Position numbers and translations under genes: made by a program. A stretch of 64,000 nt of DNA from Promethearchaeia archaeon (lineage in GTDB: Archaea > Asgardarchaeota > Lokiarchaeia > Sigyniarchaeales > SOKP01). Where the stretch lies: NCBI GenBank assembly GCA_029856125.1, contig JAHQWJ010000138.1:1-64000 (forward strand), written 5' to 3'. Under the pieces are notes generated by a model. That model was not told the DNA's origin. It saw only the letters and a program-made list of their open reading frames with translations, and ran no database searches. Positions within the stretch are counted from its first letter, which is position 1; each line of letters begins with the position of its first letter. Shown in pieces: positions 1 through 64,000 of the stretch.

Positions 1-1166
1 AAAACAAAATATATCCTCATTCATTTTTAGGAGCTGGTTGTTATTATCACTATATACCTTCTTTAGTTGATTTTGTGATAAGTCGATCGGAGTTTTATAC
101 TTCATACACACCATACCAAGCAGAAGCTAGTCAAGGCTATTTACAAGCAATTTACGAATATCAGAGCATAATTTCTCGACTAACTGAAATGGAAGTTGCT
201 AACGCGAGTATGTACGATGGATCAACATCCCTTGCAGAGGCAGCTATCATGGCTTCCATTATAACGGGGAAAAATCAAGTAATTTTATTAGAAGGCGTCC
301 ATCCCGAGTATATTGACGTAGTGAAAACCTACTGTTGGGGACAAAACATCCAACTTAAAATTACTTCTGAAGATAAATTGAATGATGTGCTAAACGAAGA
401 TATTGCCGCCGTTATGTTTCAAAGCCCCAATTTTTTTGGAGACATTACCGATGGTTTAGTGATATCAAATAAGGTGAAGGAAAAATATCCCAACTGTTTG
501 TTGATCCAGTGTATGACTGACCCTACATGTTTAGGTCTCTTGAAACCCCCTGGAAAAACTAACATAGACATATTTGTGGCAGAAGGTCAGTCCTTTGGAA
601 TAGATCCTTCATTTGGGGGCCCAGGCTTAGGAATTTTCACAGCAAAAAAGAAATTTCTGAGGAAAATACCGGGAAGATTAGTAGGAAAAACTAAAGAGAT
701 AAATGGTGACCGGGAAGGTTTCTTGTTAACATTACAAGCTCGAGAACAACACATTAGGAGGGAAAAAGCAAGTTCGAACATATGTACAAATCAAGCATTA
801 TGCTCACTATCTGCGCTTATTTATCTTGTCTCATTAGGAAAAACGGGGTTGCGCGAAATTGCTACCCAAAATTTTCAAAAAGCTCATTATGTTAAGAACG
901 CAATAGCTTTAATCCCGGGATACGAAATTTTGAACAAAAAACCAACGTATAACGAATTTATTGTAAGGTGTCCCAACATTAATGGTTTAATTCGAGAATG
1001 CAAAAAAATGAACTTACTTCCTCCTCTTCAAGTATCAACCTATTACCCTGAAATGTCAGATGTTGTTCTGGTTTGTGTAACTGAGCTAAATTCGAGTAGT
1101 TCTATTGAGAAATTCATTAAAGCTGCTAAACTAGCCATAAACAACGAAGAGGAGCGTGCTGACTAA
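1..1166 (+). CDS. gcvPA: Glycine cleavage system P protein subunit 1 (5' partial; runs off the window edge)
   Basis: Frame is open from position 3 ([19 protein letters not shown]...). Motifs [27 protein letters not shown] and [17 protein letters not shown]. Stop overlaps the gcvPB start. Confidence 0.95.
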
Positions 1167-2602
1167 TGGATGCTAATGAGCATTTAATATTTAATAAGGG
1201 GAATGAGCTTGTTCAACAAAATTTCATCCCAAAACTAGATATTAAATCTGAGAATATAGAAAAAATATTACCCAAAAATCTTATTAGAGATGAACTACGG
1301 ATTCCTGACGTCTCTGAAGTTGAAATCGTACGCCATTATATAAAATTAAGTAAAATTAATTATGGTGTGGATTCTGGAATTTATCCCCTAGGTTCATGCA
1401 CTATGAAATATAATCCAAAAATCAATGAAATCGTAGCAAGAATGACTAGCTTCTCAAAAGTACACCCCCTTCAAGGTGAGAATGAAGGCGCTTTAGAAAT
1501 ATTGTATGAAATTTCACAAATGTTAGGTGAAATTACTGGAATGGATGGTTTTACTTTACAACCAGCGGCTGGAGCACATGGAGAATTAGTAGGGTTATTA
1601 ATTATAAAAAAATATTTTGAAACTAGAGGAATTGTAAAAAATAAAATAATTATTCCAGATTCAGCCCACGGTACTAATCCTGCGTCTGCAAAAATGGCTG
1701 GATTTTCGATAATTGAATTACAATCAAATGAACAGGGTGAAGTTCCTCTAGATCACCTCGAATATGCGATGAAGCAAGGAGATGTAGCGGGAATTATGCT
1801 TACGAATCCAAATACCCTTGGAGTTTTTGATAGGCAAATTAAAGACATAACAAGGATCGTCCATGAACATGGAGGGTTGTGTTATTACGATGGAGCAAAT
1901 ATGAATCCTATGTTAGGGATTTGTCGCCCCAAAGACATGGGATTTGACATTGTTCATTTGAACTTACATAAAACTTTTTCTACGCCTCATGGTGGTGGTG
2001 GGCCTGGTTCTGGACCAGTGGGAGTTATTAACGAATTAATTCCCTATCTTCCTATACCTTGTATTGTATCAACAGATAAAGGATTAGTCTGTAATCATGA
2101 AAACCACGAATCAATAGGGAGAATTAAAGCTTTTTGGGGTAATTTTAGCATAGTTTTAAGGGCTTATGTTTATATCATTTCTCTAGGTGGTGATGGATTA
2201 AAACGAGTTGGACAAATTGCGGTATTAAATGCTAATTATCTGAAAACTCTGCTTAAGAAAAAATATAATCTTCCATACGACAGAATTTGTCAGCACGAAT
2301 TTGTCCTATCTGATAAGTACTTACCAAATGAGATTACTACTGAAGACATAGCAAAACGGATTCTGGATTATGGTTTTTATGCTCCAACAATTTATTTTCC
2401 ACTAGTTGTTAATGGAGCTCTAATGGTTGAACCAACAGAAACAGAATCAAAAGACTCTTTAGACAAATTTGTTGAAGTTATGAACCAAATTCACGACGAA
2501 GCGCTAAATAAACCAGAAAAACTAAAAAATGCGCCATCTAATACACCTATTGGACGCCTTGACGCAGTAAATGCTGCCAGAAAGCCGATATTGCACGATT
2601 AA
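1166..2602 (+). CDS. gcvPB: Glycine cleavage system P protein subunit 2
   Basis: PLGSCTMKYNP, QPAAGAHGE, SAHGTNPAS, and the PLP-lysine motif HLNLHKTFSTPHGGGGPG. Confidence 0.96.
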   Translation: MDANEHLIFNKGNELVQQNFIPKLDIKSENIEKILPKNLIRDELRIPDVSEVEIVRHYIKLSKINYGVDSGIYPLGSCTMKYNPKINEIVARMTSFSKVHPLQGENEGALEILYEISQMLGEITGMDGFTLQPAAGAHGELVGLLIIKKYFETRGIVKNKIIIPDSAHGTNPASAKMAGFSIIELQSNEQGEVPLDHLEYAMKQGDVAGIMLTNPNTLGVFDRQIKDITRIVHEHGGLCYYDGANMNPMLGICRPKDMGFDIVHLNLHKTFSTPHGGGGPGSGPVGVINELIPYLPIPCIVSTDKGLVCNHENHESIGRIKAFWGNFSIVLRAYVYIISLGGDGLKRVGQIAVLNANYLKTLLKKKYNLPYDRICQHEFVLSDKYLPNEITTEDIAKRILDYGFYAPTIYFPLVVNGALMVEPTETESKDSLDKFVEVMNQIHDEALNKPEKLKNAPSNTPIGRLDAVNAARKPILHD

Positions 2603-2675
2603 TTACAATTAAAAATCTATATCGAAAGTAGTAATAATAATTATAAAAAAATATAAACTAAATGAAGTTGCTTTT

Positions 2676-3539
2676 TTAAATTATTGAACCTGAAAGAGAA
2701 TGTTTGCATGTGCACTCGTTTTCAAAATCAATTTTGGGTATTGTTAGTTCTAACATTTTCATTAAGTTTACTGAGTTTTTCTCCATAGTATTTAAAATTT
2801 CTTCTATACTCACAGCAAGTTTCTTTACGGGCCCTCCACATGTCTCACAATATTCTTTAATTTCCACGACTCCACAGTTCTGGCATTCACCTGCCCATAC
2901 ATCTAAGTCTGTTACCATGGCAATACAACAGTAAAAAATCTCTTTTTCAGCTGCGAGGACTACTTCAGGGTAGGTTGTCATTCCTATGATATCTCCTCCC
3001 CATTGTCTAAACATTTTAGATTCGGCTCTTGTCGAAAATCGAGGACCTTCAATACAAACATATGTACCACCATTTAAAATATCTAATCCTTCAATATTTT
3101 TTCCAGTTTCGTAAAATAGATTATTAAGATAGCTACAATATGGATCAGCTTGGTTAATATGACACACTTGCCCACCTTCATAAAAAGTATCTAACCTCTT
3201 TTTGGTTCTATCTATATATTGATCTACCATGATAAATCTACCTTTATCATGCTCCTTTTTTAAAGATCCAACAGCTGATGGGGAGATAATACCCTTAACT
3301 CCCAATTCTTTCAATGCCCATATATTAGCTCTAGAATTTACATTGTGTGGTGGTAATGTATGACCTTTACCATGGCGCGAAATAAATGCAACTTTTTTAT
3401 CTTTAAACTCTCCAACTTGAACAAAATCAGAAGTGTGGCCATAAGGTGTATATATTTTCAGCTCTTCAACATTTTCGAGTTTTATATCCGATCCTGTTCC
3501 GCCAATTATTCCAATTTCAGCTTTACCTTCAAATTTCAT
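2676..3539 (-). CDS. mtnP: 5'-methylthioadenosine phosphorylase with a CxxC-CxxC insertion
   Basis: GIIGGTG, RHGKGHTLPPH, EGPRFSTRAES, IIGMT..PE, VTDLD. Confidence 0.92.
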   Translation of the reverse strand: MKFEGKAEIGIIGGTGSDIKLENVEELKIYTPYGHTSDFVQVGEFKDKKVAFISRHGKGHTLPPHNVNSRANIWALKELGVKGIISPSAVGSLKKEHDKGRFIMVDQYIDRTKKRLDTFYEGGQVCHINQADPYCSYLNNLFYETGKNIEGLDILNGGTYVCIEGPRFSTRAESKMFRQWGGDIIGMTTYPEVVLAAEKEIFYCCIAMVTDLDVWAGECQNCGVVEIKEYCETCGGPVKKLAVSIEEILNTMEKNSVNLMKMLELTIPKIDFENECTCKHSLSGSII

Positions 3540-3660
3540 AATTTATATCCTATTTTTTTATGTTTGAATTTAACTAAATAAAAAACTTGATATTTTTGGA
3601 TTGTTTTAACTATGTAAAAAGTTTTTTGATATTTATTAAAAATTACTAGAGTTTTTTCAC

Positions 3661-4965
3661 ATGGTAAAAATTACATTTTTAGGGTGTTGTAGAGAAGTTG
3701 GACGCTCAGCAATATTAATCGAATCAAAAAATGGAGCGCAATGCATTCTAGATTACGGGATTCGATTTAAAGGGGAAGAACGGTTACCACTTAACGGAGA
3801 AATCCATAATCTTAAAGCAGTTGCTCTTTCTCATTGTCACGTTGACCATTCTGGAGGAGTACCATTTTTATTTAAAGATAGAGATGTCCCGTTTTTCACC
3901 AATCCATTAACACTAAGAGTTTCAGAAATCTTACTTGAAGATATGATTAAAATTTCCAATTATCCCTACCCTTTCGGATACAGGGAGCTTAAAAAAACTA
4001 GAAAAAACGCTTTATTTTTAAAAAATGGAGTACGCCAAAAAATAGATCATGAATTTTATCTTACTTTTTTCAGCGCAGGACATATCCCTGGAAGTGTTTC
4101 TATATTAGTTGAAGTCGATAAGAAGAAAATACTTTATACCGGCGACATCAACAACCAAGAAACAAACCTAATTTCTCCAGCTAACGCTCAGGATATACCC
4201 GAGATAGATGCTCTAATTACAGAATCCACATATTCTGATAGAGAACATCCCTTAAGAGAAGAACTCGAAAAAAAATTTATAGAAGACACAGTAAACATCA
4301 TTGATAACGGTGGAAGTGTTTTAGTTCCTGCTTTTGGAGTTGCTCGATCACAAGAAATTTTACTTGTTTTAGAAAAGTACAATTACAAAAATGACATTTA
4401 CATCGACGGATTAGCAAGGAAAATTTTAACAGAGTATTCTGAATTTCCTGAATCTTTCCGGGATTTTACTCGCTATAAGTCAGCCGCGAAAAAAGCTCAA
4501 TTTGTTTCTAGAGAAAAGAGAAAGAAAATAGGAGGAAAGTCGCAAGCTTTGATTATATCACCGTCGGGTATGTTAAAAGGTGGAGCTGCTATAGATTATA
4601 TCCCAACTTTTTTAGATGATCCAAAATCTGCTGTTTTTTTAGTTGGGTATCAAGTAGAGGGGACACCTGGTAGAAAATTAGTTGATGAAAAAATCTTTGA
4701 GTTTAAAGAGAAAGGCAAAAGAAACTACCCATCCCGAGATATGTTTATCAAAGCAAAGTGTAAAATAGAATACTTTGACTTCTCAAGTCACGCAGATAAA
4801 GTCCATATAAACGATTATATTAATAAACTTAAATTCCGCAATAATTCTAAATTTGTGTTTTGCGTACACGGAGATGAGAAATCAACAACTTCCTTTGCTC
4901 ACAATTTATCAAAAAAAAATTATAATTCTGTAGCACCAGAGATAGGAGAAAGCTATATCTTATAA
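3661..4965 (+). CDS. Metallo-beta-lactamase / beta-CASP ribonuclease (aCPSF2-like)
   Basis: EVGRSA, SHCHVDH, AGHIPG, YTGD, ESTY, GMLKGG, FSSHAD, VHGD; no KH domains. Confidence 0.88.
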   Translation: MVKITFLGCCREVGRSAILIESKNGAQCILDYGIRFKGEERLPLNGEIHNLKAVALSHCHVDHSGGVPFLFKDRDVPFFTNPLTLRVSEILLEDMIKISNYPYPFGYRELKKTRKNALFLKNGVRQKIDHEFYLTFFSAGHIPGSVSILVEVDKKKILYTGDINNQETNLISPANAQDIPEIDALITESTYSDREHPLREELEKKFIEDTVNIIDNGGSVLVPAFGVARSQEILLVLEKYNYKNDIYIDGLARKILTEYSEFPESFRDFTRYKSAAKKAQFVSREKRKKIGGKSQALIISPSGMLKGGAAIDYIPTFLDDPKSAVFLVGYQVEGTPGRKLVDEKIFEFKEKGKRNYPSRDMFIKAKCKIEYFDFSSHADKVHINDYINKLKFRNNSKFVFCVHGDEKSTTSFAHNLSKKNYNSVAPEIGESYIL

Positions 4966-4989
4966 AAAGTAATATTTTAAATCAAATTT

Positions 4990-6507
4990 CTAATTCTCTC
5001 GCAATTGTTTTTCAATCACGCTATCACAATTTTCTAAAAAAACATCTATTTTATTTATTGGTACTTTCGTACCTGCTGCTGGGGGATGCCCACCTCCAAG
5101 CGCTTCTAAATTCGAAAGTTCTAAAGCTTCTCTAATTGCTTCTGAAAGATTTACACCCTTTTCCACAATATCTTTGTGAGCTCTCCCCGATATTTTGAAC
5201 ACTTCCTCGTCCTTTCTTTTTGCGCACCCAAAAATTGGTTTATTTATGTCAATAATACCACTTTTACTAAATATTAACATGGAAGCAATCGTACCCACAA
5301 TGTTTTCAAAGATAACATTTTCGCCAAAAAAATATTGGATATTGTTTTTGTATTGGATTTTATTCTCATCCTTTAACCACGATAACGCTTGACCTAAAGA
5401 TTTCTTATAATTTAATAAATGATCTTTTGCTTTGTTATAAGCAATTTTTCTATCTCCCATTGCTATAGCAATTCCTAAAGATGCGTTATCACTCCTTCCA
5501 CATGAATTCAAAAGATACGCAAAATCATTTAAATCATGCAATTGCGATCCCACAATTTCATTCTTTAATACATACTTACTTACGATAAGCTTCTCTATAA
5601 TTTCAGAAGGCTCTATATCTAACTTAAGAGACATATACTCTATAATAGCAGAAGAAACTTTTTGTTTTTCTTCTTGATTAAGGTCGTTCAGTGTTTTTAT
5701 ATCTCCTTGCGAAGTTTCCATTAAAATTCCTAATGATTTTAAGAATTTTAGCATTTTACTTGTATTATCACTTAATCCTGGAAGAGTTATTTCACTTGAA
5801 TATGAGATTGCTTCATTTAAAGGCTTAATCGATGAAAAATTTAAATCGTTGCTTACTTCAAGTAAATCTGCTTTGGTGGCATGTTCTAAAATTACAGCAT
5901 TTAATCCAATAAAAGAATTATTAGGGCCTCGACATTGAACATCTCCCGTTGCTCCTACAAGTGCAATAGGAGATAAATCGAAATTTTTCTGATTTAAAGA
6001 TTTTACAAAAAAATAACACATCCCCGCCCCTGAAATTTCACCGCTACCATCAAATTCGTAAAAATAAGGGTTGATGTGCCAAGGTCTTGAATTAGAGTAA
6101 ATTTCTTTAATTTTACTATCGTTTTTATCTGAGACATTTTGAGGCAAATGGTGATCCAATATAATAAAAGGAACATTATTATCGAGATTATTCAGCTTTT
6201 CAGTGAGCTCTAAATACTGACCGCTTCCAAAATCAGCAAAGATTAAGAATTTCTTACTATCTTTAGAATTTTCTGCAATTTTTATTATCTCTTCTCTTTC
6301 CAATTGTTTTAAAACGGTTATCTGAAATGGAATTTTATCTCTATATAAAGCTTTTCCGAGAATCGCTCCAGCAGATAATCCATCAGCATCAAGATGGGTA
6401 TAGATATGTACGGTTGATTCTAATTTTTGTAGATGGTCTATAAACCAATTTTTAGTCTTTTTAAGATCGGAATTTAATAACTCAAGGTTTTTTGTTTTTT
6501 TATTCAT
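4990..6507 (-). CDS. DHH/DHHA1 phosphoesterase, archaeal RecJ/Cdc45-like nuclease
   Basis: HLDADG, DFGSG, LDHH, GATGD, and the C-terminal GGGHPPAAG. Confidence 0.9.
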   Translation of the reverse strand: MNKKTKNLELLNSDLKKTKNWFIDHLQKLESTVHIYTHLDADGLSAGAILGKALYRDKIPFQITVLKQLEREEIIKIAENSKDSKKFLIFADFGSGQYLELTEKLNNLDNNVPFIILDHHLPQNVSDKNDSKIKEIYSNSRPWHINPYFYEFDGSGEISGAGMCYFFVKSLNQKNFDLSPIALVGATGDVQCRGPNNSFIGLNAVILEHATKADLLEVSNDLNFSSIKPLNEAISYSSEITLPGLSDNTSKMLKFLKSLGILMETSQGDIKTLNDLNQEEKQKVSSAIIEYMSLKLDIEPSEIIEKLIVSKYVLKNEIVGSQLHDLNDFAYLLNSCGRSDNASLGIAIAMGDRKIAYNKAKDHLLNYKKSLGQALSWLKDENKIQYKNNIQYFFGENVIFENIVGTIASMLIFSKSGIIDINKPIFGCAKRKDEEVFKISGRAHKDIVEKGVNLSEAIREALELSNLEALGGGHPPAAGTKVPINKIDVFLENCDSVIEKQLREN

Positions 6508-6591
6508 TTTTTATAAAATTTTAAAATAAACTTAATTTAATATATTAAAATAAGATTTTAATAATAAATACTCAATTAAAAAAAATATTAA

Positions 6592-7599
6592 GTGAAAAAT
6601 ATGACACACCACATTAAAATAAACGAGTTAGCTTTAAGAATTGTTAACAAAATAATAGGAAATAAAGACTACTATAAAACAGAAATAATTCAATATGATA
6701 ATGGAGCAACCGTCTTAGATATGACAAATGCATCTTGGAACGGAGGAAAATTAGTTGGAGAAATTTGTATGGGTGGGTTAGGAACGGTCGATTTTGCATC
6801 TTATAAATTAAACGAACATTTTATACCGTGTGTTAATGTTCATACCTCACAACCACTGATATCTTGTATGGCGTCACAATTAGCTGGATGGAATGTAAAA
6901 TTAAAAAAAGAAGTTGAAAAGGACGGACAAATTAAAAAAAAAAAAGTATTTGAATCTTTGGGATCAGGACCAGCCCGAGCAAAAAGTAAAGTTGAGAAAT
7001 TATTTGATGAAATTAACTATGATGATGAATCTGATTGTGCCATTATCGTTTTTGAAACTCCAAAACTACCAACTGAAGAAGTAATGGCTTTGGTAGCCGA
7101 AAAATGCAGAGTTGGACCCGATAAAACGTATGCACTTTGTGCTCCTACAGCGTGTTTAACCGGCTCTATACAAGTAGCTGCGAGAATAGTCGAAACTGGA
7201 ATGCATAAATTACACGAAATCAAATTTCCTCTTGATGTCATTAAGGATGGTTTTGGAACGACAACGATTGCCCCGATTGCGAAAGACGACCTTGGAGCCA
7301 TGGGGCGAACTAATGATTCCATCATAGCTGCGGGTATGACATATTATACTATAGAAGTTGAAAAAGACGAACAAGATGATTTATTCGAATTACTGAAAAA
7401 AGCTCCTGCTAATACCTCAAAAAGTTATGGAAGACCATTTTTAGAGACATTTAAAGCAGCTGATTACGATTTCTATGCAATTGATCCTGGTTTATTTGCT
7501 CCGGCAACTTATACTGTAACAAATATAAAAACCGGAAAGAGCGCTACTGTTGGTGAAATTAACCATAAATTATTAAAGGAGTCCTATAATTTAAACTAG
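6592..7599 (+). CDS. mch: Methenyltetrahydromethanopterin cyclohydrolase
   Basis: ICMGGLG, CMASQLAGW, GSGPARA, GSIQVAARIVETGMHK, AMGRTND, FYAIDPGLFAPA. Confidence 0.94.
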   Translation: MKNMTHHIKINELALRIVNKIIGNKDYYKTEIIQYDNGATVLDMTNASWNGGKLVGEICMGGLGTVDFASYKLNEHFIPCVNVHTSQPLISCMASQLAGWNVKLKKEVEKDGQIKKKKVFESLGSGPARAKSKVEKLFDEINYDDESDCAIIVFETPKLPTEEVMALVAEKCRVGPDKTYALCAPTACLTGSIQVAARIVETGMHKLHEIKFPLDVIKDGFGTTTIAPIAKDDLGAMGRTNDSIIAAGMTYYTIEVEKDEQDDLFELLKKAPANTSKSYGRPFLETFKAADYDFYAIDPGLFAPATYTVTNIKTGKSATVGEINHKLLKESYNLN

Positions 7600-7660
7600 A
7601 AGTTGTTTTGTAAATTTATCTTCTAATTTCTTTTAATTTTATTTGTAATCAAACTAAAAT

Positions 7661-8842
7661 TTAAAAATTAGTTAACTCGTGTTGATATTTTAATATCTCT
7701 GCATCAGAAATATCTTTGTCAAATTCTATTTCTTGAGGGACCCCCAAGTATGCACACGCAATTTTAGCAGCAGCAGCGATTTCCGCTTTTTTTAATGTTA
7801 ATGAATATTCATCTACTGATTGTACTGGATCTTCATAATTTGTTCGACGAAGAGTACCTCTAGTTTGAAAATTTTCCTCGTAATTCGATACGTCATGGTT
7901 TTTCTTTTCTCTTAGCTGAAATGACCTCTCAGATTTCATTTTATACAATAAAGACCCCATTTTATCAGCAACATTAAAAGGTAGGTCATTATGCACTATC
8001 AATCTTATCATGTTGTTGATGTCAAAATAATTTAGAGTATCATATTTAACTCTTAAATAACTTTTTAGGTTATCTGGGTTTGCTTGACATTCGATTTCAG
8101 TCCAATCATGAATTGCTAGTCTTCTTCTAAAAAAAATCAATTCCCAATCTATACCGAGTTCTTTTAAAAATTCAAGTAGTTTATTGCTGTTTGGTTTTCT
8201 TGATTCTATTATTATAAATAACTGCAAACCGTAATATTTATGTTCTTGTTGGAGAAAATATCCTCGTTGTTGCATAGACGCGAGAATTTTGATTTTGATA
8301 GAATAAATATCGTCAGATACATCTCTCTTCTCACACTTTAAGTAAATCACGTTTCCCTCTTCACTCACATATTCACTATCTAAAAAGCCTAAGATACTTT
8401 CATCATTTTCTTTGATAAAATTTTTCAAACCGGTTAAAGTTGGTTTAACATCGTATTTTATTAAATCTTTTTCTCTGATTGAAACATAATCATTTTTACT
8501 TCCCCCTACTGCCAATTTGATGGAACGTAGCTTTAACTCTTTCTCTTCTCCAAAAACAATTTTAAACGCATCTATTAGTGGAAATACTTCTTCTTCCAAT
8601 ATGTTAAGAGTAGCCATCGAACTTTCAAATGGTTGGGGATTCTCCGAAATTTTGTTTAGTACTGGTGCTTCAGATGCATCTACTTCAATATCATAGTCTT
8701 TTGCTAAATTCTTCCGAACGATACAGATTGCTCTCCTTTTTTCGTTATACATAGAAAGAGTAGTTGAATTGTCAATAACCGCCCGAAATTGTTCAGTGGA
8801 TTTCTCTTCAGATCCTTTAGACTTAAGTTTTCTTTTTCCCAT
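7661..8842 (-). CDS. Hypothetical protein (393 aa)
   Basis: Long ORF with protein-like composition; no family recognised. Confidence 0.7.
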   Translation of the reverse strand: MGKRKLKSKGSEEKSTEQFRAVIDNSTTLSMYNEKRRAICIVRKNLAKDYDIEVDASEAPVLNKISENPQPFESSMATLNILEEEVFPLIDAFKIVFGEEKELKLRSIKLAVGGSKNDYVSIREKDLIKYDVKPTLTGLKNFIKENDESILGFLDSEYVSEEGNVIYLKCEKRDVSDDIYSIKIKILASMQQRGYFLQQEHKYYGLQLFIIIESRKPNSNKLLEFLKELGIDWELIFFRRRLAIHDWTEIECQANPDNLKSYLRVKYDTLNYFDINNMIRLIVHNDLPFNVADKMGSLLYKMKSERSFQLREKKNHDVSNYEENFQTRGTLRRTNYEDPVQSVDEYSLTLKKAEIAAAAKIACAYLGVPQEIEFDKDISDAEILKYQHELTNF

Positions 8843-9130
8843 AAGCGCAACCGACGAATAACGAATGATTTATTCTTTCTCTGTTTAAGTAAAAAAATAG
8901 CGTTCTTATAATTTTATGTATATGGAATTATAATAGTCTTTAATTTGGTCTTTTAGCTCTATTAATTACTTAATTTCTCTCTATTAAAAATAATAAAGAC
9001 TCTTAATTTACTATTATATTAATTGCTTCTTAAAACTGAGAACGACATAGTTCTACTCAAAATATAGATAGGAAAAATTAGCTCATATAGGAAAGGACCG
9101 TTAAACAATGGTATTAAATTATTTTATGTA

Positions 9131-9310
9131 TTAATCTAATTCCTCTTCTAAATAATAGTTTTCATCTTTTTTAATATACACAACTGTTGAGCCAAAATTA
9201 TTACGAACCGTATATTTAGTATCGTCAACTTCTAATAATTCTATCGAATATGGTATTCTTCTATTTTTTAGAATATCTTCAACAATCCTTTTTTCTTCTA
9301 AAGCATCCAT
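9131..9310 (-). CDS. Small hypothetical protein (about 59 aa from the internal ATG)
   Basis: ORF MDALEEKRIVEDILKNRRIPY... lies alone in an intergenic gap and has protein-like composition. Confidence 0.6.
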   Translation of the reverse strand: MDALEEKRIVEDILKNRRIPYSIELLEVDDTKYTVRNNFGSTVVYIKKDENYYLEEELD

Positions 9311-9319
9311 ATCTATAAT

Positions 9320-9356
9320 TATCAAACAATCAAAAAAAATTTTTTGATTTTTGATA
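9320..9356. repeat. AT-rich inverted repeat, 17-bp arms with a one-nucleotide bulge
   Basis: TATCAAA-C-AATCAAAAAA-AA-TTTTTTGATT-TTTGATA, read directly from the sequence. Confidence 0.6.
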
Positions 9357-9382
9357 GAATTAGTACTTTTATTTTACTATTA

Positions 9383-9865
9383 CTATTCCGAAGCCTTTCC
9401 TGTAATTAAGTGAATCTCTAATTTTAGTAAGCAAGTGTTTTTATAAGATTCTTCACTTTTAAAGAATCTTTTCTTTAATTTACTTGGATTATCTTCTAAA
9501 TGTGTTAACATTATATCAAATGCATGCTTTTTTTCATCCAAGATTTCTACAAAAGTCATATCTCCCCAAAAAACAATGGAGCGGTATTTATGAGAGCAAG
9601 CACTCTTAACATAGCCTAAATCCTCTAAGATTGTGCCACAAACTTTTTGATTTTCCTTTAAAAACTCTAGTTTTAATCCATTTTGAGCGCTATGAAAGTA
9701 CAAGCAATTATTTATCTCGTCAAAACCATAACTAAGCGTTACGATATATGGTTCGTCGTTTCTACACATAGAAATTGTTGAAAACTTTCCGTTTTTCAAA
9801 ATTTCCAAGTAGATTCTTTTATCTAAAATTTCCCTCTCCTTTTTTTCCATATGATATTTTTGCAT
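9383..9865 (-). CDS. Pyridoxamine 5'-phosphate oxidase-like / NimA-family flavin-binding protein
   Basis: PYIVTLSYG, LYFHSAQNGLK, YRSIVFWG, ITGK. Confidence 0.85.
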   Translation of the reverse strand: MQKYHMEKKEREILDKRIYLEILKNGKFSTISMCRNDEPYIVTLSYGFDEINNCLYFHSAQNGLKLEFLKENQKVCGTILEDLGYVKSACSHKYRSIVFWGDMTFVEILDEKKHAFDIMLTHLEDNPSKLKKRFFKSEESYKNTCLLKLEIHLITGKASE

Positions 9866-10136
9866 AGCTATTACTCACCTAAATATACAAATTTAATATC
9901 GAAATTAACCATGATTAAAAATTACTGATTAGCAATAATTCCTCTGGATATTACTAATATTTAAAAAAATAGTTTCAATTTAAAAATATCACATATAAAA
10001 CTAACGGTTTTAACGATTTTATTAAGAAACTGTGAAAATTTTAATAAAAGAAAGAGTTTAATTAGAAACAATTTAACTAGATATATGTCTAAATATATGT
10101 AATACTATTAATGATATTTATTAGGGGTCTACAGTC

Positions 10137-11384
10137 GTGGTTAAAAATATTCTTGATATTGGTTTTTTCAGCACTATGTATAGCCAAATCAACGGGACCG
10201 CTCACGCAGTAAGATTTCTATCCGAAGCAATCGCTAATCTTGGACACAATGTTCATGTCTTTGCACCAAGAATTCAAAATGGTTACAAAATACCGAAAAC
10301 ATTGCATTTTCACGAAATTGGAGGTGCTATTATTGGTCATAATACCGGTTTTGTTCTTAGTGCTCCTATACATAAAATATTTTTCTGTAAACATGACTAT
10401 TTAGATGTTGCCCATATTCATACACATGCTGTTGTAGGGACAATGGCTATAAATTGGGCTAAATATTTGGGTATTCCAATGATAGGGACACACAATAGCC
10501 CAATGCAATACTATACTGCTCAGTATGTTCCCGTAATTGGGAAGCTATTAACAAAAGGCGACCTGATCTGGAGATACGAACGCCACATTGTCGATAAATA
10601 TGATTTTGTTCATGTCGCTACAAAATCCAAAAAAGATTTACTCCGAGATTATAGGTTCAAGGAACCAATTGTTTGCATGACCAACGGAATTCGCGACTTA
10701 TATTACACAAATTTAAAAGAAAATGGAATTCGGGAGAAATATGGATTAGAAGGAAAGAAAGTTCTTTTATACGCATCACGATTATCTCCTGAAAAACATC
10801 CTATAGATGTTATTAAAACCTTTAAAAGAGTTCATGATGAAGTCCCTGATGCTCATCTTTTGTTAGTTGGGAGTGCTGGACCTTCAAAGGACCAAGTAAA
10901 AAGAATAATTAAAAAGAAACCGTATAGAGATTTCGTATCTTATGCTGGAAGAGTTCCTTTTCCCGATTTATTAAAATTATACAATACTGCGGATTTAACT
11001 TGTTTATGGTCGTGGATTGAAGCTGAAGGACTTGTTTTGCTAGAAGCAATGGCTCAAGGAACTCCAAGTGTTGGAGCTAATGCATGCGGAATCAGTAATA
11101 TAATTCGACACGGTAAAACTGGTTATTTAGCCAATAATCTTGATCAGTTTAAAGATTACATTGTTAAATTGTTAAAAAATGATGATCTTAGGGCTGAGTT
11201 TGGACAAAACGCAAAAAAAATTGCTCAAGATTATAGAGTAAATGAGATCGCAAAAACTTGGATTAAACTATACAAATTTACAATTGATCAACTTTATCCA
11301 TTACGATACAATAAAGCCGATAGGAAAGTTCGTGTTGAATTAGTAAAAGAGTTTATACACCAATTACCTCATGTTACTTTTTAA
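10137..11384 (+). CDS. Glycosyltransferase family 4
   Basis: INGTA, HIHT, RLSPEKH, EAEGLVLLEAMAQGTP. Confidence 0.9.
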   Translation: MVKNILDIGFFSTMYSQINGTAHAVRFLSEAIANLGHNVHVFAPRIQNGYKIPKTLHFHEIGGAIIGHNTGFVLSAPIHKIFFCKHDYLDVAHIHTHAVVGTMAINWAKYLGIPMIGTHNSPMQYYTAQYVPVIGKLLTKGDLIWRYERHIVDKYDFVHVATKSKKDLLRDYRFKEPIVCMTNGIRDLYYTNLKENGIREKYGLEGKKVLLYASRLSPEKHPIDVIKTFKRVHDEVPDAHLLLVGSAGPSKDQVKRIIKKKPYRDFVSYAGRVPFPDLLKLYNTADLTCLWSWIEAEGLVLLEAMAQGTPSVGANACGISNIIRHGKTGYLANNLDQFKDYIVKLLKNDDLRAEFGQNAKKIAQDYRVNEIAKTWIKLYKFTIDQLYPLRYNKADRKVRVELVKEFIHQLPHVTF

Positions 11385-12082
11385 AAATTATTCTTTAATC
11401 TAACTTCATTTAATTTAGACTGACATTTTTTACAGAGTTTTACTGATTTACTATCGATCTCTTCTATAATTTTTGAATATCGCATAACACAATCTGTGGT
11501 AAGACAGTGTTCAAGGCCAATAATTAGATGTCCAATTTCGTGAATTACCTCTTTAATTATCCTATTTCTAACTTTTAAGTTATATCCTGAATCTTCATTT
11601 AAGTGAGGAATCAAATTATGAGTAGATACTATAGCACACCGGTGATTAATATTAGATTCTCCAAATAAGAAGAGTAAACTCTTATCGTTACTTGAATAGA
11701 GAGGTAGGTCTGTAAGTCCTAAACCTACATTAAAATTGTGTTCTTTCATCAAATTCTTAATAATATTGTATAATTTATTAGTTGGTTGGAGGATTACCTT
11801 TTTAGAAGCTTGCTTTAACAAATTATTTTCTTCTCTAATCTCACTTTCATACAAAACTGAGGGAATTTTGGTTTCGCCAATAAATAGAATTTCATAAAAA
11901 AATGAGTTGAATATTTTATTAATATAAAAATCTATTTTCGTTAAAATGGATGGTGAAATCTTTCCAATAAAAATAATTCCTAAATAGCTCGGATAAACGT
12001 GTTTTATAGAGGGATATTGATTTGTTGGTAATGATAATTCTTGATTAATAAAAAAATATTTAGTGTTTTGATATTTTGGCAT
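11381..12082 (-). CDS. Archaemetzincin-family zinc metalloprotease
   Basis: KEVIHEIGHLIIGLEHC...CVMRYS....D.K...LCKKC. Confidence 0.82.
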   Translation of the reverse strand: MPKYQNTKYFFINQELSLPTNQYPSIKHVYPSYLGIIFIGKISPSILTKIDFYINKIFNSFFYEILFIGETKIPSVLYESEIREENNLLKQASKKVILQPTNKLYNIIKNLMKEHNFNVGLGLTDLPLYSSNDKSLLFLFGESNINHRCAIVSTHNLIPHLNEDSGYNLKVRNRIIKEVIHEIGHLIIGLEHCLTTDCVMRYSKIIEEIDSKSVKLCKKCQSKLNEVRLKNNF

Positions 12083-12201
12083 AATTTCATTATTTTACAA
12101 TACGTTTATCCAACTTGATAATTCATTATTATTATATATTTAAATTATTAATTATTTTATTAATTTAAATTATTTTTTCAATAAACATAATCATTGAAGC
12201 A

Positions 12202-13269
12202 ATGTCTAATAACCCAAATTCAGTAAAAGTTCGAAAGGACGACCAAGATGAAGAGCAAAAATTTTCAGAAATTGAAGAAGGACAAAAAGGAATTATCAAA
12301 AAGGATATTATTCCACACTTTTTGCCAACGTACCGAATAAAATTCAATTATTATTCAATTCCTATTGTTGTCGTAATAATCTTAGCTTCAATACTAGCGT
12401 ATCTCACCTTCTTTGTTGCAGGAGTTCAAGTAGAAGAAAGTTACTTTCCTGAAGATGATTTGGGGCCTTTAGCTGTTCTATTAAACGGTGTAATTTTTAC
12501 AGTAATTGCGGTTGTATCAGGATTTTTAATTGTATTTTTTATCAAAAAGCTCGGGATGGGTGTCTTAAAGTACCTTTTTGGAATAAGTTTCGGTTTTGTT
12601 AGTTTTTTCATTACCTTAATGTTTTTAGATGTTATTATTTACTTAATTTTCATCCAATTTCCTGAGACTACATTTGTTTATAGACTGTACCTTCTTTTTA
12701 CGAATTTGTATATACCAATTGGAACAGCTATTTCTGTTTTCTTTCTTCTGTATAAATACTTCACTTCAAAATCTATAAAAACTAAAAATTTTATCGTCCT
12801 CTATATCAGTCTTTTGATAAGTGCTTCTATGAGTATTGTTTTACCTTTTTGGAGCACTCTCGCTATTTTGGTTGGGATATCTTTTTGGGATATTTTTGCT
12901 GTCCTCTATAAAAAAGGGCCAATTAAGGAAATGATAGAATTAATATCAGAAAATGACATTAAAGACGAGATGGAAGAAGCAGAACTGAAAGAGAAAATTG
13001 AAAGTGGTAATGCTATTTATGATACAACTAATTTAGAAATTGGAATTGGAGATTTAGCTTTTTATGGTTTACTTACTTCCAGTGTACTATTATTTACGAA
13101 TAATATTATAATTGCAGCTTTAACTACAGTAGCAATCGTAATTGGAACAGGAATTACTATCTCGAGATTGAAAAAGAATAGGATTTTACCAGGACTTCCG
13201 ATTTCCATATTTTTAGGAATTGGCACTTTTTTACTATCTCAATTAATAGTAACAATCTTTTTTATATGA
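12202..13269 (+). CDS. Presenilin-family GxGD intramembrane aspartyl protease
   Basis: About 9 TM segments; catalytic motifs FWDIFAV...GP, GIGDLAFY, and PAL-like LPGLPISI. Confidence 0.88.
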   Translation: MSNNPNSVKVRKDDQDEEQKFSEIEEGQKGIIKKDIIPHFLPTYRIKFNYYSIPIVVVIILASILAYLTFFVAGVQVEESYFPEDDLGPLAVLLNGVIFTVIAVVSGFLIVFFIKKLGMGVLKYLFGISFGFVSFFITLMFLDVIIYLIFIQFPETTFVYRLYLLFTNLYIPIGTAISVFFLLYKYFTSKSIKTKNFIVLYISLLISASMSIVLPFWSTLAILVGISFWDIFAVLYKKGPIKEMIELISENDIKDEMEEAELKEKIESGNAIYDTTNLEIGIGDLAFYGLLTSSVLLFTNNIIIAALTTVAIVIGTGITISRLKKNRILPGLPISIFLGIGTFLLSQLIVTIFFI

Positions 13270-13345
13270 GTTGTGATTTCTTATCATAAACCTATATAAA
13301 ATTCATTTATCTCATTATTTTCCAATCATAGAGGTGTAATAAGTT

Positions 13346-14536
13346 ATAGTAGATATAAGTAAGGTTAAAACGATTTCAATTATCGGAGCCGGAACAATGG
13401 GTAGGGAAATCGCTCAAGTTGCTCTAATGTCAAATATATTTAATAAAGTTTACATAAACGATACTAACGACAACGCTTTAAAAAATGCTAAAACCTATAT
13501 ACTAAATGGCCTTAACAAGTTGGAATCCAAGGGTTTATTAGCGCAGGGGTTAACAACGAATGAATTAATTAAAAAATTAATTCTCGAAAAAAATTTAATA
13601 TCCTCAATTAAAGACGCAGATATTGTTGTTGAAGCAATACCCGAGATAATGGAATTAAAACAAGAACTGTTCGAAGAATTAGGCCAATACGCTCCAGAGC
13701 ACGCTTTATTAGCGACAAACACATCGACTATGAGCATTACCAAAATCGCAGAGGCATCAAAAAGACCTGAACGAGTAGTTGGAATGCATTTTTTTACTCC
13801 TATTCCTTTGCTCAGGCTAATTGAATTGATAAAAGGAGAAAAAACATCACAAGAAGCTTTTGATTTAGGTGTAGCAATCGGTCAAAGGTTACCCGCAATC
13901 AAGGGTAAAAGATATATCGCAAAGATAGAAAAAGAAAGTCCAGGATTCATAGTAAATCGCCTAACTATTACGGCCAATCTCTTATTTAATTGGATTTTAG
14001 ATATGGCTACTGAAAAAGAGATTCTCTACGAGAAAATCGATAACGATTTCGTGGCTCCTCCTGAATTAGGTCCATTTGCTAAGTGGGATTATTTAGGTTT
14101 AGATGTTGTTTGCGATGTAATGAATTATTTTGTCAAAGAAATATCTCCTGAATTTGCTCCCGGTAAAACGCTTACAAACCTTCTAAAAGAAGGTAATTTG
14201 GGAAGAAAATCGGGTGAAGGTATTTATGAGTGGGTTGAAGGAAAACCTAATCGTAAAACTAATGAAAAAGCAGGCTTATTCAACCCAGAACATTATTTGG
14301 CAATTCAATTAAACGAAGGATGTAGGTTATTAGAGGAAAAAATTGTTTCTGGATATAAAATAATTGATGATACAATGTTAGCAGGAATGGATATGCCAGG
14401 ACCATTTGGGGCTGGGAAAAATAATTACGAAAAATGGTCATTAATGCTAGAAGACCTCGCTGAAACAACCCAAATAAATTATTTTAAACCGTGTGACATG
14501 ATGAAATCTGGAGCTTTTCTTAAACTTAGAAAGTAA
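13346..14536 (+). CDS. 3-hydroxyacyl-CoA dehydrogenase (probable ATA start at 13346)
   Basis: The Rossmann motif IIGAGTMG begins upstream of the first ATG (13397). Other motifs: EAIPE, TNTST, GMHFF, PGFIVNR, LGRKSG. SD-like GAGGTG at 13331-13336. Confidence 0.9.
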   Translation: MVDISKVKTISIIGAGTMGREIAQVALMSNIFNKVYINDTNDNALKNAKTYILNGLNKLESKGLLAQGLTTNELIKKLILEKNLISSIKDADIVVEAIPEIMELKQELFEELGQYAPEHALLATNTSTMSITKIAEASKRPERVVGMHFFTPIPLLRLIELIKGEKTSQEAFDLGVAIGQRLPAIKGKRYIAKIEKESPGFIVNRLTITANLLFNWILDMATEKEILYEKIDNDFVAPPELGPFAKWDYLGLDVVCDVMNYFVKEISPEFAPGKTLTNLLKEGNLGRKSGEGIYEWVEGKPNRKTNEKAGLFNPEHYLAIQLNEGCRLLEEKIVSGYKIIDDTMLAGMDMPGPFGAGKNNYEKWSLMLEDLAETTQINYFKPCDMMKSGAFLKLRK

Positions 14537-14647
14537 TTAATTTGTAATTGAAGTTAGCGGTAGAAACGAAAATAAAACTAAAGTATGAAAATTAAATATC
14601 CTAAATCTTTATTTGAAGTATATAAAAATTAAATTTAATTCTATATT

Positions 14648-14938
14648 TTGAGCGAGAAAAATACAACCCCTAAAACGGGATTTGATAAAATATTAGATTT
14701 CTTTAACAATAATCTCGCAGTTAATCATCCCATCGCAATCGCAGAAGTTGTTGAGCGAACTGGATTTTCTTGGAGTTTTGTGAAAAAGACCTTAGCTAAG
14801 ATAAAAGACGATTACGATGGATTTTACTTCGAAAAATCGGGGAGTACGTGGATTATATGGAAAGACCGAAACCATATAATTAAGAAATTAGATGAAACAT
14901 GTTCTCGATTTTTAGTAGATGATGAAGAGGAATGCTAA
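14648..14938 (+). CDS. Small winged-helix/HTH protein
   Basis: IAIAEVVERTGFSWSFVKKTL HTH-like pattern followed by a beta-hairpin. Confidence 0.6.
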   Translation: MSEKNTTPKTGFDKILDFFNNNLAVNHPIAIAEVVERTGFSWSFVKKTLAKIKDDYDGFYFEKSGSTWIIWKDRNHIIKKLDETCSRFLVDDEEEC

Positions 14939-14946
14939 AATCTAAG

Positions 14947-16056
14947 TCATATTTTAGATTTCGCGAGCTTTCTAAACTTTTTCCCCGACAAGTATAAAAT
15001 ACAGCAACCAGAACAGACTGGGAGGAGGTTATATTGACTAAAATAACTTCGAAATTTCTGAAATTTATCTCCATTCCAGATATCGCAAATTTTTTTCTCG
15101 TTTAAATTTCCTAGAACAAGATCGTAAAAAATGTGACATGGTGCGACATCACCTGAAGCTGTTATATCAATCGAAGTCAAAGGACTTAAACAGGTTTTAT
15201 AAATATCCGTCATTTCTTCCCATTTTGCCCCTAAATATGCTTTAATATTAACTTGTGAAAATGTTGGTGGTAGAAGTAAATAATTCTTATGCATAGAGCA
15301 TAATTTCGCAATGACTCTCTTAACTTGGCGGGATAATTCTTCCGTATCTATATTTGCAAAATCTTCGGGCGATCGGACCATGGCTTTCCAATACTTATCA
15401 GAACTAATTCCAAACTCAGACTTTAGGAATTTTGCATAAGATTTACCCATACTTTCAGTTAAAAAGTTCTGCATCTGAATTGTAACCCAATCTATTTTGT
15501 TGAGGTCGAGATCCTCAAGAAATAACTTCTCAAGTGAGGTGTAATTGTCATTTGTTATCGTGTATATTAAACTGATAGTTGGTTTTTTTTTCCCCGCTTT
15601 TTCTCTTTCATTGTACAGCGTTTCTATACCTTTAATGGCTTTAGCATAACTTCCCTTTCCTCGCTGGATATCGTTAACATCTTGTGGGCCATCTAGTGAA
15701 ACTCTTATTGAATCGAATCCAGTCCGCACTAACATTGAAGCATTTTTAGCTAAGAGTGTTCCATTAGTAGGTGTGTCAACAATTGAGCCCGTCTTTTTGA
15801 TCCTAATTATTAATTCTTCTAAGAACGGATATGTTAAAGGTTCTCCACCAAATAAACTATAAAAGGGCGTTACAGAACTTAATTCTGATATTATCTTTTT
15901 TGCTAATTCGAAATCCATAACAGCGGGTTTCTTTCCTGACAAATTATTGGAAGATGTGCCCGTTTCTCCCCAAAAATAGCACATCTTACATCTTAGATTA
16001 CAGTTCTCGGTTAAGTGGAGCGTTACATTGCGTGGTAAAGAAGAATCTTTAAGCAT
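14947..16056 (-). CDS. Radical SAM protein with SPASM/Twitch domain
   Basis: CNLRCKMC, FGGEPL, TNGTLL, VSLDG; C-terminal C...VAPC...LGNL...IW...CSGC. Confidence 0.9.
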   Translation of the reverse strand: MLKDSSLPRNVTLHLTENCNLRCKMCYFWGETGTSSNNLSGKKPAVMDFELAKKIISELSSVTPFYSLFGGEPLTYPFLEELIIRIKKTGSIVDTPTNGTLLAKNASMLVRTGFDSIRVSLDGPQDVNDIQRGKGSYAKAIKGIETLYNEREKAGKKKPTISLIYTITNDNYTSLEKLFLEDLDLNKIDWVTIQMQNFLTESMGKSYAKFLKSEFGISSDKYWKAMVRSPEDFANIDTEELSRQVKRVIAKLCSMHKNYLLLPPTFSQVNIKAYLGAKWEEMTDIYKTCLSPLTSIDITASGDVAPCHIFYDLVLGNLNEKKICDIWNGDKFQKFRSYFSQYNLLPVCSGCCILYLSGKKFRKLAKSKI

Positions 16057-16151
16057 AGAAAACTAAATAAATAATTCTATAAAGTGTTTTAACTGGTAAA
16101 AGCATGTGTATAATTTAAATAAATATGTTTAATCTCATAAGGCTCTAAAGA

Positions 16152-16544
16152 CTAATCTACAATGTTACTAAGTGATTTTGGTGGGTTAGCCGAAAAATAT
16201 ATCTGAATAGAAGGAATATCGAGCTTACTTAAAGCAGCAGCATTTTTACACGATGCTACTAAGATGCCATCCTGATTGATTTGTTGTATTAAGATTAATC
16301 CATTACTACAATCAACCATAATTCGTTTTAAATTGCTCTCCGTTATCTCACTAGTAAGTTCTTGACCTATATATTTCAGAGCCGTACACATTCCGGATAC
16401 AAGAGTTTGATCGGTAAATCCAGTAATAGACGATGCGAGAGCAATTGGTAATCCTTCATTATTCACAACAATGAGATCGTTTATTTCATCATTTTCACTA
16501 CACAAATATTCTAAATATTCTGCTAAATCAGAATTCATGAACAT
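16152..16544 (-). CDS. Roadblock/LC7 domain protein
   Basis: IVVNNEGLPIA..., helix-strand pattern and size typical of roadblock proteins. Confidence 0.8.
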   Translation of the reverse strand: MFMNSDLAEYLEYLCSENDEINDLIVVNNEGLPIALASSITGFTDQTLVSGMCTALKYIGQELTSEITESNLKRIMVDCSNGLILIQQINQDGILVASCKNAAALSKLDIPSIQIYFSANPPKSLSNIVD

Positions 16545-16843
16545 AACCTTGGTTTTCGCTTAGAATTATTTAACCAGAATATATTAAGAAATTTTGATAT
16601 ATATGTCTTTGTGTTGAGAATGATTTTTAAAAGTGAAGCAGGTTTTCGTCAGATTATGAAATTCAATAGATTAAATATATCAATTATATATAATTCGCCA
16701 CAAATTTTAATGTATTATTCTTGAATGTTCATTATATGGAGAGTGTGAAATTTCGTTTAAGGTTTAAATGTTATGATTTATTTTACTACTCAATAATAAT
16801 TGAATTACTAATAGAATTTTAATCGTATAAGTGGGATTATTGA

Positions 16844-17785
16844 ATGAAGATTGAAAAATCAAGTCAAGATCTTGAAAATGAAGTTATTTATGGAGGATTG
16901 TGCATTCATTGCGGAAGTTGTAACGCTTTCTGTCCACACATGGATTTCAATAAAGAAACTGGGTTAGCATATGTTGTAGATGAGTGTGCTGAGACTGTAG
17001 GTTTGTGTTATAATGCATGTCCCCGCAGTTTTCTACCGATTTCTGAAATCGAGCAAAAAATGTTCGGTCAAACACGCGTTGATTTAGGAGTAGGAGTTTA
17101 TAAAGATATAATCCAGGTAAAATCTAAAAATAAAGATAAAATTCTTTATAATTTAGTCTTAGCTGCTTTCGAATCTGGAGTAACAAAACATTTTGTTTTA
17201 GGAGAACCTAAAAGCCAAAAACCACCTGTGTCCTTTCCTGTGGTTGTTGACAATGCAAACGATGCGAAAAAATATATTCCCGAAAAAACTATGGACCTGG
17301 CCGGTCCTTTGGTTACAGGAATTGGTCAAGCTTACCTAGACCGGAAACGGGATATTGGTATTCTCGGAAACCCTTGCCATCTTCAAGGGCTTGCTAAGAT
17401 ACTAACAAGCGATTTTAACACAGGAGCGGAAAGAACAACTCTAAAAATAGCCTTTGCTTGTTCCTCTGGTGGAATGGCAGGTTGTAAATATTGTACTGAT
17501 TTTTCTGGTGAATTTTCAGATATTTCTTATAGCCCTTGGGGCGCTCCAAAAGGCTCAGAAGAAGCATTTTTAATAATAAGAACGGATATTGGGCAAAAAG
17601 TTGTAGATCATGCGATAAATAAAAAATTGATCGACATAACGAGTAAGGAACCAGACCTTAGCGAGATGAAGAAATTCCTTAATAGGAAAAGAAGGAAAAA
17701 CTTTATAAATTTACTAGGCAAAGATTTAATTACAGCTAAATATCTTCAATTAAATATTGATGAATTTAGAGATATTCTTGAATAA
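16844..17785 (+). CDS. Coenzyme F420 hydrogenase/dehydrogenase beta subunit (FrhB/FdhB-like) with N-terminal ferredoxin
   Basis: CIHCGSCNAFCP, CYNACPR, GNPCH, GCKYCTDFSGEFSDIS, IIRT..G. Confidence 0.8.
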   Translation: MKIEKSSQDLENEVIYGGLCIHCGSCNAFCPHMDFNKETGLAYVVDECAETVGLCYNACPRSFLPISEIEQKMFGQTRVDLGVGVYKDIIQVKSKNKDKILYNLVLAAFESGVTKHFVLGEPKSQKPPVSFPVVVDNANDAKKYIPEKTMDLAGPLVTGIGQAYLDRKRDIGILGNPCHLQGLAKILTSDFNTGAERTTLKIAFACSSGGMAGCKYCTDFSGEFSDISYSPWGAPKGSEEAFLIIRTDIGQKVVDHAINKKLIDITSKEPDLSEMKKFLNRKRRKNFINLLGKDLITAKYLQLNIDEFRDILE

Positions 17786-17799
17786 GAGTTATAAATGAG

Positions 17800-18342
17800 T
17801 TAAATTAACTCTCTTTTTTTTAACATTGCGTCTACTAAAGTTTCAAAAACATTAGCATTATTATCTCCAGTTTTAGAGCTAGTTTCTATCAGAAAAGGTA
17901 TATTGTGTTCTTTTTTGAATTCTTCTGCTTCTTCTTTTTGAACCGTCCTTCTAGAGTCTGAAAGATCGACTTTTCCTCCAACCATAAGGAAAATTGTATC
18001 ATTCGTATTCTCTTTTACGATATCATACCATTCTTGAAGATTCTGAAAGCTAGTATATCTCGAAATGTCGTAACAAAGTAAACAACCTTGGGCTCCTCTT
18101 GAATAGTTCGGTAAGAAGAATCGGAATCTTTTTTCCCCAGCAAAATCCCATATTTGAAGTTTTACATCCATATCGTCTCTCTCTGTGCTCCAGGTCAATA
18201 GATCTGTCCCAATAGTCAAACGCATTGGCACGAAATGGCCAGTAATCAATCTCTGTATCATAGTACTCTTTCCAACACCACCATCACCTACTACAAGGAT
18301 TTTAAATAAAAACTGGCGTTTTTGATCTGATTGTTGCGACAT
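17800..18342 (-). CDS. Ras-superfamily (Rab-like) small GTPase
   Basis: G1 GDGGVGKS, G2 TIG, G3 WDFAGE, G4 GGKVD, G5 ETSSK. Confidence 0.92.
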   Translation of the reverse strand: MSQQSDQKRQFLFKILVVGDGGVGKSTMIQRLITGHFVPMRLTIGTDLLTWSTERDDMDVKLQIWDFAGEKRFRFFLPNYSRGAQGCLLCYDISRYTSFQNLQEWYDIVKENTNDTIFLMVGGKVDLSDSRRTVQKEEAEEFKKEHNIPFLIETSSKTGDNNANVFETLVDAMLKKRELI

Positions 18343-18423
18343 TTTTAAGAAATTTACTGTAATTTGTTTGAGATAGATTGTATTAATAATATGTTTTTTT
18401 TTTAAAAACTTTTATTCAATATT

Positions 18424-19293
18424 TTATTCACTACTGAAATCTCTATAGTATTTGTGATTTATATTTTTTAATGTTTCAATAATATTGTTTTGCTTGCTTT
18501 CTGGCAATAGTTGGAGCTTTTCTATTAATTCAGAGGGATTTATGCTCGAAATATTTTTATAAATAAGGTAAAAAAGTAGGATAGCCACCAGTGGAGAAAT
18601 TACTACAATTAGAAGTGAACTTAGTGAGATTTTCAAGGGTAATGAACTTTCGATTCCAGTCCCTGGAAGGATGTACATAATTCCAAGAAAGCCATTAATT
18701 TCAGTTAGGGTTACTATTACTATGTTTAAAATATTTAAAAGGACAAATGTACCTAGGTTTATTAGGTAAATTAGCTTAAAATTTTTAAGATCTAGTTTAT
18801 TTACTAATATCTCCGAATTTATTTCAATATTGCTTTTGGTTTCAATTGTTATTTTAGAATATTTCCAAATGTCAATTAAGACCCAATAAAATCCAAATGT
18901 GTAAATGAAATTAAATATAATATTAAAAAAAACCCCATAAGTCTGAATGAGTTGGGGATGATAATATGATTCAGCCCCAATCCAAAAAAGTAATATCAAT
19001 TGTAATACCGTAGTAAAAATCAATCTATTAGCATGTTTTCTTTCTAATCCAAGAGGATTGTATGTGATTGCGTTATCAAAAATTGATAATCTCCATTTAT
19101 TAGCATTAATTAATCGAAAAAATAGAGAAAAAGTGTATGTTATTAACGGAAAAAGCAATAAAAAGATGTTTTTCCAAGACTGAGCCAAAATAAAGAGGTA
19201 AAATATCACAAAAATAATCAAATCGCGGAGTAAAGACTCATTTAGTAATTCTCTTAAAAGCAAAAACTCTTGCTTAGTATTCTTTTCTCTCAT
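18424..19293 (-). CDS. Hypothetical multi-pass membrane protein
   Basis: About 6 hydrophobic segments. Confidence 0.65.
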   Translation of the reverse strand: MREKNTKQEFLLLRELLNESLLRDLIIFVIFYLFILAQSWKNIFLLLFPLITYTFSLFFRLINANKWRLSIFDNAITYNPLGLERKHANRLIFTTVLQLILLFWIGAESYYHPQLIQTYGVFFNIIFNFIYTFGFYWVLIDIWKYSKITIETKSNIEINSEILVNKLDLKNFKLIYLINLGTFVLLNILNIVIVTLTEINGFLGIMYILPGTGIESSLPLKISLSSLLIVVISPLVAILLFYLIYKNISSINPSELIEKLQLLPESKQNNIIETLKNINHKYYRDFSSE

Positions 19294-19333
19294 TTTTTTA
19301 TAAAATTAAGCATTAATAAATAAACTTATATGG

Positions 19334-19371
19334 TCTTTACAAATATTAACTCTTTACAAATATTAACTCTT
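19334..19371. repeat. Tandem direct repeat, 2 x 17 bp (TCTTTACAAATATTAAC), in a divergent intergenic region
   Basis: Exact copies at 19334-19350 and 19351-19367, followed by a partial TCTT. Confidence 0.85.
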
Positions 19372-19411
19372 ACTTCAAATTAAGAATACAAGATAACCAA
19401 CGAATAATATT

Positions 19412-21607
19412 ATGAAATTTTGCCCAAATTGCGAAAAAATACTATATCCTACTAATAATCGACTTTATTGTAAAGGTTGTTCTCTTTATTATGTCCTGAA
19501 AAAGGGTAGATTAGAAGTAAACAATGACAACGACTTTTTGAGCGAAATTAATCATGTAAATTTTGATGATAACAACTCTAAAGCGGAGTATAAAAAAAAA
19601 TCAGATAAAGATACGAGTAATTCAAATCCTCAAAAAACCAGTTACCTAACCTTTTTTCCTTATGAGCATTTTAGAAGTGAGCAAGAGAATATTATTAAAC
19701 AAATCGAAAAAGCTTCGCTGGAAAAAAAAAATTCTTTACTTGCAGCACCGAACGGGACAGGTAAGACCATTATAGCTTTAAGCGCCATGTTGCCCATAGC
19801 AATTAAAAAAAATTTAAAGATAATATATTTATGTCGCACCCACTCCCAAAACACTCGTATTATCAAGGAACTTACAAAAATTTCTAATAACTTGAGAAAT
19901 AATGATATTAATATTAAGGTTAACGGACTTTCTATTCGGGGAAGGAACGAAATGTGCCTTAATGAAGTACTTTTAGGTTTAAAACTTAATCCCAGAGAAT
20001 CAATGGCTGTGTGTTCAGATTTAAGAAAAAATAGGAGCTGTAAGTTTTTTCTCAACCTAATTAAAAAGAGAGATAAATACGATAATTTAATTAATATCGC
20101 TCCTGAAATTTTCAATAAACCCGTAGATGCTGAAGATTTAATCAAATTTTGTGACGACCAAAAATTGTGTCCTTATTTTTTGAGCAAATTTCTCTTAAAA
20201 GATATGAGGTTGATAATATGCAATTATCAATGGTTATTCAACCCATTTATCCAGCAGAATTTTTTGCAATTTATAGATAAAGAATTAACTAACTGCATTT
20301 TAATTTTTGATGAATGCCATAATATTATTGATGTAGCAACTGATGTTAACTCCCGTAGAATAACCCCGTATACGCTTAGGTTATGTTTAAAAGATCTTGA
20401 GATATATCGTTCACCAACTATTATGCAAACTTTCGTGAAGGCTCTTATAAGTCACTTAGAAAAAAAGAAGAAAAGTCTTAGTTTTGAGAAAGAAATAGAC
20501 GCTGAGAGATTCTTAGTTCAAGTGTATTCTATCTTGCGCATCGAAAATTTAAATGAGTTTGAAAATTTCGTTAATGATTTGCTTGATTTTAGTGAATCTA
20601 TTCACGAAGAGAAATTAGCTAATGGGGACATTTCAAGAGATTTTTTAGGTTCTTTAGCAGATTTCTGGATAAAATGGATAAGGTGTTATCTACTGGAAAA
20701 TTATTTCTTTTGTTATAATATCAAGAAGATTAAAGGGAAATCTACCATCTCTATAGAAATAGTTGCATTAGATCCTCGAGAAATTGCTATTCCTATTTTG
20801 AAAGAATGCTATACCAGCTTACATCTTTCAGGAACCGTAAATCCGTACGTATATAATAATTTGATGGGTTTACAACAGAGTGGAAAAAGTTACAAGGGCA
20901 TAATAGCGGATTCTCCATTTCAAAGACAACATATTAAGGCTATTATAACTGAAGGTGTTGATACTCGTAGAAAAAATCGAAATCCTCCAATGTTTAAAAA
21001 GATGCTCTCTAAAATTGAAGAAGTTATATGTAGCACCCCAGCAAATGTAGGCATATTTTGTGCATCGTATAAAATTCTAAATGCTTTAGCTAATAACGGT
21101 ATTGAATCCATTGCTATGAATTACGACAAGAAATTATTTATAGAGGAACCTGGTCTTTCTGCCTCTGAAAACGCTTATTTAATAAATGATTTTAAATCAA
21201 CAGCTTCTAAGCCCCGAAATGGAGCAATTTTGTTAGGCGTGTGTGGCGGACGAAATTCAGAAGGAGAAGATTATCCTGGTGACCATATGAACTCTGTAAT
21301 CATCGCTGGCTTCCCTTATCACTTACCTACACCTCGTGTTGACGCTAAGATTAAATATTACGATAAGGTTTTTAACGATCAAGGATGGAATTTTGCATAT
21401 CTTTATCCCGCTATTCAACGGGCAAATCAAGCTGCTGGGCGCCCGATAAGGAAGTTAAAAGATAAAGGGGCTATAATTTTTATGGATTTTCGCTTTAAAC
21501 AAAAATCCAAATGGATTGCTGAGTGGATAAGAAAGGAGTTAGAAATTATTCCAGATAAACCTAAAATTCTCTTCCAAAATCTAAAAGTCTTCTGGAAATC
21601 TAATTAG
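19412..21607 (+). CDS. xpd: XPD/Rad3-family Fe-S DNA helicase with N-terminal zinc ribbon
   Basis: Q-motif FPY..FRSEQ, APNGTGKT, four Fe-S cysteines (including CPYF), DECH, LSGT, SEG.DY, QAAGRPIR. Confidence 0.9.
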   Translation: MKFCPNCEKILYPTNNRLYCKGCSLYYVLKKGRLEVNNDNDFLSEINHVNFDDNNSKAEYKKKSDKDTSNSNPQKTSYLTFFPYEHFRSEQENIIKQIEKASLEKKNSLLAAPNGTGKTIIALSAMLPIAIKKNLKIIYLCRTHSQNTRIIKELTKISNNLRNNDINIKVNGLSIRGRNEMCLNEVLLGLKLNPRESMAVCSDLRKNRSCKFFLNLIKKRDKYDNLINIAPEIFNKPVDAEDLIKFCDDQKLCPYFLSKFLLKDMRLIICNYQWLFNPFIQQNFLQFIDKELTNCILIFDECHNIIDVATDVNSRRITPYTLRLCLKDLEIYRSPTIMQTFVKALISHLEKKKKSLSFEKEIDAERFLVQVYSILRIENLNEFENFVNDLLDFSESIHEEKLANGDISRDFLGSLADFWIKWIRCYLLENYFFCYNIKKIKGKSTISIEIVALDPREIAIPILKECYTSLHLSGTVNPYVYNNLMGLQQSGKSYKGIIADSPFQRQHIKAIITEGVDTRRKNRNPPMFKKMLSKIEEVICSTPANVGIFCASYKILNALANNGIESIAMNYDKKLFIEEPGLSASENAYLINDFKSTASKPRNGAILLGVCGGRNSEGEDYPGDHMNSVIIAGFPYHLPTPRVDAKIKYYDKVFNDQGWNFAYLYPAIQRANQAAGRPIRKLKDKGAIIFMDFRFKQKSKWIAEWIRKELEIIPDKPKILFQNLKVFWKSN

Positions 21608-21712
21608 TTTTTTCTCACCATTAAAAGATTGAGGGGTAAAGAATTGGAGAGAGAAGTTTATTATTGATTATCTTTACATATACTCCTTTTCTGTTCAAAT
21701 AACAGTTAAAGC

Positions 21713-23509
21713 TTAGGAATTTAAATTTTCGTATAAAAGAGCTAATTTTTTGGAAACCAAACTCCATGTAAAGTGTTCTTTCACCCTTTTATAACAATTT
21801 TCTTTTAGAGTATAAAAAAATTGAGGATTTAGAAGAACGTGTGATTTTATAACCTCGTCAGGAATTTGATTAACGATCTCAAGCGTATCTGTGTCAAATA
21901 TTGTGTGATTTTCAGAAATATTAACCAAATGAGCGACTTCTTGAGATTTAAACAATGATATTAGAGCTTTTGCGAATTGATCAGGATTATCTTTATCAAT
22001 TAAAATTCCCGTACCCGTTTTTGGATTCATTACAGCATCAACCATAGTTTCTTGCAAACCTCCTACCTTTGTGGCGATAATCGGAATTTTGCATGCCATC
22101 GCTTCTAGCGCCATAATACCAAAAGGTTCCCATCTCGATAGAGCACAATAAACATCCGCAGATAAATGTGCTAATAAAAAAATGTCTGAAGCTACACCAA
22201 AAATGATTCTGATGTTCTGAGGATATTGTTTTACGAATTGTGAATAAGCTTTAATTTCATTTATACTATAATCCGTAGGTAGTATCAAAAAAAGAAATTT
22301 AGCGTTAGGTAGTACTTTCAAAACTTCTGGAACAGCTTCAAAAATAGTATCAAATCCCTTTTGGGGTGAAATTCGGCCTGTTGTTAAAACTAATGGGCCC
22401 GAATCCAAAAAAGCTTTAATGTTACCGTTTTTGACGAGTGGGTTTCCATTCGAAATTTCATTTATAGTGTTTAACACGTTTTGGGAACTAATTAGTGGAC
22501 TTTGGCTGAGATTTCCGATTTTATATTCCAACAGAAATCTCTTCATATTCTGTTGATTAATTTCAGTATTGTCGGTAATTTGCAGAAAACTACGAATCTC
22601 TTTCCCATGAATCTCAATAACCTGATTAAAAATTTCATAATAATCCCAATCGCAACCATCCCAAATAAAATCCGCTTTAAATTCTATTAATCCCTTTCCA
22701 CATTTTGGAATGATATCCGAATTTAAATACGACTCGCTTACAGTAGTCACCATATCCGAAATAATCGCTCCGATTTTTTCAACAATAGGCATTCGAAATT
22801 CTGTTCCTTTATTTTCGTCGAATTGAGATATTTGTAGAATCTGGTTCAAGTTTAACATTTTAAATCCGCTGCTAAGCAGTACCCTGATTGAAGTGTCATC
22901 TATCGCACAAATTTTGTAAAAATTATATTCAAACCTAGGCCTTGTCATTAAGTGTATAGTTAGTATTGATGCAACTTTCAACCCATTTCTTGCTAACACT
23001 TGTTTCATTCCGAAAAAGGGCAATACTACGTGATAATCGTGTAAATGTACTATGTTTGGTATTCTTTCTTCTTTATTTTCAATGAAATAGCGTACCAAAC
23101 AACGAATTCCTAGACTAAATAGCGCAATTTTCCCCATTATGGTATTTGGATTATATACCGTGTTGTCATCTAAAAATTTTGAGGTAAATGAATTTTCGCC
23201 GGATAATAAAATTATTTCAACGTTTTCTTTTTTAAATTTATAAAACGAGATGTTATAACTCGCTACTCTTTCTTCCATTCCAAACAACGTAGGGTTTATA
23301 GTTCCAACACAGGTGAAGGGTAGTTTTTCTAAAGCGTATTTATTCTTTAAATCCTCAACCTTTCCATGTGAGGGCATAAATACGGTAATATTGAACTGTT
23401 TAGATAAATGTTTAGCCTGATTTGCTGGTACTTCTGCAAGTCCTCCAACTTTTGCTACACCGGCATACTCAAATGAGAAAATCCACACGCTTTTCTTATT
23501 TTCCATCAA
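21713..23509 (-). CDS. glgA: Glycogen/starch synthase (GT-B)
   Basis: KVGGL, HLHDYH, TTVS, GRISPQKG, SRWEPFGIMALEAMAC, VGGL. Confidence 0.82.
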   Translation of the reverse strand: MMENKKSVWIFSFEYAGVAKVGGLAEVPANQAKHLSKQFNITVFMPSHGKVEDLKNKYALEKLPFTCVGTINPTLFGMEERVASYNISFYKFKKENVEIILLSGENSFTSKFLDDNTVYNPNTIMGKIALFSLGIRCLVRYFIENKEERIPNIVHLHDYHVVLPFFGMKQVLARNGLKVASILTIHLMTRPRFEYNFYKICAIDDTSIRVLLSSGFKMLNLNQILQISQFDENKGTEFRMPIVEKIGAIISDMVTTVSESYLNSDIIPKCGKGLIEFKADFIWDGCDWDYYEIFNQVIEIHGKEIRSFLQITDNTEINQQNMKRFLLEYKIGNLSQSPLISSQNVLNTINEISNGNPLVKNGNIKAFLDSGPLVLTTGRISPQKGFDTIFEAVPEVLKVLPNAKFLFLILPTDYSINEIKAYSQFVKQYPQNIRIIFGVASDIFLLAHLSADVYCALSRWEPFGIMALEAMACKIPIIATKVGGLQETMVDAVMNPKTGTGILIDKDNPDQFAKALISLFKSQEVAHLVNISENHTIFDTDTLEIVNQIPDEVIKSHVLLNPQFFYTLKENCYKRVKEHFTWSLVSKKLALLYENLNS

Positions 23510-23701
23510 TTTAACTCATTTTTTTTGAAACATGAATTACAGAAAAAAGCCTATGTAATCAATAATTGTATTCATCTAATTATTTGACTTAAAATGTTAT
23601 TTTTATAAAAGGTTAATCAAAAGTGATTATTGTTTGAAACAATAACATGAATAAAAAGATCAATGTAAAAATCAGATTGAATAGATATCCTTTACTTATT
23701 T

Positions 23702-25096
23702 CTAAGATTTATCGTTAATTTCTTTTAGTAATTTCTTCGCATTATTTTCGATATAAGCTCCACACAGAGGACTAAAGCACATAAATGGTTCATACCCGCC
23801 TTCCTTAATATACATTTCTAGTGGGAATAAATAACCTATCCAATCTTGAGTATTCTGGAAAATTAGCGTGTTTTCCTTTTTAGTTGGGGCATGAGAAATT
23901 AGAGTTTTTCCAATATCTTCAAATAATTCGCCGGGAATTGTTATTATTCCAAAAGTATTACCATTACCAGCTGTAAATTTAATAAAATGAATTACTGTTT
24001 TTCCATAATTCTTTAAATTTTTGCGTTCAACCGTAAAAAATGGAAAGTTAACAGACTTGTAATCAAACTTGGCTATTTTAAACAAGAAATATTTTTTTAA
24101 TACCCACTTTGCTTTATTTGAAAACCATACTTTTGAATAATATTTCGCATCTTTCTGGGGAATTAAAAATCTCTTCGTATTTATATCAACTTCTGTCAAC
24201 GTAGAGTAATCCTTTTTAGGAATAGACTTAGCAACTTTTAAAGCTTCTTCTCCAATCGAATAACCTATTTTTTTAGTATGTTTGTAGGTTCCAAGCTGAT
24301 CATAGGATATTGTCTTGTCTTTTTCTATTTTTTCTAGGTTAGTCCCTGAGGTTGTTATTGGATTTAAATCTCCTGACGGACCGTTAAAATAAATAGCTTT
24401 AATGCTTCCGCTGGTTAAATCATCAATTATAGAAATTACCCTCCCTGGAAAATCAGCAGATAACTTATCATTTTTATATGAAAGCGTGGTCGGATGACAA
24501 GAATAATTAATTATAATCCCTATTATCTTATTGTCTTCTAATTTTTTAAAAGCAATAACCCCTAAATCAGGTAAGACTTTCCGAGTTGGCCATCTTCGAT
24601 TAAGTACAATATCAGGGTTAAAACTTTCTTTTTTCCAAGCTATTGTACATGGCTCTAGATCCTCAAATAATTTACTAACCATTCTCACAATTCTATTTGT
24701 TATCCGTACGATAAATCTATCATTTTTGTTATCGGCAAACATCACCCCTTTTATGAATCCTAATGCTCCACCGGGATAATAAAACTCACCCGTAAGATCA
24801 AATGAGGAATGGGTGTGAGTGGCATGCAGAAATATTTCATCTGGATTTAACGACTTAAATTTTAAAATCAATCTCTTTTTAATATACTCAACAATCGAAA
24901 GGGGTAATTTTAATATATCAACCGAAATCATTAATAAATAATTATTATTATTACCATTATTTATGTTTAGTAAAACACCATAAGCATGAATATCGTCCAA
25001 CTTTCCTAAGCAAGGGTCTTTACGAGAATAACCTGCCATGGGTTTTCCTATAAAATCCTTTGGTGTAATTTTTGTACTATTAAACGCAACTTTCAT
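23702..25096 (-). CDS. Neutral/alkaline ceramidase-like metallo-amidohydrolase
   Basis: MAGY, ATHTHS, YSCHPT, SADFPG, GDLNP, PGELF, GGYE. Confidence 0.75.
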   Translation of the reverse strand: MKVAFNSTKITPKDFIGKPMAGYSRKDPCLGKLDDIHAYGVLLNINNGNNNNYLLMISVDILKLPLSIVEYIKKRLILKFKSLNPDEIFLHATHTHSSFDLTGEFYYPGGALGFIKGVMFADNKNDRFIVRITNRIVRMVSKLFEDLEPCTIAWKKESFNPDIVLNRRWPTRKVLPDLGVIAFKKLEDNKIIGIIINYSCHPTTLSYKNDKLSADFPGRVISIIDDLTSGSIKAIYFNGPSGDLNPITTSGTNLEKIEKDKTISYDQLGTYKHTKKIGYSIGEEALKVAKSIPKKDYSTLTEVDINTKRFLIPQKDAKYYSKVWFSNKAKWVLKKYFLFKIAKFDYKSVNFPFFTVERKNLKNYGKTVIHFIKFTAGNGNTFGIITIPGELFEDIGKTLISHAPTKKENTLIFQNTQDWIGYLFPLEMYIKEGGYEPFMCFSPLCGAYIENNAKKLLKEINDKS

Positions 25097-25231
25097 TGGA
25101 TTATATTAAATGGGTTTTGCTCAAAAAGTTTTCTTTTTTAAAATCTACGATAAAAAGAACTGCATTTACGAAAATTTTTATCTTTTCAAATATTTTTTTC
25201 TAGTAATTCAAATATAACAAATGGTTTTTTT

Positions 25232-25525
25232 ATGGCTTTGAATAAATTAGATTTACTAGGACTTGAAGGGGTCATTTCCAATTACAAACAAGGTCGTCAC
25301 ACAATTCACCTAAAGCACTGTATAATCGTATTTCCAAATATTATTAACAGAAAAGAGGCTAATAAATTAATTGGAAGGACCGTTGTATGGGAAAGTTCTA
25401 CGGGAAAGCAATTGAAAGGAATAATTACACGAGCACATGGTAATAATGGTGCTATTAGAGCTCATTTCAAAAAAGCCGGCGTTCCTGGGCAGGCGTTAGG
25501 CACAAAAATTAAAATAATTAAATAG
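25232..25525 (+). CDS. rpl35ae: 50S ribosomal protein L35Ae (eL33)
   Basis: G.I.NYKQG, GIITRAHGNNGAIRAHF, PGQALG. Confidence 0.92.
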   Translation: MALNKLDLLGLEGVISNYKQGRHTIHLKHCIIVFPNIINRKEANKLIGRTVVWESSTGKQLKGIITRAHGNNGAIRAHFKKAGVPGQALGTKIKIIK

Positions 25526-25689
25526 TTCTTATTCAATCGATTCTTATTTTTCTTCTTAGTTATATCTGAATATTACATGATACGGGAATAATATAGCTTT
25601 TTTTATGTTTTAGAATTTCTTATTCTTCTGATAAAGCGATCAAAAATTGGTTGTTTTTAAATTTAAATAATTCGGGTTTAAAACTTATT

Positions 25690-27780
25690 ATGTCGGAGCC
25701 ACACTTCCAAATTTGCCGTTTCTGTCAAAGAAATGTTAAATTAGCGTATTATTGTGAAAGTTGTGGGACCAGCTGTTGTTCGGACTGTCTTCACGAAGAA
25801 AAAATTAAAACATTTGTTTGTCAAGATTGTGACTCAACAGATATAACTATTTCTGAATCAGGAGATAAGAAGATATGTAAAGATTGCGGTGCTGAGAACA
25901 TAGAAAGTTCCAATCAGCTCCTAAAATCATGTCCAAAATGCCATTCGAACCAAATTATTAATATCTATGAAAAAAAAGAAGATTTAGAAAAACATTTTTT
26001 GGAGCTAATTAAAAACTCAAGAGGTTTCATAACTCCCTTAAGAGATTTATTAGGGTCTTTGTATCGATTAAAACAAAAAGTTATAGATGCAAGAGCTCCC
26101 CCTGTTAGGTGTTTTCACTACCCTACTATGGAATTAGATCTATTAGCTCTCTTCAAGTTATTTATATATGCGAAAGAAAATCTTATAGAAAAAATTCGTA
26201 ATTTTCTTCAACATCTATCGCTTAATAAAGAATATTTTTTTGATATTTACACGCAACAAAATTCGAATATAAAGATTATTGAAGATATTTTAGAGAATTT
26301 AACGAGAAGCTATAATTCAATAAATTCTTTTATAGCCAATAATGTAAAAACAATTAGTACGAGCGTCGAGACTCTTTCAAAAAATCTCAATTTTATTGAT
26401 AAGATAACATTTTATTTCATAAATTATCTAAAGTTTCTGAATCTAGCCGACGAAGAAAAACCCGTATATGCAATATATGCAAAACTATCTAACGGCCTTA
26501 ATACTCAAGATAAATTCAAAAAAGATAAAGGAATTCTTTTTATAACTAATTTTGACCTTTCTTTTGTTCGTGAATATGGGAAGCGAAAGAAGAAGCAAGA
26601 GGGTATCTTTAAAGCTCCCGTAAAGGATTTAACCAAAGTTCAAATCAGAGGAAAAATTTTCAAGAAACTTTATATTGAGTTTCCTTACGGTAGATATGAA
26701 TTTTCTCTTCCTCCCAACTCTGCTTCTAGAGTATTAGATTATATTTTACTCGCAAGAAGTTTTGACGAGACAATCGTTTACGATAAAGAGGCTGCTCAAA
26801 AACTTTTTAATATTGAGGTTGATTTGAGTGATCTAACGAACTTTATTGAGGAAGCCATCAATTCTTTCTTCAGTTTGAAATGTAAATATAATAATGTTAA
26901 TCCAAATAATGGATTGGCTAATCACAGTCAGGTATCGCAGGCATTTAATCAAAACCCGAATTATTTGTCTAATATCACAGCAAGTCAGCCTTTGTATAAT
27001 CCTTATCAAAATAGAAATCCCAATGATCCAAACTTTTCCTATTATTCTAATCCGAATTATCAAAATTTACCCGGAAATCCATTATTCCATCCTGGAAACA
27101 TAAAAAACCCTGGAAATTCAAATTACAATTACAATAACGTACCGATTAATCCTCCACCGATTTATAATCAGGACGAATTTTTCTTACAAAACTTAATCGA
27201 TAACAATAGGATTCAAAATTACAAACCCACAAGTTTTAACAATGGTTTCGGAAATCGCATTACAAACGCGGAGGAAAAAAATTTATTGATGAGAAAATTA
27301 GAACAATTACAAAAATATGGCAGAATTTTTCCTAACACACCACCCAATAACTCATATAACTTTGATGTTTTGAAAAACAATCCGGCATACTATGAGCCAA
27401 TAGAAAGGGGTAGACGAATGCCGCAATATGACGATTATTCAAAAAATCACCTATCTGAATTATTCAATCGTGATTCTATTTCAAATTATCCAGATGAAAG
27501 GTCAAAACATTACTCAAAAAAGCATAGTAAAACAAGACGTAAAAAAATGTTTGACCTACAAAAAGAGAAATACAGCCTTGAAGAAACGCTAAAAGCTTTA
27601 GACTCTAAATTTGAATCCGGAAATATCTCCGAAATAGATTTCTTTAAAAACTTTAAGAATTTACAAAAGGAAATTTATATAATCGAGAAAAACCTTGAAG
27701 TTTTAGATGATGACATGGAAAATGACGAGTTTTTAAGGAATACACCAAAAGAAATTGACAGAAAAAGATATTACTCTTAA
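25690..27780 (+). CDS. Multidomain ESCRT-I-like protein: Cys-rich zinc fingers, coiled coil, PH/GRAM-like domain, N/P/Y/Q-rich linker, C-terminal steadiness-box-like helices
   Basis: Six CxxC pairs at the N-terminus; GILFITNFDLSF is PH/GRAM-like; SLEETLKALDSKFESGNISEIDFFKNFKNLQKEIY resembles the Vps23/TSG101 steadiness box. ATG at 25690 preferred over TTG at 25651. Confidence 0.65.
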   Translation: MSEPHFQICRFCQRNVKLAYYCESCGTSCCSDCLHEEKIKTFVCQDCDSTDITISESGDKKICKDCGAENIESSNQLLKSCPKCHSNQIINIYEKKEDLEKHFLELIKNSRGFITPLRDLLGSLYRLKQKVIDARAPPVRCFHYPTMELDLLALFKLFIYAKENLIEKIRNFLQHLSLNKEYFFDIYTQQNSNIKIIEDILENLTRSYNSINSFIANNVKTISTSVETLSKNLNFIDKITFYFINYLKFLNLADEEKPVYAIYAKLSNGLNTQDKFKKDKGILFITNFDLSFVREYGKRKKKQEGIFKAPVKDLTKVQIRGKIFKKLYIEFPYGRYEFSLPPNSASRVLDYILLARSFDETIVYDKEAAQKLFNIEVDLSDLTNFIEEAINSFFSLKCKYNNVNPNNGLANHSQVSQAFNQNPNYLSNITASQPLYNPYQNRNPNDPNFSYYSNPNYQNLPGNPLFHPGNIKNPGNSNYNYNNVPINPPPIYNQDEFFLQNLIDNNRIQNYKPTSFNNGFGNRITNAEEKNLLMRKLEQLQKYGRIFPNTPPNNSYNFDVLKNNPAYYEPIERGRRMPQYDDYSKNHLSELFNRDSISNYPDERSKHYSKKHSKTRRKKMFDLQKEKYSLEETLKALDSKFESGNISEIDFFKNFKNLQKEIYIIEKNLEVLDDDMENDEFLRNTPKEIDRKRYYS

Positions 27781-27794
27781 GTTCTACTTATACA

Positions 27795-27816
27795 ATTCAA
27801 TATGGCTATATTGAAT
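27795..27816. terminator. Hairpin between convergent genes
   Basis: Perfect 9-bp stem ATTCAATAT-GGCT-ATATTGAAT in the 36-nt gap between two stop codons. Confidence 0.5.
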
Positions 27817-28470
27817 CTAGCTCCCTTCCAACTCTTTTCGCAATTTATCTATCTCATCTTCAAGTTTTGCCTTTGTTTTTACTCCCGGTTCTTCTTCTAT
27901 TTCTTCAAAATCTGAAATATAGGCAAGTTCATCGTCAGGGACCTCTGGCATTTGACCACCTTGTTCTAAAAGCATTTCAGTTTCAAGTTGGTTTAACTCG
28001 TCAGTTATATCAATTGCTAAATCAATTTCAGGATCACCAGCAAGAATTTCCGCAGACTCTTCTATTTCCGACACATATAGTTCAGAGTCCTCTGCGATTT
28101 CAGCAATCTTTTCGGGGGCAACTGTAGTAGCTATAGTCTGTAGTTCGTCCCTAATCCCGCCCATTAAGTCTCCCGTCATGGAAATCATCCTGCCCTCAGA
28201 AATTGCTTCGATTTGGCGTTCTATCTTAGATCGAATATTGTTTTGACGATCCACCTTCATTTGATACTGTTTATGGTGAATAAGGTAATTCTTAGCCCTG
28301 GTTCTCTCTCCTCTCTTTATCGCAATTTTAGCGTTCTTTCTGGCGATTTCTGCTCTTTTGTTGTAGGTTTTATTTGATAATGCAATTTTTCTGATATGTG
28401 CTTTAGCTTGAATAACAAGCTCAGTCTTTTCTTTACCTTTTCTAGGAAAAAGTTTTTTTTTAATTGCCAT
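27817..28470 (-). CDS. ESCRT-III / Snf7-family protein (Vps20/32/60, CHMP4-7-like)
   Basis: Basic N-terminal helical hairpin, acidic C-terminal half, DELNQLETE helix, MIM2-like MPEVP and a terminal amphipathic helix. Confidence 0.85.
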   Translation of the reverse strand: MAIKKKLFPRKGKEKTELVIQAKAHIRKIALSNKTYNKRAEIARKNAKIAIKRGERTRAKNYLIHHKQYQMKVDRQNNIRSKIERQIEAISEGRMISMTGDLMGGIRDELQTIATTVAPEKIAEIAEDSELYVSEIEESAEILAGDPEIDLAIDITDELNQLETEMLLEQGGQMPEVPDDELAYISDFEEIEEEPGVKTKAKLEDEIDKLRKELEGS

Positions 28471-28604
28471 TTTTTTTAGTGCTAGAATCTCTTTTATATT
28501 TAATATAAATTTTTTACCTTAAATATTTAATAGAATTTAACTTAGTTTAATAATTCCTATCAATGAAACTTTAATCTTAAAGGTTTAATAGTCCAAAGAT
28601 TGAG

Positions 28605-29717
28605 ATGTTACAAGTGAAAAAAATAATTTTAAATTTCGCTGAAAAATCGGAAATTTTTAACGAGTTAGTGCAAGAAGCATTTAACATGAATTTCCTTGAT
28701 TTTTTAGTTTCGAGAGATACTTATTCAGATTTCAAGAATGTTGAACGTATAACTACTTATAGCAGAGATTTGAGTATTAAAACGCAGAATTTAATATTAA
28801 ATAATGTAGGTGAGCAGCCATTGGGAGTTGATAAAGGAGTAAAAATTGGGCTCATTTACGAGTTGAAATCAAAACAGGATGAAGAATTTATTGTAGAAGA
28901 ATCAAAAAAAGGTATTTTTGCCTTCATTATAGTTAAAGCGCAGGACTGGAAGGTCATCCCATTTGAAAATCTTATCGCAAAAATGCATAAAAATGAGACA
29001 GAATTAATTGCTTCAGTCGAAAGCATAAAGGAGGCAGAATTGATGTTAAAAACCCTTGAAGTCGGCACCGATGGAATATTAATTACTCCCAAAGAAGTAA
29101 ATGATATCATAGAACTAAAAAAATTAATAGTAACCGAATTTAAGGTTGGATTAACAAGCGCAGAAGTTATTGCCTTACAAAATGTCCCCGAAAGCGAAAG
29201 AGTGTGCGTCGATACTACATCCTTATTGAAACCTGGAGAGGGAATGCTTGTTGGAAGCACTGCAAAAGGATTTGTGTTAGTACATGCTGAAGTCTTTGAA
29301 ACTCAATTTGTTTCCTCAAGACCTTTCAGAGTAAATGCCGGCGACGTTTCCGCGTATATTCTAGTTCCGAGCGATGACTCTGAGGAAGGATATCGGACGA
29401 AATACTTAAGTGAATTGAAAGGGGGCGATCAAGTTCTAGTGGTAAATACTAGTGGTGAAGCCAAAAGGGTAACAGTGGGTCGAGTTAAAATTGAAACGCG
29501 TCCTATGTTAAGATTAGAATTAGAAATTGATAAACGAGGAAAGAAGATCAGATTTAATTACATTGGTCAAAATGCAGAAACGATTCGATTAGTTAACTCA
29601 ATTGGAGCACCTGTATCCATAGTAGATATTAAGGTTGGAGACAAAGTTTTGACTCATATTGGTCCCGAAGCAACTCACTTTGGTATAAAAATTAAAGAAA
29701 AAATAATTGAAAAATAA
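28605..29717 (+). CDS. 3-dehydroquinate synthase II
   Basis: DWKVIPFENLIA, LEVGTDG, RVCVDT, GEGMLVGS, RPFRVNAG, YLSELK.G, VGRVKIETRP, QNAETIRL. Confidence 0.93.
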   Translation: MLQVKKIILNFAEKSEIFNELVQEAFNMNFLDFLVSRDTYSDFKNVERITTYSRDLSIKTQNLILNNVGEQPLGVDKGVKIGLIYELKSKQDEEFIVEESKKGIFAFIIVKAQDWKVIPFENLIAKMHKNETELIASVESIKEAELMLKTLEVGTDGILITPKEVNDIIELKKLIVTEFKVGLTSAEVIALQNVPESERVCVDTTSLLKPGEGMLVGSTAKGFVLVHAEVFETQFVSSRPFRVNAGDVSAYILVPSDDSEEGYRTKYLSELKGGDQVLVVNTSGEAKRVTVGRVKIETRPMLRLELEIDKRGKKIRFNYIGQNAETIRLVNSIGAPVSIVDIKVGDKVLTHIGPEATHFGIKIKEKIIEK

Positions 29718-29773
29718 AATGCTCTCTTTATTTAATTCCATTTTATAAATTGTAAAAATAATATAAATATTAA

Positions 29774-31030
29774 ATGTTGGATGTAAAAATGATATATTGG
29801 GCTCCATTGTTACATATGTATCAACCCGCTTTTCAGGATATTAGAGTATTGCGGCAAATTGATAAAGAATGCTATAAACCTTTGTTAAAAATGTTTGAGG
29901 AGCATGATAATGTTAAGATCAGTCTTAATATCAATGCAGTTCTCCTAGAAATGTTACATGAATTTGATCTAAGTGATACAATAGAAATTTTACATAATTT
30001 AGAATCGAATAGTAAAATTGAAATTACGGGTACCGCAAAATTCCATCCGATCCTTCCACTTATTCCACAAAATGAAGCTGAACATCAGATAAAAATCAAC
30101 GAACAAGTAATTAAAAAAGAATTTGAACAGTGGGAAAGATTGGGATTTTTCCCTCCTGAAATGTCAATCAGTTCTCAAGTTGCAAAGTATATCCGAGAAA
30201 TAGGGTATAAATGGGTAATTGTAAGCGGTATAGCCTGTCCTGTAGATTGGCCTACTGATCAAATTTATTGCTCCCCCAATGGATTACAGTTATTTTTTAG
30301 AGACGATATTTTGAGTAATAAAGTATCTTTCAACACTATTAATGCTAAAGAATTTGTTGAAAGTTTAAAAGAATTATCGAATTTTCAAGAGAACGGTAGC
30401 GATGAAAAATATGTTATTACAGCCCAAGATGGGGAGACTTTCGGGTGGCACCACAAAAAGTTTGAACGAAAATTTCTTAGTAAAACTCTTGAACTTATTA
30501 ACGATCAGAGTGAAATAAAATTAGAGTTTATTTCCGAATTAGATAAGCATTTTCCAATTCATAAAGAAAGAATAGTTCCAAGAGATTCAAGTTGGAGCAC
30601 TTCTAACAATGATATGGAGGCAGAAATCCCGTATCCTTTGTGGGATCATCCCGATAATAGAGTTCATACATTATATTGGAAAATTGTGAAAAGTTTAAAC
30701 AACCTAATGAACTTATTAGATAATTTAGATCTGAATCAAAATTGGGACGCAGAGAGACACTATAATACTTCCCGGTGGTTTTATGATAGAGGAATATGTT
30801 CCGATACAACTTGGTGGGGGAATCCTAACCGAGGGACTTGGAGTCCAAATTTAATTTACAAAGGAATAGAATTACTTATGAAATCTGCCCTAAACGCCCA
30901 ACTTGCGTTAGTACATGCTAATCAATCCGATATAGCAGAGGGTTACTTCGATTCTATTTCTTTTTACCATAATCTATTGCTCATGGAACTTTATTCAAAA
31001 ACTAAAGAACTTAAGAGAAGAAAGAAATAA
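29774..31030 (+). CDS. Glycoside hydrolase family 57
   Basis: HMYQP, HPILPL, GFFPPE, FRD, AQDGETFG.H, SSWS. Confidence 0.88.
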   Translation: MLDVKMIYWAPLLHMYQPAFQDIRVLRQIDKECYKPLLKMFEEHDNVKISLNINAVLLEMLHEFDLSDTIEILHNLESNSKIEITGTAKFHPILPLIPQNEAEHQIKINEQVIKKEFEQWERLGFFPPEMSISSQVAKYIREIGYKWVIVSGIACPVDWPTDQIYCSPNGLQLFFRDDILSNKVSFNTINAKEFVESLKELSNFQENGSDEKYVITAQDGETFGWHHKKFERKFLSKTLELINDQSEIKLEFISELDKHFPIHKERIVPRDSSWSTSNNDMEAEIPYPLWDHPDNRVHTLYWKIVKSLNNLMNLLDNLDLNQNWDAERHYNTSRWFYDRGICSDTTWWGNPNRGTWSPNLIYKGIELLMKSALNAQLALVHANQSDIAEGYFDSISFYHNLLLMELYSKTKELKRRKK

Positions 31031-31201
31031 AAAGATTCAATCGTAATCGATAAAAGTAATGGTAAAGCGCGCTTAAAGTTTCCCTATTGTCAATATATTG
31101 TTTTAGTTGTACAAAATAACAATAAAATATATAATTTTAAATTTAATATATTAAACTAAGTACGCTTTAGCACAATTAAATTTCTTATTTTATTGAGAGT
31201 A

Positions 31202-32320
31202 ATGTCAAAAGAAACTGAAAAACCTCAGGTAACAAAATTTTGCGTGTATTGTGGAACTACAATCCAAGAGGACTTAGCTTATTGCCCAAATCCTAAATGT
31301 GGGAAATCAGTAGTCAATATTAAACCAAGTAAGGATAAAATCGATCAAGCGAAACCTATGCCAAAACCAATTAAAAAAGAACCTATATCGCGCAAATGTT
31401 CGAATTGTGGATCGATTATAACTTCTATGGTATTAGAACAGTGTCCTATATGTGATTCAAAATTAGAAAAAATTCCTGAACAAGAAATCGCAATCCAAAG
31501 CAAAAAACATCAAAGTAGAATAGGGTATGTATTTAAAAATAAAAAATTGGTTCCAGAACAAAAGTTTGTATTGAAAAAAAGCGAATGGAATTTCAGAGAG
31601 GGGGTAAGGGTATTTAGTAATGCTCTTATGGTATATATCACAGTTCGATTAGTAATTACTATGTTGTTAACTTTACAACTAGGTCCATCTGAAACATTAG
31701 ATTTAAACATGACAACAATTCTCTTAAGTCAAGCTCCGGATATCGTTTTAGGAATCTATCCCTTGTATTATATTTATTCAAAAAGACATAATCTCAAAAA
31801 ATTAGGGGTGATCTTTAATAAAAAATCGTTAGTAATTGCCACTATAGTTGGCATCGCCGGAAGTATTGGATTAGTTTTAATTGATAATTTTTCGTCCCTA
31901 TTAATCGATTTTATGTACAAATCGGGTATAAGTTTCTACGATATCGTTGCCTATTTAGACGAAGAATATCTTGTCCTTCAAAACTCGAATATAATTCAGG
32001 TAATAATACTTATCCTTCTTTTAAGTTTATCAGTAATTTCCACTGAACTAGTATTTAGAGGTGTATTACACAGAACTTTAAAAGCGCATTTTGACAGCAA
32101 ATTTCTGGGAAAATTTTCAGTAATTGTTATCGTAGCCTTGATTTACTCATTTCTGTTTCTATTTTTTACATTACCCGTTGGGATATATTTCTTTTTAGCA
32201 AACTTCATGGTTTCTATATTCTTGGGGGTAGTCTATGAAATTAATAAGAACCTAGTAAGTACAATAATGGCTAGCTTGATTTACAACATTACTCTCATTA
32301 TCTTAATTATCTATTTCTAA
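31202..32320 (+). CDS. Double zinc-ribbon + CPBP/Abi (CAAX protease-like) membrane protein, degenerate catalytic motifs
   Basis: Four Cys pairs followed by TM helices; TELVFRG replaces EExxFRG and the conserved His residues are not seen. Confidence 0.7.
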   Translation: MSKETEKPQVTKFCVYCGTTIQEDLAYCPNPKCGKSVVNIKPSKDKIDQAKPMPKPIKKEPISRKCSNCGSIITSMVLEQCPICDSKLEKIPEQEIAIQSKKHQSRIGYVFKNKKLVPEQKFVLKKSEWNFREGVRVFSNALMVYITVRLVITMLLTLQLGPSETLDLNMTTILLSQAPDIVLGIYPLYYIYSKRHNLKKLGVIFNKKSLVIATIVGIAGSIGLVLIDNFSSLLIDFMYKSGISFYDIVAYLDEEYLVLQNSNIIQVIILILLLSLSVISTELVFRGVLHRTLKAHFDSKFLGKFSVIVIVALIYSFLFLFFTLPVGIYFFLANFMVSIFLGVVYEINKNLVSTIMASLIYNITLIILIIYF

Positions 32321-32438
32321 TTTAAACATAAATCTCCATTATCTTTTAATATATAAATTTAATAATAAGAAAAATCAAATATCTCTAGAGTTATTATTAG
32401 TAACTTATTTTTTTTAAAATACGATAAGAGTCTACAAC

Positions 32439-33170
32439 GTGGAGAAAGAGAGATTGGGTAAAAAATATTATACAAACAAGGGTAGCAAAGATAATATAAT
32501 TATTTCTATTGCAGGAGTACACGGAATTGGAAAAACCACAATCTTTAATCTTTTAAAAAAAAAATTGGGAGATAATAATAAGTTTAAGTTTTTTTCCGAA
32601 AGATACATCAAAATTCCTCCTTTTCCATTTGGTTCCAACGACAAACAAATCGCCTTTCGAAGCGAAATTCACTTTCTCCAACAGCTAATTCGGAGAAACA
32701 AAAATATCACTAATTTTAATAATAATTACAACGGGAGAGTTATTTTTCTAGATCGTACGCCAATCTGCGTGCTAATTTACTCTAAAAGTCTTTACCTTAA
32801 AGAAAAAGACTATAATCTAATCCTTGATATGTATAAGTCAGTTAAGTGGAAAGAAGATTGCATTATATATCTTACTGCTGAAACAGATACTATTTTAAAA
32901 AGAATAATTCAACGAGGTTCAATTGATAATACCAGAAAGGATTGGAATGAAGACGACAAGAAATACCTATTAGAAATTCTCTCCTATTATAATCAATTTC
33001 TGTTTCCTAAAACTCAAACTAAAAAAGTATTTACAATCGATACTAATGATTCAACTGCTGAAAATGTGATAGAGGAGATTAAAAACATAGTTATTGAATT
33101 GTCTGGATACTCCTTCAATAAATATGATATTTCTTCCTCTACACAGAAGATATTAAAAGAATTTATGTAA
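32439..33170 (+). CDS. Deoxynucleoside/thymidylate kinase-like P-loop kinase
   Basis: IAGVHGIGKTT, FLDRT, IYLTA....LKRIIQRG. Confidence 0.78.
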   Translation: MEKERLGKKYYTNKGSKDNIIISIAGVHGIGKTTIFNLLKKKLGDNNKFKFFSERYIKIPPFPFGSNDKQIAFRSEIHFLQQLIRRNKNITNFNNNYNGRVIFLDRTPICVLIYSKSLYLKEKDYNLILDMYKSVKWKEDCIIYLTAETDTILKRIIQRGSIDNTRKDWNEDDKKYLLEILSYYNQFLFPKTQTKKVFTIDTNDSTAENVIEEIKNIVIELSGYSFNKYDISSSTQKILKEFM

Positions 33171-33278
33171 GTAATTATGATAAAATATATTAATGTAAAT
33201 TTTATGATATACATTAAGAGAATTAATATTGTATTGATTCTAATTAATTTTAATATAAAAAAGATTTTGGTGTGAAAT

Positions 33279-34250
33279 GTGTCTCTTGCGCAAGGTATTC
33301 GAGATAATATGATGAAGATTTTAAAATTCGAAGAAGATAAAACAGATTTAGAAAATCTAGCAGTACTTTCGAGAGTTGGTATGAAAGTTGCGTCTGCTTC
33401 TTCTTCTGAGCTCGATGCTGATGCAACATCCGCTTCAAGTACTGCGCTAATTGATTTAGGATTGAGATTAAGCGTAGCGACTGCACACGGCGCCCTAAAA
33501 GAGATAATTCTTCACAATACTTCTGGTTATAGTATAATTCTAGCAATCAACGACGAATATCTAGTGTTTGGTGGGTTAAAAAATGTATATCGAATTGGAT
33601 ATTACCTTGGATATATACGAGAATTAGCTAAAAAATTGAGTCAATTAATTTCAGGAGATGAAATTACTAACATGACACTTTCTTTAGATGATGCTGAAAA
33701 AGCTAAGCTAAATATTGAAGAAGAGGAAGTGACATCAATTATGAAACCTAGCATTGAAGAAGATAAAGCAGCGTTAGATGATTTGCTAGGTTTTTTAGAC
33801 GATTGGGAAAGCGAAGGTGGGGATTTAGAAGATGCCGAAACGGAAGTACAAAATAACATTGTTGCAATTCCAAAATCTGTTGGTTTAGAATACGAAAAAC
33901 AAATGGAAAAAGGTATTGAGGCCTCAGAAACTTCATTAAAGTCAGAAGAGCCATCCCCGATTATTGAGTCGCATTTTAAAGTATACGATGACGAAATACC
34001 TCCTGTTCCGCTTGAGGATTATACTCCTATGGAGATCGAGGAAGACGAAAGCATACATGAGCCTCAAATCGTCCAAGAACAACCTTTACAGGGATCTATT
34101 CCATCGCTCGAGGATCTACCTCCTCCAGATTTTAATATTGATTTTGAAGAAACCGCCACCGAGTACGATACTGAATTTGTACTCGATAAGGAATCCGAAG
34201 CTTTTGAATCCGTTCTAAAAGATTTAGGATGGGACGAGGAAGAAGATTAA
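33279..34250 (+). CDS. Roadblock/LC7 domain protein with a long acidic tail
   Basis: The N-terminal ~125 aa follow the roadblock pattern (AVLSRVGMKVAS, LKEIILH..SGYSIILAI); the remainder is D/E/P-rich. Confidence 0.78.
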   Translation: MSLAQGIRDNMMKILKFEEDKTDLENLAVLSRVGMKVASASSSELDADATSASSTALIDLGLRLSVATAHGALKEIILHNTSGYSIILAINDEYLVFGGLKNVYRIGYYLGYIRELAKKLSQLISGDEITNMTLSLDDAEKAKLNIEEEEVTSIMKPSIEEDKAALDDLLGFLDDWESEGGDLEDAETEVQNNIVAIPKSVGLEYEKQMEKGIEASETSLKSEEPSPIIESHFKVYDDEIPPVPLEDYTPMEIEEDESIHEPQIVQEQPLQGSIPSLEDLPPPDFNIDFEETATEYDTEFVLDKESEAFESVLKDLGWDEEED

Positions 34251-34415
34251 ATTGATTTTTCCAGCAAATCTGTTTAGTAGCTTCTAATTTTCACTATTTA
34301 AATCATCTGTTCTTCTATCATTTTCATCTTTTCAATAAAAATTAAATAGATTTTTATCTAATCTTAATTAACTTTAAATTTATTTAAAAAATAAAAATAA
34401 AAATAGTGAAACGAA

Positions 34416-35780
34416 ATGAATGAAACGGCAAGATTCCAAAGAAACGAGACTACTACTATTAGAAAAATTAATTATGGAGCACCTAGAATTTCAAGCTCCA
34501 TTGTTCTTGGAATTGAACAATTTGCTTTATTTGCGCTGTATTATCTTGGATATGGAGTACCACCACTTCAAGTTGGTTTTGCTCAGTCGATGGGATATCT
34601 TAGCATTGCAGTCTCTCAATTTTTTTTTGGATGGGTAAGTGATGCAAAATATACAAAGTTGGGCAGAAGAAAACCATATATTTTGATATTAGCTCCATTG
34701 CTTGGAATTTCTTTCATATTTCTTTTATTACCTGGCTTCTTTTTACCAGATCTTAGCGATAAAACTGCTCTTTTTGGATGGTTATTAGTTTGGGATATTA
34801 TTTTTAGAATATCATATGCGGTAACAACTCCTTATCAAGCATGGATGGCAGAACAATTTCCTGTGGGGGAGCGGCCAAAGGTTTCTCAATTTCAAAATAT
34901 CTTTGGGTACCTTGGAAATGCAATTATGATTGTTTTTACATTATTGATTTTAACACCTGCATTTGAAGATATTGCTTTAACACCCGAAGTAACACCCATC
35001 CTAGTTTCAGTACCAGTTCTGATATTTGGCCTACTTGTAATTATATTCTACTTATATATCGCCTTAACGATGCCCACAGAGCCAGATTTTAAGAAGGAAT
35101 CAACCGAATCTACGAATTTAATTACAAATTTAAAAATAATAATAAAAAATAAAAATTATTTCTTTATATTATTAATGGCCGGAATATCTAGTTTTGCATG
35201 GTCAATAATTACTACTGTAATGTTAACATTCGTAGAAATCGTATTAGGGTTGAGAGGATTAATATATTATATTGTTGCAGTATTTCTAATAATTGGGTTT
35301 ATCATTTTCTTGTACGTGTGGAGAAGACTTATCCAAACTAAAGGCAAAAAGCAAACGCTTCTGTATTTGTTTATTTTTGCAATAGTTCTTCTACCAACGA
35401 CGTTAATAGGGATGATCCCTCTTGCAGCGAATGCTATTTTTGGAACTATCTTTATTCTTATTATAGCGGCAGTTTTAAGTGGATGGAACCTATTTCCATA
35501 TATATATATGGCAGATTTAGCGGAAGACGACGAAAAACGAACTGGACAGTTAAAAGCAGGAATATATGCTGGGTTCCCCAGTATACTTCTTAATATATTT
35601 CAAGCCTTTGGTCCGCTGGTTATAGGAGTTATTTTATCGTTACAAGATATTACGGTTGGGTCTTCAACTTATTCTTTCGGTTTAGTTTTATGGGGACCAA
35701 TTTGTTCTTTAATACTTATTGTAGCATATTTCTTTACGAAAAAGTTCGTAAAACTTGATTTTGACTGGGAAAAAAAATAA
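34416..35780 (+). CDS. MFS transporter, GPH/MelB-like sugar:cation symporter
   Basis: GWVSD...TKLGRRKPYI, PYQAW..E, ADLAEDDEKRTG...AGIY; about 12 TM segments. Confidence 0.88.
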   Translation: MNETARFQRNETTTIRKINYGAPRISSSIVLGIEQFALFALYYLGYGVPPLQVGFAQSMGYLSIAVSQFFFGWVSDAKYTKLGRRKPYILILAPLLGISFIFLLLPGFFLPDLSDKTALFGWLLVWDIIFRISYAVTTPYQAWMAEQFPVGERPKVSQFQNIFGYLGNAIMIVFTLLILTPAFEDIALTPEVTPILVSVPVLIFGLLVIIFYLYIALTMPTEPDFKKESTESTNLITNLKIIIKNKNYFFILLMAGISSFAWSIITTVMLTFVEIVLGLRGLIYYIVAVFLIIGFIIFLYVWRRLIQTKGKKQTLLYLFIFAIVLLPTTLIGMIPLAANAIFGTIFILIIAAVLSGWNLFPYIYMADLAEDDEKRTGQLKAGIYAGFPSILLNIFQAFGPLVIGVILSLQDITVGSSTYSFGLVLWGPICSLILIVAYFFTKKFVKLDFDWEKK

Positions 35781-35867
35781 TCTATTACTTAAAATCTATA
35801 TTCCTTTTTTTTCATTATCTGAAAGACCAATAAAAACAAAAGTAATACTCAATTATTTTACTAAAGT

Positions 35868-37223
35868 ATGACTATTTTTGACAAAGTTATAGAGATTTAC
35901 CAAGATAAGTATATTTGCTTTCACTGTTTAGGTAGGATGTTTTCCTTATTAGGAACAGACACTACCAATCACGATAGGGGTAATTCTCTTTTACTCGCAA
36001 TCACCATGGATAAACACCGTGCCTATTTATCCCAACAAGACAACCATGATAATGCTAGTCAAATATTAAAATTATTAGCTGAAAAAGCAAAGTATACACC
36101 CGCTCAAAGCGTATTAGAAAAGGAGGGTATTGAATATAGCAAACCTGATTTTGCAGAAAAATGTTATTTGTGTAATGATCTTTTTAACGACATAGGTGTT
36201 TATGCTAAAGGAGCAGAAAAATACTTAAAAGGTATTGAATTCACTAATTTCCTCATAGGTACTGCCCTCGACGCGCAAATTATTAATAAAGAAGATAATT
36301 TCAAAGCCATTCATAATCTTTTGGAAGCTGAATCGTTTAAGAATCATTTTAACCGAGAAGTGGGTAAAGAGTTATCTTTAATATTGAGTAAACCCGCAGA
36401 GTTTAGGATGCCGGATATAACTATTATTTATTCAGTAAAATTTGGCTCCTTCGATATTACTTTACTCTTAAGATCTCTTTTTATCTACAGTAGATATAAC
36501 AAATTTGCTAGAGGAATTCCTCAAACTCATTGGGATTGTCGGTTATGCAGGGGAAAAGGGTGCGAATCCTGTAAATTTACAGGAAAGCAATACAAAACTA
36601 GTGTAGAAGAACTTATCAGCCCGGAATTTGTTAATAAAGCTAAAGCAGATGGCTCAAAGTTTCATGGCGCTGGGAGAGAAGATATTGATGTGAGAATGTT
36701 AGGCACAGGAAGGCCCTTTGTCCTAGAATTAAAAAACCCCAAAATCAGAACTCTGAATTTGAAAAAAATTCAAAATAAAGTAAATAAAAGTAATAAGAAA
36801 AAAATTAAAGTATCAGATTTAATATATAGTAGTAAGGAACGAGTTAAAAATTTGAAACTTAGTGCTGAAAACACAAAGAAAGTCTACGAAGCCATAGTAA
36901 TCTCTAAAGAAAAGATTTCAAAAGACACTTTCGATGTTCTTTTAAAAAAATTGAAGACTGTTTACGAAAAACAAAAACTTCAACAAAGAACACCAATAAG
37001 GGTATCCCATCGTCGTGCAGATAAGATAAGAGAAAAAAAGATTTTTCGAGTAGAAGGCAAATTCATTAAACCAAATGTTTCAGAATTCATCGTAGAAGCT
37101 CAAGGTGGAACATATATTAAAGAACTTATAAGTGGTGATAATGGAAGAACAACACCCTCTTTCTCTGATGTATACGGATTCTCTTTAGAATGTAAAAAAT
37201 TAGATGTTCTTGAAATATATTAA
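35868..37223 (+). CDS. pus10: tRNA pseudouridine(54/55) synthase Pus10
   Basis: C.HCLGR, FHGAGREDIDVRMLGTGRPF, QRTP.RV.HRRAD, GGTYIKEL.SGD.GRT.PS. Confidence 0.96.
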   Translation: MTIFDKVIEIYQDKYICFHCLGRMFSLLGTDTTNHDRGNSLLLAITMDKHRAYLSQQDNHDNASQILKLLAEKAKYTPAQSVLEKEGIEYSKPDFAEKCYLCNDLFNDIGVYAKGAEKYLKGIEFTNFLIGTALDAQIINKEDNFKAIHNLLEAESFKNHFNREVGKELSLILSKPAEFRMPDITIIYSVKFGSFDITLLLRSLFIYSRYNKFARGIPQTHWDCRLCRGKGCESCKFTGKQYKTSVEELISPEFVNKAKADGSKFHGAGREDIDVRMLGTGRPFVLELKNPKIRTLNLKKIQNKVNKSNKKKIKVSDLIYSSKERVKNLKLSAENTKKVYEAIVISKEKISKDTFDVLLKKLKTVYEKQKLQQRTPIRVSHRRADKIREKKIFRVEGKFIKPNVSEFIVEAQGGTYIKELISGDNGRTTPSFSDVYGFSLECKKLDVLEIY

Positions 37224-37316
37224 TTCTCTTGTTAAAGAAGTGAAATCAAAAAATAAATAAATTATTATAAATTAAATAAATTATCAATACAATTCAAAAT
37301 AGTTTAGGGAATTAAT

Positions 37317-37622
37317 TTGACATTACATAAAGGTTACCGGAACAAGTCTCGCCAAAGACACCGAAAAAACGTAAGAGACCGGGGCTTAGGTTCCATTGAG
37401 AAATATTTAATTGATTATGAAATAAATGATAAAGTAGACGTTATTACCGATCCTTCTCAGCATAAAAGAGGATTTCCTCACAGGAGATATCATGGAAAAA
37501 CCGGAACCGTTAAGGGTATACGAGGAAGGTGCTACGAAGTTGAAGTTAAATTAGGCAATTCAAAGAAACTTCTTATCATTGGCAAAGAACACTTACGTTC
37601 TAATAAAGGTTCAGCCCAATAA
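37317..37622 (+). CDS. rpl21e: 50S ribosomal protein L21e
   Basis: KGYR..SR, PHRRYHGKTG.V.G.RG, EHL; conserved position after pus10. Confidence 0.95.
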   Translation: MTLHKGYRNKSRQRHRKNVRDRGLGSIEKYLIDYEINDKVDVITDPSQHKRGFPHRRYHGKTGTVKGIRGRCYEVEVKLGNSKKLLIIGKEHLRSNKGSAQ

Positions 37623-37654
37623 CGCATTTATCAATTTGAGGGGAGAAAAAATAT

Positions 37655-38020
37655 ATGTCTGGACGCAAAATTAATGAAAAAACTGTTTCTATACCAGAAG
37701 TAAAAAAAATTATGGAAGCTGTCAAGGAGAAAATCGAAAAAATTGACAGTGAAGAAGGTTTATCTCACTTTCAAGAAATTACTTATAATTATGTTAACAA
37801 ATTTTCTAAAATGAGTGAAAAAGATGCGATAAAAGTTCAGAAATTGTTAATTGAGAAGTACGAAATCGAAGAAAATTACGCAATAACCATTGTAAACATT
37901 GATCCACACACAGTTCCGGAACTTAGAATGATCTTAGAGAAAAGTTTTACTGGAAAATCGTTAAATGACGAACAATTACAAGATCTTTTAGCGCAAATAG
38001 AAGAACTTAAATCTTCTTAA
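37655..38020 (+). CDS. rpoF: RNA polymerase subunit F (Rpo4)
   Basis: VSIPEVK, YVNKFSK, IVNI.P....ELR; conserved synteny. Confidence 0.9.
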   Translation: MSGRKINEKTVSIPEVKKIMEAVKEKIEKIDSEEGLSHFQEITYNYVNKFSKMSEKDAIKVQKLLIEKYEIEENYAITIVNIDPHTVPELRMILEKSFTGKSLNDEQLQDLLAQIEELKSS

Positions 38021-38175
38021 AAAAAAATAAGTTATAAATTTTTTTAAAAGCGTATTAAACAACGAAGAATTTATAAATTCTTATTGTTTTAAATTTTAAT
38101 GAGCAATCCTTGTTAAAAAAGGAATATATTAAAAATAATATATTATGCACTTCAGGATAGTAAATAATTATAAGA

Positions 38176-38841
38176 GTGGTTGGTATGGACAGGAATCGGG
38201 ATCGAGATCGATACAGAAGGCCTCCTCAAAGACCCAGATATCAAAGAAGAGACCCAAGAAAAAAGAAACAATTCATCAAGAAGTTTCGAGAACTTGTCGT
38301 CTTAGATTTATTACTCCATGGTCATCCTGAAGAAGATAAACCAAGCTGGTCAAAAACTCCAATTGCACAAGTACTTACTTTTCCAGATTTTGTATTATAT
38401 GAAGTTAAATGCAACAGAGATTCAGATATAAAGATACAAGAAAAAGGATTGTATGAGGGCTTTCAGCAACAAAATAAGTTGAGGGAAGTTTTAAAAAAAA
38501 TTAATTATCAAGACCTTACAAATACAGCAAAAGCCCTAATTCAACCGATACTTGAAAAAGAAATATTAAATTATGAGGAGGAATTCATAAACTTCTTTAA
38601 TAACTCCACTTCTATAACTCCCCGAATGCATTCTCTTAAATTATTGCCTGGAATAGGACAGAAACATATGTGGGATATACTAGAATCTAGACAAAGACAA
38701 AAATTCACTACTTTTCAAGATATTTCTGATCGGACGAGCTTATCGCATCCAGCAAAACAACTTACTTTAAGAATCATTAAAGAACTGAAACGTGAGGGAA
38801 TAAAGTACTACTTGTTCTCGAAGACTCAAAAATACGAATGA
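38176..38841 (+). CDS. DUF655 putative nucleic-acid-binding protein
   Basis: VLD.L.HG, FFN....ITPRMHSLKLLPGIGQKHMW, KYYLF; conserved synteny. Confidence 0.88.
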   Translation: MVGMDRNRDRDRYRRPPQRPRYQRRDPRKKKQFIKKFRELVVLDLLLHGHPEEDKPSWSKTPIAQVLTFPDFVLYEVKCNRDSDIKIQEKGLYEGFQQQNKLREVLKKINYQDLTNTAKALIQPILEKEILNYEEEFINFFNNSTSITPRMHSLKLLPGIGQKHMWDILESRQRQKFTTFQDISDRTSLSHPAKQLTLRIIKELKREGIKYYLFSKTQKYE

Positions 38842-39695
38842 ATAATATGAATAAAAGCGAAGTTTTACTTATTTTAAAACAATTAGGAATTAGACCAAAA
38901 AAAAATCTAGGTCAAAACTTTCTCATCAATAAAAATACTGTTTCTAAAATAATCTTAGAATCACACATTAAAATAACACAATCAATTTTAGAAATAGGAC
39001 CCGGTTTAGGGGCACTGACTGAAGATTTGGTCAAAAAATCAAACCAAATCTATGCTTATGAAATAGATTCTGTTTTGTTTTCTTATCTTTCAAATAAGTT
39101 TTCCAGCTATGAAAATTTAAAGCTATTTAACGAAGATATTCTAAAAGCGAAAATTCCTTTGCACGATCTTATAATTTCAAATATACCTTATTCTATTACA
39201 GGTCCTATATTTGAAAAAGTTTTTTATAACGCACAACCTCCGCGTGGTGCTTTAGTAATTGAAAATAGTATTGCCGAAAGACTTTTTAATAAAAAAAGTT
39301 ATAAATCCTTCTCAAGAATAACTGTTACCTTTAACGCTTTCATGAAACCAGTGAGAAAATTTAAGATTTCTAGATTTGATTTTTTTCCCCCTCCTAAAAT
39401 TGAATTAGCTTTAGTTATTGTCGAGCCTAGAAAGGATATCGATAAATTGTTATTATCCGATGATGGGAGGACCTTCTTCTTAAAGTTTGTTGCTGGAATA
39501 ATGCCCTATAAAAATAAAAATATGGCAAATACATTATATTATTTCATAAAAAATGATAAAAATTTTACATACTCAAAACAACATATCGAAGATTTTTTGC
39601 ATGAAAATCAAATAAAAAATGATAAACTAGCTAGTTTTAGTGTGGATGAAATCGTTGAATTAAGTAGCAAGTTTTTTACATTCATAAACAACTAA
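38838..39695 (+). CDS. rsmA: 16S rRNA adenine dimethyltransferase KsgA/Dim1
   Basis: LGQNFL, LEIGPGLGALT, EID, SNIPYSIT, F.PPPK. Confidence 0.94.
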   Translation: MNNMNKSEVLLILKQLGIRPKKNLGQNFLINKNTVSKIILESHIKITQSILEIGPGLGALTEDLVKKSNQIYAYEIDSVLFSYLSNKFSSYENLKLFNEDILKAKIPLHDLIISNIPYSITGPIFEKVFYNAQPPRGALVIENSIAERLFNKKSYKSFSRITVTFNAFMKPVRKFKISRFDFFPPPKIELALVIVEPRKDIDKLLLSDDGRTFFLKFVAGIMPYKNKNMANTLYYFIKNDKNFTYSKQHIEDFLHENQIKNDKLASFSVDEIVELSSKFFTFINN

Positions 39696-39705
39696 TTCTA
39701 TTCAG

Positions 39706-40398
39706 ATGGTGAAAAATATTAATTCTTTTCCAGATCCAAGTATTCTTTATACTTTTGATGAAGTATATCCTCCTTCCGATGATACATATTTAATTATTGA
39801 TTATTTTAAAAAAGAAATTAACGAAAACTTCTTTGATGGCTTACCAATCAATAGTATTAAAAAGATCTTAGATATGGGAACTGGAACTGGGATAATCGCT
39901 TTATTCTTTCAAGAAATTAAAAAATATTTATCAAATTTCACATCCAAAATATATGCATCAGACATATCAGATGCAGCTATTAGATGTGCTACGTTAAATG
40001 AAAAAACAATTAATTACAAAAATAATATTAACTTTATCAAATCTGATCTATTTAGAAAATTTCCGCCAAATCTTCAACAATCGTTTGATATTATTGTTTT
40101 TAATCCACCTTATTTACCCTCTATTAGTGATAAAGAAAATAATATCATTCGTAGGCGTAGTGATTCTAATTGGGATGGAGGAGAGCGTGGTTTTGAAGTT
40201 TTCCTTGAATTTTTAAGACAAGTAAAAGATTTTCTAAATTCAGAACAGAAATATTATATTTATTATATCAGTTCAAGTTCAACGGATTTAAGTGAGTTAA
40301 ACGAAGAACTGGAAATACTAGGGTTTCAGAATAGTGTTTTAAATAAAAGGCATATATTTTTCGAAGATATAATATTGAATCGACTGGAAGAACTCTAA
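39706..40398 (+). CDS. HemK2/Mtq2-like release-factor glutamine methyltransferase
   Basis: VYPPSDDTYL, LDMGTGTG, FNPPYLP, WDGG..G. Confidence 0.88.
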   Translation: MVKNINSFPDPSILYTFDEVYPPSDDTYLIIDYFKKEINENFFDGLPINSIKKILDMGTGTGIIALFFQEIKKYLSNFTSKIYASDISDAAIRCATLNEKTINYKNNINFIKSDLFRKFPPNLQQSFDIIVFNPPYLPSISDKENNIIRRRSDSNWDGGERGFEVFLEFLRQVKDFLNSEQKYYIYYISSSSTDLSELNEELEILGFQNSVLNKRHIFFEDIILNRLEEL

Positions 40399-40401
40399 AG
40401 T

Positions 40402-41688
40402 TTACTTAAAAGGTCTCCTCGTTCTACGCTTTTCTAACAAAGAAACTCCATGAACTTTCAAAGTTCTAGATAAACTATTAAACAGTAGATCGATCTCTTG
40501 AGGCTTAAATACTGCTCTTTTATGTGCTTCGATTTGCGGTATTGGCAATCCGTAAAATTCATTAAGGCTTGAGATCGGAAGGAGGATTGAAGATATTAAA
40601 TCAGCTTTTTCGGAAGCTTCTTTTAAATCACAATTTTCATCCATAAAAAACTCAATTCTACATGGCGTATCGTAAGTCGCAGTTTTTAAGTAGAAAGCAT
40701 AAAAATTAAAAGGAAAATAGTATGGAATCTCTTTTTTTATCCCGGTATCCCTTATTTTGTCTACTTCTTTTTTACAATTGAAAATACAACTTCTCTCTGT
40801 TTTCCGCAATACTCTATTGTATAAATCTAAATCAGAAAAGTAGTCTAAAATCTGACGATAATTAATTTTTATGAAATCAGATAGATTCGTAACATTCGGT
40901 TTTAACATCTGTATGGTTCTTCTTAAGAGATTAGTTAACGCTGATGTCCGCGTATCTTTTATCGAACCGATCAAAATTATTCCCTTCTCAATGCAAGTAG
41001 AATATAGCTTTTGATATTCCTTTAACAATTTATCGTATCTCTTAGAAATTTCTAAATCCTTAGTAAATATCAGATTTATGGGCATTATTACTACTGACCC
41101 ATCTAAAATAATTAAGTCTACTTCGCTCTTCTTTTCGATTAAATTATTTAAAAGATTAATTTCCATAAAAGTCATGTCCATCGAAGTCTTGGCTTCTACC
41201 ACATTTTCCTTCCGATTCAAATAATTTCCTTGGACATTATAATTATTAAACCCTGCTAAGTCAGGAAAGTACTCAATTCGAGATGATTGGTTTTCATAAA
41301 AATAGTACTTCACAGCAATAGCCTTTAAGAAAGAAAAATCTACATTCATGAATTTTTTTACAACAGAACTTCCATCCACACTTACTATGTTTAAACCTCT
41401 TATGTTAGATGCCGAAGTTAGTTTTCTAATAAAATTTTCTTTAATATCATAATTTGGATATTTCAGTAATTCTTTAAAATCCAGACTTTCAAGATTACCT
41501 AAAAGTATTTCTACAAATTTTTTTTTCATTCGTTCGATTCCAATATATTCTTGAGCGAGATTCTTTAAATTTGTTAATAAAATCTGTTCTTTGGTAAAAC
41601 CGGAGTCACCGGAGCTAGTGGAGTTAAAGGAACTAGAATTTAGATTTATGTTCCTCTGATTTGATGTATTATTTCTAACTGTCATCAA
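40402..41688 (-). CDS. nurA: NurA-family nuclease
   Basis: VSVDGS, ME, ILDGS, IKD, G.P.P..EAH..A. Confidence 0.8.
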   Translation of the reverse strand: MMTVRNNTSNQRNINLNSSSFNSTSSGDSGFTKEQILLTNLKNLAQEYIGIERMKKKFVEILLGNLESLDFKELLKYPNYDIKENFIRKLTSASNIRGLNIVSVDGSSVVKKFMNVDFSFLKAIAVKYYFYENQSSRIEYFPDLAGFNNYNVQGNYLNRKENVVEAKTSMDMTFMEINLLNNLIEKKSEVDLIILDGSVVIMPINLIFTKDLEISKRYDKLLKEYQKLYSTCIEKGIILIGSIKDTRTSALTNLLRRTIQMLKPNVTNLSDFIKINYRQILDYFSDLDLYNRVLRKTERSCIFNCKKEVDKIRDTGIKKEIPYYFPFNFYAFYLKTATYDTPCRIEFFMDENCDLKEASEKADLISSILLPISSLNEFYGLPIPQIEAHKRAVFKPQEIDLLFNSLSRTLKVHGVSLLEKRRTRRPFK

Positions 41689-41779
41689 GATTTGAAATGA
41701 AGAGAGGTAATTATAATAATGAAGAGAGATTAAAATTAATAATTTTTATAATTAGAATCAGCAGATAATTACTTTAAAA

Positions 41780-42433
41780 ATGGCTATCAATTTAGGAAAC
41801 GATCCGAATATATTGATATTAATATCTTTTGCTGAAATTTTGTTCGTTCTTGTTCCTTCATTAATTGCCGCAAAAATAGAAAAAACTCCATTCATCGTAG
41901 AAGTTAAAAAACTTGGTTTTAATGTAAAAAATCCAAAACTCAAGAATATCCTATTAAAAATTTGTGCGGGAATATTTATTGGATTTTTATTCTTTTTCAT
42001 TAGTGATTTACTATTAACCTTTTATATGAGCTTTATAATTCAAAATCTGTTTGGAGCACATTTTATTGAAGAGGCTATAGGTAACGCGATTTCTACATCA
42101 CCTGTGAATCCTAATTTTATTCAATTATCACTTCTTATAGCGATTCAAATCGCTATTATCGGGCCATGTGAAGAGGCGTTTTTTAGGGGTTTTATTATCA
42201 ATAAAAGCAAAAATAAGGTGAAGTTAATCTACTCTATCATTCTTTCTTCATTTTTATTCACATTATATCATGTTCCTCCTTTTCTCGTACCTTTGACTAC
42301 AATCATAACTTTTTTTGGATATTACTTCACTTTTGGAATTTTATTATCTTTAGTTTTCGTCGCGTTTAAAAGCTCTCTTCTCCCAAGCTCAATTGCTCAT
42401 TCTAGTTTAAACATATTACTTCTAATATTTTGA
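41780..42433 (+). CDS. CPBP/Abi (CAAX protease-like) intramembrane metalloprotease
   Basis: EEAFFRG, FTLYH, AHSSLN. Confidence 0.85.
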   Translation: MAINLGNDPNILILISFAEILFVLVPSLIAAKIEKTPFIVEVKKLGFNVKNPKLKNILLKICAGIFIGFLFFFISDLLLTFYMSFIIQNLFGAHFIEEAIGNAISTSPVNPNFIQLSLLIAIQIAIIGPCEEAFFRGFIINKSKNKVKLIYSIILSSFLFTLYHVPPFLVPLTTIITFFGYYFTFGILLSLVFVAFKSSLLPSSIAHSSLNILLLIF

Positions 42434-42601
42434 GGAAAAGAGGTTCGTTGGGATAGAAGGTTTAAAAGTATTGAAAAATAAATAAAAACATACATTTAAA
42501 AAATCTTACAAAGATAAATATAATTAAGTCAAACCTATCAATATTAAATATTGGAGTACAGAAAAATAATTAGTACCATCTATCAATAAGGGTAAAGAAT
42601 T

Positions 42602-43132
42602 TTGGCAGGCTACGATTACACTTGGAAAATAATGATGTTAGGGGACGCGGCTGTTGGGAAGACTTCCTTAACATTAAGGTATATTTCGGGCTTTTTCCTA
42701 CAAGATTTGAAACTCACGATTGGAGTAGATTTTTATTCAAAAACTACCACCCATAGAGAGAAAAAAGTAAAACTACAAATTTGGGATTTTGGTGGAGAAG
42801 AACGATTTAGATTTCTCTTACATCAATATTGTAAAGGAGCTAACGCTGCCTTCTTCTTATATGACATTACTAATAGGTTATCTTTGGACCATTTACCTGA
42901 TTGGACTCAAATCATCCGAGAACATGCTGGAGATATCCCCATTATGCTAATTGGTTCTAAAGTAGATTTAAAGGAATTCCGAGCTGTTACAAGGGAGGAA
43001 GGGATTTTAGCTGCTAAAAAATATAATTTATCTTCATTTATAGAATTGTCTTCTAAGACGGGTCAAAATGTTGAGAAAGCATTTGATGTAATAACTGAAA
43101 CTCTTTTTGAAAGATATAAACCTAGTTTATAG
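42602..43132 (+). CDS. Ras-superfamily (Rab-like) small GTPase
   Basis: GDAAVGKT, TIGVDF, KLQIWDFGGEERFR, GSKVD, ELSSK. Confidence 0.93.
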   Translation: MAGYDYTWKIMMLGDAAVGKTSLTLRYISGFFLQDLKLTIGVDFYSKTTTHREKKVKLQIWDFGGEERFRFLLHQYCKGANAAFFLYDITNRLSLDHLPDWTQIIREHAGDIPIMLIGSKVDLKEFRAVTREEGILAAKKYNLSSFIELSSKTGQNVEKAFDVITETLFERYKPSL

Positions 43133-43190
43133 CGGAAAAAAATTTGAATCTTTGTTAACATTTTTTCATAAAGAAAGGAATTAAAACTAA

Positions 43191-45167
43191 TCAAATTGCT
43201 AGATGCCAAACTTGCATATTATTAGCACCTCTATTATTCCATGCAAAATATGGAATTGCGGTAAATTTACTGGCACTGTTAGTTGTCCCGGTAATGAGAT
43301 TGACACCCCCTAACAATTCTGTTTCGAACTTAACACGTAAATCCTGATTTTTAGAGATAACAATATTAAAAATATCACTATTTTTATTATCTTTTTGCTC
43401 AAGACAATAGATTAACGGCCCATTAGATATAGATACTCTTTTTCTGTTTCCTTTGATTCTCGGATCACTTTCAACAAGAATTGGTATCATTTTAAAAGTT
43501 AAATCAATTTCGTCATTATCTAACCATTTTCTTAAAATTTCAACGTATTTTCCTTTATTTATTATATTTGAGTGCCTTTGGCCATTGATATTAATGTCCG
43601 TGCCATAACTCCAATCTGGAATTCTAAGGAATAAAGAAAATTTTTGGCTTTTAGACAATACAAATTTAATGGTAATCTCCCCTTTCCAAGGGAATTCACT
43701 TTTTTGGATAATTTTGACTACGTTTGAGCCCAATTCAATATTTGCTTTATTTCCAATGTACTGGTGAATCCAAATTCCTTCTTTCGAAGTGCTGTAGATA
43801 TAATCTCCTAAGGAAGCGATGGTTCTGGCTACATTAGGAGGACAACAAGCACATCTAAACCATTCGCTTCTTTTATCCTTAGCATATGAAACTAAAGGAT
43901 TATCGTATGTGTATTCTTTACCATCAATGGATTGGCCAACCAACATCGCGTTATATAACACCCTTTCTATCAAATCTGCATATTTACTGTTGGCGGTTAT
44001 TTGGAGCATTCGCAAGTTCCACATCATATTTCCAATCGCGGAACAAGTTTCAGAATATGAATCTTCATTCTTTAAAGCAAAATCTTTTTTAAAACCTTCT
44101 GTGCCTTTTTCAGATCCAGTCCCACCAGTAATATACATTCTGGCTTTAACCATTTTCAACCATACTCTACGAAGGGCTTTTAATAATGTTTTATCTCCTA
44201 TTTCAGAATATAAATCAGCCATCCCACAAAATAAATACATTGCTCTAACAGCGTGTCCAACGGGTTCGAAAATTTTTCTTACTGGAACATTTGATTGAAT
44301 ATAAGCTCCGTTCAAGTTTTCTTTGTAGAGTATTAATTGACTTTTTAGTGTAAGATTCGTAGCCCATTCTGATACTTCGCTCTCCTGTTCTTTAATAATA
44401 TTTTCTTTTCCTACTGACAAAAAAAATTCTTTATTTTTCTTTTTTGCTATTCCTAGGGTAGCTAGCATGTTTATATATTGATTAGCAACATAAGTTTTAA
44501 AGTTCGACACATTTCCTCTTCGGTTAACAAATTCTTCCGCTAAATTTAAGTAATTTGAGTTCTCAGTGATTCTATACAACGCGATTAAAGCCATTTCGAT
44601 TTCCTCGTGACCGGGAACGCCCTTCCTTTTTCCTCCCAAATATTGAGACACTAACAAATTTGCAAACTTAATGGCTACATTTATCATTACTTGTTTCTTA
44701 GTAGCATGATGGTGGGCTATAGCTGCTTGGATCAAATGACCCGCACAATACAATTCATGCATTAGGTATATATTTGTGAACCTTTTTTCTATAAACCTGG
44801 TCGAATAGAATGTATTAACATATCCATCTATAGTTTGAGATTTCTTTATTAAATCAACAACCTCATTCACTTTTGCTTCTAAGCCAGGATCACTATAAAT
44901 ATTAAGGATGTAACATGCTGCTTCAAGCCATTTATAAAGATCCGAATCAAAGTAGAATTCTCCTATTTGAACTCCTTTTTTAAGACCTGAAGCAACTCTA
45001 AAATTATCTATGTGAAAATCACCTTCTAGCATTTGATGTTGATGGTGAATTGATATTTCTCGATTGATCTGCTGTCTTTTTGACCAAAAACTATCGTTAA
45101 TATTAACATCTACAAACGAAACGGGCTTTAGCTTATTAAAAGGTCGTTTATTAGTGTTATACGTCAT
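43191..45167 (-). CDS. Glycoside hydrolase family 127 (beta-L-arabinofuranosidase-like)
   Basis: DSDLYKWLEA, HELYCAGH, GHEEIE, GHAVRAMY, ETC, CACCPPN, IPYFAWNNRG. Confidence 0.92.
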   Translation of the reverse strand: MTYNTNKRPFNKLKPVSFVDVNINDSFWSKRQQINREISIHHQHQMLEGDFHIDNFRVASGLKKGVQIGEFYFDSDLYKWLEAACYILNIYSDPGLEAKVNEVVDLIKKSQTIDGYVNTFYSTRFIEKRFTNIYLMHELYCAGHLIQAAIAHHHATKKQVMINVAIKFANLLVSQYLGGKRKGVPGHEEIEMALIALYRITENSNYLNLAEEFVNRRGNVSNFKTYVANQYINMLATLGIAKKKNKEFFLSVGKENIIKEQESEVSEWATNLTLKSQLILYKENLNGAYIQSNVPVRKIFEPVGHAVRAMYLFCGMADLYSEIGDKTLLKALRRVWLKMVKARMYITGGTGSEKGTEGFKKDFALKNEDSYSETCSAIGNMMWNLRMLQITANSKYADLIERVLYNAMLVGQSIDGKEYTYDNPLVSYAKDKRSEWFRCACCPPNVARTIASLGDYIYSTSKEGIWIHQYIGNKANIELGSNVVKIIQKSEFPWKGEITIKFVLSKSQKFSLFLRIPDWSYGTDININGQRHSNIINKGKYVEILRKWLDNDEIDLTFKMIPILVESDPRIKGNRKRVSISNGPLIYCLEQKDNKNSDIFNIVISKNQDLRVKFETELLGGVNLITGTTNSASKFTAIPYFAWNNRGANNMQVWHLAI

Positions 45168-45265
45168 CTTTAAAAAACTACGTTTTTAAAAAAATATAGA
45201 AAAAATAATTAAGAATAGAAAATAAAATATTTTAATTATTCAATCCAATAAAGTGAAAATAAAAC

Positions 45266-46168
45266 ACGTCTGATTTAACTTATTTTATAGGAATTATTTT
45301 CGCACTCCTTGCGGGAATTGTGGTCTATATTGGAGCTCTTATTCAAAAGTCTGTTATCAATAAACACTCTAATGACCCAAAGTTTATCAGAAGTCTTGTT
45401 AAAAGCCCAGTATGGTTCCTGGGGCTTCTACTACAAATTATTATCGGAGGGCTTATTTTTTACTTTATAGCGATTATTTTTATAGGACCTGCCTTGGTTC
45501 CAGGTCTAATGTCTGCAGGATTAATTGTTCTTGCGTTAGGTTCTGTTAAAATTTTAAAAGAAACATTAGGAAAAGTGGAGATTTTTGGTATAATCTTAAT
45601 GATTATTGGCGTTACCTTGCTTGGCTTAAGCCAATTATCAATTGATGTTTCTACATTTATTATCCTTGATTATGATTTCATTTTTAGAATTATTTTGTTC
45701 ACGATTGTTATTCTTTCTTTAGCAATTTTGTTTGAAATTTTGCGTCGAAAACACAAAAAGTTTAAAGGCTTATTAATGGCAATCGAGGCGGGATTAATCC
45801 TCTCTCTGAATACTGTTTGGGCGAGTCCGGGAACTACAGTTGTAACTCACGTAGTTGAAGGAATTATAATTGAAGAAGAAATAATATTTGGAATTATAAT
45901 TGGCATAATCCTCCTCCTAATTGTAGCTATTGGAATCACTATAGGACAAATTTCGCTTAAATACGGGCAAGCTAATATTTTGATCCCATTAACAAGCGTC
46001 CCGATTCAGATAATACCAGTATTTGCTTTTTTTATTGTATTTCTATCTACGCCCTCTAATATTCTTTCAGTAATCTATTTGATAATTGGATTTATTCTCA
46101 TTATAAGTAGCTCTTTTTTACTCTCTAAACGGCAAGCTAAGCTTGAAAAAGTAAAGAAAGATCAATAA
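45266..46168 (+). CDS. DMT/NIPA-like membrane transporter (start possibly ACG at 45266 rather than GTG at 45320)
   Basis: About 9 TM segments, G..IQK, ALV..L, LKETL. The in-frame hydrophobic segment YFIGIIFALLAGI lies upstream of the GTG. Confidence 0.72.
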   Translation, partial: TSDLTYFIGIIFALLAGIVVYIGALIQKSVINKHSNDPKFIRSLVKSPVWFLGLLLQIIIGGLIFYFIAIIFIGPALVPGLMSAGLIVLALGSVKILKETLGKVEIFGIILMIIGVTLLGLSQLSIDVSTFIILDYDFIFRIILFTIVILSLAILFEILRRKHKKFKGLLMAIEAGLILSLNTVWASPGTTVVTHVVEGIIIEEEIIFGIIIGIILLLIVAIGITIGQISLKYGQANILIPLTSVPIQIIPVFAFFIVFLSTPSNILSVIYLIIGFILIISSSFLLSKRQAKLEKVKKDQ

Positions 46169-46185
46169 ATAAAAAAAAGGAGAAT

Positions 46186-46695
46186 TTATTTTTTTGTAGT
46201 AAGATAAGCTATTATACCGTAGATTAATCCATTTACCAAACTCCCAAAGATCACATTCATTAAAGCCGCAGTTTGGTAAAATTCCCCTGCAAGCAATACT
46301 TGATAAGCAAATCCTTGATATAGTATTATAATACTAACAAGCATACATATTATTGCAGATAGGAAAAATCCTGCGAACGCATGAACCCGCTTTTCGCTAA
46401 GTCTTCCAGTTATCACAGCAGCAATTAATGGAGCAATTATAAATCCAAGATTAAGGAAGAAAAAATTCCAACTAATAGGATCAGTCCCGATTGAGTAAGC
46501 TAAAAGATCTACTAAATACCAAATAGCATGGGCAGTTGAGGAGAACAACACGTAGAGAAGATAGGGCACATTTGGTAATATACCTGTTATGAAATTATCA
46601 AAACCATAGCCGATAGCATAGATTATGGTAAAAACTACAGCATTTAAGACTACTAATGCTACGAAACTAACTATAAAAGATTTTCCAAAACTCAT
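46186..46695 (-). CDS. Hypothetical 4-TM membrane protein (paralog A)
   Basis: 169 aa; shares HAIW, APLIAA..GR..EKR.H.F and GSL.NGLI with the neighbouring gene. Confidence 0.78.
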   Translation of the reverse strand: MSFGKSFIVSFVALVVLNAVVFTIIYAIGYGFDNFITGILPNVPYLLYVLFSSTAHAIWYLVDLLAYSIGTDPISWNFFFLNLGFIIAPLIAAVITGRLSEKRVHAFAGFFLSAIICMLVSIIILYQGFAYQVLLAGEFYQTAALMNVIFGSLVNGLIYGIIAYLTTKK

Positions 46696-46946
46696 ATCCT
46701 TTCCTTCTGATTTTATGTATAAACTAGATTAAATTTCTTAGTTGTGTATTATTAGAATGCCTTTTTTATATAAATTTTACCTCTTGAGATGACTATTTTA
46801 GATACATTAAGGAATGTCTCCATCTTATTAGAATCTTAAAAGAATTCATTCCTCAATTTTTGACTAGATATCTCCGGAATATATTAAATATTTTTGGATA
46901 CTTATATGAATTTATTTTGTAATTAAAAGAAAAAAGATGTAAAAAT

Positions 46947-47456
46947 TTATTTTCTTTTTGTTGTAAAGAAAGCTAAAAGTCCAAAAATTAGGCCGTTAAG
47001 GAGACTTCCTCCAACAACAATAAACAACGCACCACTACCGAGAAATTCACTAGTGATAATTATTTGATAAGAAACACTGTTAAATATTAGTATCAATGAA
47101 ACAGTCATGCTGACTAAAGAAGTCAAAAAGACTCCGAAAAACGAATGTATCCTTTTCTCCCCAACTCTTCCGGCAACTATAGCCGCAATCAAAGGAGCAA
47201 CAAGTATTATAAGAATCGAAAATAAGCTAAATAGATTATCATTAACAATTTGGTATGCTATTCTATCTACAGTTAACCAAATCGCATGTCCCATCGAACA
47301 GAAGAGATTATAAATGAGACTTGTCGTAGCTCCTGCTGTAAATATGCTAATTATATCGTCAAATCTACCAAAACTAACATAAAGTATGATTACTAATAAT
47401 AGATTGCAGACCATCAATGTTAGTAGACTAAACAAAAACGCTTTTAGTAAACTCAT
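46947..47456 (-). CDS. Hypothetical 4-TM membrane protein (paralog B)
   Basis: 169 aa; tandem paralog of 46186-46695. Confidence 0.78.
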   Translation of the reverse strand: MSLLKAFLFSLLTLMVCNLLLVIILYVSFGRFDDIISIFTAGATTSLIYNLFCSMGHAIWLTVDRIAYQIVNDNLFSLFSILIILVAPLIAAIVAGRVGEKRIHSFFGVFLTSLVSMTVSLILIFNSVSYQIIITSEFLGSGALFIVVGGSLLNGLIFGLLAFFTTKRK

Positions 47457-47812
47457 ATTTATTATCTTTTCATATTTTTATATACAAATTGATTATTCAT
47501 CAAATGAATTATATTCCTATTTAAACCTTCTCTGATTTTGTTTGAATTAAATTGAGATTTTTCACACATACAAATTTCAATTAATGTTGTCTTTGATAGA
47601 TTAGATCGGATTGAAATTATTCTAACAAAACTAGGCTGTTGACTTTGAATTTTGACTCCTTCAAGTAAATTTATAATTACAGACCTATCTTGTAAAGAAG
47701 CACCGTTTCTAAAGAATAATTACTAAAAAGGCGACTACCGATTATTCATTTTGAGATATGTTAAAGTCTAACGATTCAATACAACAAGAATTTTCAGTAC
47801 AATTGGATATAT

Positions 47813-47843
47813 AAAAAAAAAGAAAAAAAAGTTTTTATTTTTT
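47813..47843 (-). terminator. Oligo(T) terminator downstream of histone copy 1
   Basis: A-run/T-run block about 40-70 nt past the stop; the same block recurs after copy 2. Confidence 0.6.
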
Positions 47844-47883
47844 GCTAAACAATCTGGTTCAAACAGAAAATCGGTTAGATCAA

Positions 47884-48090
47884 TCAAATTAAGTTGATAG
47901 CGATTTTCATATCATTTTGTGTAACCTTCTTACGACCTGAATGTTTTGCTATGTCTAGCGCGCAGCCAGTTAAAGTTTTTGCGTATTCTTCTAAATAGTC
48001 CATTAACTTATCTACTGCGGCTCTACTAACGATTTCGGCTCCCGCTTTTTTCATTAAAGCTCTAAGCGGACTCCATGCGAACGCGGCCAT
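47884..48090 (-). CDS. Archaeal histone (HMf-like), copy 1, uninterrupted, 68 aa
   Basis: Histone fold: P..ALMKKAGAEIVS..A, A...AKHSGRKKV...DM.IA; SD GGAGG upstream. Confidence 0.95.
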   Translation of the reverse strand: MAAFAWSPLRALMKKAGAEIVSRAAVDKLMDYLEEYAKTLTGCALDIAKHSGRKKVTQNDMKIAINLI

Positions 48091-48216
48091 GATTTTATTC
48101 CTCCACTAATTATTTTTGTTTAATTTCCCGCACTTTTTACAAGTTTGGGTTAAATTCTTTAATTTTTAATTTTTTAAAAAAATTTAAAGTATTTAAATTA
48201 AAATTGGTATTATTCC

Positions 48217-48224
48217 TATATAAA
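48217..48224 (-). promoter_or_regulatory. TATA box of histone copy 1
   Basis: TTTATATA on the minus strand, within CCAACACATTTATATAGGA, which is identical in copy 2. Confidence 0.65.
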
Positions 48225-48564
48225 TGTGTTGGTTGATCATAGTTTATCCGAGTAATTTTATCATCCAATTATGGTCGACAAAAAGAATCATTGTTGCTGA
48301 GAAAAAAAAAATTTAATAGCAAAATCAGATCGTAAAAAATGATCAAATGTTGACTTCGGTTGTAAATTTGGATTTGAAGTTGAACTTAAGACCTATTAAT
48401 ATTGTTGAGATCCTTGACGAGTTTTCAGAAAATATTCTTGTTAGTAAAAGATAGAGTAGGCTATAATATGAGAATTCAAATATTCAGTATTTTTGAGCCA
48501 CATATTCTAACCTACTTTTTTATTACTTCTAATCTATAGAAGTTCAAAAAATATTCAAAAAAAA

Positions 48565-48837
48565 TTGTCCATCCTTTTGTATTTTGATTCGTCTATAACT
48601 TCTCTCCCCTCAACGAAGAGGGCGAACTATCGCCTTTTGTTAAACTTCTTAACGAGATTAATTCCAATCCAAAAGTTATTCTATCGAAAGAAAAACTTAC
48701 CAACGTCATTTACTAATGAACTTCTTTCTCTAGATGACAAGGAAAAATTGTCGGATATAGCAGTTAATCAATATATCAACTCATATAAGACAGTTAAGGC
48801 AGATTATCTAGATTATTGTAAGGGAAAAGGTATTTAA
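48565..48837 (+). CDS. Small hypothetical ORF or gene fragment between the histone copies
   Basis: 90-codon ORF with TTG start that ends at the histone terminator block; no family recognised. Confidence 0.35.
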   Translation: MSILLYFDSSITSLPSTKRANYRLLLNFLTRLIPIQKLFYRKKNLPTSFTNELLSLDDKEKLSDIAVNQYINSYKTVKADYLDYCKGKGI

Positions 48838-48866
48838 AAAAAGAAAAAAAAGTATTTTTTTTTTTT
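48836..48866 (-). terminator. Oligo(T) terminator downstream of histone copy 2
   Basis: A-run/T-run block homologous to 47813-47843, positioned past the stop of the spliced frame (48903). Confidence 0.6.
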
Positions 48867-48902
48867 GCTAAACAAACAAGTCCAAACAGATAAATCGATC
48901 AA

Positions 48903-49138
48903 TTAAATTAAGTTGATTGCGATTTTCATATCTGCTTGAGTCTAAAGGCATTCTAGATACTAGAACAGCATACTTTCTTACGACGTGAGTGTTTTGCTAT
49001 ATCTAGCGCGCAACCTGTAAGTTCTTTGGCGTATTCTTCCAAATAATCCATTAACTTATCAACTGCGGCTCGACTAACGATTTCGGCTCCCGCTTTTTTC
49101 ATTAAAGCTCTAAGCGGACTCCATGCGAATGCTGCCAT
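48903..49138 (-). CDS. Archaeal histone, copy 2, split by a 29-nt intron: complement(join(48903..48941,48971..49138)), 68 aa after splicing
   Basis: Exon 1 encodes residues 1-56 (...HSRRKKV) and exon 2 encodes TQADMKIAINLI*. The joined product is collinear with copy 1 (65/68 identical). Confidence 0.88.
48942..48970 (-). other. Candidate bulge-helix-bulge (tRNA-endonuclease-type) intron, TGCTGTTCTAGTATCTAGAATGCCTTTAG
   Basis: Fold: outer helix AG/CU, central helix AAAG/CUUU, 3-nt bulges UA^U and AG^A, inner stem GC(U)GUUCUAG-UAU-CUAGAAUGC. Cuts after the second bulge nucleotide match the insertion boundaries defined by copy 1. Confidence 0.85.
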
Positions 49139-49273
49139 AATTTTTTTAATTTCCTCCACGGATGTATAATTTTGGTTATTTTCCCGCACTTTTTACAAGT
49201 TTGGGTTAAACTCTTTAATTTTTAATTTTTGTTTAAAAATGTAAAGTATTTAATGTTAAATTGGCATTACTCC

Positions 49274-49281
49274 TATATAAA
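49274..49281 (-). promoter_or_regulatory. TATA box of histone copy 2
   Basis: TTTATATA on the minus strand, same context as copy 1. Confidence 0.65.
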
Positions 49282-49580
49282 TGTGTTGGTAGATGATGCG
49301 CATCCGAGTAATTTTATCATCCCATTTTGGTCGACAAAAAAAATTTGAATTTTTATAGCACGATTTTTTTAGTAGTGAATTCCGATCTCCAAAAATGATC
49401 AATTATTGGCATCGATTGGCAATGTTTACCCAAAGTCAAATTAAGTTTCATACTAATCTGGCTAACATCCTTAGCGTAGGAGATTAAAATATTCTTGTTA
49501 ATAAAAAATAGAGTAGAGTATAATATGAGATTTTAAATATTTAATGTTTTAAAGCCTTGTTTCTGATATTATGCTTTATA

Positions 49581-50048
49581 TCATGTGATTTCAAAATTAG
49601 ATACCTTAATAATTTTTGTGATAGGTTTAACAATTGGTATTAACTTATCAAATTCAAAATAAAAAGCGTTCCAGCATTTTTCAAACCTAATTTCAATTAC
49701 TTTTATAAGAGAAAATACGATTTCTTCTTTATAATATTTTAATTCGCTTATTGATTTCGCTAATCGACCTCTTGCGAGGTGTAAAAAATGTCTAGAATTA
49801 TCTACATGCTTTAATTTTCCTTTTGCAACCATGTTATATAATAGTTCCCACGCAGACACGGTACTAGAGTAAATACCGTTTACATCTGAAATCCATAATT
49901 TTTTAGTTACATCGTCCAATTTCTTACGGGAGTTTAAAAAATCTACGATACCATCTTTTATATCCTCGAGTTCTTGGATATAATCTCTAATCTTCCAAAT
50001 CCTCTTTATATCATCTTTTCTATCAATTAATTTTTCTTCGTCACTTAT
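49581..50048 (-). CDS. Hypothetical helical protein (155 aa if started at ATA 50048)
   Basis: The frame stays open and protein-like for 43 codons upstream of the TTG at 49919 (ISDEEKLIDRKDDIKRIWKIRDYIQELEDIK...). SD GGTGA lies 7 nt upstream of the ATA. Confidence 0.68.
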   Translation of the reverse strand: MSDEEKLIDRKDDIKRIWKIRDYIQELEDIKDGIVDFLNSRKKLDDVTKKLWISDVNGIYSSTVSAWELLYNMVAKGKLKHVDNSRHFLHLARGRLAKSISELKYYKEEIVFSLIKVIEIRFEKCWNAFYFEFDKLIPIVKPITKIIKVSNFEIT

Positions 50049-50092
50049 AATTAAATCACCAAGTCTCGGTCAATCAAGAAAAATCCAATGTT

Positions 50093-50554
50093 TTACAATT
50101 CAATTTTTGTTTCGGTAGTAGCTTTTTCTGCGTAAAAGAAACGTCCTGATCCCATAACATCTACATGTCTAAATGTTATCTCGTGATATGTAAACTGTTG
50201 AGACTTAATCTGGTGTCTTAATTTTAATGTTCTCATTTGCTGTTTGGAGTAAGACTCAGTAACTTGTATTATTAATTTTCCTAGCTCTGAAACTAACAAT
50301 TCGTCTTCCGAAGGATAGTATTGGTCAGCATCTGCTCCAATCGCAACATTTCCCGTTCGAATTTCTCCAGGATTATTTTCAGCGGCATTCTTATATTTTA
50401 TAAGATGAGTTACAATAGTTTTTAGATTATTGATACTAGGTTCTCCGATTTCTCCAAGGATTTTATATACTTTGCTTGGCTTTCTAAGGTAATCTTCAAG
50501 TGAGTCCGGAGAAATCTTTGGTCGATAATCAGGAAACATATTTTTTTCGTTCAT
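50093..50554 (-). CDS. Hypothetical protein
   Basis: 153-aa ORF with protein-like composition; no family recognised. Confidence 0.68.
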   Translation of the reverse strand: MNEKNMFPDYRPKISPDSLEDYLRKPSKVYKILGEIGEPSINNLKTIVTHLIKYKNAAENNPGEIRTGNVAIGADADQYYPSEDELLVSELGKLIIQVTESYSKQQMRTLKLRHQIKSQQFTYHEITFRHVDVMGSGRFFYAEKATTETKIEL

Positions 50555-50684
50555 AATTTCTATATTTCAATTCGATAATAAAAATTTCTCTCTATTTATT
50601 ACATAAAGATTTAAAACCAATCGTGATGTATATTCCTAGAATCTAATAGATTTTTAAAGCAATTTAAATAGCAGTTGAAAATCA

Positions 50685-51263
50685 ATGTCATTTGAACAAG
50701 AAAAACAACCACATTATATCTTCAAGATATGTCTGCTGGGTCAAGGAGGTGTAGGAAAAACTTGTATAGCGAGAAGGTTATGCTTTGATACGTTCGATGC
50801 AAACACACGATTAACGATAGGGATTGATTTTTACACCTATGACCTCCCGATTATTGTTGACGGAAAGGAAACATATGTCCGCTTATCTCTTTGGGACTTC
50901 GGTGGACAGGAACAGTTCAAGCAAATGTTTAGTTATTATATTCATGGCGCAAACGGAATATTTATGATTTTTAGCTTGTTCAACCTAAATAGCACTCTAA
51001 TTGGTTTGGATTGGTGGTATGAACATCTCATAAAACAGAAGCAAAGCAAAACTCCAAAGTTACTAGTTGGATGTAAAAGTGATTTAACAAAAAAACTGGA
51101 AAAAGTTGACGAGTTAGTTATAGAAAGCTTTAGGAAAAAACATAATAATGTTGATTTTTTTAAAACTTCTGCTAAGAAAAACTATAACATAAGGGAAATT
51201 TTCGTAGAGATGACCAAGAACATCTTGGATACTCATGGTTTTAAATACGATAAACTGCTCTAA
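50685..51263 (+). CDS. Ras-superfamily (Rab-like) small GTPase
   Basis: GQGGVGKT, TIGIDF, WDFGGQEQF, GCKSD, TSAK. Confidence 0.92.
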   Translation: MSFEQEKQPHYIFKICLLGQGGVGKTCIARRLCFDTFDANTRLTIGIDFYTYDLPIIVDGKETYVRLSLWDFGGQEQFKQMFSYYIHGANGIFMIFSLFNLNSTLIGLDWWYEHLIKQKQSKTPKLLVGCKSDLTKKLEKVDELVIESFRKKHNNVDFFKTSAKKNYNIREIFVEMTKNILDTHGFKYDKLL

Positions 51264-51279
51264 AAAAACTTCTTAATTT

Positions 51280-52236
51280 TTATATTATAACCACAATTAC
51301 TCCTAAGATCGTAGTAAGTACTCCCAAAAAACCGTATTTAGTAATCTTCTCTTTATTCAACCAATATGTTAGTGGAAGTGAAAATAATGGGCTTGCACTA
51401 GCTAATAATGACATCACAATGGCTCCAGCCGTGTGAGCCGCCTCAGTGTATAAATATGCTCCTAAAGAAGTACCAATAATAGATGCTATAAGCAGAATAA
51501 ACCATGTTTTAGAAGGCTTTCTAAATGAGTAAATGTTTTGTTTACTATTCCCAAAATTGTTTTCTCTCCAAACCATTAACAATAAAATCAACAGAGCAAA
51601 TGGAAAGCGAATGACATTACTAATAATCGAACTTATTCCGTTTGTAACTAAGATTTGATCAATTTGATTCGTCACATAATCAATTATGACAAGACCAATA
51701 GCCCATCCAAGCGAAGCAATTAAAGCGTAAACAATCGGGATAAAAGAAGTGTGATAACTTAATTTTTGAGGGTGAATTTCCGAGTCTAGTGGGTTTTTGT
51801 TTTCAGCTTTCATTTTGGATTTCCCTATCACTATGATCCCTAACCCAATAAGAACAATCGATAGAATTATCTTAGATTCAAAAGCACGATTTAGAAAAAT
51901 TAGTGATAGAATAACGGTAAATATAGGAAATGTCATTGATATCGCTAAAGCAAGCGTAGTACCAAGTTCTTTTTGCGCTTTAAAATACGCTGTGTCTCCA
52001 ATTACTTGTCCAAAAAGAAAACTTAGGAAAGTTATTACCCATAAATTCCATGGCAATAAGAATATATACGTAAAAATACCTAAAATAACAGCTAATACTA
52101 TAAATGTTAAAGTTCCAATAGCTGTTCGAAAAAAGTTAATAAAAACAGGGCTAGCATACCGCTCAGTTTTTCGAAAGAGGACATTTGATACTACAAAAGT
52201 TAAGACTGCGAGAATTGCGATTAATTCTCCAGTCAT
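51280..52236 (-). CDS. EamA/DMT-family transporter
   Basis: About 10 TM segments in two repeats; GD..YF.A, P.F...L, KEKIT. Confidence 0.85.
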   Translation of the reverse strand: MTGELIAILAVLTFVVSNVLFRKTERYASPVFINFFRTAIGTLTFIVLAVILGIFTYIFLLPWNLWVITFLSFLFGQVIGDTAYFKAQKELGTTLALAISMTFPIFTVILSLIFLNRAFESKIILSIVLIGLGIIVIGKSKMKAENKNPLDSEIHPQKLSYHTSFIPIVYALIASLGWAIGLVIIDYVTNQIDQILVTNGISSIISNVIRFPFALLILLLMVWRENNFGNSKQNIYSFRKPSKTWFILLIASIIGTSLGAYLYTEAAHTAGAIVMSLLASASPLFSLPLTYWLNKEKITKYGFLGVLTTILGVIVVII

Positions 52237-53690
52237 AAAATTACTTTCCTCTTTTTAGCATATTCGTACAACTTCAAAAACGATCTAGCTGCGCGTTCTA
52301 TTGATTCGTATACCAAAAATCCATCACTTTTTAGTTTATTGGATAAAATCTCCCGGGATTCGCTAGGATACTGTGGCAATATAATCACAAATATTTTATC
52401 TAAAGATTCTGCATGCTTCCTAATTCCAAGTAAATTGATATAAAAATTCTTAAATTTATCATCCTCCAAATCCCTCCAAGCATCAGTTACTATCATTACT
52501 AAATCGATCGTATCATCTATTGCTGCCTTACAGACTTCCAAATAGACCTTACTTGAAATAATCCAAGGCATATCTAAAGGATTAGATAAACTCCCAACCC
52601 TAATAGGGTATATCTGTTTTAGTGCCTCTAACTTTTTTCCTGATATAATCGGTAGGCTCAAACCTAATTCAGTTAAAATATCAGTAGCTAAAATTCCAAA
52701 ACCTCCAGACCATAAAACTACTAAAACATTTTTATATTTAGGATACTCTATCTCTTTTTTTCTTTCTTTATAATTTTGTATATTCGTGGAAAATAAGTAA
52801 GTATAATCAATTAGCTCATCTAAAGATGGTGGAACGTCAATAATTGGTGTCTGTTTGAATATTGCTTTCCAAATATTAGCTTTTGAAGCCAAGGAGCCCG
52901 TGTGAGTTAAAACTGCTGCCTGACCTCTCTCAGTTCTTCCTCCGCGCATAAAGAGTACGGGTTTCTTCATATTTTTTAAAACTTCTAAGAGCCTTCTTCC
53001 CTCATTTTTTTGTAAAACAGGCAAACCCTCGAAGTAAACGCAAATCACTTGCGTTTCATTGTCATTATTTAAGTATTGTAAGAATTCAGAAACTTGAATA
53101 TCAACGCAGTTTCCTACGCTTGCCCCTTTCGAAAATCTTAAATTGTATCTTCGAGTACCAAATTTAACCATCTTAGAATGTAAATCTCCGGACTGAAAGA
53201 TTAATCCTACATCCCCATTTTCTGTAGGAAAAGAGGAGTAATATGCTATTTTTCCTCGTGGGCAATACAAACCCATACAATTTGGACCTATGCTTCTCGT
53301 AGAGGGATAGGCATTAAGGATTTCTTTAATTTTCCTTTCAATAATAGCACCTTTTTCGTCAAATTCTCCAGTGCCCGCTGTAAAAATATGAATAAACTTA
53401 ATTGTCTTACGGGATAATATATATGATAATTCCTTAATCAAATTGTCTCTTCTAACGGATAAAATAACGAGATCGATCGAATCAACAGGAACATCATCAA
53501 CAGATTTTAAACATTTTAAGCCTAAAATTTCTTCAACTTTAGTAGAAACGAGATAGAGATTTTCCAAATTGTATCCTTGTCTAATAAATCCATCTACAAA
53601 AAAAGAAATTTTGGGCTTTGCATCATATATTAGGACATTTTTTGGTTTAAACAATCGTTCAAATGACATTTCTTCATTTCTTACTTCCAA
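52233..53690 (-). CDS. Acyl-CoA synthetase (ADP-forming) alpha-subunit-like CoA-binding protein
   Basis: LFKPK, IGPNCMG, QSG, SVGN..D, YFEG, phospho-His motif THTGSLA, SGG.G, NPLD. Confidence 0.82.
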   Translation of the reverse strand: MEVRNEEMSFERLFKPKNVLIYDAKPKISFFVDGFIRQGYNLENLYLVSTKVEEILGLKCLKSVDDVPVDSIDLVILSVRRDNLIKELSYILSRKTIKFIHIFTAGTGEFDEKGAIIERKIKEILNAYPSTRSIGPNCMGLYCPRGKIAYYSSFPTENGDVGLIFQSGDLHSKMVKFGTRRYNLRFSKGASVGNCVDIQVSEFLQYLNNDNETQVICVYFEGLPVLQKNEGRRLLEVLKNMKKPVLFMRGGRTERGQAAVLTHTGSLASKANIWKAIFKQTPIIDVPPSLDELIDYTYLFSTNIQNYKERKKEIEYPKYKNVLVVLWSGGFGILATDILTELGLSLPIISGKKLEALKQIYPIRVGSLSNPLDMPWIISSKVYLEVCKAAIDDTIDLVMIVTDAWRDLEDDKFKNFYINLLGIRKHAESLDKIFVIILPQYPSESREILSNKLKSDGFLVYESIERAARSFLKLYEYAKKRKVIL

Positions 53691-54285
53691 TTATTTCCCC
53701 TAATTCTTCTTTTAAATAAGTATTACAGTTATAACAATATTTTGGTTTTGAATCGAATTTAGCTCCACATTGAGGGCATTCTGATCTATTTTTTAATTCG
53801 ATATCCATTATATCTACTTTCTTCTCTTCATTTCTAATTAATTTTAAGAGTAAAGATAATCCTATGGAAACTATTACGAGTGTAATCGCTAGCGCGATAG
53901 TTTCGACTAAAAAAGTTGGGAAAATAGAGTTAAATGATGTTATTGAATACCTCCAATAGAAAACATAAAAAAAGAAATTAGGAAAAAAGAACGTTGTTAA
54001 ATTCATTGAATAAACTTTTCTGAAATTGTTAAAAATTAGAATAGGTAATAACGATACAATTACCCATGTAATGTTTATGAATAAAAAACCATGAATTGTG
54101 TTATATAAAATAATGTTTGCAAGAAATTGGATAATAAATTGTTGTTCCCCTGCTCTAGGGTCAATACTCAAATCAAAATTAATTTGAATCCGATAGTTGA
54201 ATATCGCGCTAGATATCAGTAAAATCAATATTTGAATGCAGAATACCATTAATTTACTTTTAAATAGCGACTTTATCTTCATCAT
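53674..54285 (-). CDS. Membrane protein with C-terminal zinc ribbon
   Basis: About 4 TM segments followed by CPQCG...PKYCYNC. Confidence 0.7.
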   Translation of the reverse strand: MMKIKSLFKSKLMVFCIQILILLISSAIFNYRIQINFDLSIDPRAGEQQFIIQFLANIILYNTIHGFLFINITWVIVSLLPILIFNNFRKVYSMNLTTFFFPNFFFYVFYWRYSITSFNSIFPTFLVETIALAITLVIVSIGLSLLLKLIRNEEKKVDIMDIELKNRSECPQCGAKFDSKPKYCYNCNTYLKEELGEIIGSKK

Positions 54286-54293
54286 TGCTTGAG

Positions 54294-54344
54294 CTATAAA
54301 ATAAACTACTTGATATACATCTATAAAATAAACTACTTGATATA
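54294..54344. repeat. Direct repeat, 2 x 24 bp (CTATAAAATAAACTACTTGATATA), period 27, upstream of rpoA1
   Basis: Exact copies at 54294-54317 and 54321-54344. Confidence 0.88.
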
Positions 54345-54462
54345 AAGTAAATAGAAAAATTTTTAATATTTGTTTATTTATTCTCTTTATAGTGCAGAAC
54401 TTGTTAACTTATTCTTTATTGTTTTATTGTATTAATTCAAAAATTGAGGTTATTTTAGATTT

Positions 54463-57435
54463 ATGAGTTATTCATTCAGTCGAACTAAATTAGTTGAAAA
54501 AATTAAATTCGGATTATTAAGTCCCGATGAAATTAGAAAAATGTCTGCTGCCAGGATAATTACAGCAGATACTTACGATGAAGATGGTTTACCTATTCCC
54601 AGTGGCCTTATGGATCAACGGTTAGGGACTATAGAGCCGGGACAGAGGTGTCAGACTTGTGGTAACCTTGTTAGTAATTGTATGGGGCACTTTGGTCATA
54701 TAGAATTAGCAAGGCCCGTTATTCATGTCGGCTATTCGAAAAAAGTCCTTAAAGTCCTAAGAAGCATCTGTCCTGAATGTTCAAGGTTAATGTTAACAGA
54801 TGAAGAAATGGAAACATTTCGGCAAGGACAAATGAAGCACCGTAGAATTTTCTTTGAAGATGATGAAGAAGCTACAAAGAATGTGTTTAAACAGGCAAGA
54901 AAAAGTAAAATTTGTCCGTATTGTGGTGCAAAAAAGAAAAAAATTGTAATAGAAAAACCTACTACTTTTTATGAAGAAGAAGAAACTAAGGGCTCTCGAA
55001 GGATTACTCCTATTGAAATACTAGAACGTCTTAAAAAAATGACAGACAACGACCTTAGGATTTTAGGAGTATCCCCTGAAAATGCGAGACTTGAATGGGT
55101 AATATTTACAGTATTACCAATTCCACCTGTTTGTGCTCGACCTTCTATTACGTTAGATAGTGGAATTAGATCTGAAGATGATTTAACTCACAAGTTAGTT
55201 GATGTTATTCGTATTAACCAAAGACTTAGAGAAAATATTGATGCAGGCGCACCTCATCTAATCGTTGAGGATTTATGGGAATTACTTCAGTATCATATTA
55301 CAACTTATTTCGATAATCAGGTTTCTGGAATTCCACCAGCGAGACATCGATCAGGGAGAGCGTTAAGAACTCTTACACAAAGATTAAAAGGGAAGGAAGG
55401 AAGGTTTAGAAGCAACTTAAGTGGAAAAAGAGTTGATTTTTCCGCACGCTCTGTAATTTCTCCAAACCCTTTCATTAGCATTAATGATGTAGGTGTACCA
55501 ATGGAAATTGCTAAAATTTTAACTATACCTACAAATATAAACGATTGGAACATCGAAGAAATGAAACAACTCGTTCTTAATGGACCCTTTCATCATCCAG
55601 GAGCAAATTACATAATTAGAAGCGATCGTAGAAGGATAGATTTACGATACGTCAAGAATCGTAAAATAATTTCAGAAATGCTTGCTCCAGGATATACCGT
55701 TGAACGGCATTTAGCTGATGGTGATTTGGTTTTGTTTAATCGACAACCATCCCTTCATAGAATGTCTATTATGGCTCACGAGGTTAAAATAATGGATGGT
55801 CGAACTTTTAGGTTAAATTTAACGGTTTGCCCACCTTATAACGCCGACTTTGATGGTGATGAGATGAACTTGCATGTCCCACAAAGCGAAGAGGCTCGAA
55901 CTGAAGCCGAACTGCTACTGAAAGTGCAAAATCATATATTATCTCCGAGATTTGGCGGTCCAATTCTGGGAGGAATTCAAGACTTTATTTCCTCTGTTTT
56001 CCAATTTACTAGTTTAGACTCACTTTATAACAGAAAAGACGCGTTAAAATTACTTTATATGGGGGATGTCTTTACTACTAAACCAGAATTTAGTTTAGAC
56101 GATGTTACTCCAATTAAAACCGATCCTGAGAAATATTACTCGGGAAAGCAAATTTTTAGCACTCTTTTTCCGAACGATTTGAATATAAAAGTAAAATCGA
56201 AATTTTGTAAAAAATGTGAAGTTTGTAAGGAAGAAGGTTGTGAATACGATGCTTATGTGGTAATTAAAAACGGTATTCTTATAACGGGAACTATTGACGA
56301 AAACTCATTCGGTGCTATGCAATCTAATAGTATTCTACAGCGTGTAATTAAGGATCATGGAAACGCGCGAGGAAGAGAATTTTTAGACAACGCCACAAAA
56401 ATGTTATTGTACGTTATTCGTCAGAATGGAATGACTATGGGATTGGATGAAGTTTATGTCTATGGTGAAGCTTATGACAAAATTCTGAAAATTTTAAAAG
56501 ATGTTGATATTGAAGCAAAAAAACTTATCAAAGCGTATAGAGAAGATGACACAACGGTTTTGAGAAGAGCCCCCGGACGTTCTATGCGCGAAACACTTGA
56601 ACTTAGAATACGACAAATATTAGCAGAAGCGAGAAAAATGGCAGAAGAAACCGCAGCTCACCATATTGGAGACGAAGCTCATTCAGTAATTATGACAAAG
56701 TCGGGAGCAAGAGGAAACATCTTAAATTTAGGACAAATGTCCGCTGTAGTAGGCCAACAGGCAATAAGAGGTGAAAGAATCAATAGAGGATATAGTTCAA
56801 GAACTCTTCCACATTTTAAACAAGACGACTTAACACCTAAAGCAAGAGGTTTTGTTGAGAGTTCTTACCGAAAAGGACTAAATCCCGAAGAATTCTTTTT
56901 TCATGCTATGGGTGGTCGAGAAGGTTTAGTAGATACTGCTGTTCGTACCTCTACTAGTGGGTATATGCAAAGACGGTTGGTAAACGCTTTACAAGACATG
57001 ATTGTCGAAAATGATGGGACTGTAAGAAATAGTGATAAAAATATTATCCAATTCCACTATGGTGACGATGGTATAGATCCTATGCATACCGATCATTCTG
57101 ATGCGGTAAACCTTGATGTTCTTCTGCTCAAAGCTAAAGCACTTGATTTAAACGAAATTCGTGAGGAAATCAAAAAAAATCCAAAACCTAAAGTTACATC
57201 TAAAACAACAACAACCAAAAAACCTTCCGCTAAAAAACCTCCCGCTAAAAAACCTACACCTAAAAAACCTATCAAGAATTCACCTGAAAAACAAGAAAAA
57301 GCAGATAAGAAAGATCAAGCGCTCAGTGAAGAAGAATTGAGGGAATTGTATAACACAGAGACAGGTAAAAACGCAGAATGGAGAGGGAAGCTCACAAAAG
57401 GATATTTAGAGTGGAAAAAAGAAAGATTAGGATAA
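54463..57435 (+). CDS. rpoA1: DNA-directed RNA polymerase subunit A' (Rpo1N) with C-terminal extension
   Basis: CQTC...C.GHFGHIELA, GKEGRFR.NL.GKRVDF, catalytic YNADFDGDEMNLH, GGREGLVDTAVRT..SGYMQRRL. Confidence 0.98.
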   Translation: MSYSFSRTKLVEKIKFGLLSPDEIRKMSAARIITADTYDEDGLPIPSGLMDQRLGTIEPGQRCQTCGNLVSNCMGHFGHIELARPVIHVGYSKKVLKVLRSICPECSRLMLTDEEMETFRQGQMKHRRIFFEDDEEATKNVFKQARKSKICPYCGAKKKKIVIEKPTTFYEEEETKGSRRITPIEILERLKKMTDNDLRILGVSPENARLEWVIFTVLPIPPVCARPSITLDSGIRSEDDLTHKLVDVIRINQRLRENIDAGAPHLIVEDLWELLQYHITTYFDNQVSGIPPARHRSGRALRTLTQRLKGKEGRFRSNLSGKRVDFSARSVISPNPFISINDVGVPMEIAKILTIPTNINDWNIEEMKQLVLNGPFHHPGANYIIRSDRRRIDLRYVKNRKIISEMLAPGYTVERHLADGDLVLFNRQPSLHRMSIMAHEVKIMDGRTFRLNLTVCPPYNADFDGDEMNLHVPQSEEARTEAELLLKVQNHILSPRFGGPILGGIQDFISSVFQFTSLDSLYNRKDALKLLYMGDVFTTKPEFSLDDVTPIKTDPEKYYSGKQIFSTLFPNDLNIKVKSKFCKKCEVCKEEGCEYDAYVVIKNGILITGTIDENSFGAMQSNSILQRVIKDHGNARGREFLDNATKMLLYVIRQNGMTMGLDEVYVYGEAYDKILKILKDVDIEAKKLIKAYREDDTTVLRRAPGRSMRETLELRIRQILAEARKMAEETAAHHIGDEAHSVIMTKSGARGNILNLGQMSAVVGQQAIRGERINRGYSSRTLPHFKQDDLTPKARGFVESSYRKGLNPEEFFFHAMGGREGLVDTAVRTSTSGYMQRRLVNALQDMIVENDGTVRNSDKNIIQFHYGDDGIDPMHTDHSDAVNLDVLLLKAKALDLNEIREEIKKNPKPKVTSKTTTTKKPSAKKPPAKKPTPKKPIKNSPEKQEKADKKDQALSEEELRELYNTETGKNAEWRGKLTKGYLEWKKERLG
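57217..57270 (+). repeat. In-frame 15-bp repeat encoding KKPSA-KKPPA-KKPTP-KKP
   Basis: Three AAAAAACCT-nCn-nCT units plus a fourth AAAAAACCT. Confidence 0.85.
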
Positions 57436-57464
57436 TTTATTAAATTTTATAAAGGTCAAATGAA

Positions 57465-58673
57465 ATGGCAAAAGTAACTCAAGAAATTTTAGAGGAAAAC
57501 TTAGAAATACTCAAAGAAGATGGTATTCCCAACGATCTCATTAACAGAATCAGAAACCGCGTCAAAGATGAAGATCTTGAAGAAGAACAGCTAGAATACC
57601 TCTTAAACAAGATTTATATTAATTTTAATAATGCTATTGTCGAAACTCATGAACCTGTTGGAACAGTAGCAGCTCAAAGTATTGGAGAACCCGGAACACA
57701 AATGACTTTAAGAACATTTCACTACGCGGGCGTAGAAGAATTCTCAGTAACCCAAGGTCTTCCTAGACTCATAGAAATCGTAGATGCTCGACGTTTTCCA
57801 AGTACACCTCAACAAACAATTTATTTAGAAGAACCGTATAATCAAAGCGAAGAAAAGGCTATTGAAGTTCACAAAAGAATCGAACAAATTCGCATTGAAC
57901 AAATAACTCATGATGTCGACTTAGACTTTGTCAACTGGAACATCATCATCAACTTAATACCCGAAATCTGTGAGAAACGCGGTATCGATATTGAAGCTAT
58001 TCCTGAAATATTGAAACGTTACAAAAAGAAGGGAACAATCAAACGCGAAGGTAATTCTATAATTATTGATCCTCAGATTGAAGATATTCAAAATCTGCAA
58101 AAATTAAGAGAAAAGATACTTAAAAAAGTAGTTAAAGGTGTACGTGGTATTAAAAGAGGTTTACTAACACCAACAGACGATAAAAAGGAATGGGTTATTA
58201 AAACTGAAGGGACAAATATGCACGGCGTCGTTCAAATCGAAGGAGTAGATACTACTAGGACTGTGTCAAATCATATTCATGAAATCGAAAAACTCTATGG
58301 AATCGAGGCAGCTCGAAACATGATAATTAAAGAGGCTCAAAAAGTTTTAGAACAACAAGGTTTAGATGTTGATAAAAGGCACCTCCTTATTTTATCCGAT
58401 TTAATGTGCGTAGAAGGCTCAATTCAATCAATTGGAAGGCATGGAATTTCAGGTTCTAAATCAAGTGTATTTGCCAGAGCAGCGTTTGAGGTCACAGTAA
58501 ATCAATTACTAGATGCAGGACTGTATGGCGAAGAAGAGAAATTACTTGGAATTCCCGAAAATGTTATCATAGGTCAGATATCTCCCATAGGCACGGGTCG
58601 TGTAAATGTCATGTTCGACTTGGATGCTAACCTCGAAATATTAAATCAATTAAAAAAACCCGAGAATACATAA
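57465..58673 (+). CDS. rpoA2: DNA-directed RNA polymerase subunit A'' (Rpo1C)
   Basis: [53 protein letters not shown]...GTG. Confidence 0.98.
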
Positions 58674-58877
58674 AATAGGCATACAGCACGGATTACAATC
58701 CTAACCAATGGTTTTAACGCTTTTTAAACCCAATACTAAAAAAAGATAAGTTAAATGGCAATACTAATTTGAAGTTGCTTGAAAACAAGAAATAGGAGAA
58801 CATGCGATAAAAATTTAAATTATTGTGTATTTTTTTTATTACATTATTTTTGATTTTTAAAACTGACACAACAAGTT

Positions 58878-59258
58878 ATGACGATGGCAAGGAAAAACAA
58901 AAAGATAAGCGATACAATCGACTTATCCCGAAAGAAAGTAAAAGAATTCGATATTGATACGAATATAAAAGTTGCTTATAAGACCGGTAAAATGATTTTT
59001 GGTAAAACCCAAGTCTTAAGGCAACTAAGACAAGATCCTTTTAAGATGATTATTATCGCAAATAACTGTCCAGCCGAATTGGAAGCCCAATTAAGTTATT
59101 ATAATTCTCTTATAAAAAGCAACATATATATACACAAATATAAAGGTTCTTCGTGGGATCTAGGGTTAGCGATGGGCAAACCTTACATGATCTCCGTTAT
59201 CGGAATCAACGATTTTGGAGATTCGGATCTAATAACTTTGAAGGATAAAAATAATTAA
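58878..59258 (+). CDS. rpl30e: 50S ribosomal protein L30e
   Basis: KTGK..FG, IIIANNCP, LG...GKPY.IS...I...GDS; synteny. Confidence 0.92.
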   Translation: MTMARKNKKISDTIDLSRKKVKEFDIDTNIKVAYKTGKMIFGKTQVLRQLRQDPFKMIIIANNCPAELEAQLSYYNSLIKSNIYIHKYKGSSWDLGLAMGKPYMISVIGINDFGDSDLITLKDKNN

Positions 59259-59265
59259 AGACTAA

Positions 59266-59754
59266 ATGGAACCGTTAATGATGTTACATAGAAATATCAA
59301 ACTCGACAGAAAATCAATGGAATTAATATCGCTTTTCAATAATATTTCTGGAGCTATTATTAAAGATTGTTTAATATTTGAATCTCCTGAAAATAACTCT
59401 GAAATAATTATATTCTTAGTTAAAAAAGAAGATGTTGGGAAAGCAATTGGTAAAGCAGGGGAACATGTGAAAGATCTTATGAATAAGCTTCAAAAGAAGA
59501 TCGATGTGATTCCTTGGTCAGAAGATCTTGGACAATTCATTCAATTCATATTAAATACTACTAAGAATTCAATCCAAGTTCAAAACATAGAAGTAAAAGA
59601 AAGTAGAAATGAGAAAAAAACCGTGATTATTTCTGTACGACCTCAAGATCGTGGAAAAGCTATCGGTAAAGAGGGTTCAATGATTAGGAAGATAAAAGAA
59701 CTCGTTTTACGTCATTTTGAAGTTGATAACGTAATAATTAACACAAAAAATTAG
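59266..59754 (+). CDS. nusA: Archaeal NusA (two KH domains)
   Basis: GKAIGKAG and GKAIGKEG KH loops; synteny. Confidence 0.92.
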   Translation: MEPLMMLHRNIKLDRKSMELISLFNNISGAIIKDCLIFESPENNSEIIIFLVKKEDVGKAIGKAGEHVKDLMNKLQKKIDVIPWSEDLGQFIQFILNTTKNSIQVQNIEVKESRNEKKTVIISVRPQDRGKAIGKEGSMIRKIKELVLRHFEVDNVIINTKN

Positions 59755-59854
59755 TTCATATTTTTCTCAATTCAAAAATTTTAAGTTTTAAGGTAGATGT
59801 TAAGTTATATCTCATTAAGTAAGATTTTAAAAATAAAGAATAAATTGATTTTTC

Positions 59855-60289
59855 ATGGCAAAACCTAAAGGTCTTTACGCAGCAAGACAACTGAAAAATA
59901 ACCGAAAGAAGCTTAGATGGAGTAAAACTAAATATAAAAGAACCAAGCTTAAACTAAAGCAGAAAGTTGACCCCATGGAGGGATCTCCTCAAGCATTGGG
60001 TATCGTGCTTCAAAAGGTAGGGAGAGAAAGTAAACAACCTAACTCTGCTATTCGAAAGTGCGTCCGTGTTCAGTTAAAAAAGAATGGAAAAACTATCACT
60101 GCTTTTCTTCCAGGAGACGGTGCTCTTAATTTCATTGAAGAACATGATAGAGTACTTGTGGAAGGGATTGGAGGAGCTAAGGGTCGAGCAGTAGGTGATC
60201 TTCCTGGTGTGCGATGGCGCGTAGTTATGGTAAACGGTGTAAGCTTACAAGCGTTAATCTCAGGCAAGAAAGAAAAACCATTGAGATAG
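59855..60289 (+). CDS. rps12: 30S ribosomal protein S12 (uS12)
   Basis: [32 protein letters not shown]. Confidence 0.97.
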
Positions 60290-60298
60290 GTGTAAAAT

Positions 60299-60916
60299 AT
60301 GAGTAAAGTGAAAAAAGACATTAAACTTTTTAACAAGTGGTCATTTGAAAAAATTGAAGTTAGAGATTGGACCTTGGAAAATTATATTAATCTAAAACCG
60401 GTTATAATTCCTCATACCGCAGGAAGGCACGAGCATAAGCGCTTTTGGAAAACTACTAAAATATCTATTATTGAGCGTTTTGTAAATAGATTACTAGCAC
60501 CCGGTTTTATTGGCAGTAAAATTAAAGGACATAAAAGTTCATACAGTTCTGGCAAAAAAAGTAAACTCTTAAGGAATCTAGAAAATGCTTTTACTTTATT
60601 GGAATTAAACACGGGTCATAATCCAATTCAAGTGCTAGTTGACGCAATTTGTAATTCAGCGCCTAGAGAAGAAACGACACGTATCGCGATGGGTGGAATC
60701 TCCTATGCTTCTGCTGTAGATATTTCGCCACAGCGTCGAGTAGATTTAGCGATTAAGTATTTGATCCAAGCAATTGGCTCAAGTTCTCACTCAAACGAAA
60801 GAGCTTTTGCTGCGAACATCTCTAAGGAGGTAGTATTAGCTTCTCAAGATTCTCAAGAATCTAAAGCAATAAAAAGGAAAGACGAGGTAGAAAGAATAGC
60901 CGTTTCAGCTCGTTAA
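60299..60916 (+). CDS. rps7: 30S ribosomal protein S7 (uS7)
   Basis: KLFNKW, NPIQVLVDAI.NSAPREETTRI, VDISPQRRVD.A, ERIA.SAR. Confidence 0.97.
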   Translation: MSKVKKDIKLFNKWSFEKIEVRDWTLENYINLKPVIIPHTAGRHEHKRFWKTTKISIIERFVNRLLAPGFIGSKIKGHKSSYSSGKKSKLLRNLENAFTLLELNTGHNPIQVLVDAICNSAPREETTRIAMGGISYASAVDISPQRRVDLAIKYLIQAIGSSSHSNERAFAANISKEVVLASQDSQESKAIKRKDEVERIAVSAR

Positions 60917-61141
60917 GAAAGATATAATTTAGGAATCTAATTCAACCCTCTTTATTAATTTTCTTTGTCTTCTTTAATTATTAACCTAACTAGGCTAGAT
61001 TATCAAAAAAAATCGTCCGATATCACCCACATAATATCTAATCTTACTTTGGATTAATAAAATTCCTAATTTTTATATATCTCTTAAGTATATTATTTAG
61101 TTAAGCAGAATTAATGATATTTATGAAGATTTAAACTTAAC

Positions 61142-63139
61142 TTGAATTCCGACAAAAATCACGATGTTTTAGAAAAGCAGCTTAAAACATTAGGTCAAAA
61201 GATTAGGATTGACATTTTAAAGAAATTAAGTCTTACTAGTAATCCTTTACCCTATTCTATACTTCAAAAGGAAGTTTTAGGAACTAATCCAAATTCCGTT
61301 AATTTTTCATTTCACTTAAAGGCGTTGAAAAACAGCGACTTAATGTATATCACCGACGATGGATATGCTTTGAGTGCCTTAGGGGGTCAGATTCTAAAGA
61401 ATATTGTCTCTATTGAAAAAATTCTAAATGAAAAGAACAAAACAATAATGATTAGGACCTCTAAATATTCCAAAGAGCCATTTGATTCAAGTAAAATCGA
61501 AAATTATCTAATTAAGGAAGGTCAAGTAGATGGTCATTTAGCAAAACAGATTGCAAAAGAAGTTGAAGAACGCTTATCTAAAACGAACATAGTATATTTA
61601 ACGGCTCCTTTAATGAGGGAATATATAAACGGAATTCTATTGGAAAATGGTCAAGAAGAGATTAGACATAGGTTGACTCGATTAGGTACTCCTCCTTATG
61701 AAGTTTCTCGATATTTTGATAACGACAGAATTAATCCTGAACAGCTTCTTTCTAAACTCGGATCAGAAGTTTCAGAGCAATTTCTATTGTTAAACTTGCT
61801 ACCGAAGAATTTAGCAGACATGTATTTGTCTGGAGAATTAGTTTTACTGAACTTAAATTACTGGAGTCTAAGACCATTGGGCTTCTATATAGACTCAAAT
61901 TCAATCGTATCTTATCTTTCAGAACGAAAATTAGTGAATTTTAATAATTCAGACAAGCCAATTGAATTGATTAAACTATATTCTAATTTTTTTGATGTCC
62001 TGGGCAAGATAAAGCCTTTTTTCTCTGAAGATATTCTGCTAGGTAATTTTTCTGACTTTTTATTCAAGAGCATTAGTTCCAACGAGAATTCAGAAACTCT
62101 TATTAATTTCCTAAATTCAAAGATTATGAATCATTCAAATAGAATCTATGACCAAAAGTCTCATCTCTCTTTAGAACTCTCTTCTTCTGACATATTTAGA
62201 GATTCTGACGACTTGAATTCGAAAACACCCTCTATTTCTTACTTTTTGGGCAGATTATTTAACCAAATTGATCAAAATGATGGATTTAGTTGTCCTCAGA
62301 TTGTATTTGATTACTCTTTATTGCCTGATAATAAGTCTGGATATGAATTCTTAAGGGAAACCATAAATTCACGTCATTCTAACGATGTAATATTCTCTTT
62401 AAATAATGATCTAAGTTTACTAAATTCTACTTTAATAAATGTGAATAAGAATAATACTAAAGAAGAACAAAAAAGTAGGGTTGTTTTAGATAAAATTTTA
62501 ATAAATTTACATAATATTGCCGATAATTCTAAGCAGAACGATTCTTTATTTTTAGAAAATGTTCAAGAAAAGCTTAATTCAGTATTTGAAATTTTTGCTC
62601 ATAAAAAAGATTTAATAAATAGAAGGTTGTCTACTTCAAAAGAATGGAATAGAATTATATCTGATTTCATTAAACCAGAATCCCTTAGTTGGATAGATAA
62701 CTCATTAAAATCAGTTAGTTTTTTCGGATTAAATGAAGCCATAAAGACTCATTGCGGTATTGAAATCGATAGGATAGAAAACAGCGAATCGTTTGCTTAC
62801 AATCTCCTAATGTTTATGAAAGATATGATTAACGAAATTAACAAAGACCAAAACGAAAATTATATCCTTACTCAGCCCCATAATGACAGTTATCTTTCTA
62901 AACATTGGTGCAGTAATATGGGCGAAGTAGGTACTGGTCCTAACAAATATTGCATAGATATGGTACGAGGGAATTCAAAGTTATCACTAGAGAAAAGAGT
63001 TCAGATTTATAAAAATTTTGAAAGCATTATTGATGGAGGTAGTGTTTTTATATTTAATGTAAATAACAAACCCATAAAAGAATTAATGGCACAATTATCT
63101 TATTCAAAAGTAAACACATTTCAATTAAAAATAGAATAA
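61142..63139 (+). CDS. Winged-HTH + ATP-cone + degenerate class III ribonucleotide reductase (NrdD)-like protein
   Basis: ArsR-like RIDILK.L...FSFHLKAL...Y.L...G; ATP-cone EPFDSSKI...LTAPLMRE.IN..LLE.G...R.RLTRLG.P; NrdD-like VSFFGLNEA, Q/F..GGS; no C-terminal glycyl-radical motif. Confidence 0.7.
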   Translation: MNSDKNHDVLEKQLKTLGQKIRIDILKKLSLTSNPLPYSILQKEVLGTNPNSVNFSFHLKALKNSDLMYITDDGYALSALGGQILKNIVSIEKILNEKNKTIMIRTSKYSKEPFDSSKIENYLIKEGQVDGHLAKQIAKEVEERLSKTNIVYLTAPLMREYINGILLENGQEEIRHRLTRLGTPPYEVSRYFDNDRINPEQLLSKLGSEVSEQFLLLNLLPKNLADMYLSGELVLLNLNYWSLRPLGFYIDSNSIVSYLSERKLVNFNNSDKPIELIKLYSNFFDVLGKIKPFFSEDILLGNFSDFLFKSISSNENSETLINFLNSKIMNHSNRIYDQKSHLSLELSSSDIFRDSDDLNSKTPSISYFLGRLFNQIDQNDGFSCPQIVFDYSLLPDNKSGYEFLRETINSRHSNDVIFSLNNDLSLLNSTLINVNKNNTKEEQKSRVVLDKILINLHNIADNSKQNDSLFLENVQEKLNSVFEIFAHKKDLINRRLSTSKEWNRIISDFIKPESLSWIDNSLKSVSFFGLNEAIKTHCGIEIDRIENSESFAYNLLMFMKDMINEINKDQNENYILTQPHNDSYLSKHWCSNMGEVGTGPNKYCIDMVRGNSKLSLEKRVQIYKNFESIIDGGSVFIFNVNNKPIKELMAQLSYSKVNTFQLKIE

Positions 63140-63146
63140 CGAAAGA

Positions 63147-64000
63147 TTAATCAGATAATAACTCCGCTAAGATTGCCATCCTCATAGGTATTCCATAATA
63201 TGCTTGTTTGAAATAAATTGATTTAGGAGAACCATCGATTTCAGGTGAAATTTCTATAATCCTTGGTAGAGGATGCATAATTTTAAAATCGTCTTTTGTT
63301 TCCTCCAAGTCTTTTTTCCCGAATACATAGAAATCTTTTACTTTTTCATATTCTTCAACATCAGCAAACCTTTCTTTCTGAATTCTCGTGACATAGAGAA
63401 CATCTAAAATACTTAATATTTCTCTATATTTTTCTATTTCTTTGTATTTGGTTTGTCGTTGTTGTAAGAAGTCCTTGTCTCTTTTACGCAGCATCAAGTC
63501 TCTAGGGCTAATAAAATAGATATTTGCATCGTAATTTGAAAGCAATATCGACAAAGAATGTACCGTCCTTCCGTATTTAAGATCCCCCATTATCCCGATA
63601 TTTAAACCGTCTAAACTATGACCCTCTTCAGTAATTGTTAATAAATCTAATAACGCTTGAGTTGGGTGTTCGCCACTTCCAGAACCTGCATTTACAACAG
63701 GTATTTTTGAGAATTTTGCTGCCAACCTGGCTGCTCCCTCTAAATTGTGCCTCATTACGATGCCGTCGCTGTAGTTTTCTACAGTACGAATTGTGTCAGC
63801 AATACTTTCTCCTTTTTTTATAGAAGAAACATCACCAGTATGAAAACCTATCACATTTCCACCTAAGCGATACATCGCGGATTCAAAACTTAAGCGGGTT
63901 CTAGTGGAGGGTTCAAAGAATAGAGTAGCTAAAATCTTACCCTTTAAGATTTCTGTGCCCTTTTTGTTAAGTATCATACCCTTAGCTTTTTTTAAGATAT
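63147..64000 (-). CDS. pyrB: Aspartate carbamoyltransferase catalytic subunit (5' partial; runs off the window edge)
   Basis: FFEPSTRTRLSFE, KGESIADT, HPTQ, GDLKYGRTVHS, TRIQKER, MHPLPR. Confidence 0.97.
   Translation of the reverse strand, partial: ILKKAKGMILNKKGTEILKGKILATLFFEPSTRTRLSFESAMYRLGGNVIGFHTGDVSSIKKGESIADTIRTVENYSDGIVMRHNLEGAARLAAKFSKIPVVNAGSGSGEHPTQALLDLLTITEEGHSLDGLNIGIMGDLKYGRTVHSLSILLSNYDANIYFISPRDLMLRKRDKDFLQQRQTKYKEIEKYREILSILDVLYVTRIQKERFADVEEYEKVKDFYVFGKKDLEETKDDFKIMHPLPRIIEISPEIDGSPKSIYFKQAYYGIPMRMAILAELLSD

What the first reader, a model, noticed from the sequence alone, without database searches (positions are those of the whole stretch)
48903..49138. Candidate bulge-helix-bulge (tRNA-endonuclease-type) intron inside a histone mRNA
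Seen in sequence: relative to the adjacent intact paralog, histone copy 2 has a clean 29-nt insertion between codons V56 and T57 (AAG AAA GTA [TGCTGTTCTAGTATCTAGAATGCCTTTAG] ACT CAA), and the missing C-terminus TQADMKIAINLI* follows intact. The transcript folds as outer helix AG/CU, 4-bp central helix AAAG/CUUU, two opposed 3-nt bulges (UAU and AGA) and inner stem GC(U)GUUCUAG-UAU-CUAGAAUGC. Established: this is the hBHBh' substrate of the archaeal splicing endonuclease EndA, which cuts after the second nucleotide of each bulge, with RtcB ligating the ends. Applying that rule (UA^U, AG^A) removes exactly 48970-48942 and restores a 68-aa histone. Structure and paralog alignment therefore give the same two boundaries independently. 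BHB introns are typical of tRNA and rRNA; the mRNA case I know of is crenarchaeal cbf5. Inference: protein-catalysed mRNA splicing of a chromatin gene in an Asgard-like archaeon, which gene callers would annotate as a truncated or frameshifted histone.
Basis: partly seen in the sequence, partly recalled or inferred. Interest (0 to 1): 0.96.

Follow-up and report, generated by a model that had tools for sequence, protein, structure and literature searches.

The report
tRNA-type mini-intron in Asgard histone gene
A histone gene of a Loki-type (Asgard) archaeon is broken by a 29-base insert shaped like the introns that archaea cut out of tRNAs; the same genome has at least five more such breaks, one in its only gene for an essential translation factor, so these messages very probably have to be spliced by the tRNA-splicing enzymes, although RNA proof is still missing.

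Summary
Observation confirmed. Histone copy 2 (49138-48903, minus strand) carries a 29-nt frame-breaking insert, 48970-48942, that forms a bulge-helix-bulge (BHB); the EndA cut rule restores a 68-aa histone. It is real DNA: three other assemblies carry it and two relatives carry variants. Fifteen inserts (29-33 nt, five sites) in Promethearchaeota histone genes, picked by protein and not by structure, all form a BHB at a frame-restoring register (4/4 central pairs in 10, against 1 of 180 neighbouring registers). This genome has five more that I checked against intronless orthologs: two other histones, UvrA, a hydrolase and the single-copy aIF2-gamma, whose P-loop insert is kept in 18 genomes of four genera with compensatory stem changes. 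An (alpha-beta)2 EndA and RtcB are encoded. Caveats: the paralog alone allows two registers; the BHB is not the minimum-energy fold; the one RNA contig lacking 29 nt is an intronless DNA allele, so splicing is not shown. The intron allele differs from that allele only next to the intron, which suggests spread by gene conversion. Published coding-sequence precedent found: cbf5 only. This scan has already noted the class in other genomes and on other pieces of this one.

The parts
48971..49138 (-). Histone copy 2, exon 1 (codons 1-56)
   Evidence: nt 1-162 identical to the intronless allele of G007
48942..48970 (-). 29-nt BHB intron (phase 0, between V56 and T57); contains the premature TAG at 48955-48953
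48903..48941 (-). Histone copy 2, exon 2 (codons 57-68 and stop; helix alpha-3)
48973..48976 (-). Central helix H, 5' strand AAAG (exon)
   Evidence: pairs kept in 87.5% of cells over 8 same-site introns
48970..48972 (-). 5' bulge UAU; predicted cut between 48971 and 48970
   Evidence: sequence plus the established EndA cut rule
48948..48969 (-). Intron hairpin h' (9 pairs, one bulged U, 3-nt loop at 48959-48957)
   Evidence: 4 pairs with changes on both sides among 8 same-site introns
48944..48947 (-). Central helix H, 3' strand CUUU (intron)
48941..48943 (-). 3' bulge AGA; predicted cut between 48942 and 48941
   Evidence: sequence plus the established EndA cut rule
48939..48978 (-). Whole hBHBh' motif including the 2-bp exon-exon helix (48978-48977 with 48940-48939)
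   Evidence: the outer helix is weak: G-C pair kept in 8/8, A-U pair in 3/8
49153..49157 (-). GGAGG ribosome-binding site of copy 2 (supports ATG 49138 over the called GTG 49189)
   Evidence: sequence, shared with copy 1
47884..48090 (-). Intronless tandem paralog, histone copy 1 (68 aa)
   Evidence: covered by an RNA-library contig with no differences (run X3)

Best explanation
[quoted passage not shown] The histone pre-mRNA folds locally into a bulge-helix-bulge; the genome's two-subunit splicing endonuclease EndA cuts after the second base of each bulge and RtcB joins the exons, giving the 68-aa histone. SHOWN: the insert in DNA, the motif geometry, its recurrence and covariation in relatives, exon conservation, the genes for EndA and RtcB. 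ESTABLISHED elsewhere: the cut rule and BHB splicing of cbf5 mRNA. INFERRED: folding in vivo, cutting, ligation and the protein product. The intron is probably a tolerated, patchily distributed element and not a histone-specific switch; it seems to move between alleles together with about 15 nt of flanking exon by gene conversion (inferred).
For: DNA support: identical insert in three other assemblies and variants in G003 and L235. Fifteen inserts in 14 histone genes, chosen by abnormal protein tails, are 29-33 nt at codons 40, 46, 53, 56 and 60; all have 3/4 or 4/4 central pairs at a frame-restoring register (4/4 in 10), against 4/4 in 1 of 180 neighbouring registers and at most 3 of 200 shuffles. 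The intron strand of the helix changes to match each exon (AAAG/CUUU, GCAG/CUGC, GCUG/CAGU, UCUC/GAGA, UUAG/CUAA, GAAG/CUUU). Same-site alignment: 81.5% of cells paired against 27-53% for slid controls, 4 pairs changed on both sides. Spliced exons differ by 15-39 synonymous and 2-7 non-synonymous codons. aIF2-gamma is single-copy here and its profile match starts at the insert; the insert is in 18 of 29 scored loci from four genera, 4/4 pairs in 15, and removal opens about 403 codons; 83.8% paired, 6 pairs changed on both sides. In 425 kb aligned to G007 the only two frame-breaking insertions inside well-supported coding sequence were this one and UvrA, both full BHBs in register. EndA alpha and beta, the alpha most like Aeropyrum EndA with catalytic Tyr, His, Lys and the specificity loop; RtcB.
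Against: No spliced junction was seen: the RNA contig that lacks 29 nt reconstructs to an intronless allele also present in DNA. The central and outer helices are weakly predicted. Copy 1 is intact, so this copy need not be functional, and its exon 1 is identical to an intronless allele, too recent to test selection on this copy itself. The covariation counts include related sequences, and the register was chosen among 2-5 protein-equivalent ones.
Confidence: 0.88

Rival explanations
1. Copy 2 is a dead or truncated duplicate: the insert is not removed and copy 1 supplies the histone (or a 61-aa alpha-3-less histone is made).
For: Copy 1 is intact and was the copy covered by an RNA contig; the intron allele is recent; no junction reads.
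Against: Interrupted histones stay conserved on both sides of the insert; three of six histone genes here are interrupted; the single aIF2-gamma gene has the same kind of insert in its P-loop; read-through tails differ freely among same-site inserts, so the unspliced peptide is not conserved.
Confidence: 0.05
2. EndA cuts the BHB but the outcome is mainly mRNA decay or partial splicing, so the insert acts as an expression dial tied to tRNA-splicing capacity.
For: Weak central helix; affected genes include chromatin and translation factors; EndA processing of a 5' UTR affects expression of Haloferax HVO_1309 (PMC7714728).
Against: Presence is patchy among close relatives (G007 lacks it in the histones and aIF2-gamma), which fits neutral gain and loss; exact frame restoration is needed only if exons are ligated.
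Confidence: 0.04
3. The ribosome gets past the insert by programmed frameshifting or hopping; no RNA cutting.
For: A hairpin and an early stop are features of recoding sites (own knowledge).
Against: Inserts of 29 and 30 nt occur at the same site in both the histone and aIF2-gamma, so no single shift fits; several contain in-frame stops inside invariant motifs; the codons before and at the end of the insert (GUA, UAG) do not match as hopping needs.
Confidence: 0.02
4. Assembly or sequencing artefact.
For: The one unclassified (probably DNA) run laid shows no depth over the insert (X15); it seems to hold the intronless allele.
Against: Identical insert in three other assemblies and substituted variants in two more.
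Confidence: 0.01

Closest known systems
BHB intron in cbf5 (pseudouridine synthase) pre-mRNA of Desulfurococcales and Sulfolobales (Watanabe 2002; Yokobori 2009, PMC2738675)
   Same: Short intron inside a coding sequence, BHB-like ends, EndA-dependent, breaks a conserved motif, gained and lost across relatives; the host EndA is of the same two-subunit type.
   Different: One gene and one site there; here at least six genes in one genome and five sites in one histone family, lengths tightly 29-33 nt, polymorphic among near-identical alleles, in an Asgard lineage. cbf5 splicing is shown experimentally, this is not.
Non-canonical BHB tRNA introns of Asgard archaea (bioRxiv 10.64898/2026.10.13.758758)
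   Same: Same motif, same enzyme, repeated gains, arrival route unknown; this genome also has about 30-nt T-arm tRNA inserts.
   Different: That study covers tRNA genes only (no mention of mRNA, histone or cbf5).
EndA-processed BHB in the 5' UTR of Haloferax HVO_1309 (PMC7714728)
   Same: EndA acting on an mRNA.
   Different: Non-coding location; the reading frame does not depend on it.
IRE1/RtcB splicing of XBP1 and HAC1 mRNA (PMC13149111)
   Same: Protein-only removal of a short frame-shifting intron with a tRNA ligase.
   Different: Different nuclease and signal (two stem-loops, not a BHB); regulated by ER stress; no homology implied.

Membership tests
Archaeal BHB (EndA/RtcB) intron | 4-bp central helix flanked by two 3-nt bulges on opposite strands | tested here: met
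   chance 6/20,000
Archaeal BHB (EndA/RtcB) intron | Intron-side helix h' | tested here: met
   9 pairs; changes on both sides in 4 pairs; core probabilities 0.57-0.80
Archaeal BHB (EndA/RtcB) intron | Exon-side helix h (strict hBHBh') | tested here: inconclusive
   2 pairs here, 0-2 in relatives; better described as the relaxed HBh'-type with a short h
Archaeal BHB (EndA/RtcB) intron | Cuts after the second base of each bulge restore the uninterrupted RNA | tested here: met
   68-aa product; holds for all 15 histone and 18 aIF2-gamma inserts
Archaeal BHB (EndA/RtcB) intron | Host encodes EndA with catalytic Tyr-His-Lys and RtcB | tested here: met
Archaeal BHB (EndA/RtcB) intron | Spliced RNA and excised intron observed in cells | tested here: inconclusive
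   No junction in three RNA-library runs; none was shown to come from an intron-carrying strain
Archaeal BHB (EndA/RtcB) intron | Cleavage by EndA in vitro | not testable with these tools
   bench assay
cbf5 mRNA intron family | Located in cbf5 at the conserved site | tested here: not met
   host gene is a histone (PF00808): works like the cbf5 intron but is not a member
Group I / group II / homing-endonuclease introns | Ribozyme core of hundreds of bases or an intron-encoded protein | tested here: not met
   29 nt, no ORF
Spliceosomal intron | GU...AG ends and a spliceosome | tested here: not met
   starts UG and ends AG; relatives start with A or U and end mostly AA, AG or AU; spliceosome not searched

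The most novel reading that the evidence does not exclude
One family of Loki-type Asgard archaea uses tRNA-type splicing as a routine step of gene expression: roughly ten or more 29-33-nt BHB introns per genome sit in conserved motifs of histones, aIF2-gamma and other genes, and they spread between alleles and paralogs by short gene-conversion tracts without any mobility gene. [quoted passage not shown]
Probability: 0.6. Interest if true: 0.88.

Novelty: new variant of a known kind. Interest (0 to 1): 0.75.

Why it matters
Archaeal coding sequences are taken to be intron-free apart from cbf5 (PMC7714728, PMC2738675). If these inserts are spliced, an Asgard lineage makes histones and an essential initiation factor depend on the tRNA-splicing enzymes, which offers a prokaryotic parallel to IRE1/RtcB mRNA splicing and a testable case of intron gain in progress (intron-plus and intron-minus alleles otherwise identical). 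In practice, public catalogues hold false truncated or extended Asgard histones and split genes (about 20 such histone entries among 120 hits; one was even read with TGA=W), which affects histone-variant surveys and marker-gene phylogenies.

Tried and rejected
RNA reads: run X9 seemed to show the spliced form (29 nt left out, exon 1 identical to copy 2), but rebuilding the contig from the difference table gave the junction of an intronless allele known from DNA (L171, nearly G007), not the predicted one; rejected as evidence. X3 covered copy 1 only; X2 neither gene; X15 had no depth over the insert. Homology-free genome scans for BHBs were too noisy: no clear length peak, and three of four follow-up candidates (C117, C84, C18) were gene junctions or antisense matches, so I give no genome-wide count beyond six. 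The search for related loci returned only intronless genes because it keeps the best matches. A single-reference boundary search mis-placed three inserts and was redone with a profile. One search used a mis-indexed structure and was redone. The antisense control was uninformative (central pairs often also form). The insert has no second copy in the genome, so no local donor was found. My motif search did not recover the Elf1 intron noted by others. Three single-contig genomes of another family and G007 have uninterrupted aIF2-gamma and no stop inside the listed histone matches. Literature searches found no report of mRNA BHB introns in Asgard archaea; the library lacks most subscription journals. 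Searches were input errors.

Full report
Observation. On the minus strand the window holds two tandem histone genes: copy 1 at 48090-47884 (68 aa) and copy 2 at 49138-48903. Copy 2 is 29 nt longer; unspliced it stops after 61 aa. Of all 29-nt deletions, two restore the best match to copy 1 (66/68 aa): 48970-48942 and 48971-48943. The RNA can form a central helix AAAG/CUUU with 3-nt bulges UAU and AGA, a 9-pair intron stem and a 2-pair exon stem; cutting after the second base of each bulge removes 48970-48942, and no other register within six bases gives even three central pairs. Six of 20,000 random window 29-mers give such a motif at this site. The motif is not the predicted minimum-energy fold (z 0.07; central-helix probability 0.03-0.15), so enzyme binding or low temperature would have to stabilise it (inference).

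Organism and DNA support. The nearest named records are Promethearchaeota (Loki-type Asgard) genomes. The truncated 61-aa protein is called on three other contigs that carry the identical insert. G003 and L235 carry 29-nt variants with 2-3 substitutions. An artefact is therefore excluded in practice.

Same gene family. From protein hits with abnormal tails and relatives I collected 15 inserts in 14 histone genes. Boundaries were set with a profile of 72 intronless proteins, then tested for a BHB. Lengths are 29-33 nt, at codons 40, 46, 53, 56 and 60; one gene has two. Ten have 4/4 central pairs and five have 3/4, against 4/4 in 1 of 180 neighbouring registers. The intron strand of the helix always matches the local exon, for example GCAG/CUGC and GCUG/CAGU at codon 60. 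Eight codon-56 inserts (29 or 30 nt) keep 81.5% of pairs (slid controls 27-53%) with four pairs changed on both sides; the sequences are related, so this is not a probability. After removal, the genes differ from copy 2 by 15-39 synonymous and 2-7 non-synonymous codons, as expected for working genes.

Same genome. Two more of the six histone genes are interrupted by 30-nt BHB inserts with stops (C8:64406-64435; C82:17995-17966), and the G007 orthologs read as the predicted spliced products. A UvrA-like gene has a 31-nt insert whose ends from alignment to G007 coincide with the BHB cuts (C149:3302-3272). A hydrolase has a 33-nt one, absent from the G011 ortholog (C63:73143-73175). The strongest case is aIF2-gamma (C136:18999-19027): one gene only, split inside the P-loop. 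The insert is present in 18 of 29 scored loci from four genera (loci ranked by likeness to an intron-carrying query, so not a frequency), 29 or 30 nt long, 4/4 central pairs in 15, 83.8% of cells paired and six pairs changed on both sides. A cell cannot initiate translation without this factor (established), so the insert must be removed or bypassed, and mixed lengths at one site rule out a fixed frameshift. In an unbiased 425-kb alignment with G007 the only two frame-breaking insertions within well-supported coding sequence were the histone and UvrA inserts, both full BHBs in register; two in-frame 18-nt indels had none.

Machinery. Two EndA paralogs: one matches Aeropyrum EndA (E 1.7e-33) with the catalytic Tyr, His and Lys and the specificity loop, the other lacks the His, as for an (alpha-beta)2 enzyme, the type reported to cut non-canonical introns (PMC5829648 abstract). 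RtcB is intact. ARAGORN finds only 17 tRNA genes, 10 with introns, consistent with an intron-rich tRNA set.

RNA. No raw-read RNA run holds this strain. One metatranscriptome contig matched copy 2 and lacked 29 nt, but its junction is that of an intronless allele found in DNA. Splicing is therefore not shown. That allele is informative in another way: G007 and L171 are identical or nearly identical to copy 2 over nt 1-162 and 181-207 (0-1 differences) yet differ at 5-6 of the 18 nt around the intron, while the intron-carrying genes of G003 and L235 differ at 18-30 of the first 162 nt but at 1 of those 18. The intron and its flank thus look like a patch moved between alleles by gene conversion (inference; no tree test run). 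The patch also supplies the bulge and exon-helix bases.

Mechanism. Most likely (0.88): local BHB folding, two EndA cuts, RtcB ligation, translation of the 68-aa histone; the excised 29-mer may circularise (inferred from known BHB introns). Rivals: dead or truncated duplicate (0.05), cutting used mainly for regulation or decay (0.04), recoding (0.02), artefact (0.01).

Comparison with what is known. It works like the crenarchaeal cbf5 intron but is not a member of that family. Papers state cbf5 as the only confirmed coding-sequence case, with unconfirmed predictions for other genes, plus a 5' UTR substrate in Haloferax. A 2026 census of Asgard introns treats tRNAs only and a 2026 Asgard histone preprint does not mention introns. 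I class it as a new variant of a known kind: known chemistry, new scale and host. This scan has already recorded the same class in other Asgard histone genes and other genes, and four of the five other inserts of this genome; I had found the histone, aIF2-gamma and UvrA cases before looking, and those notes are not independent support. Interest 0.75: surprising and directly testable, held back by the lack of RNA evidence for this intron and by the intact paralog.

Noticed in passing
window 47800-48500 and 48830-49550: The two histone genes are a tandem duplication that includes about 400 nt of upstream sequence and the U-rich 3' end; G007 has the same pair without the intron.
   Followed up: partly
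L232:453-688 and 1501-1736: In this contig both tandem copies carry the intron, the second with copy-1 upstream sequence and a copy-2 body. Either gene conversion spread the intron to the paralog or the assembly looped through the 57-nt identical stretch near the contig end.
   Followed up: partly
G000 C136:18999-19027 (L251, L255): 29-nt BHB insert in the P-loop of the single aIF2-gamma gene; shared by 17 other genomes.
   Followed up: yes
G000 C8:64406-64435 and C82:17966-17995: 30-nt BHB inserts with in-frame stops in two more histone genes, both at the R-K-x-(I/L/V)-T loop, which looks like an insertion hot spot.
   Followed up: yes
G000 C149:3272-3302 and C63:73143-73175: 31-nt BHB insert in a second UvrA-like gene and 33-nt insert in an alpha/beta hydrolase; the latter is shared with G007.
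   Followed up: yes
G000 C49 near 3706 and C123 near 5582: 30-nt inserts relative to G007 in what look like tRNA T-arms; same length class as the mRNA introns. ARAGORN finds only 17 tRNA genes in a 99% complete genome.
   Followed up: no
L244:313-366: A TGA inside a histone intron was read as Trp by the gene caller, giving a false 78-aa protein.
   Followed up: partly
L242:192-324: Histone gene with two BHB inserts (codons 40 and 56).
   Followed up: yes
window 50685-51263 (+): 192-aa small GTPase of Rab-like appearance, typical of Asgard archaea; no search run.
   Followed up: no
window 46186-46695 and 46947-47456 (-): Two tandem paralogous 169-aa membrane proteins directly downstream of the histone pair; family not looked up.
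   Followed up: no
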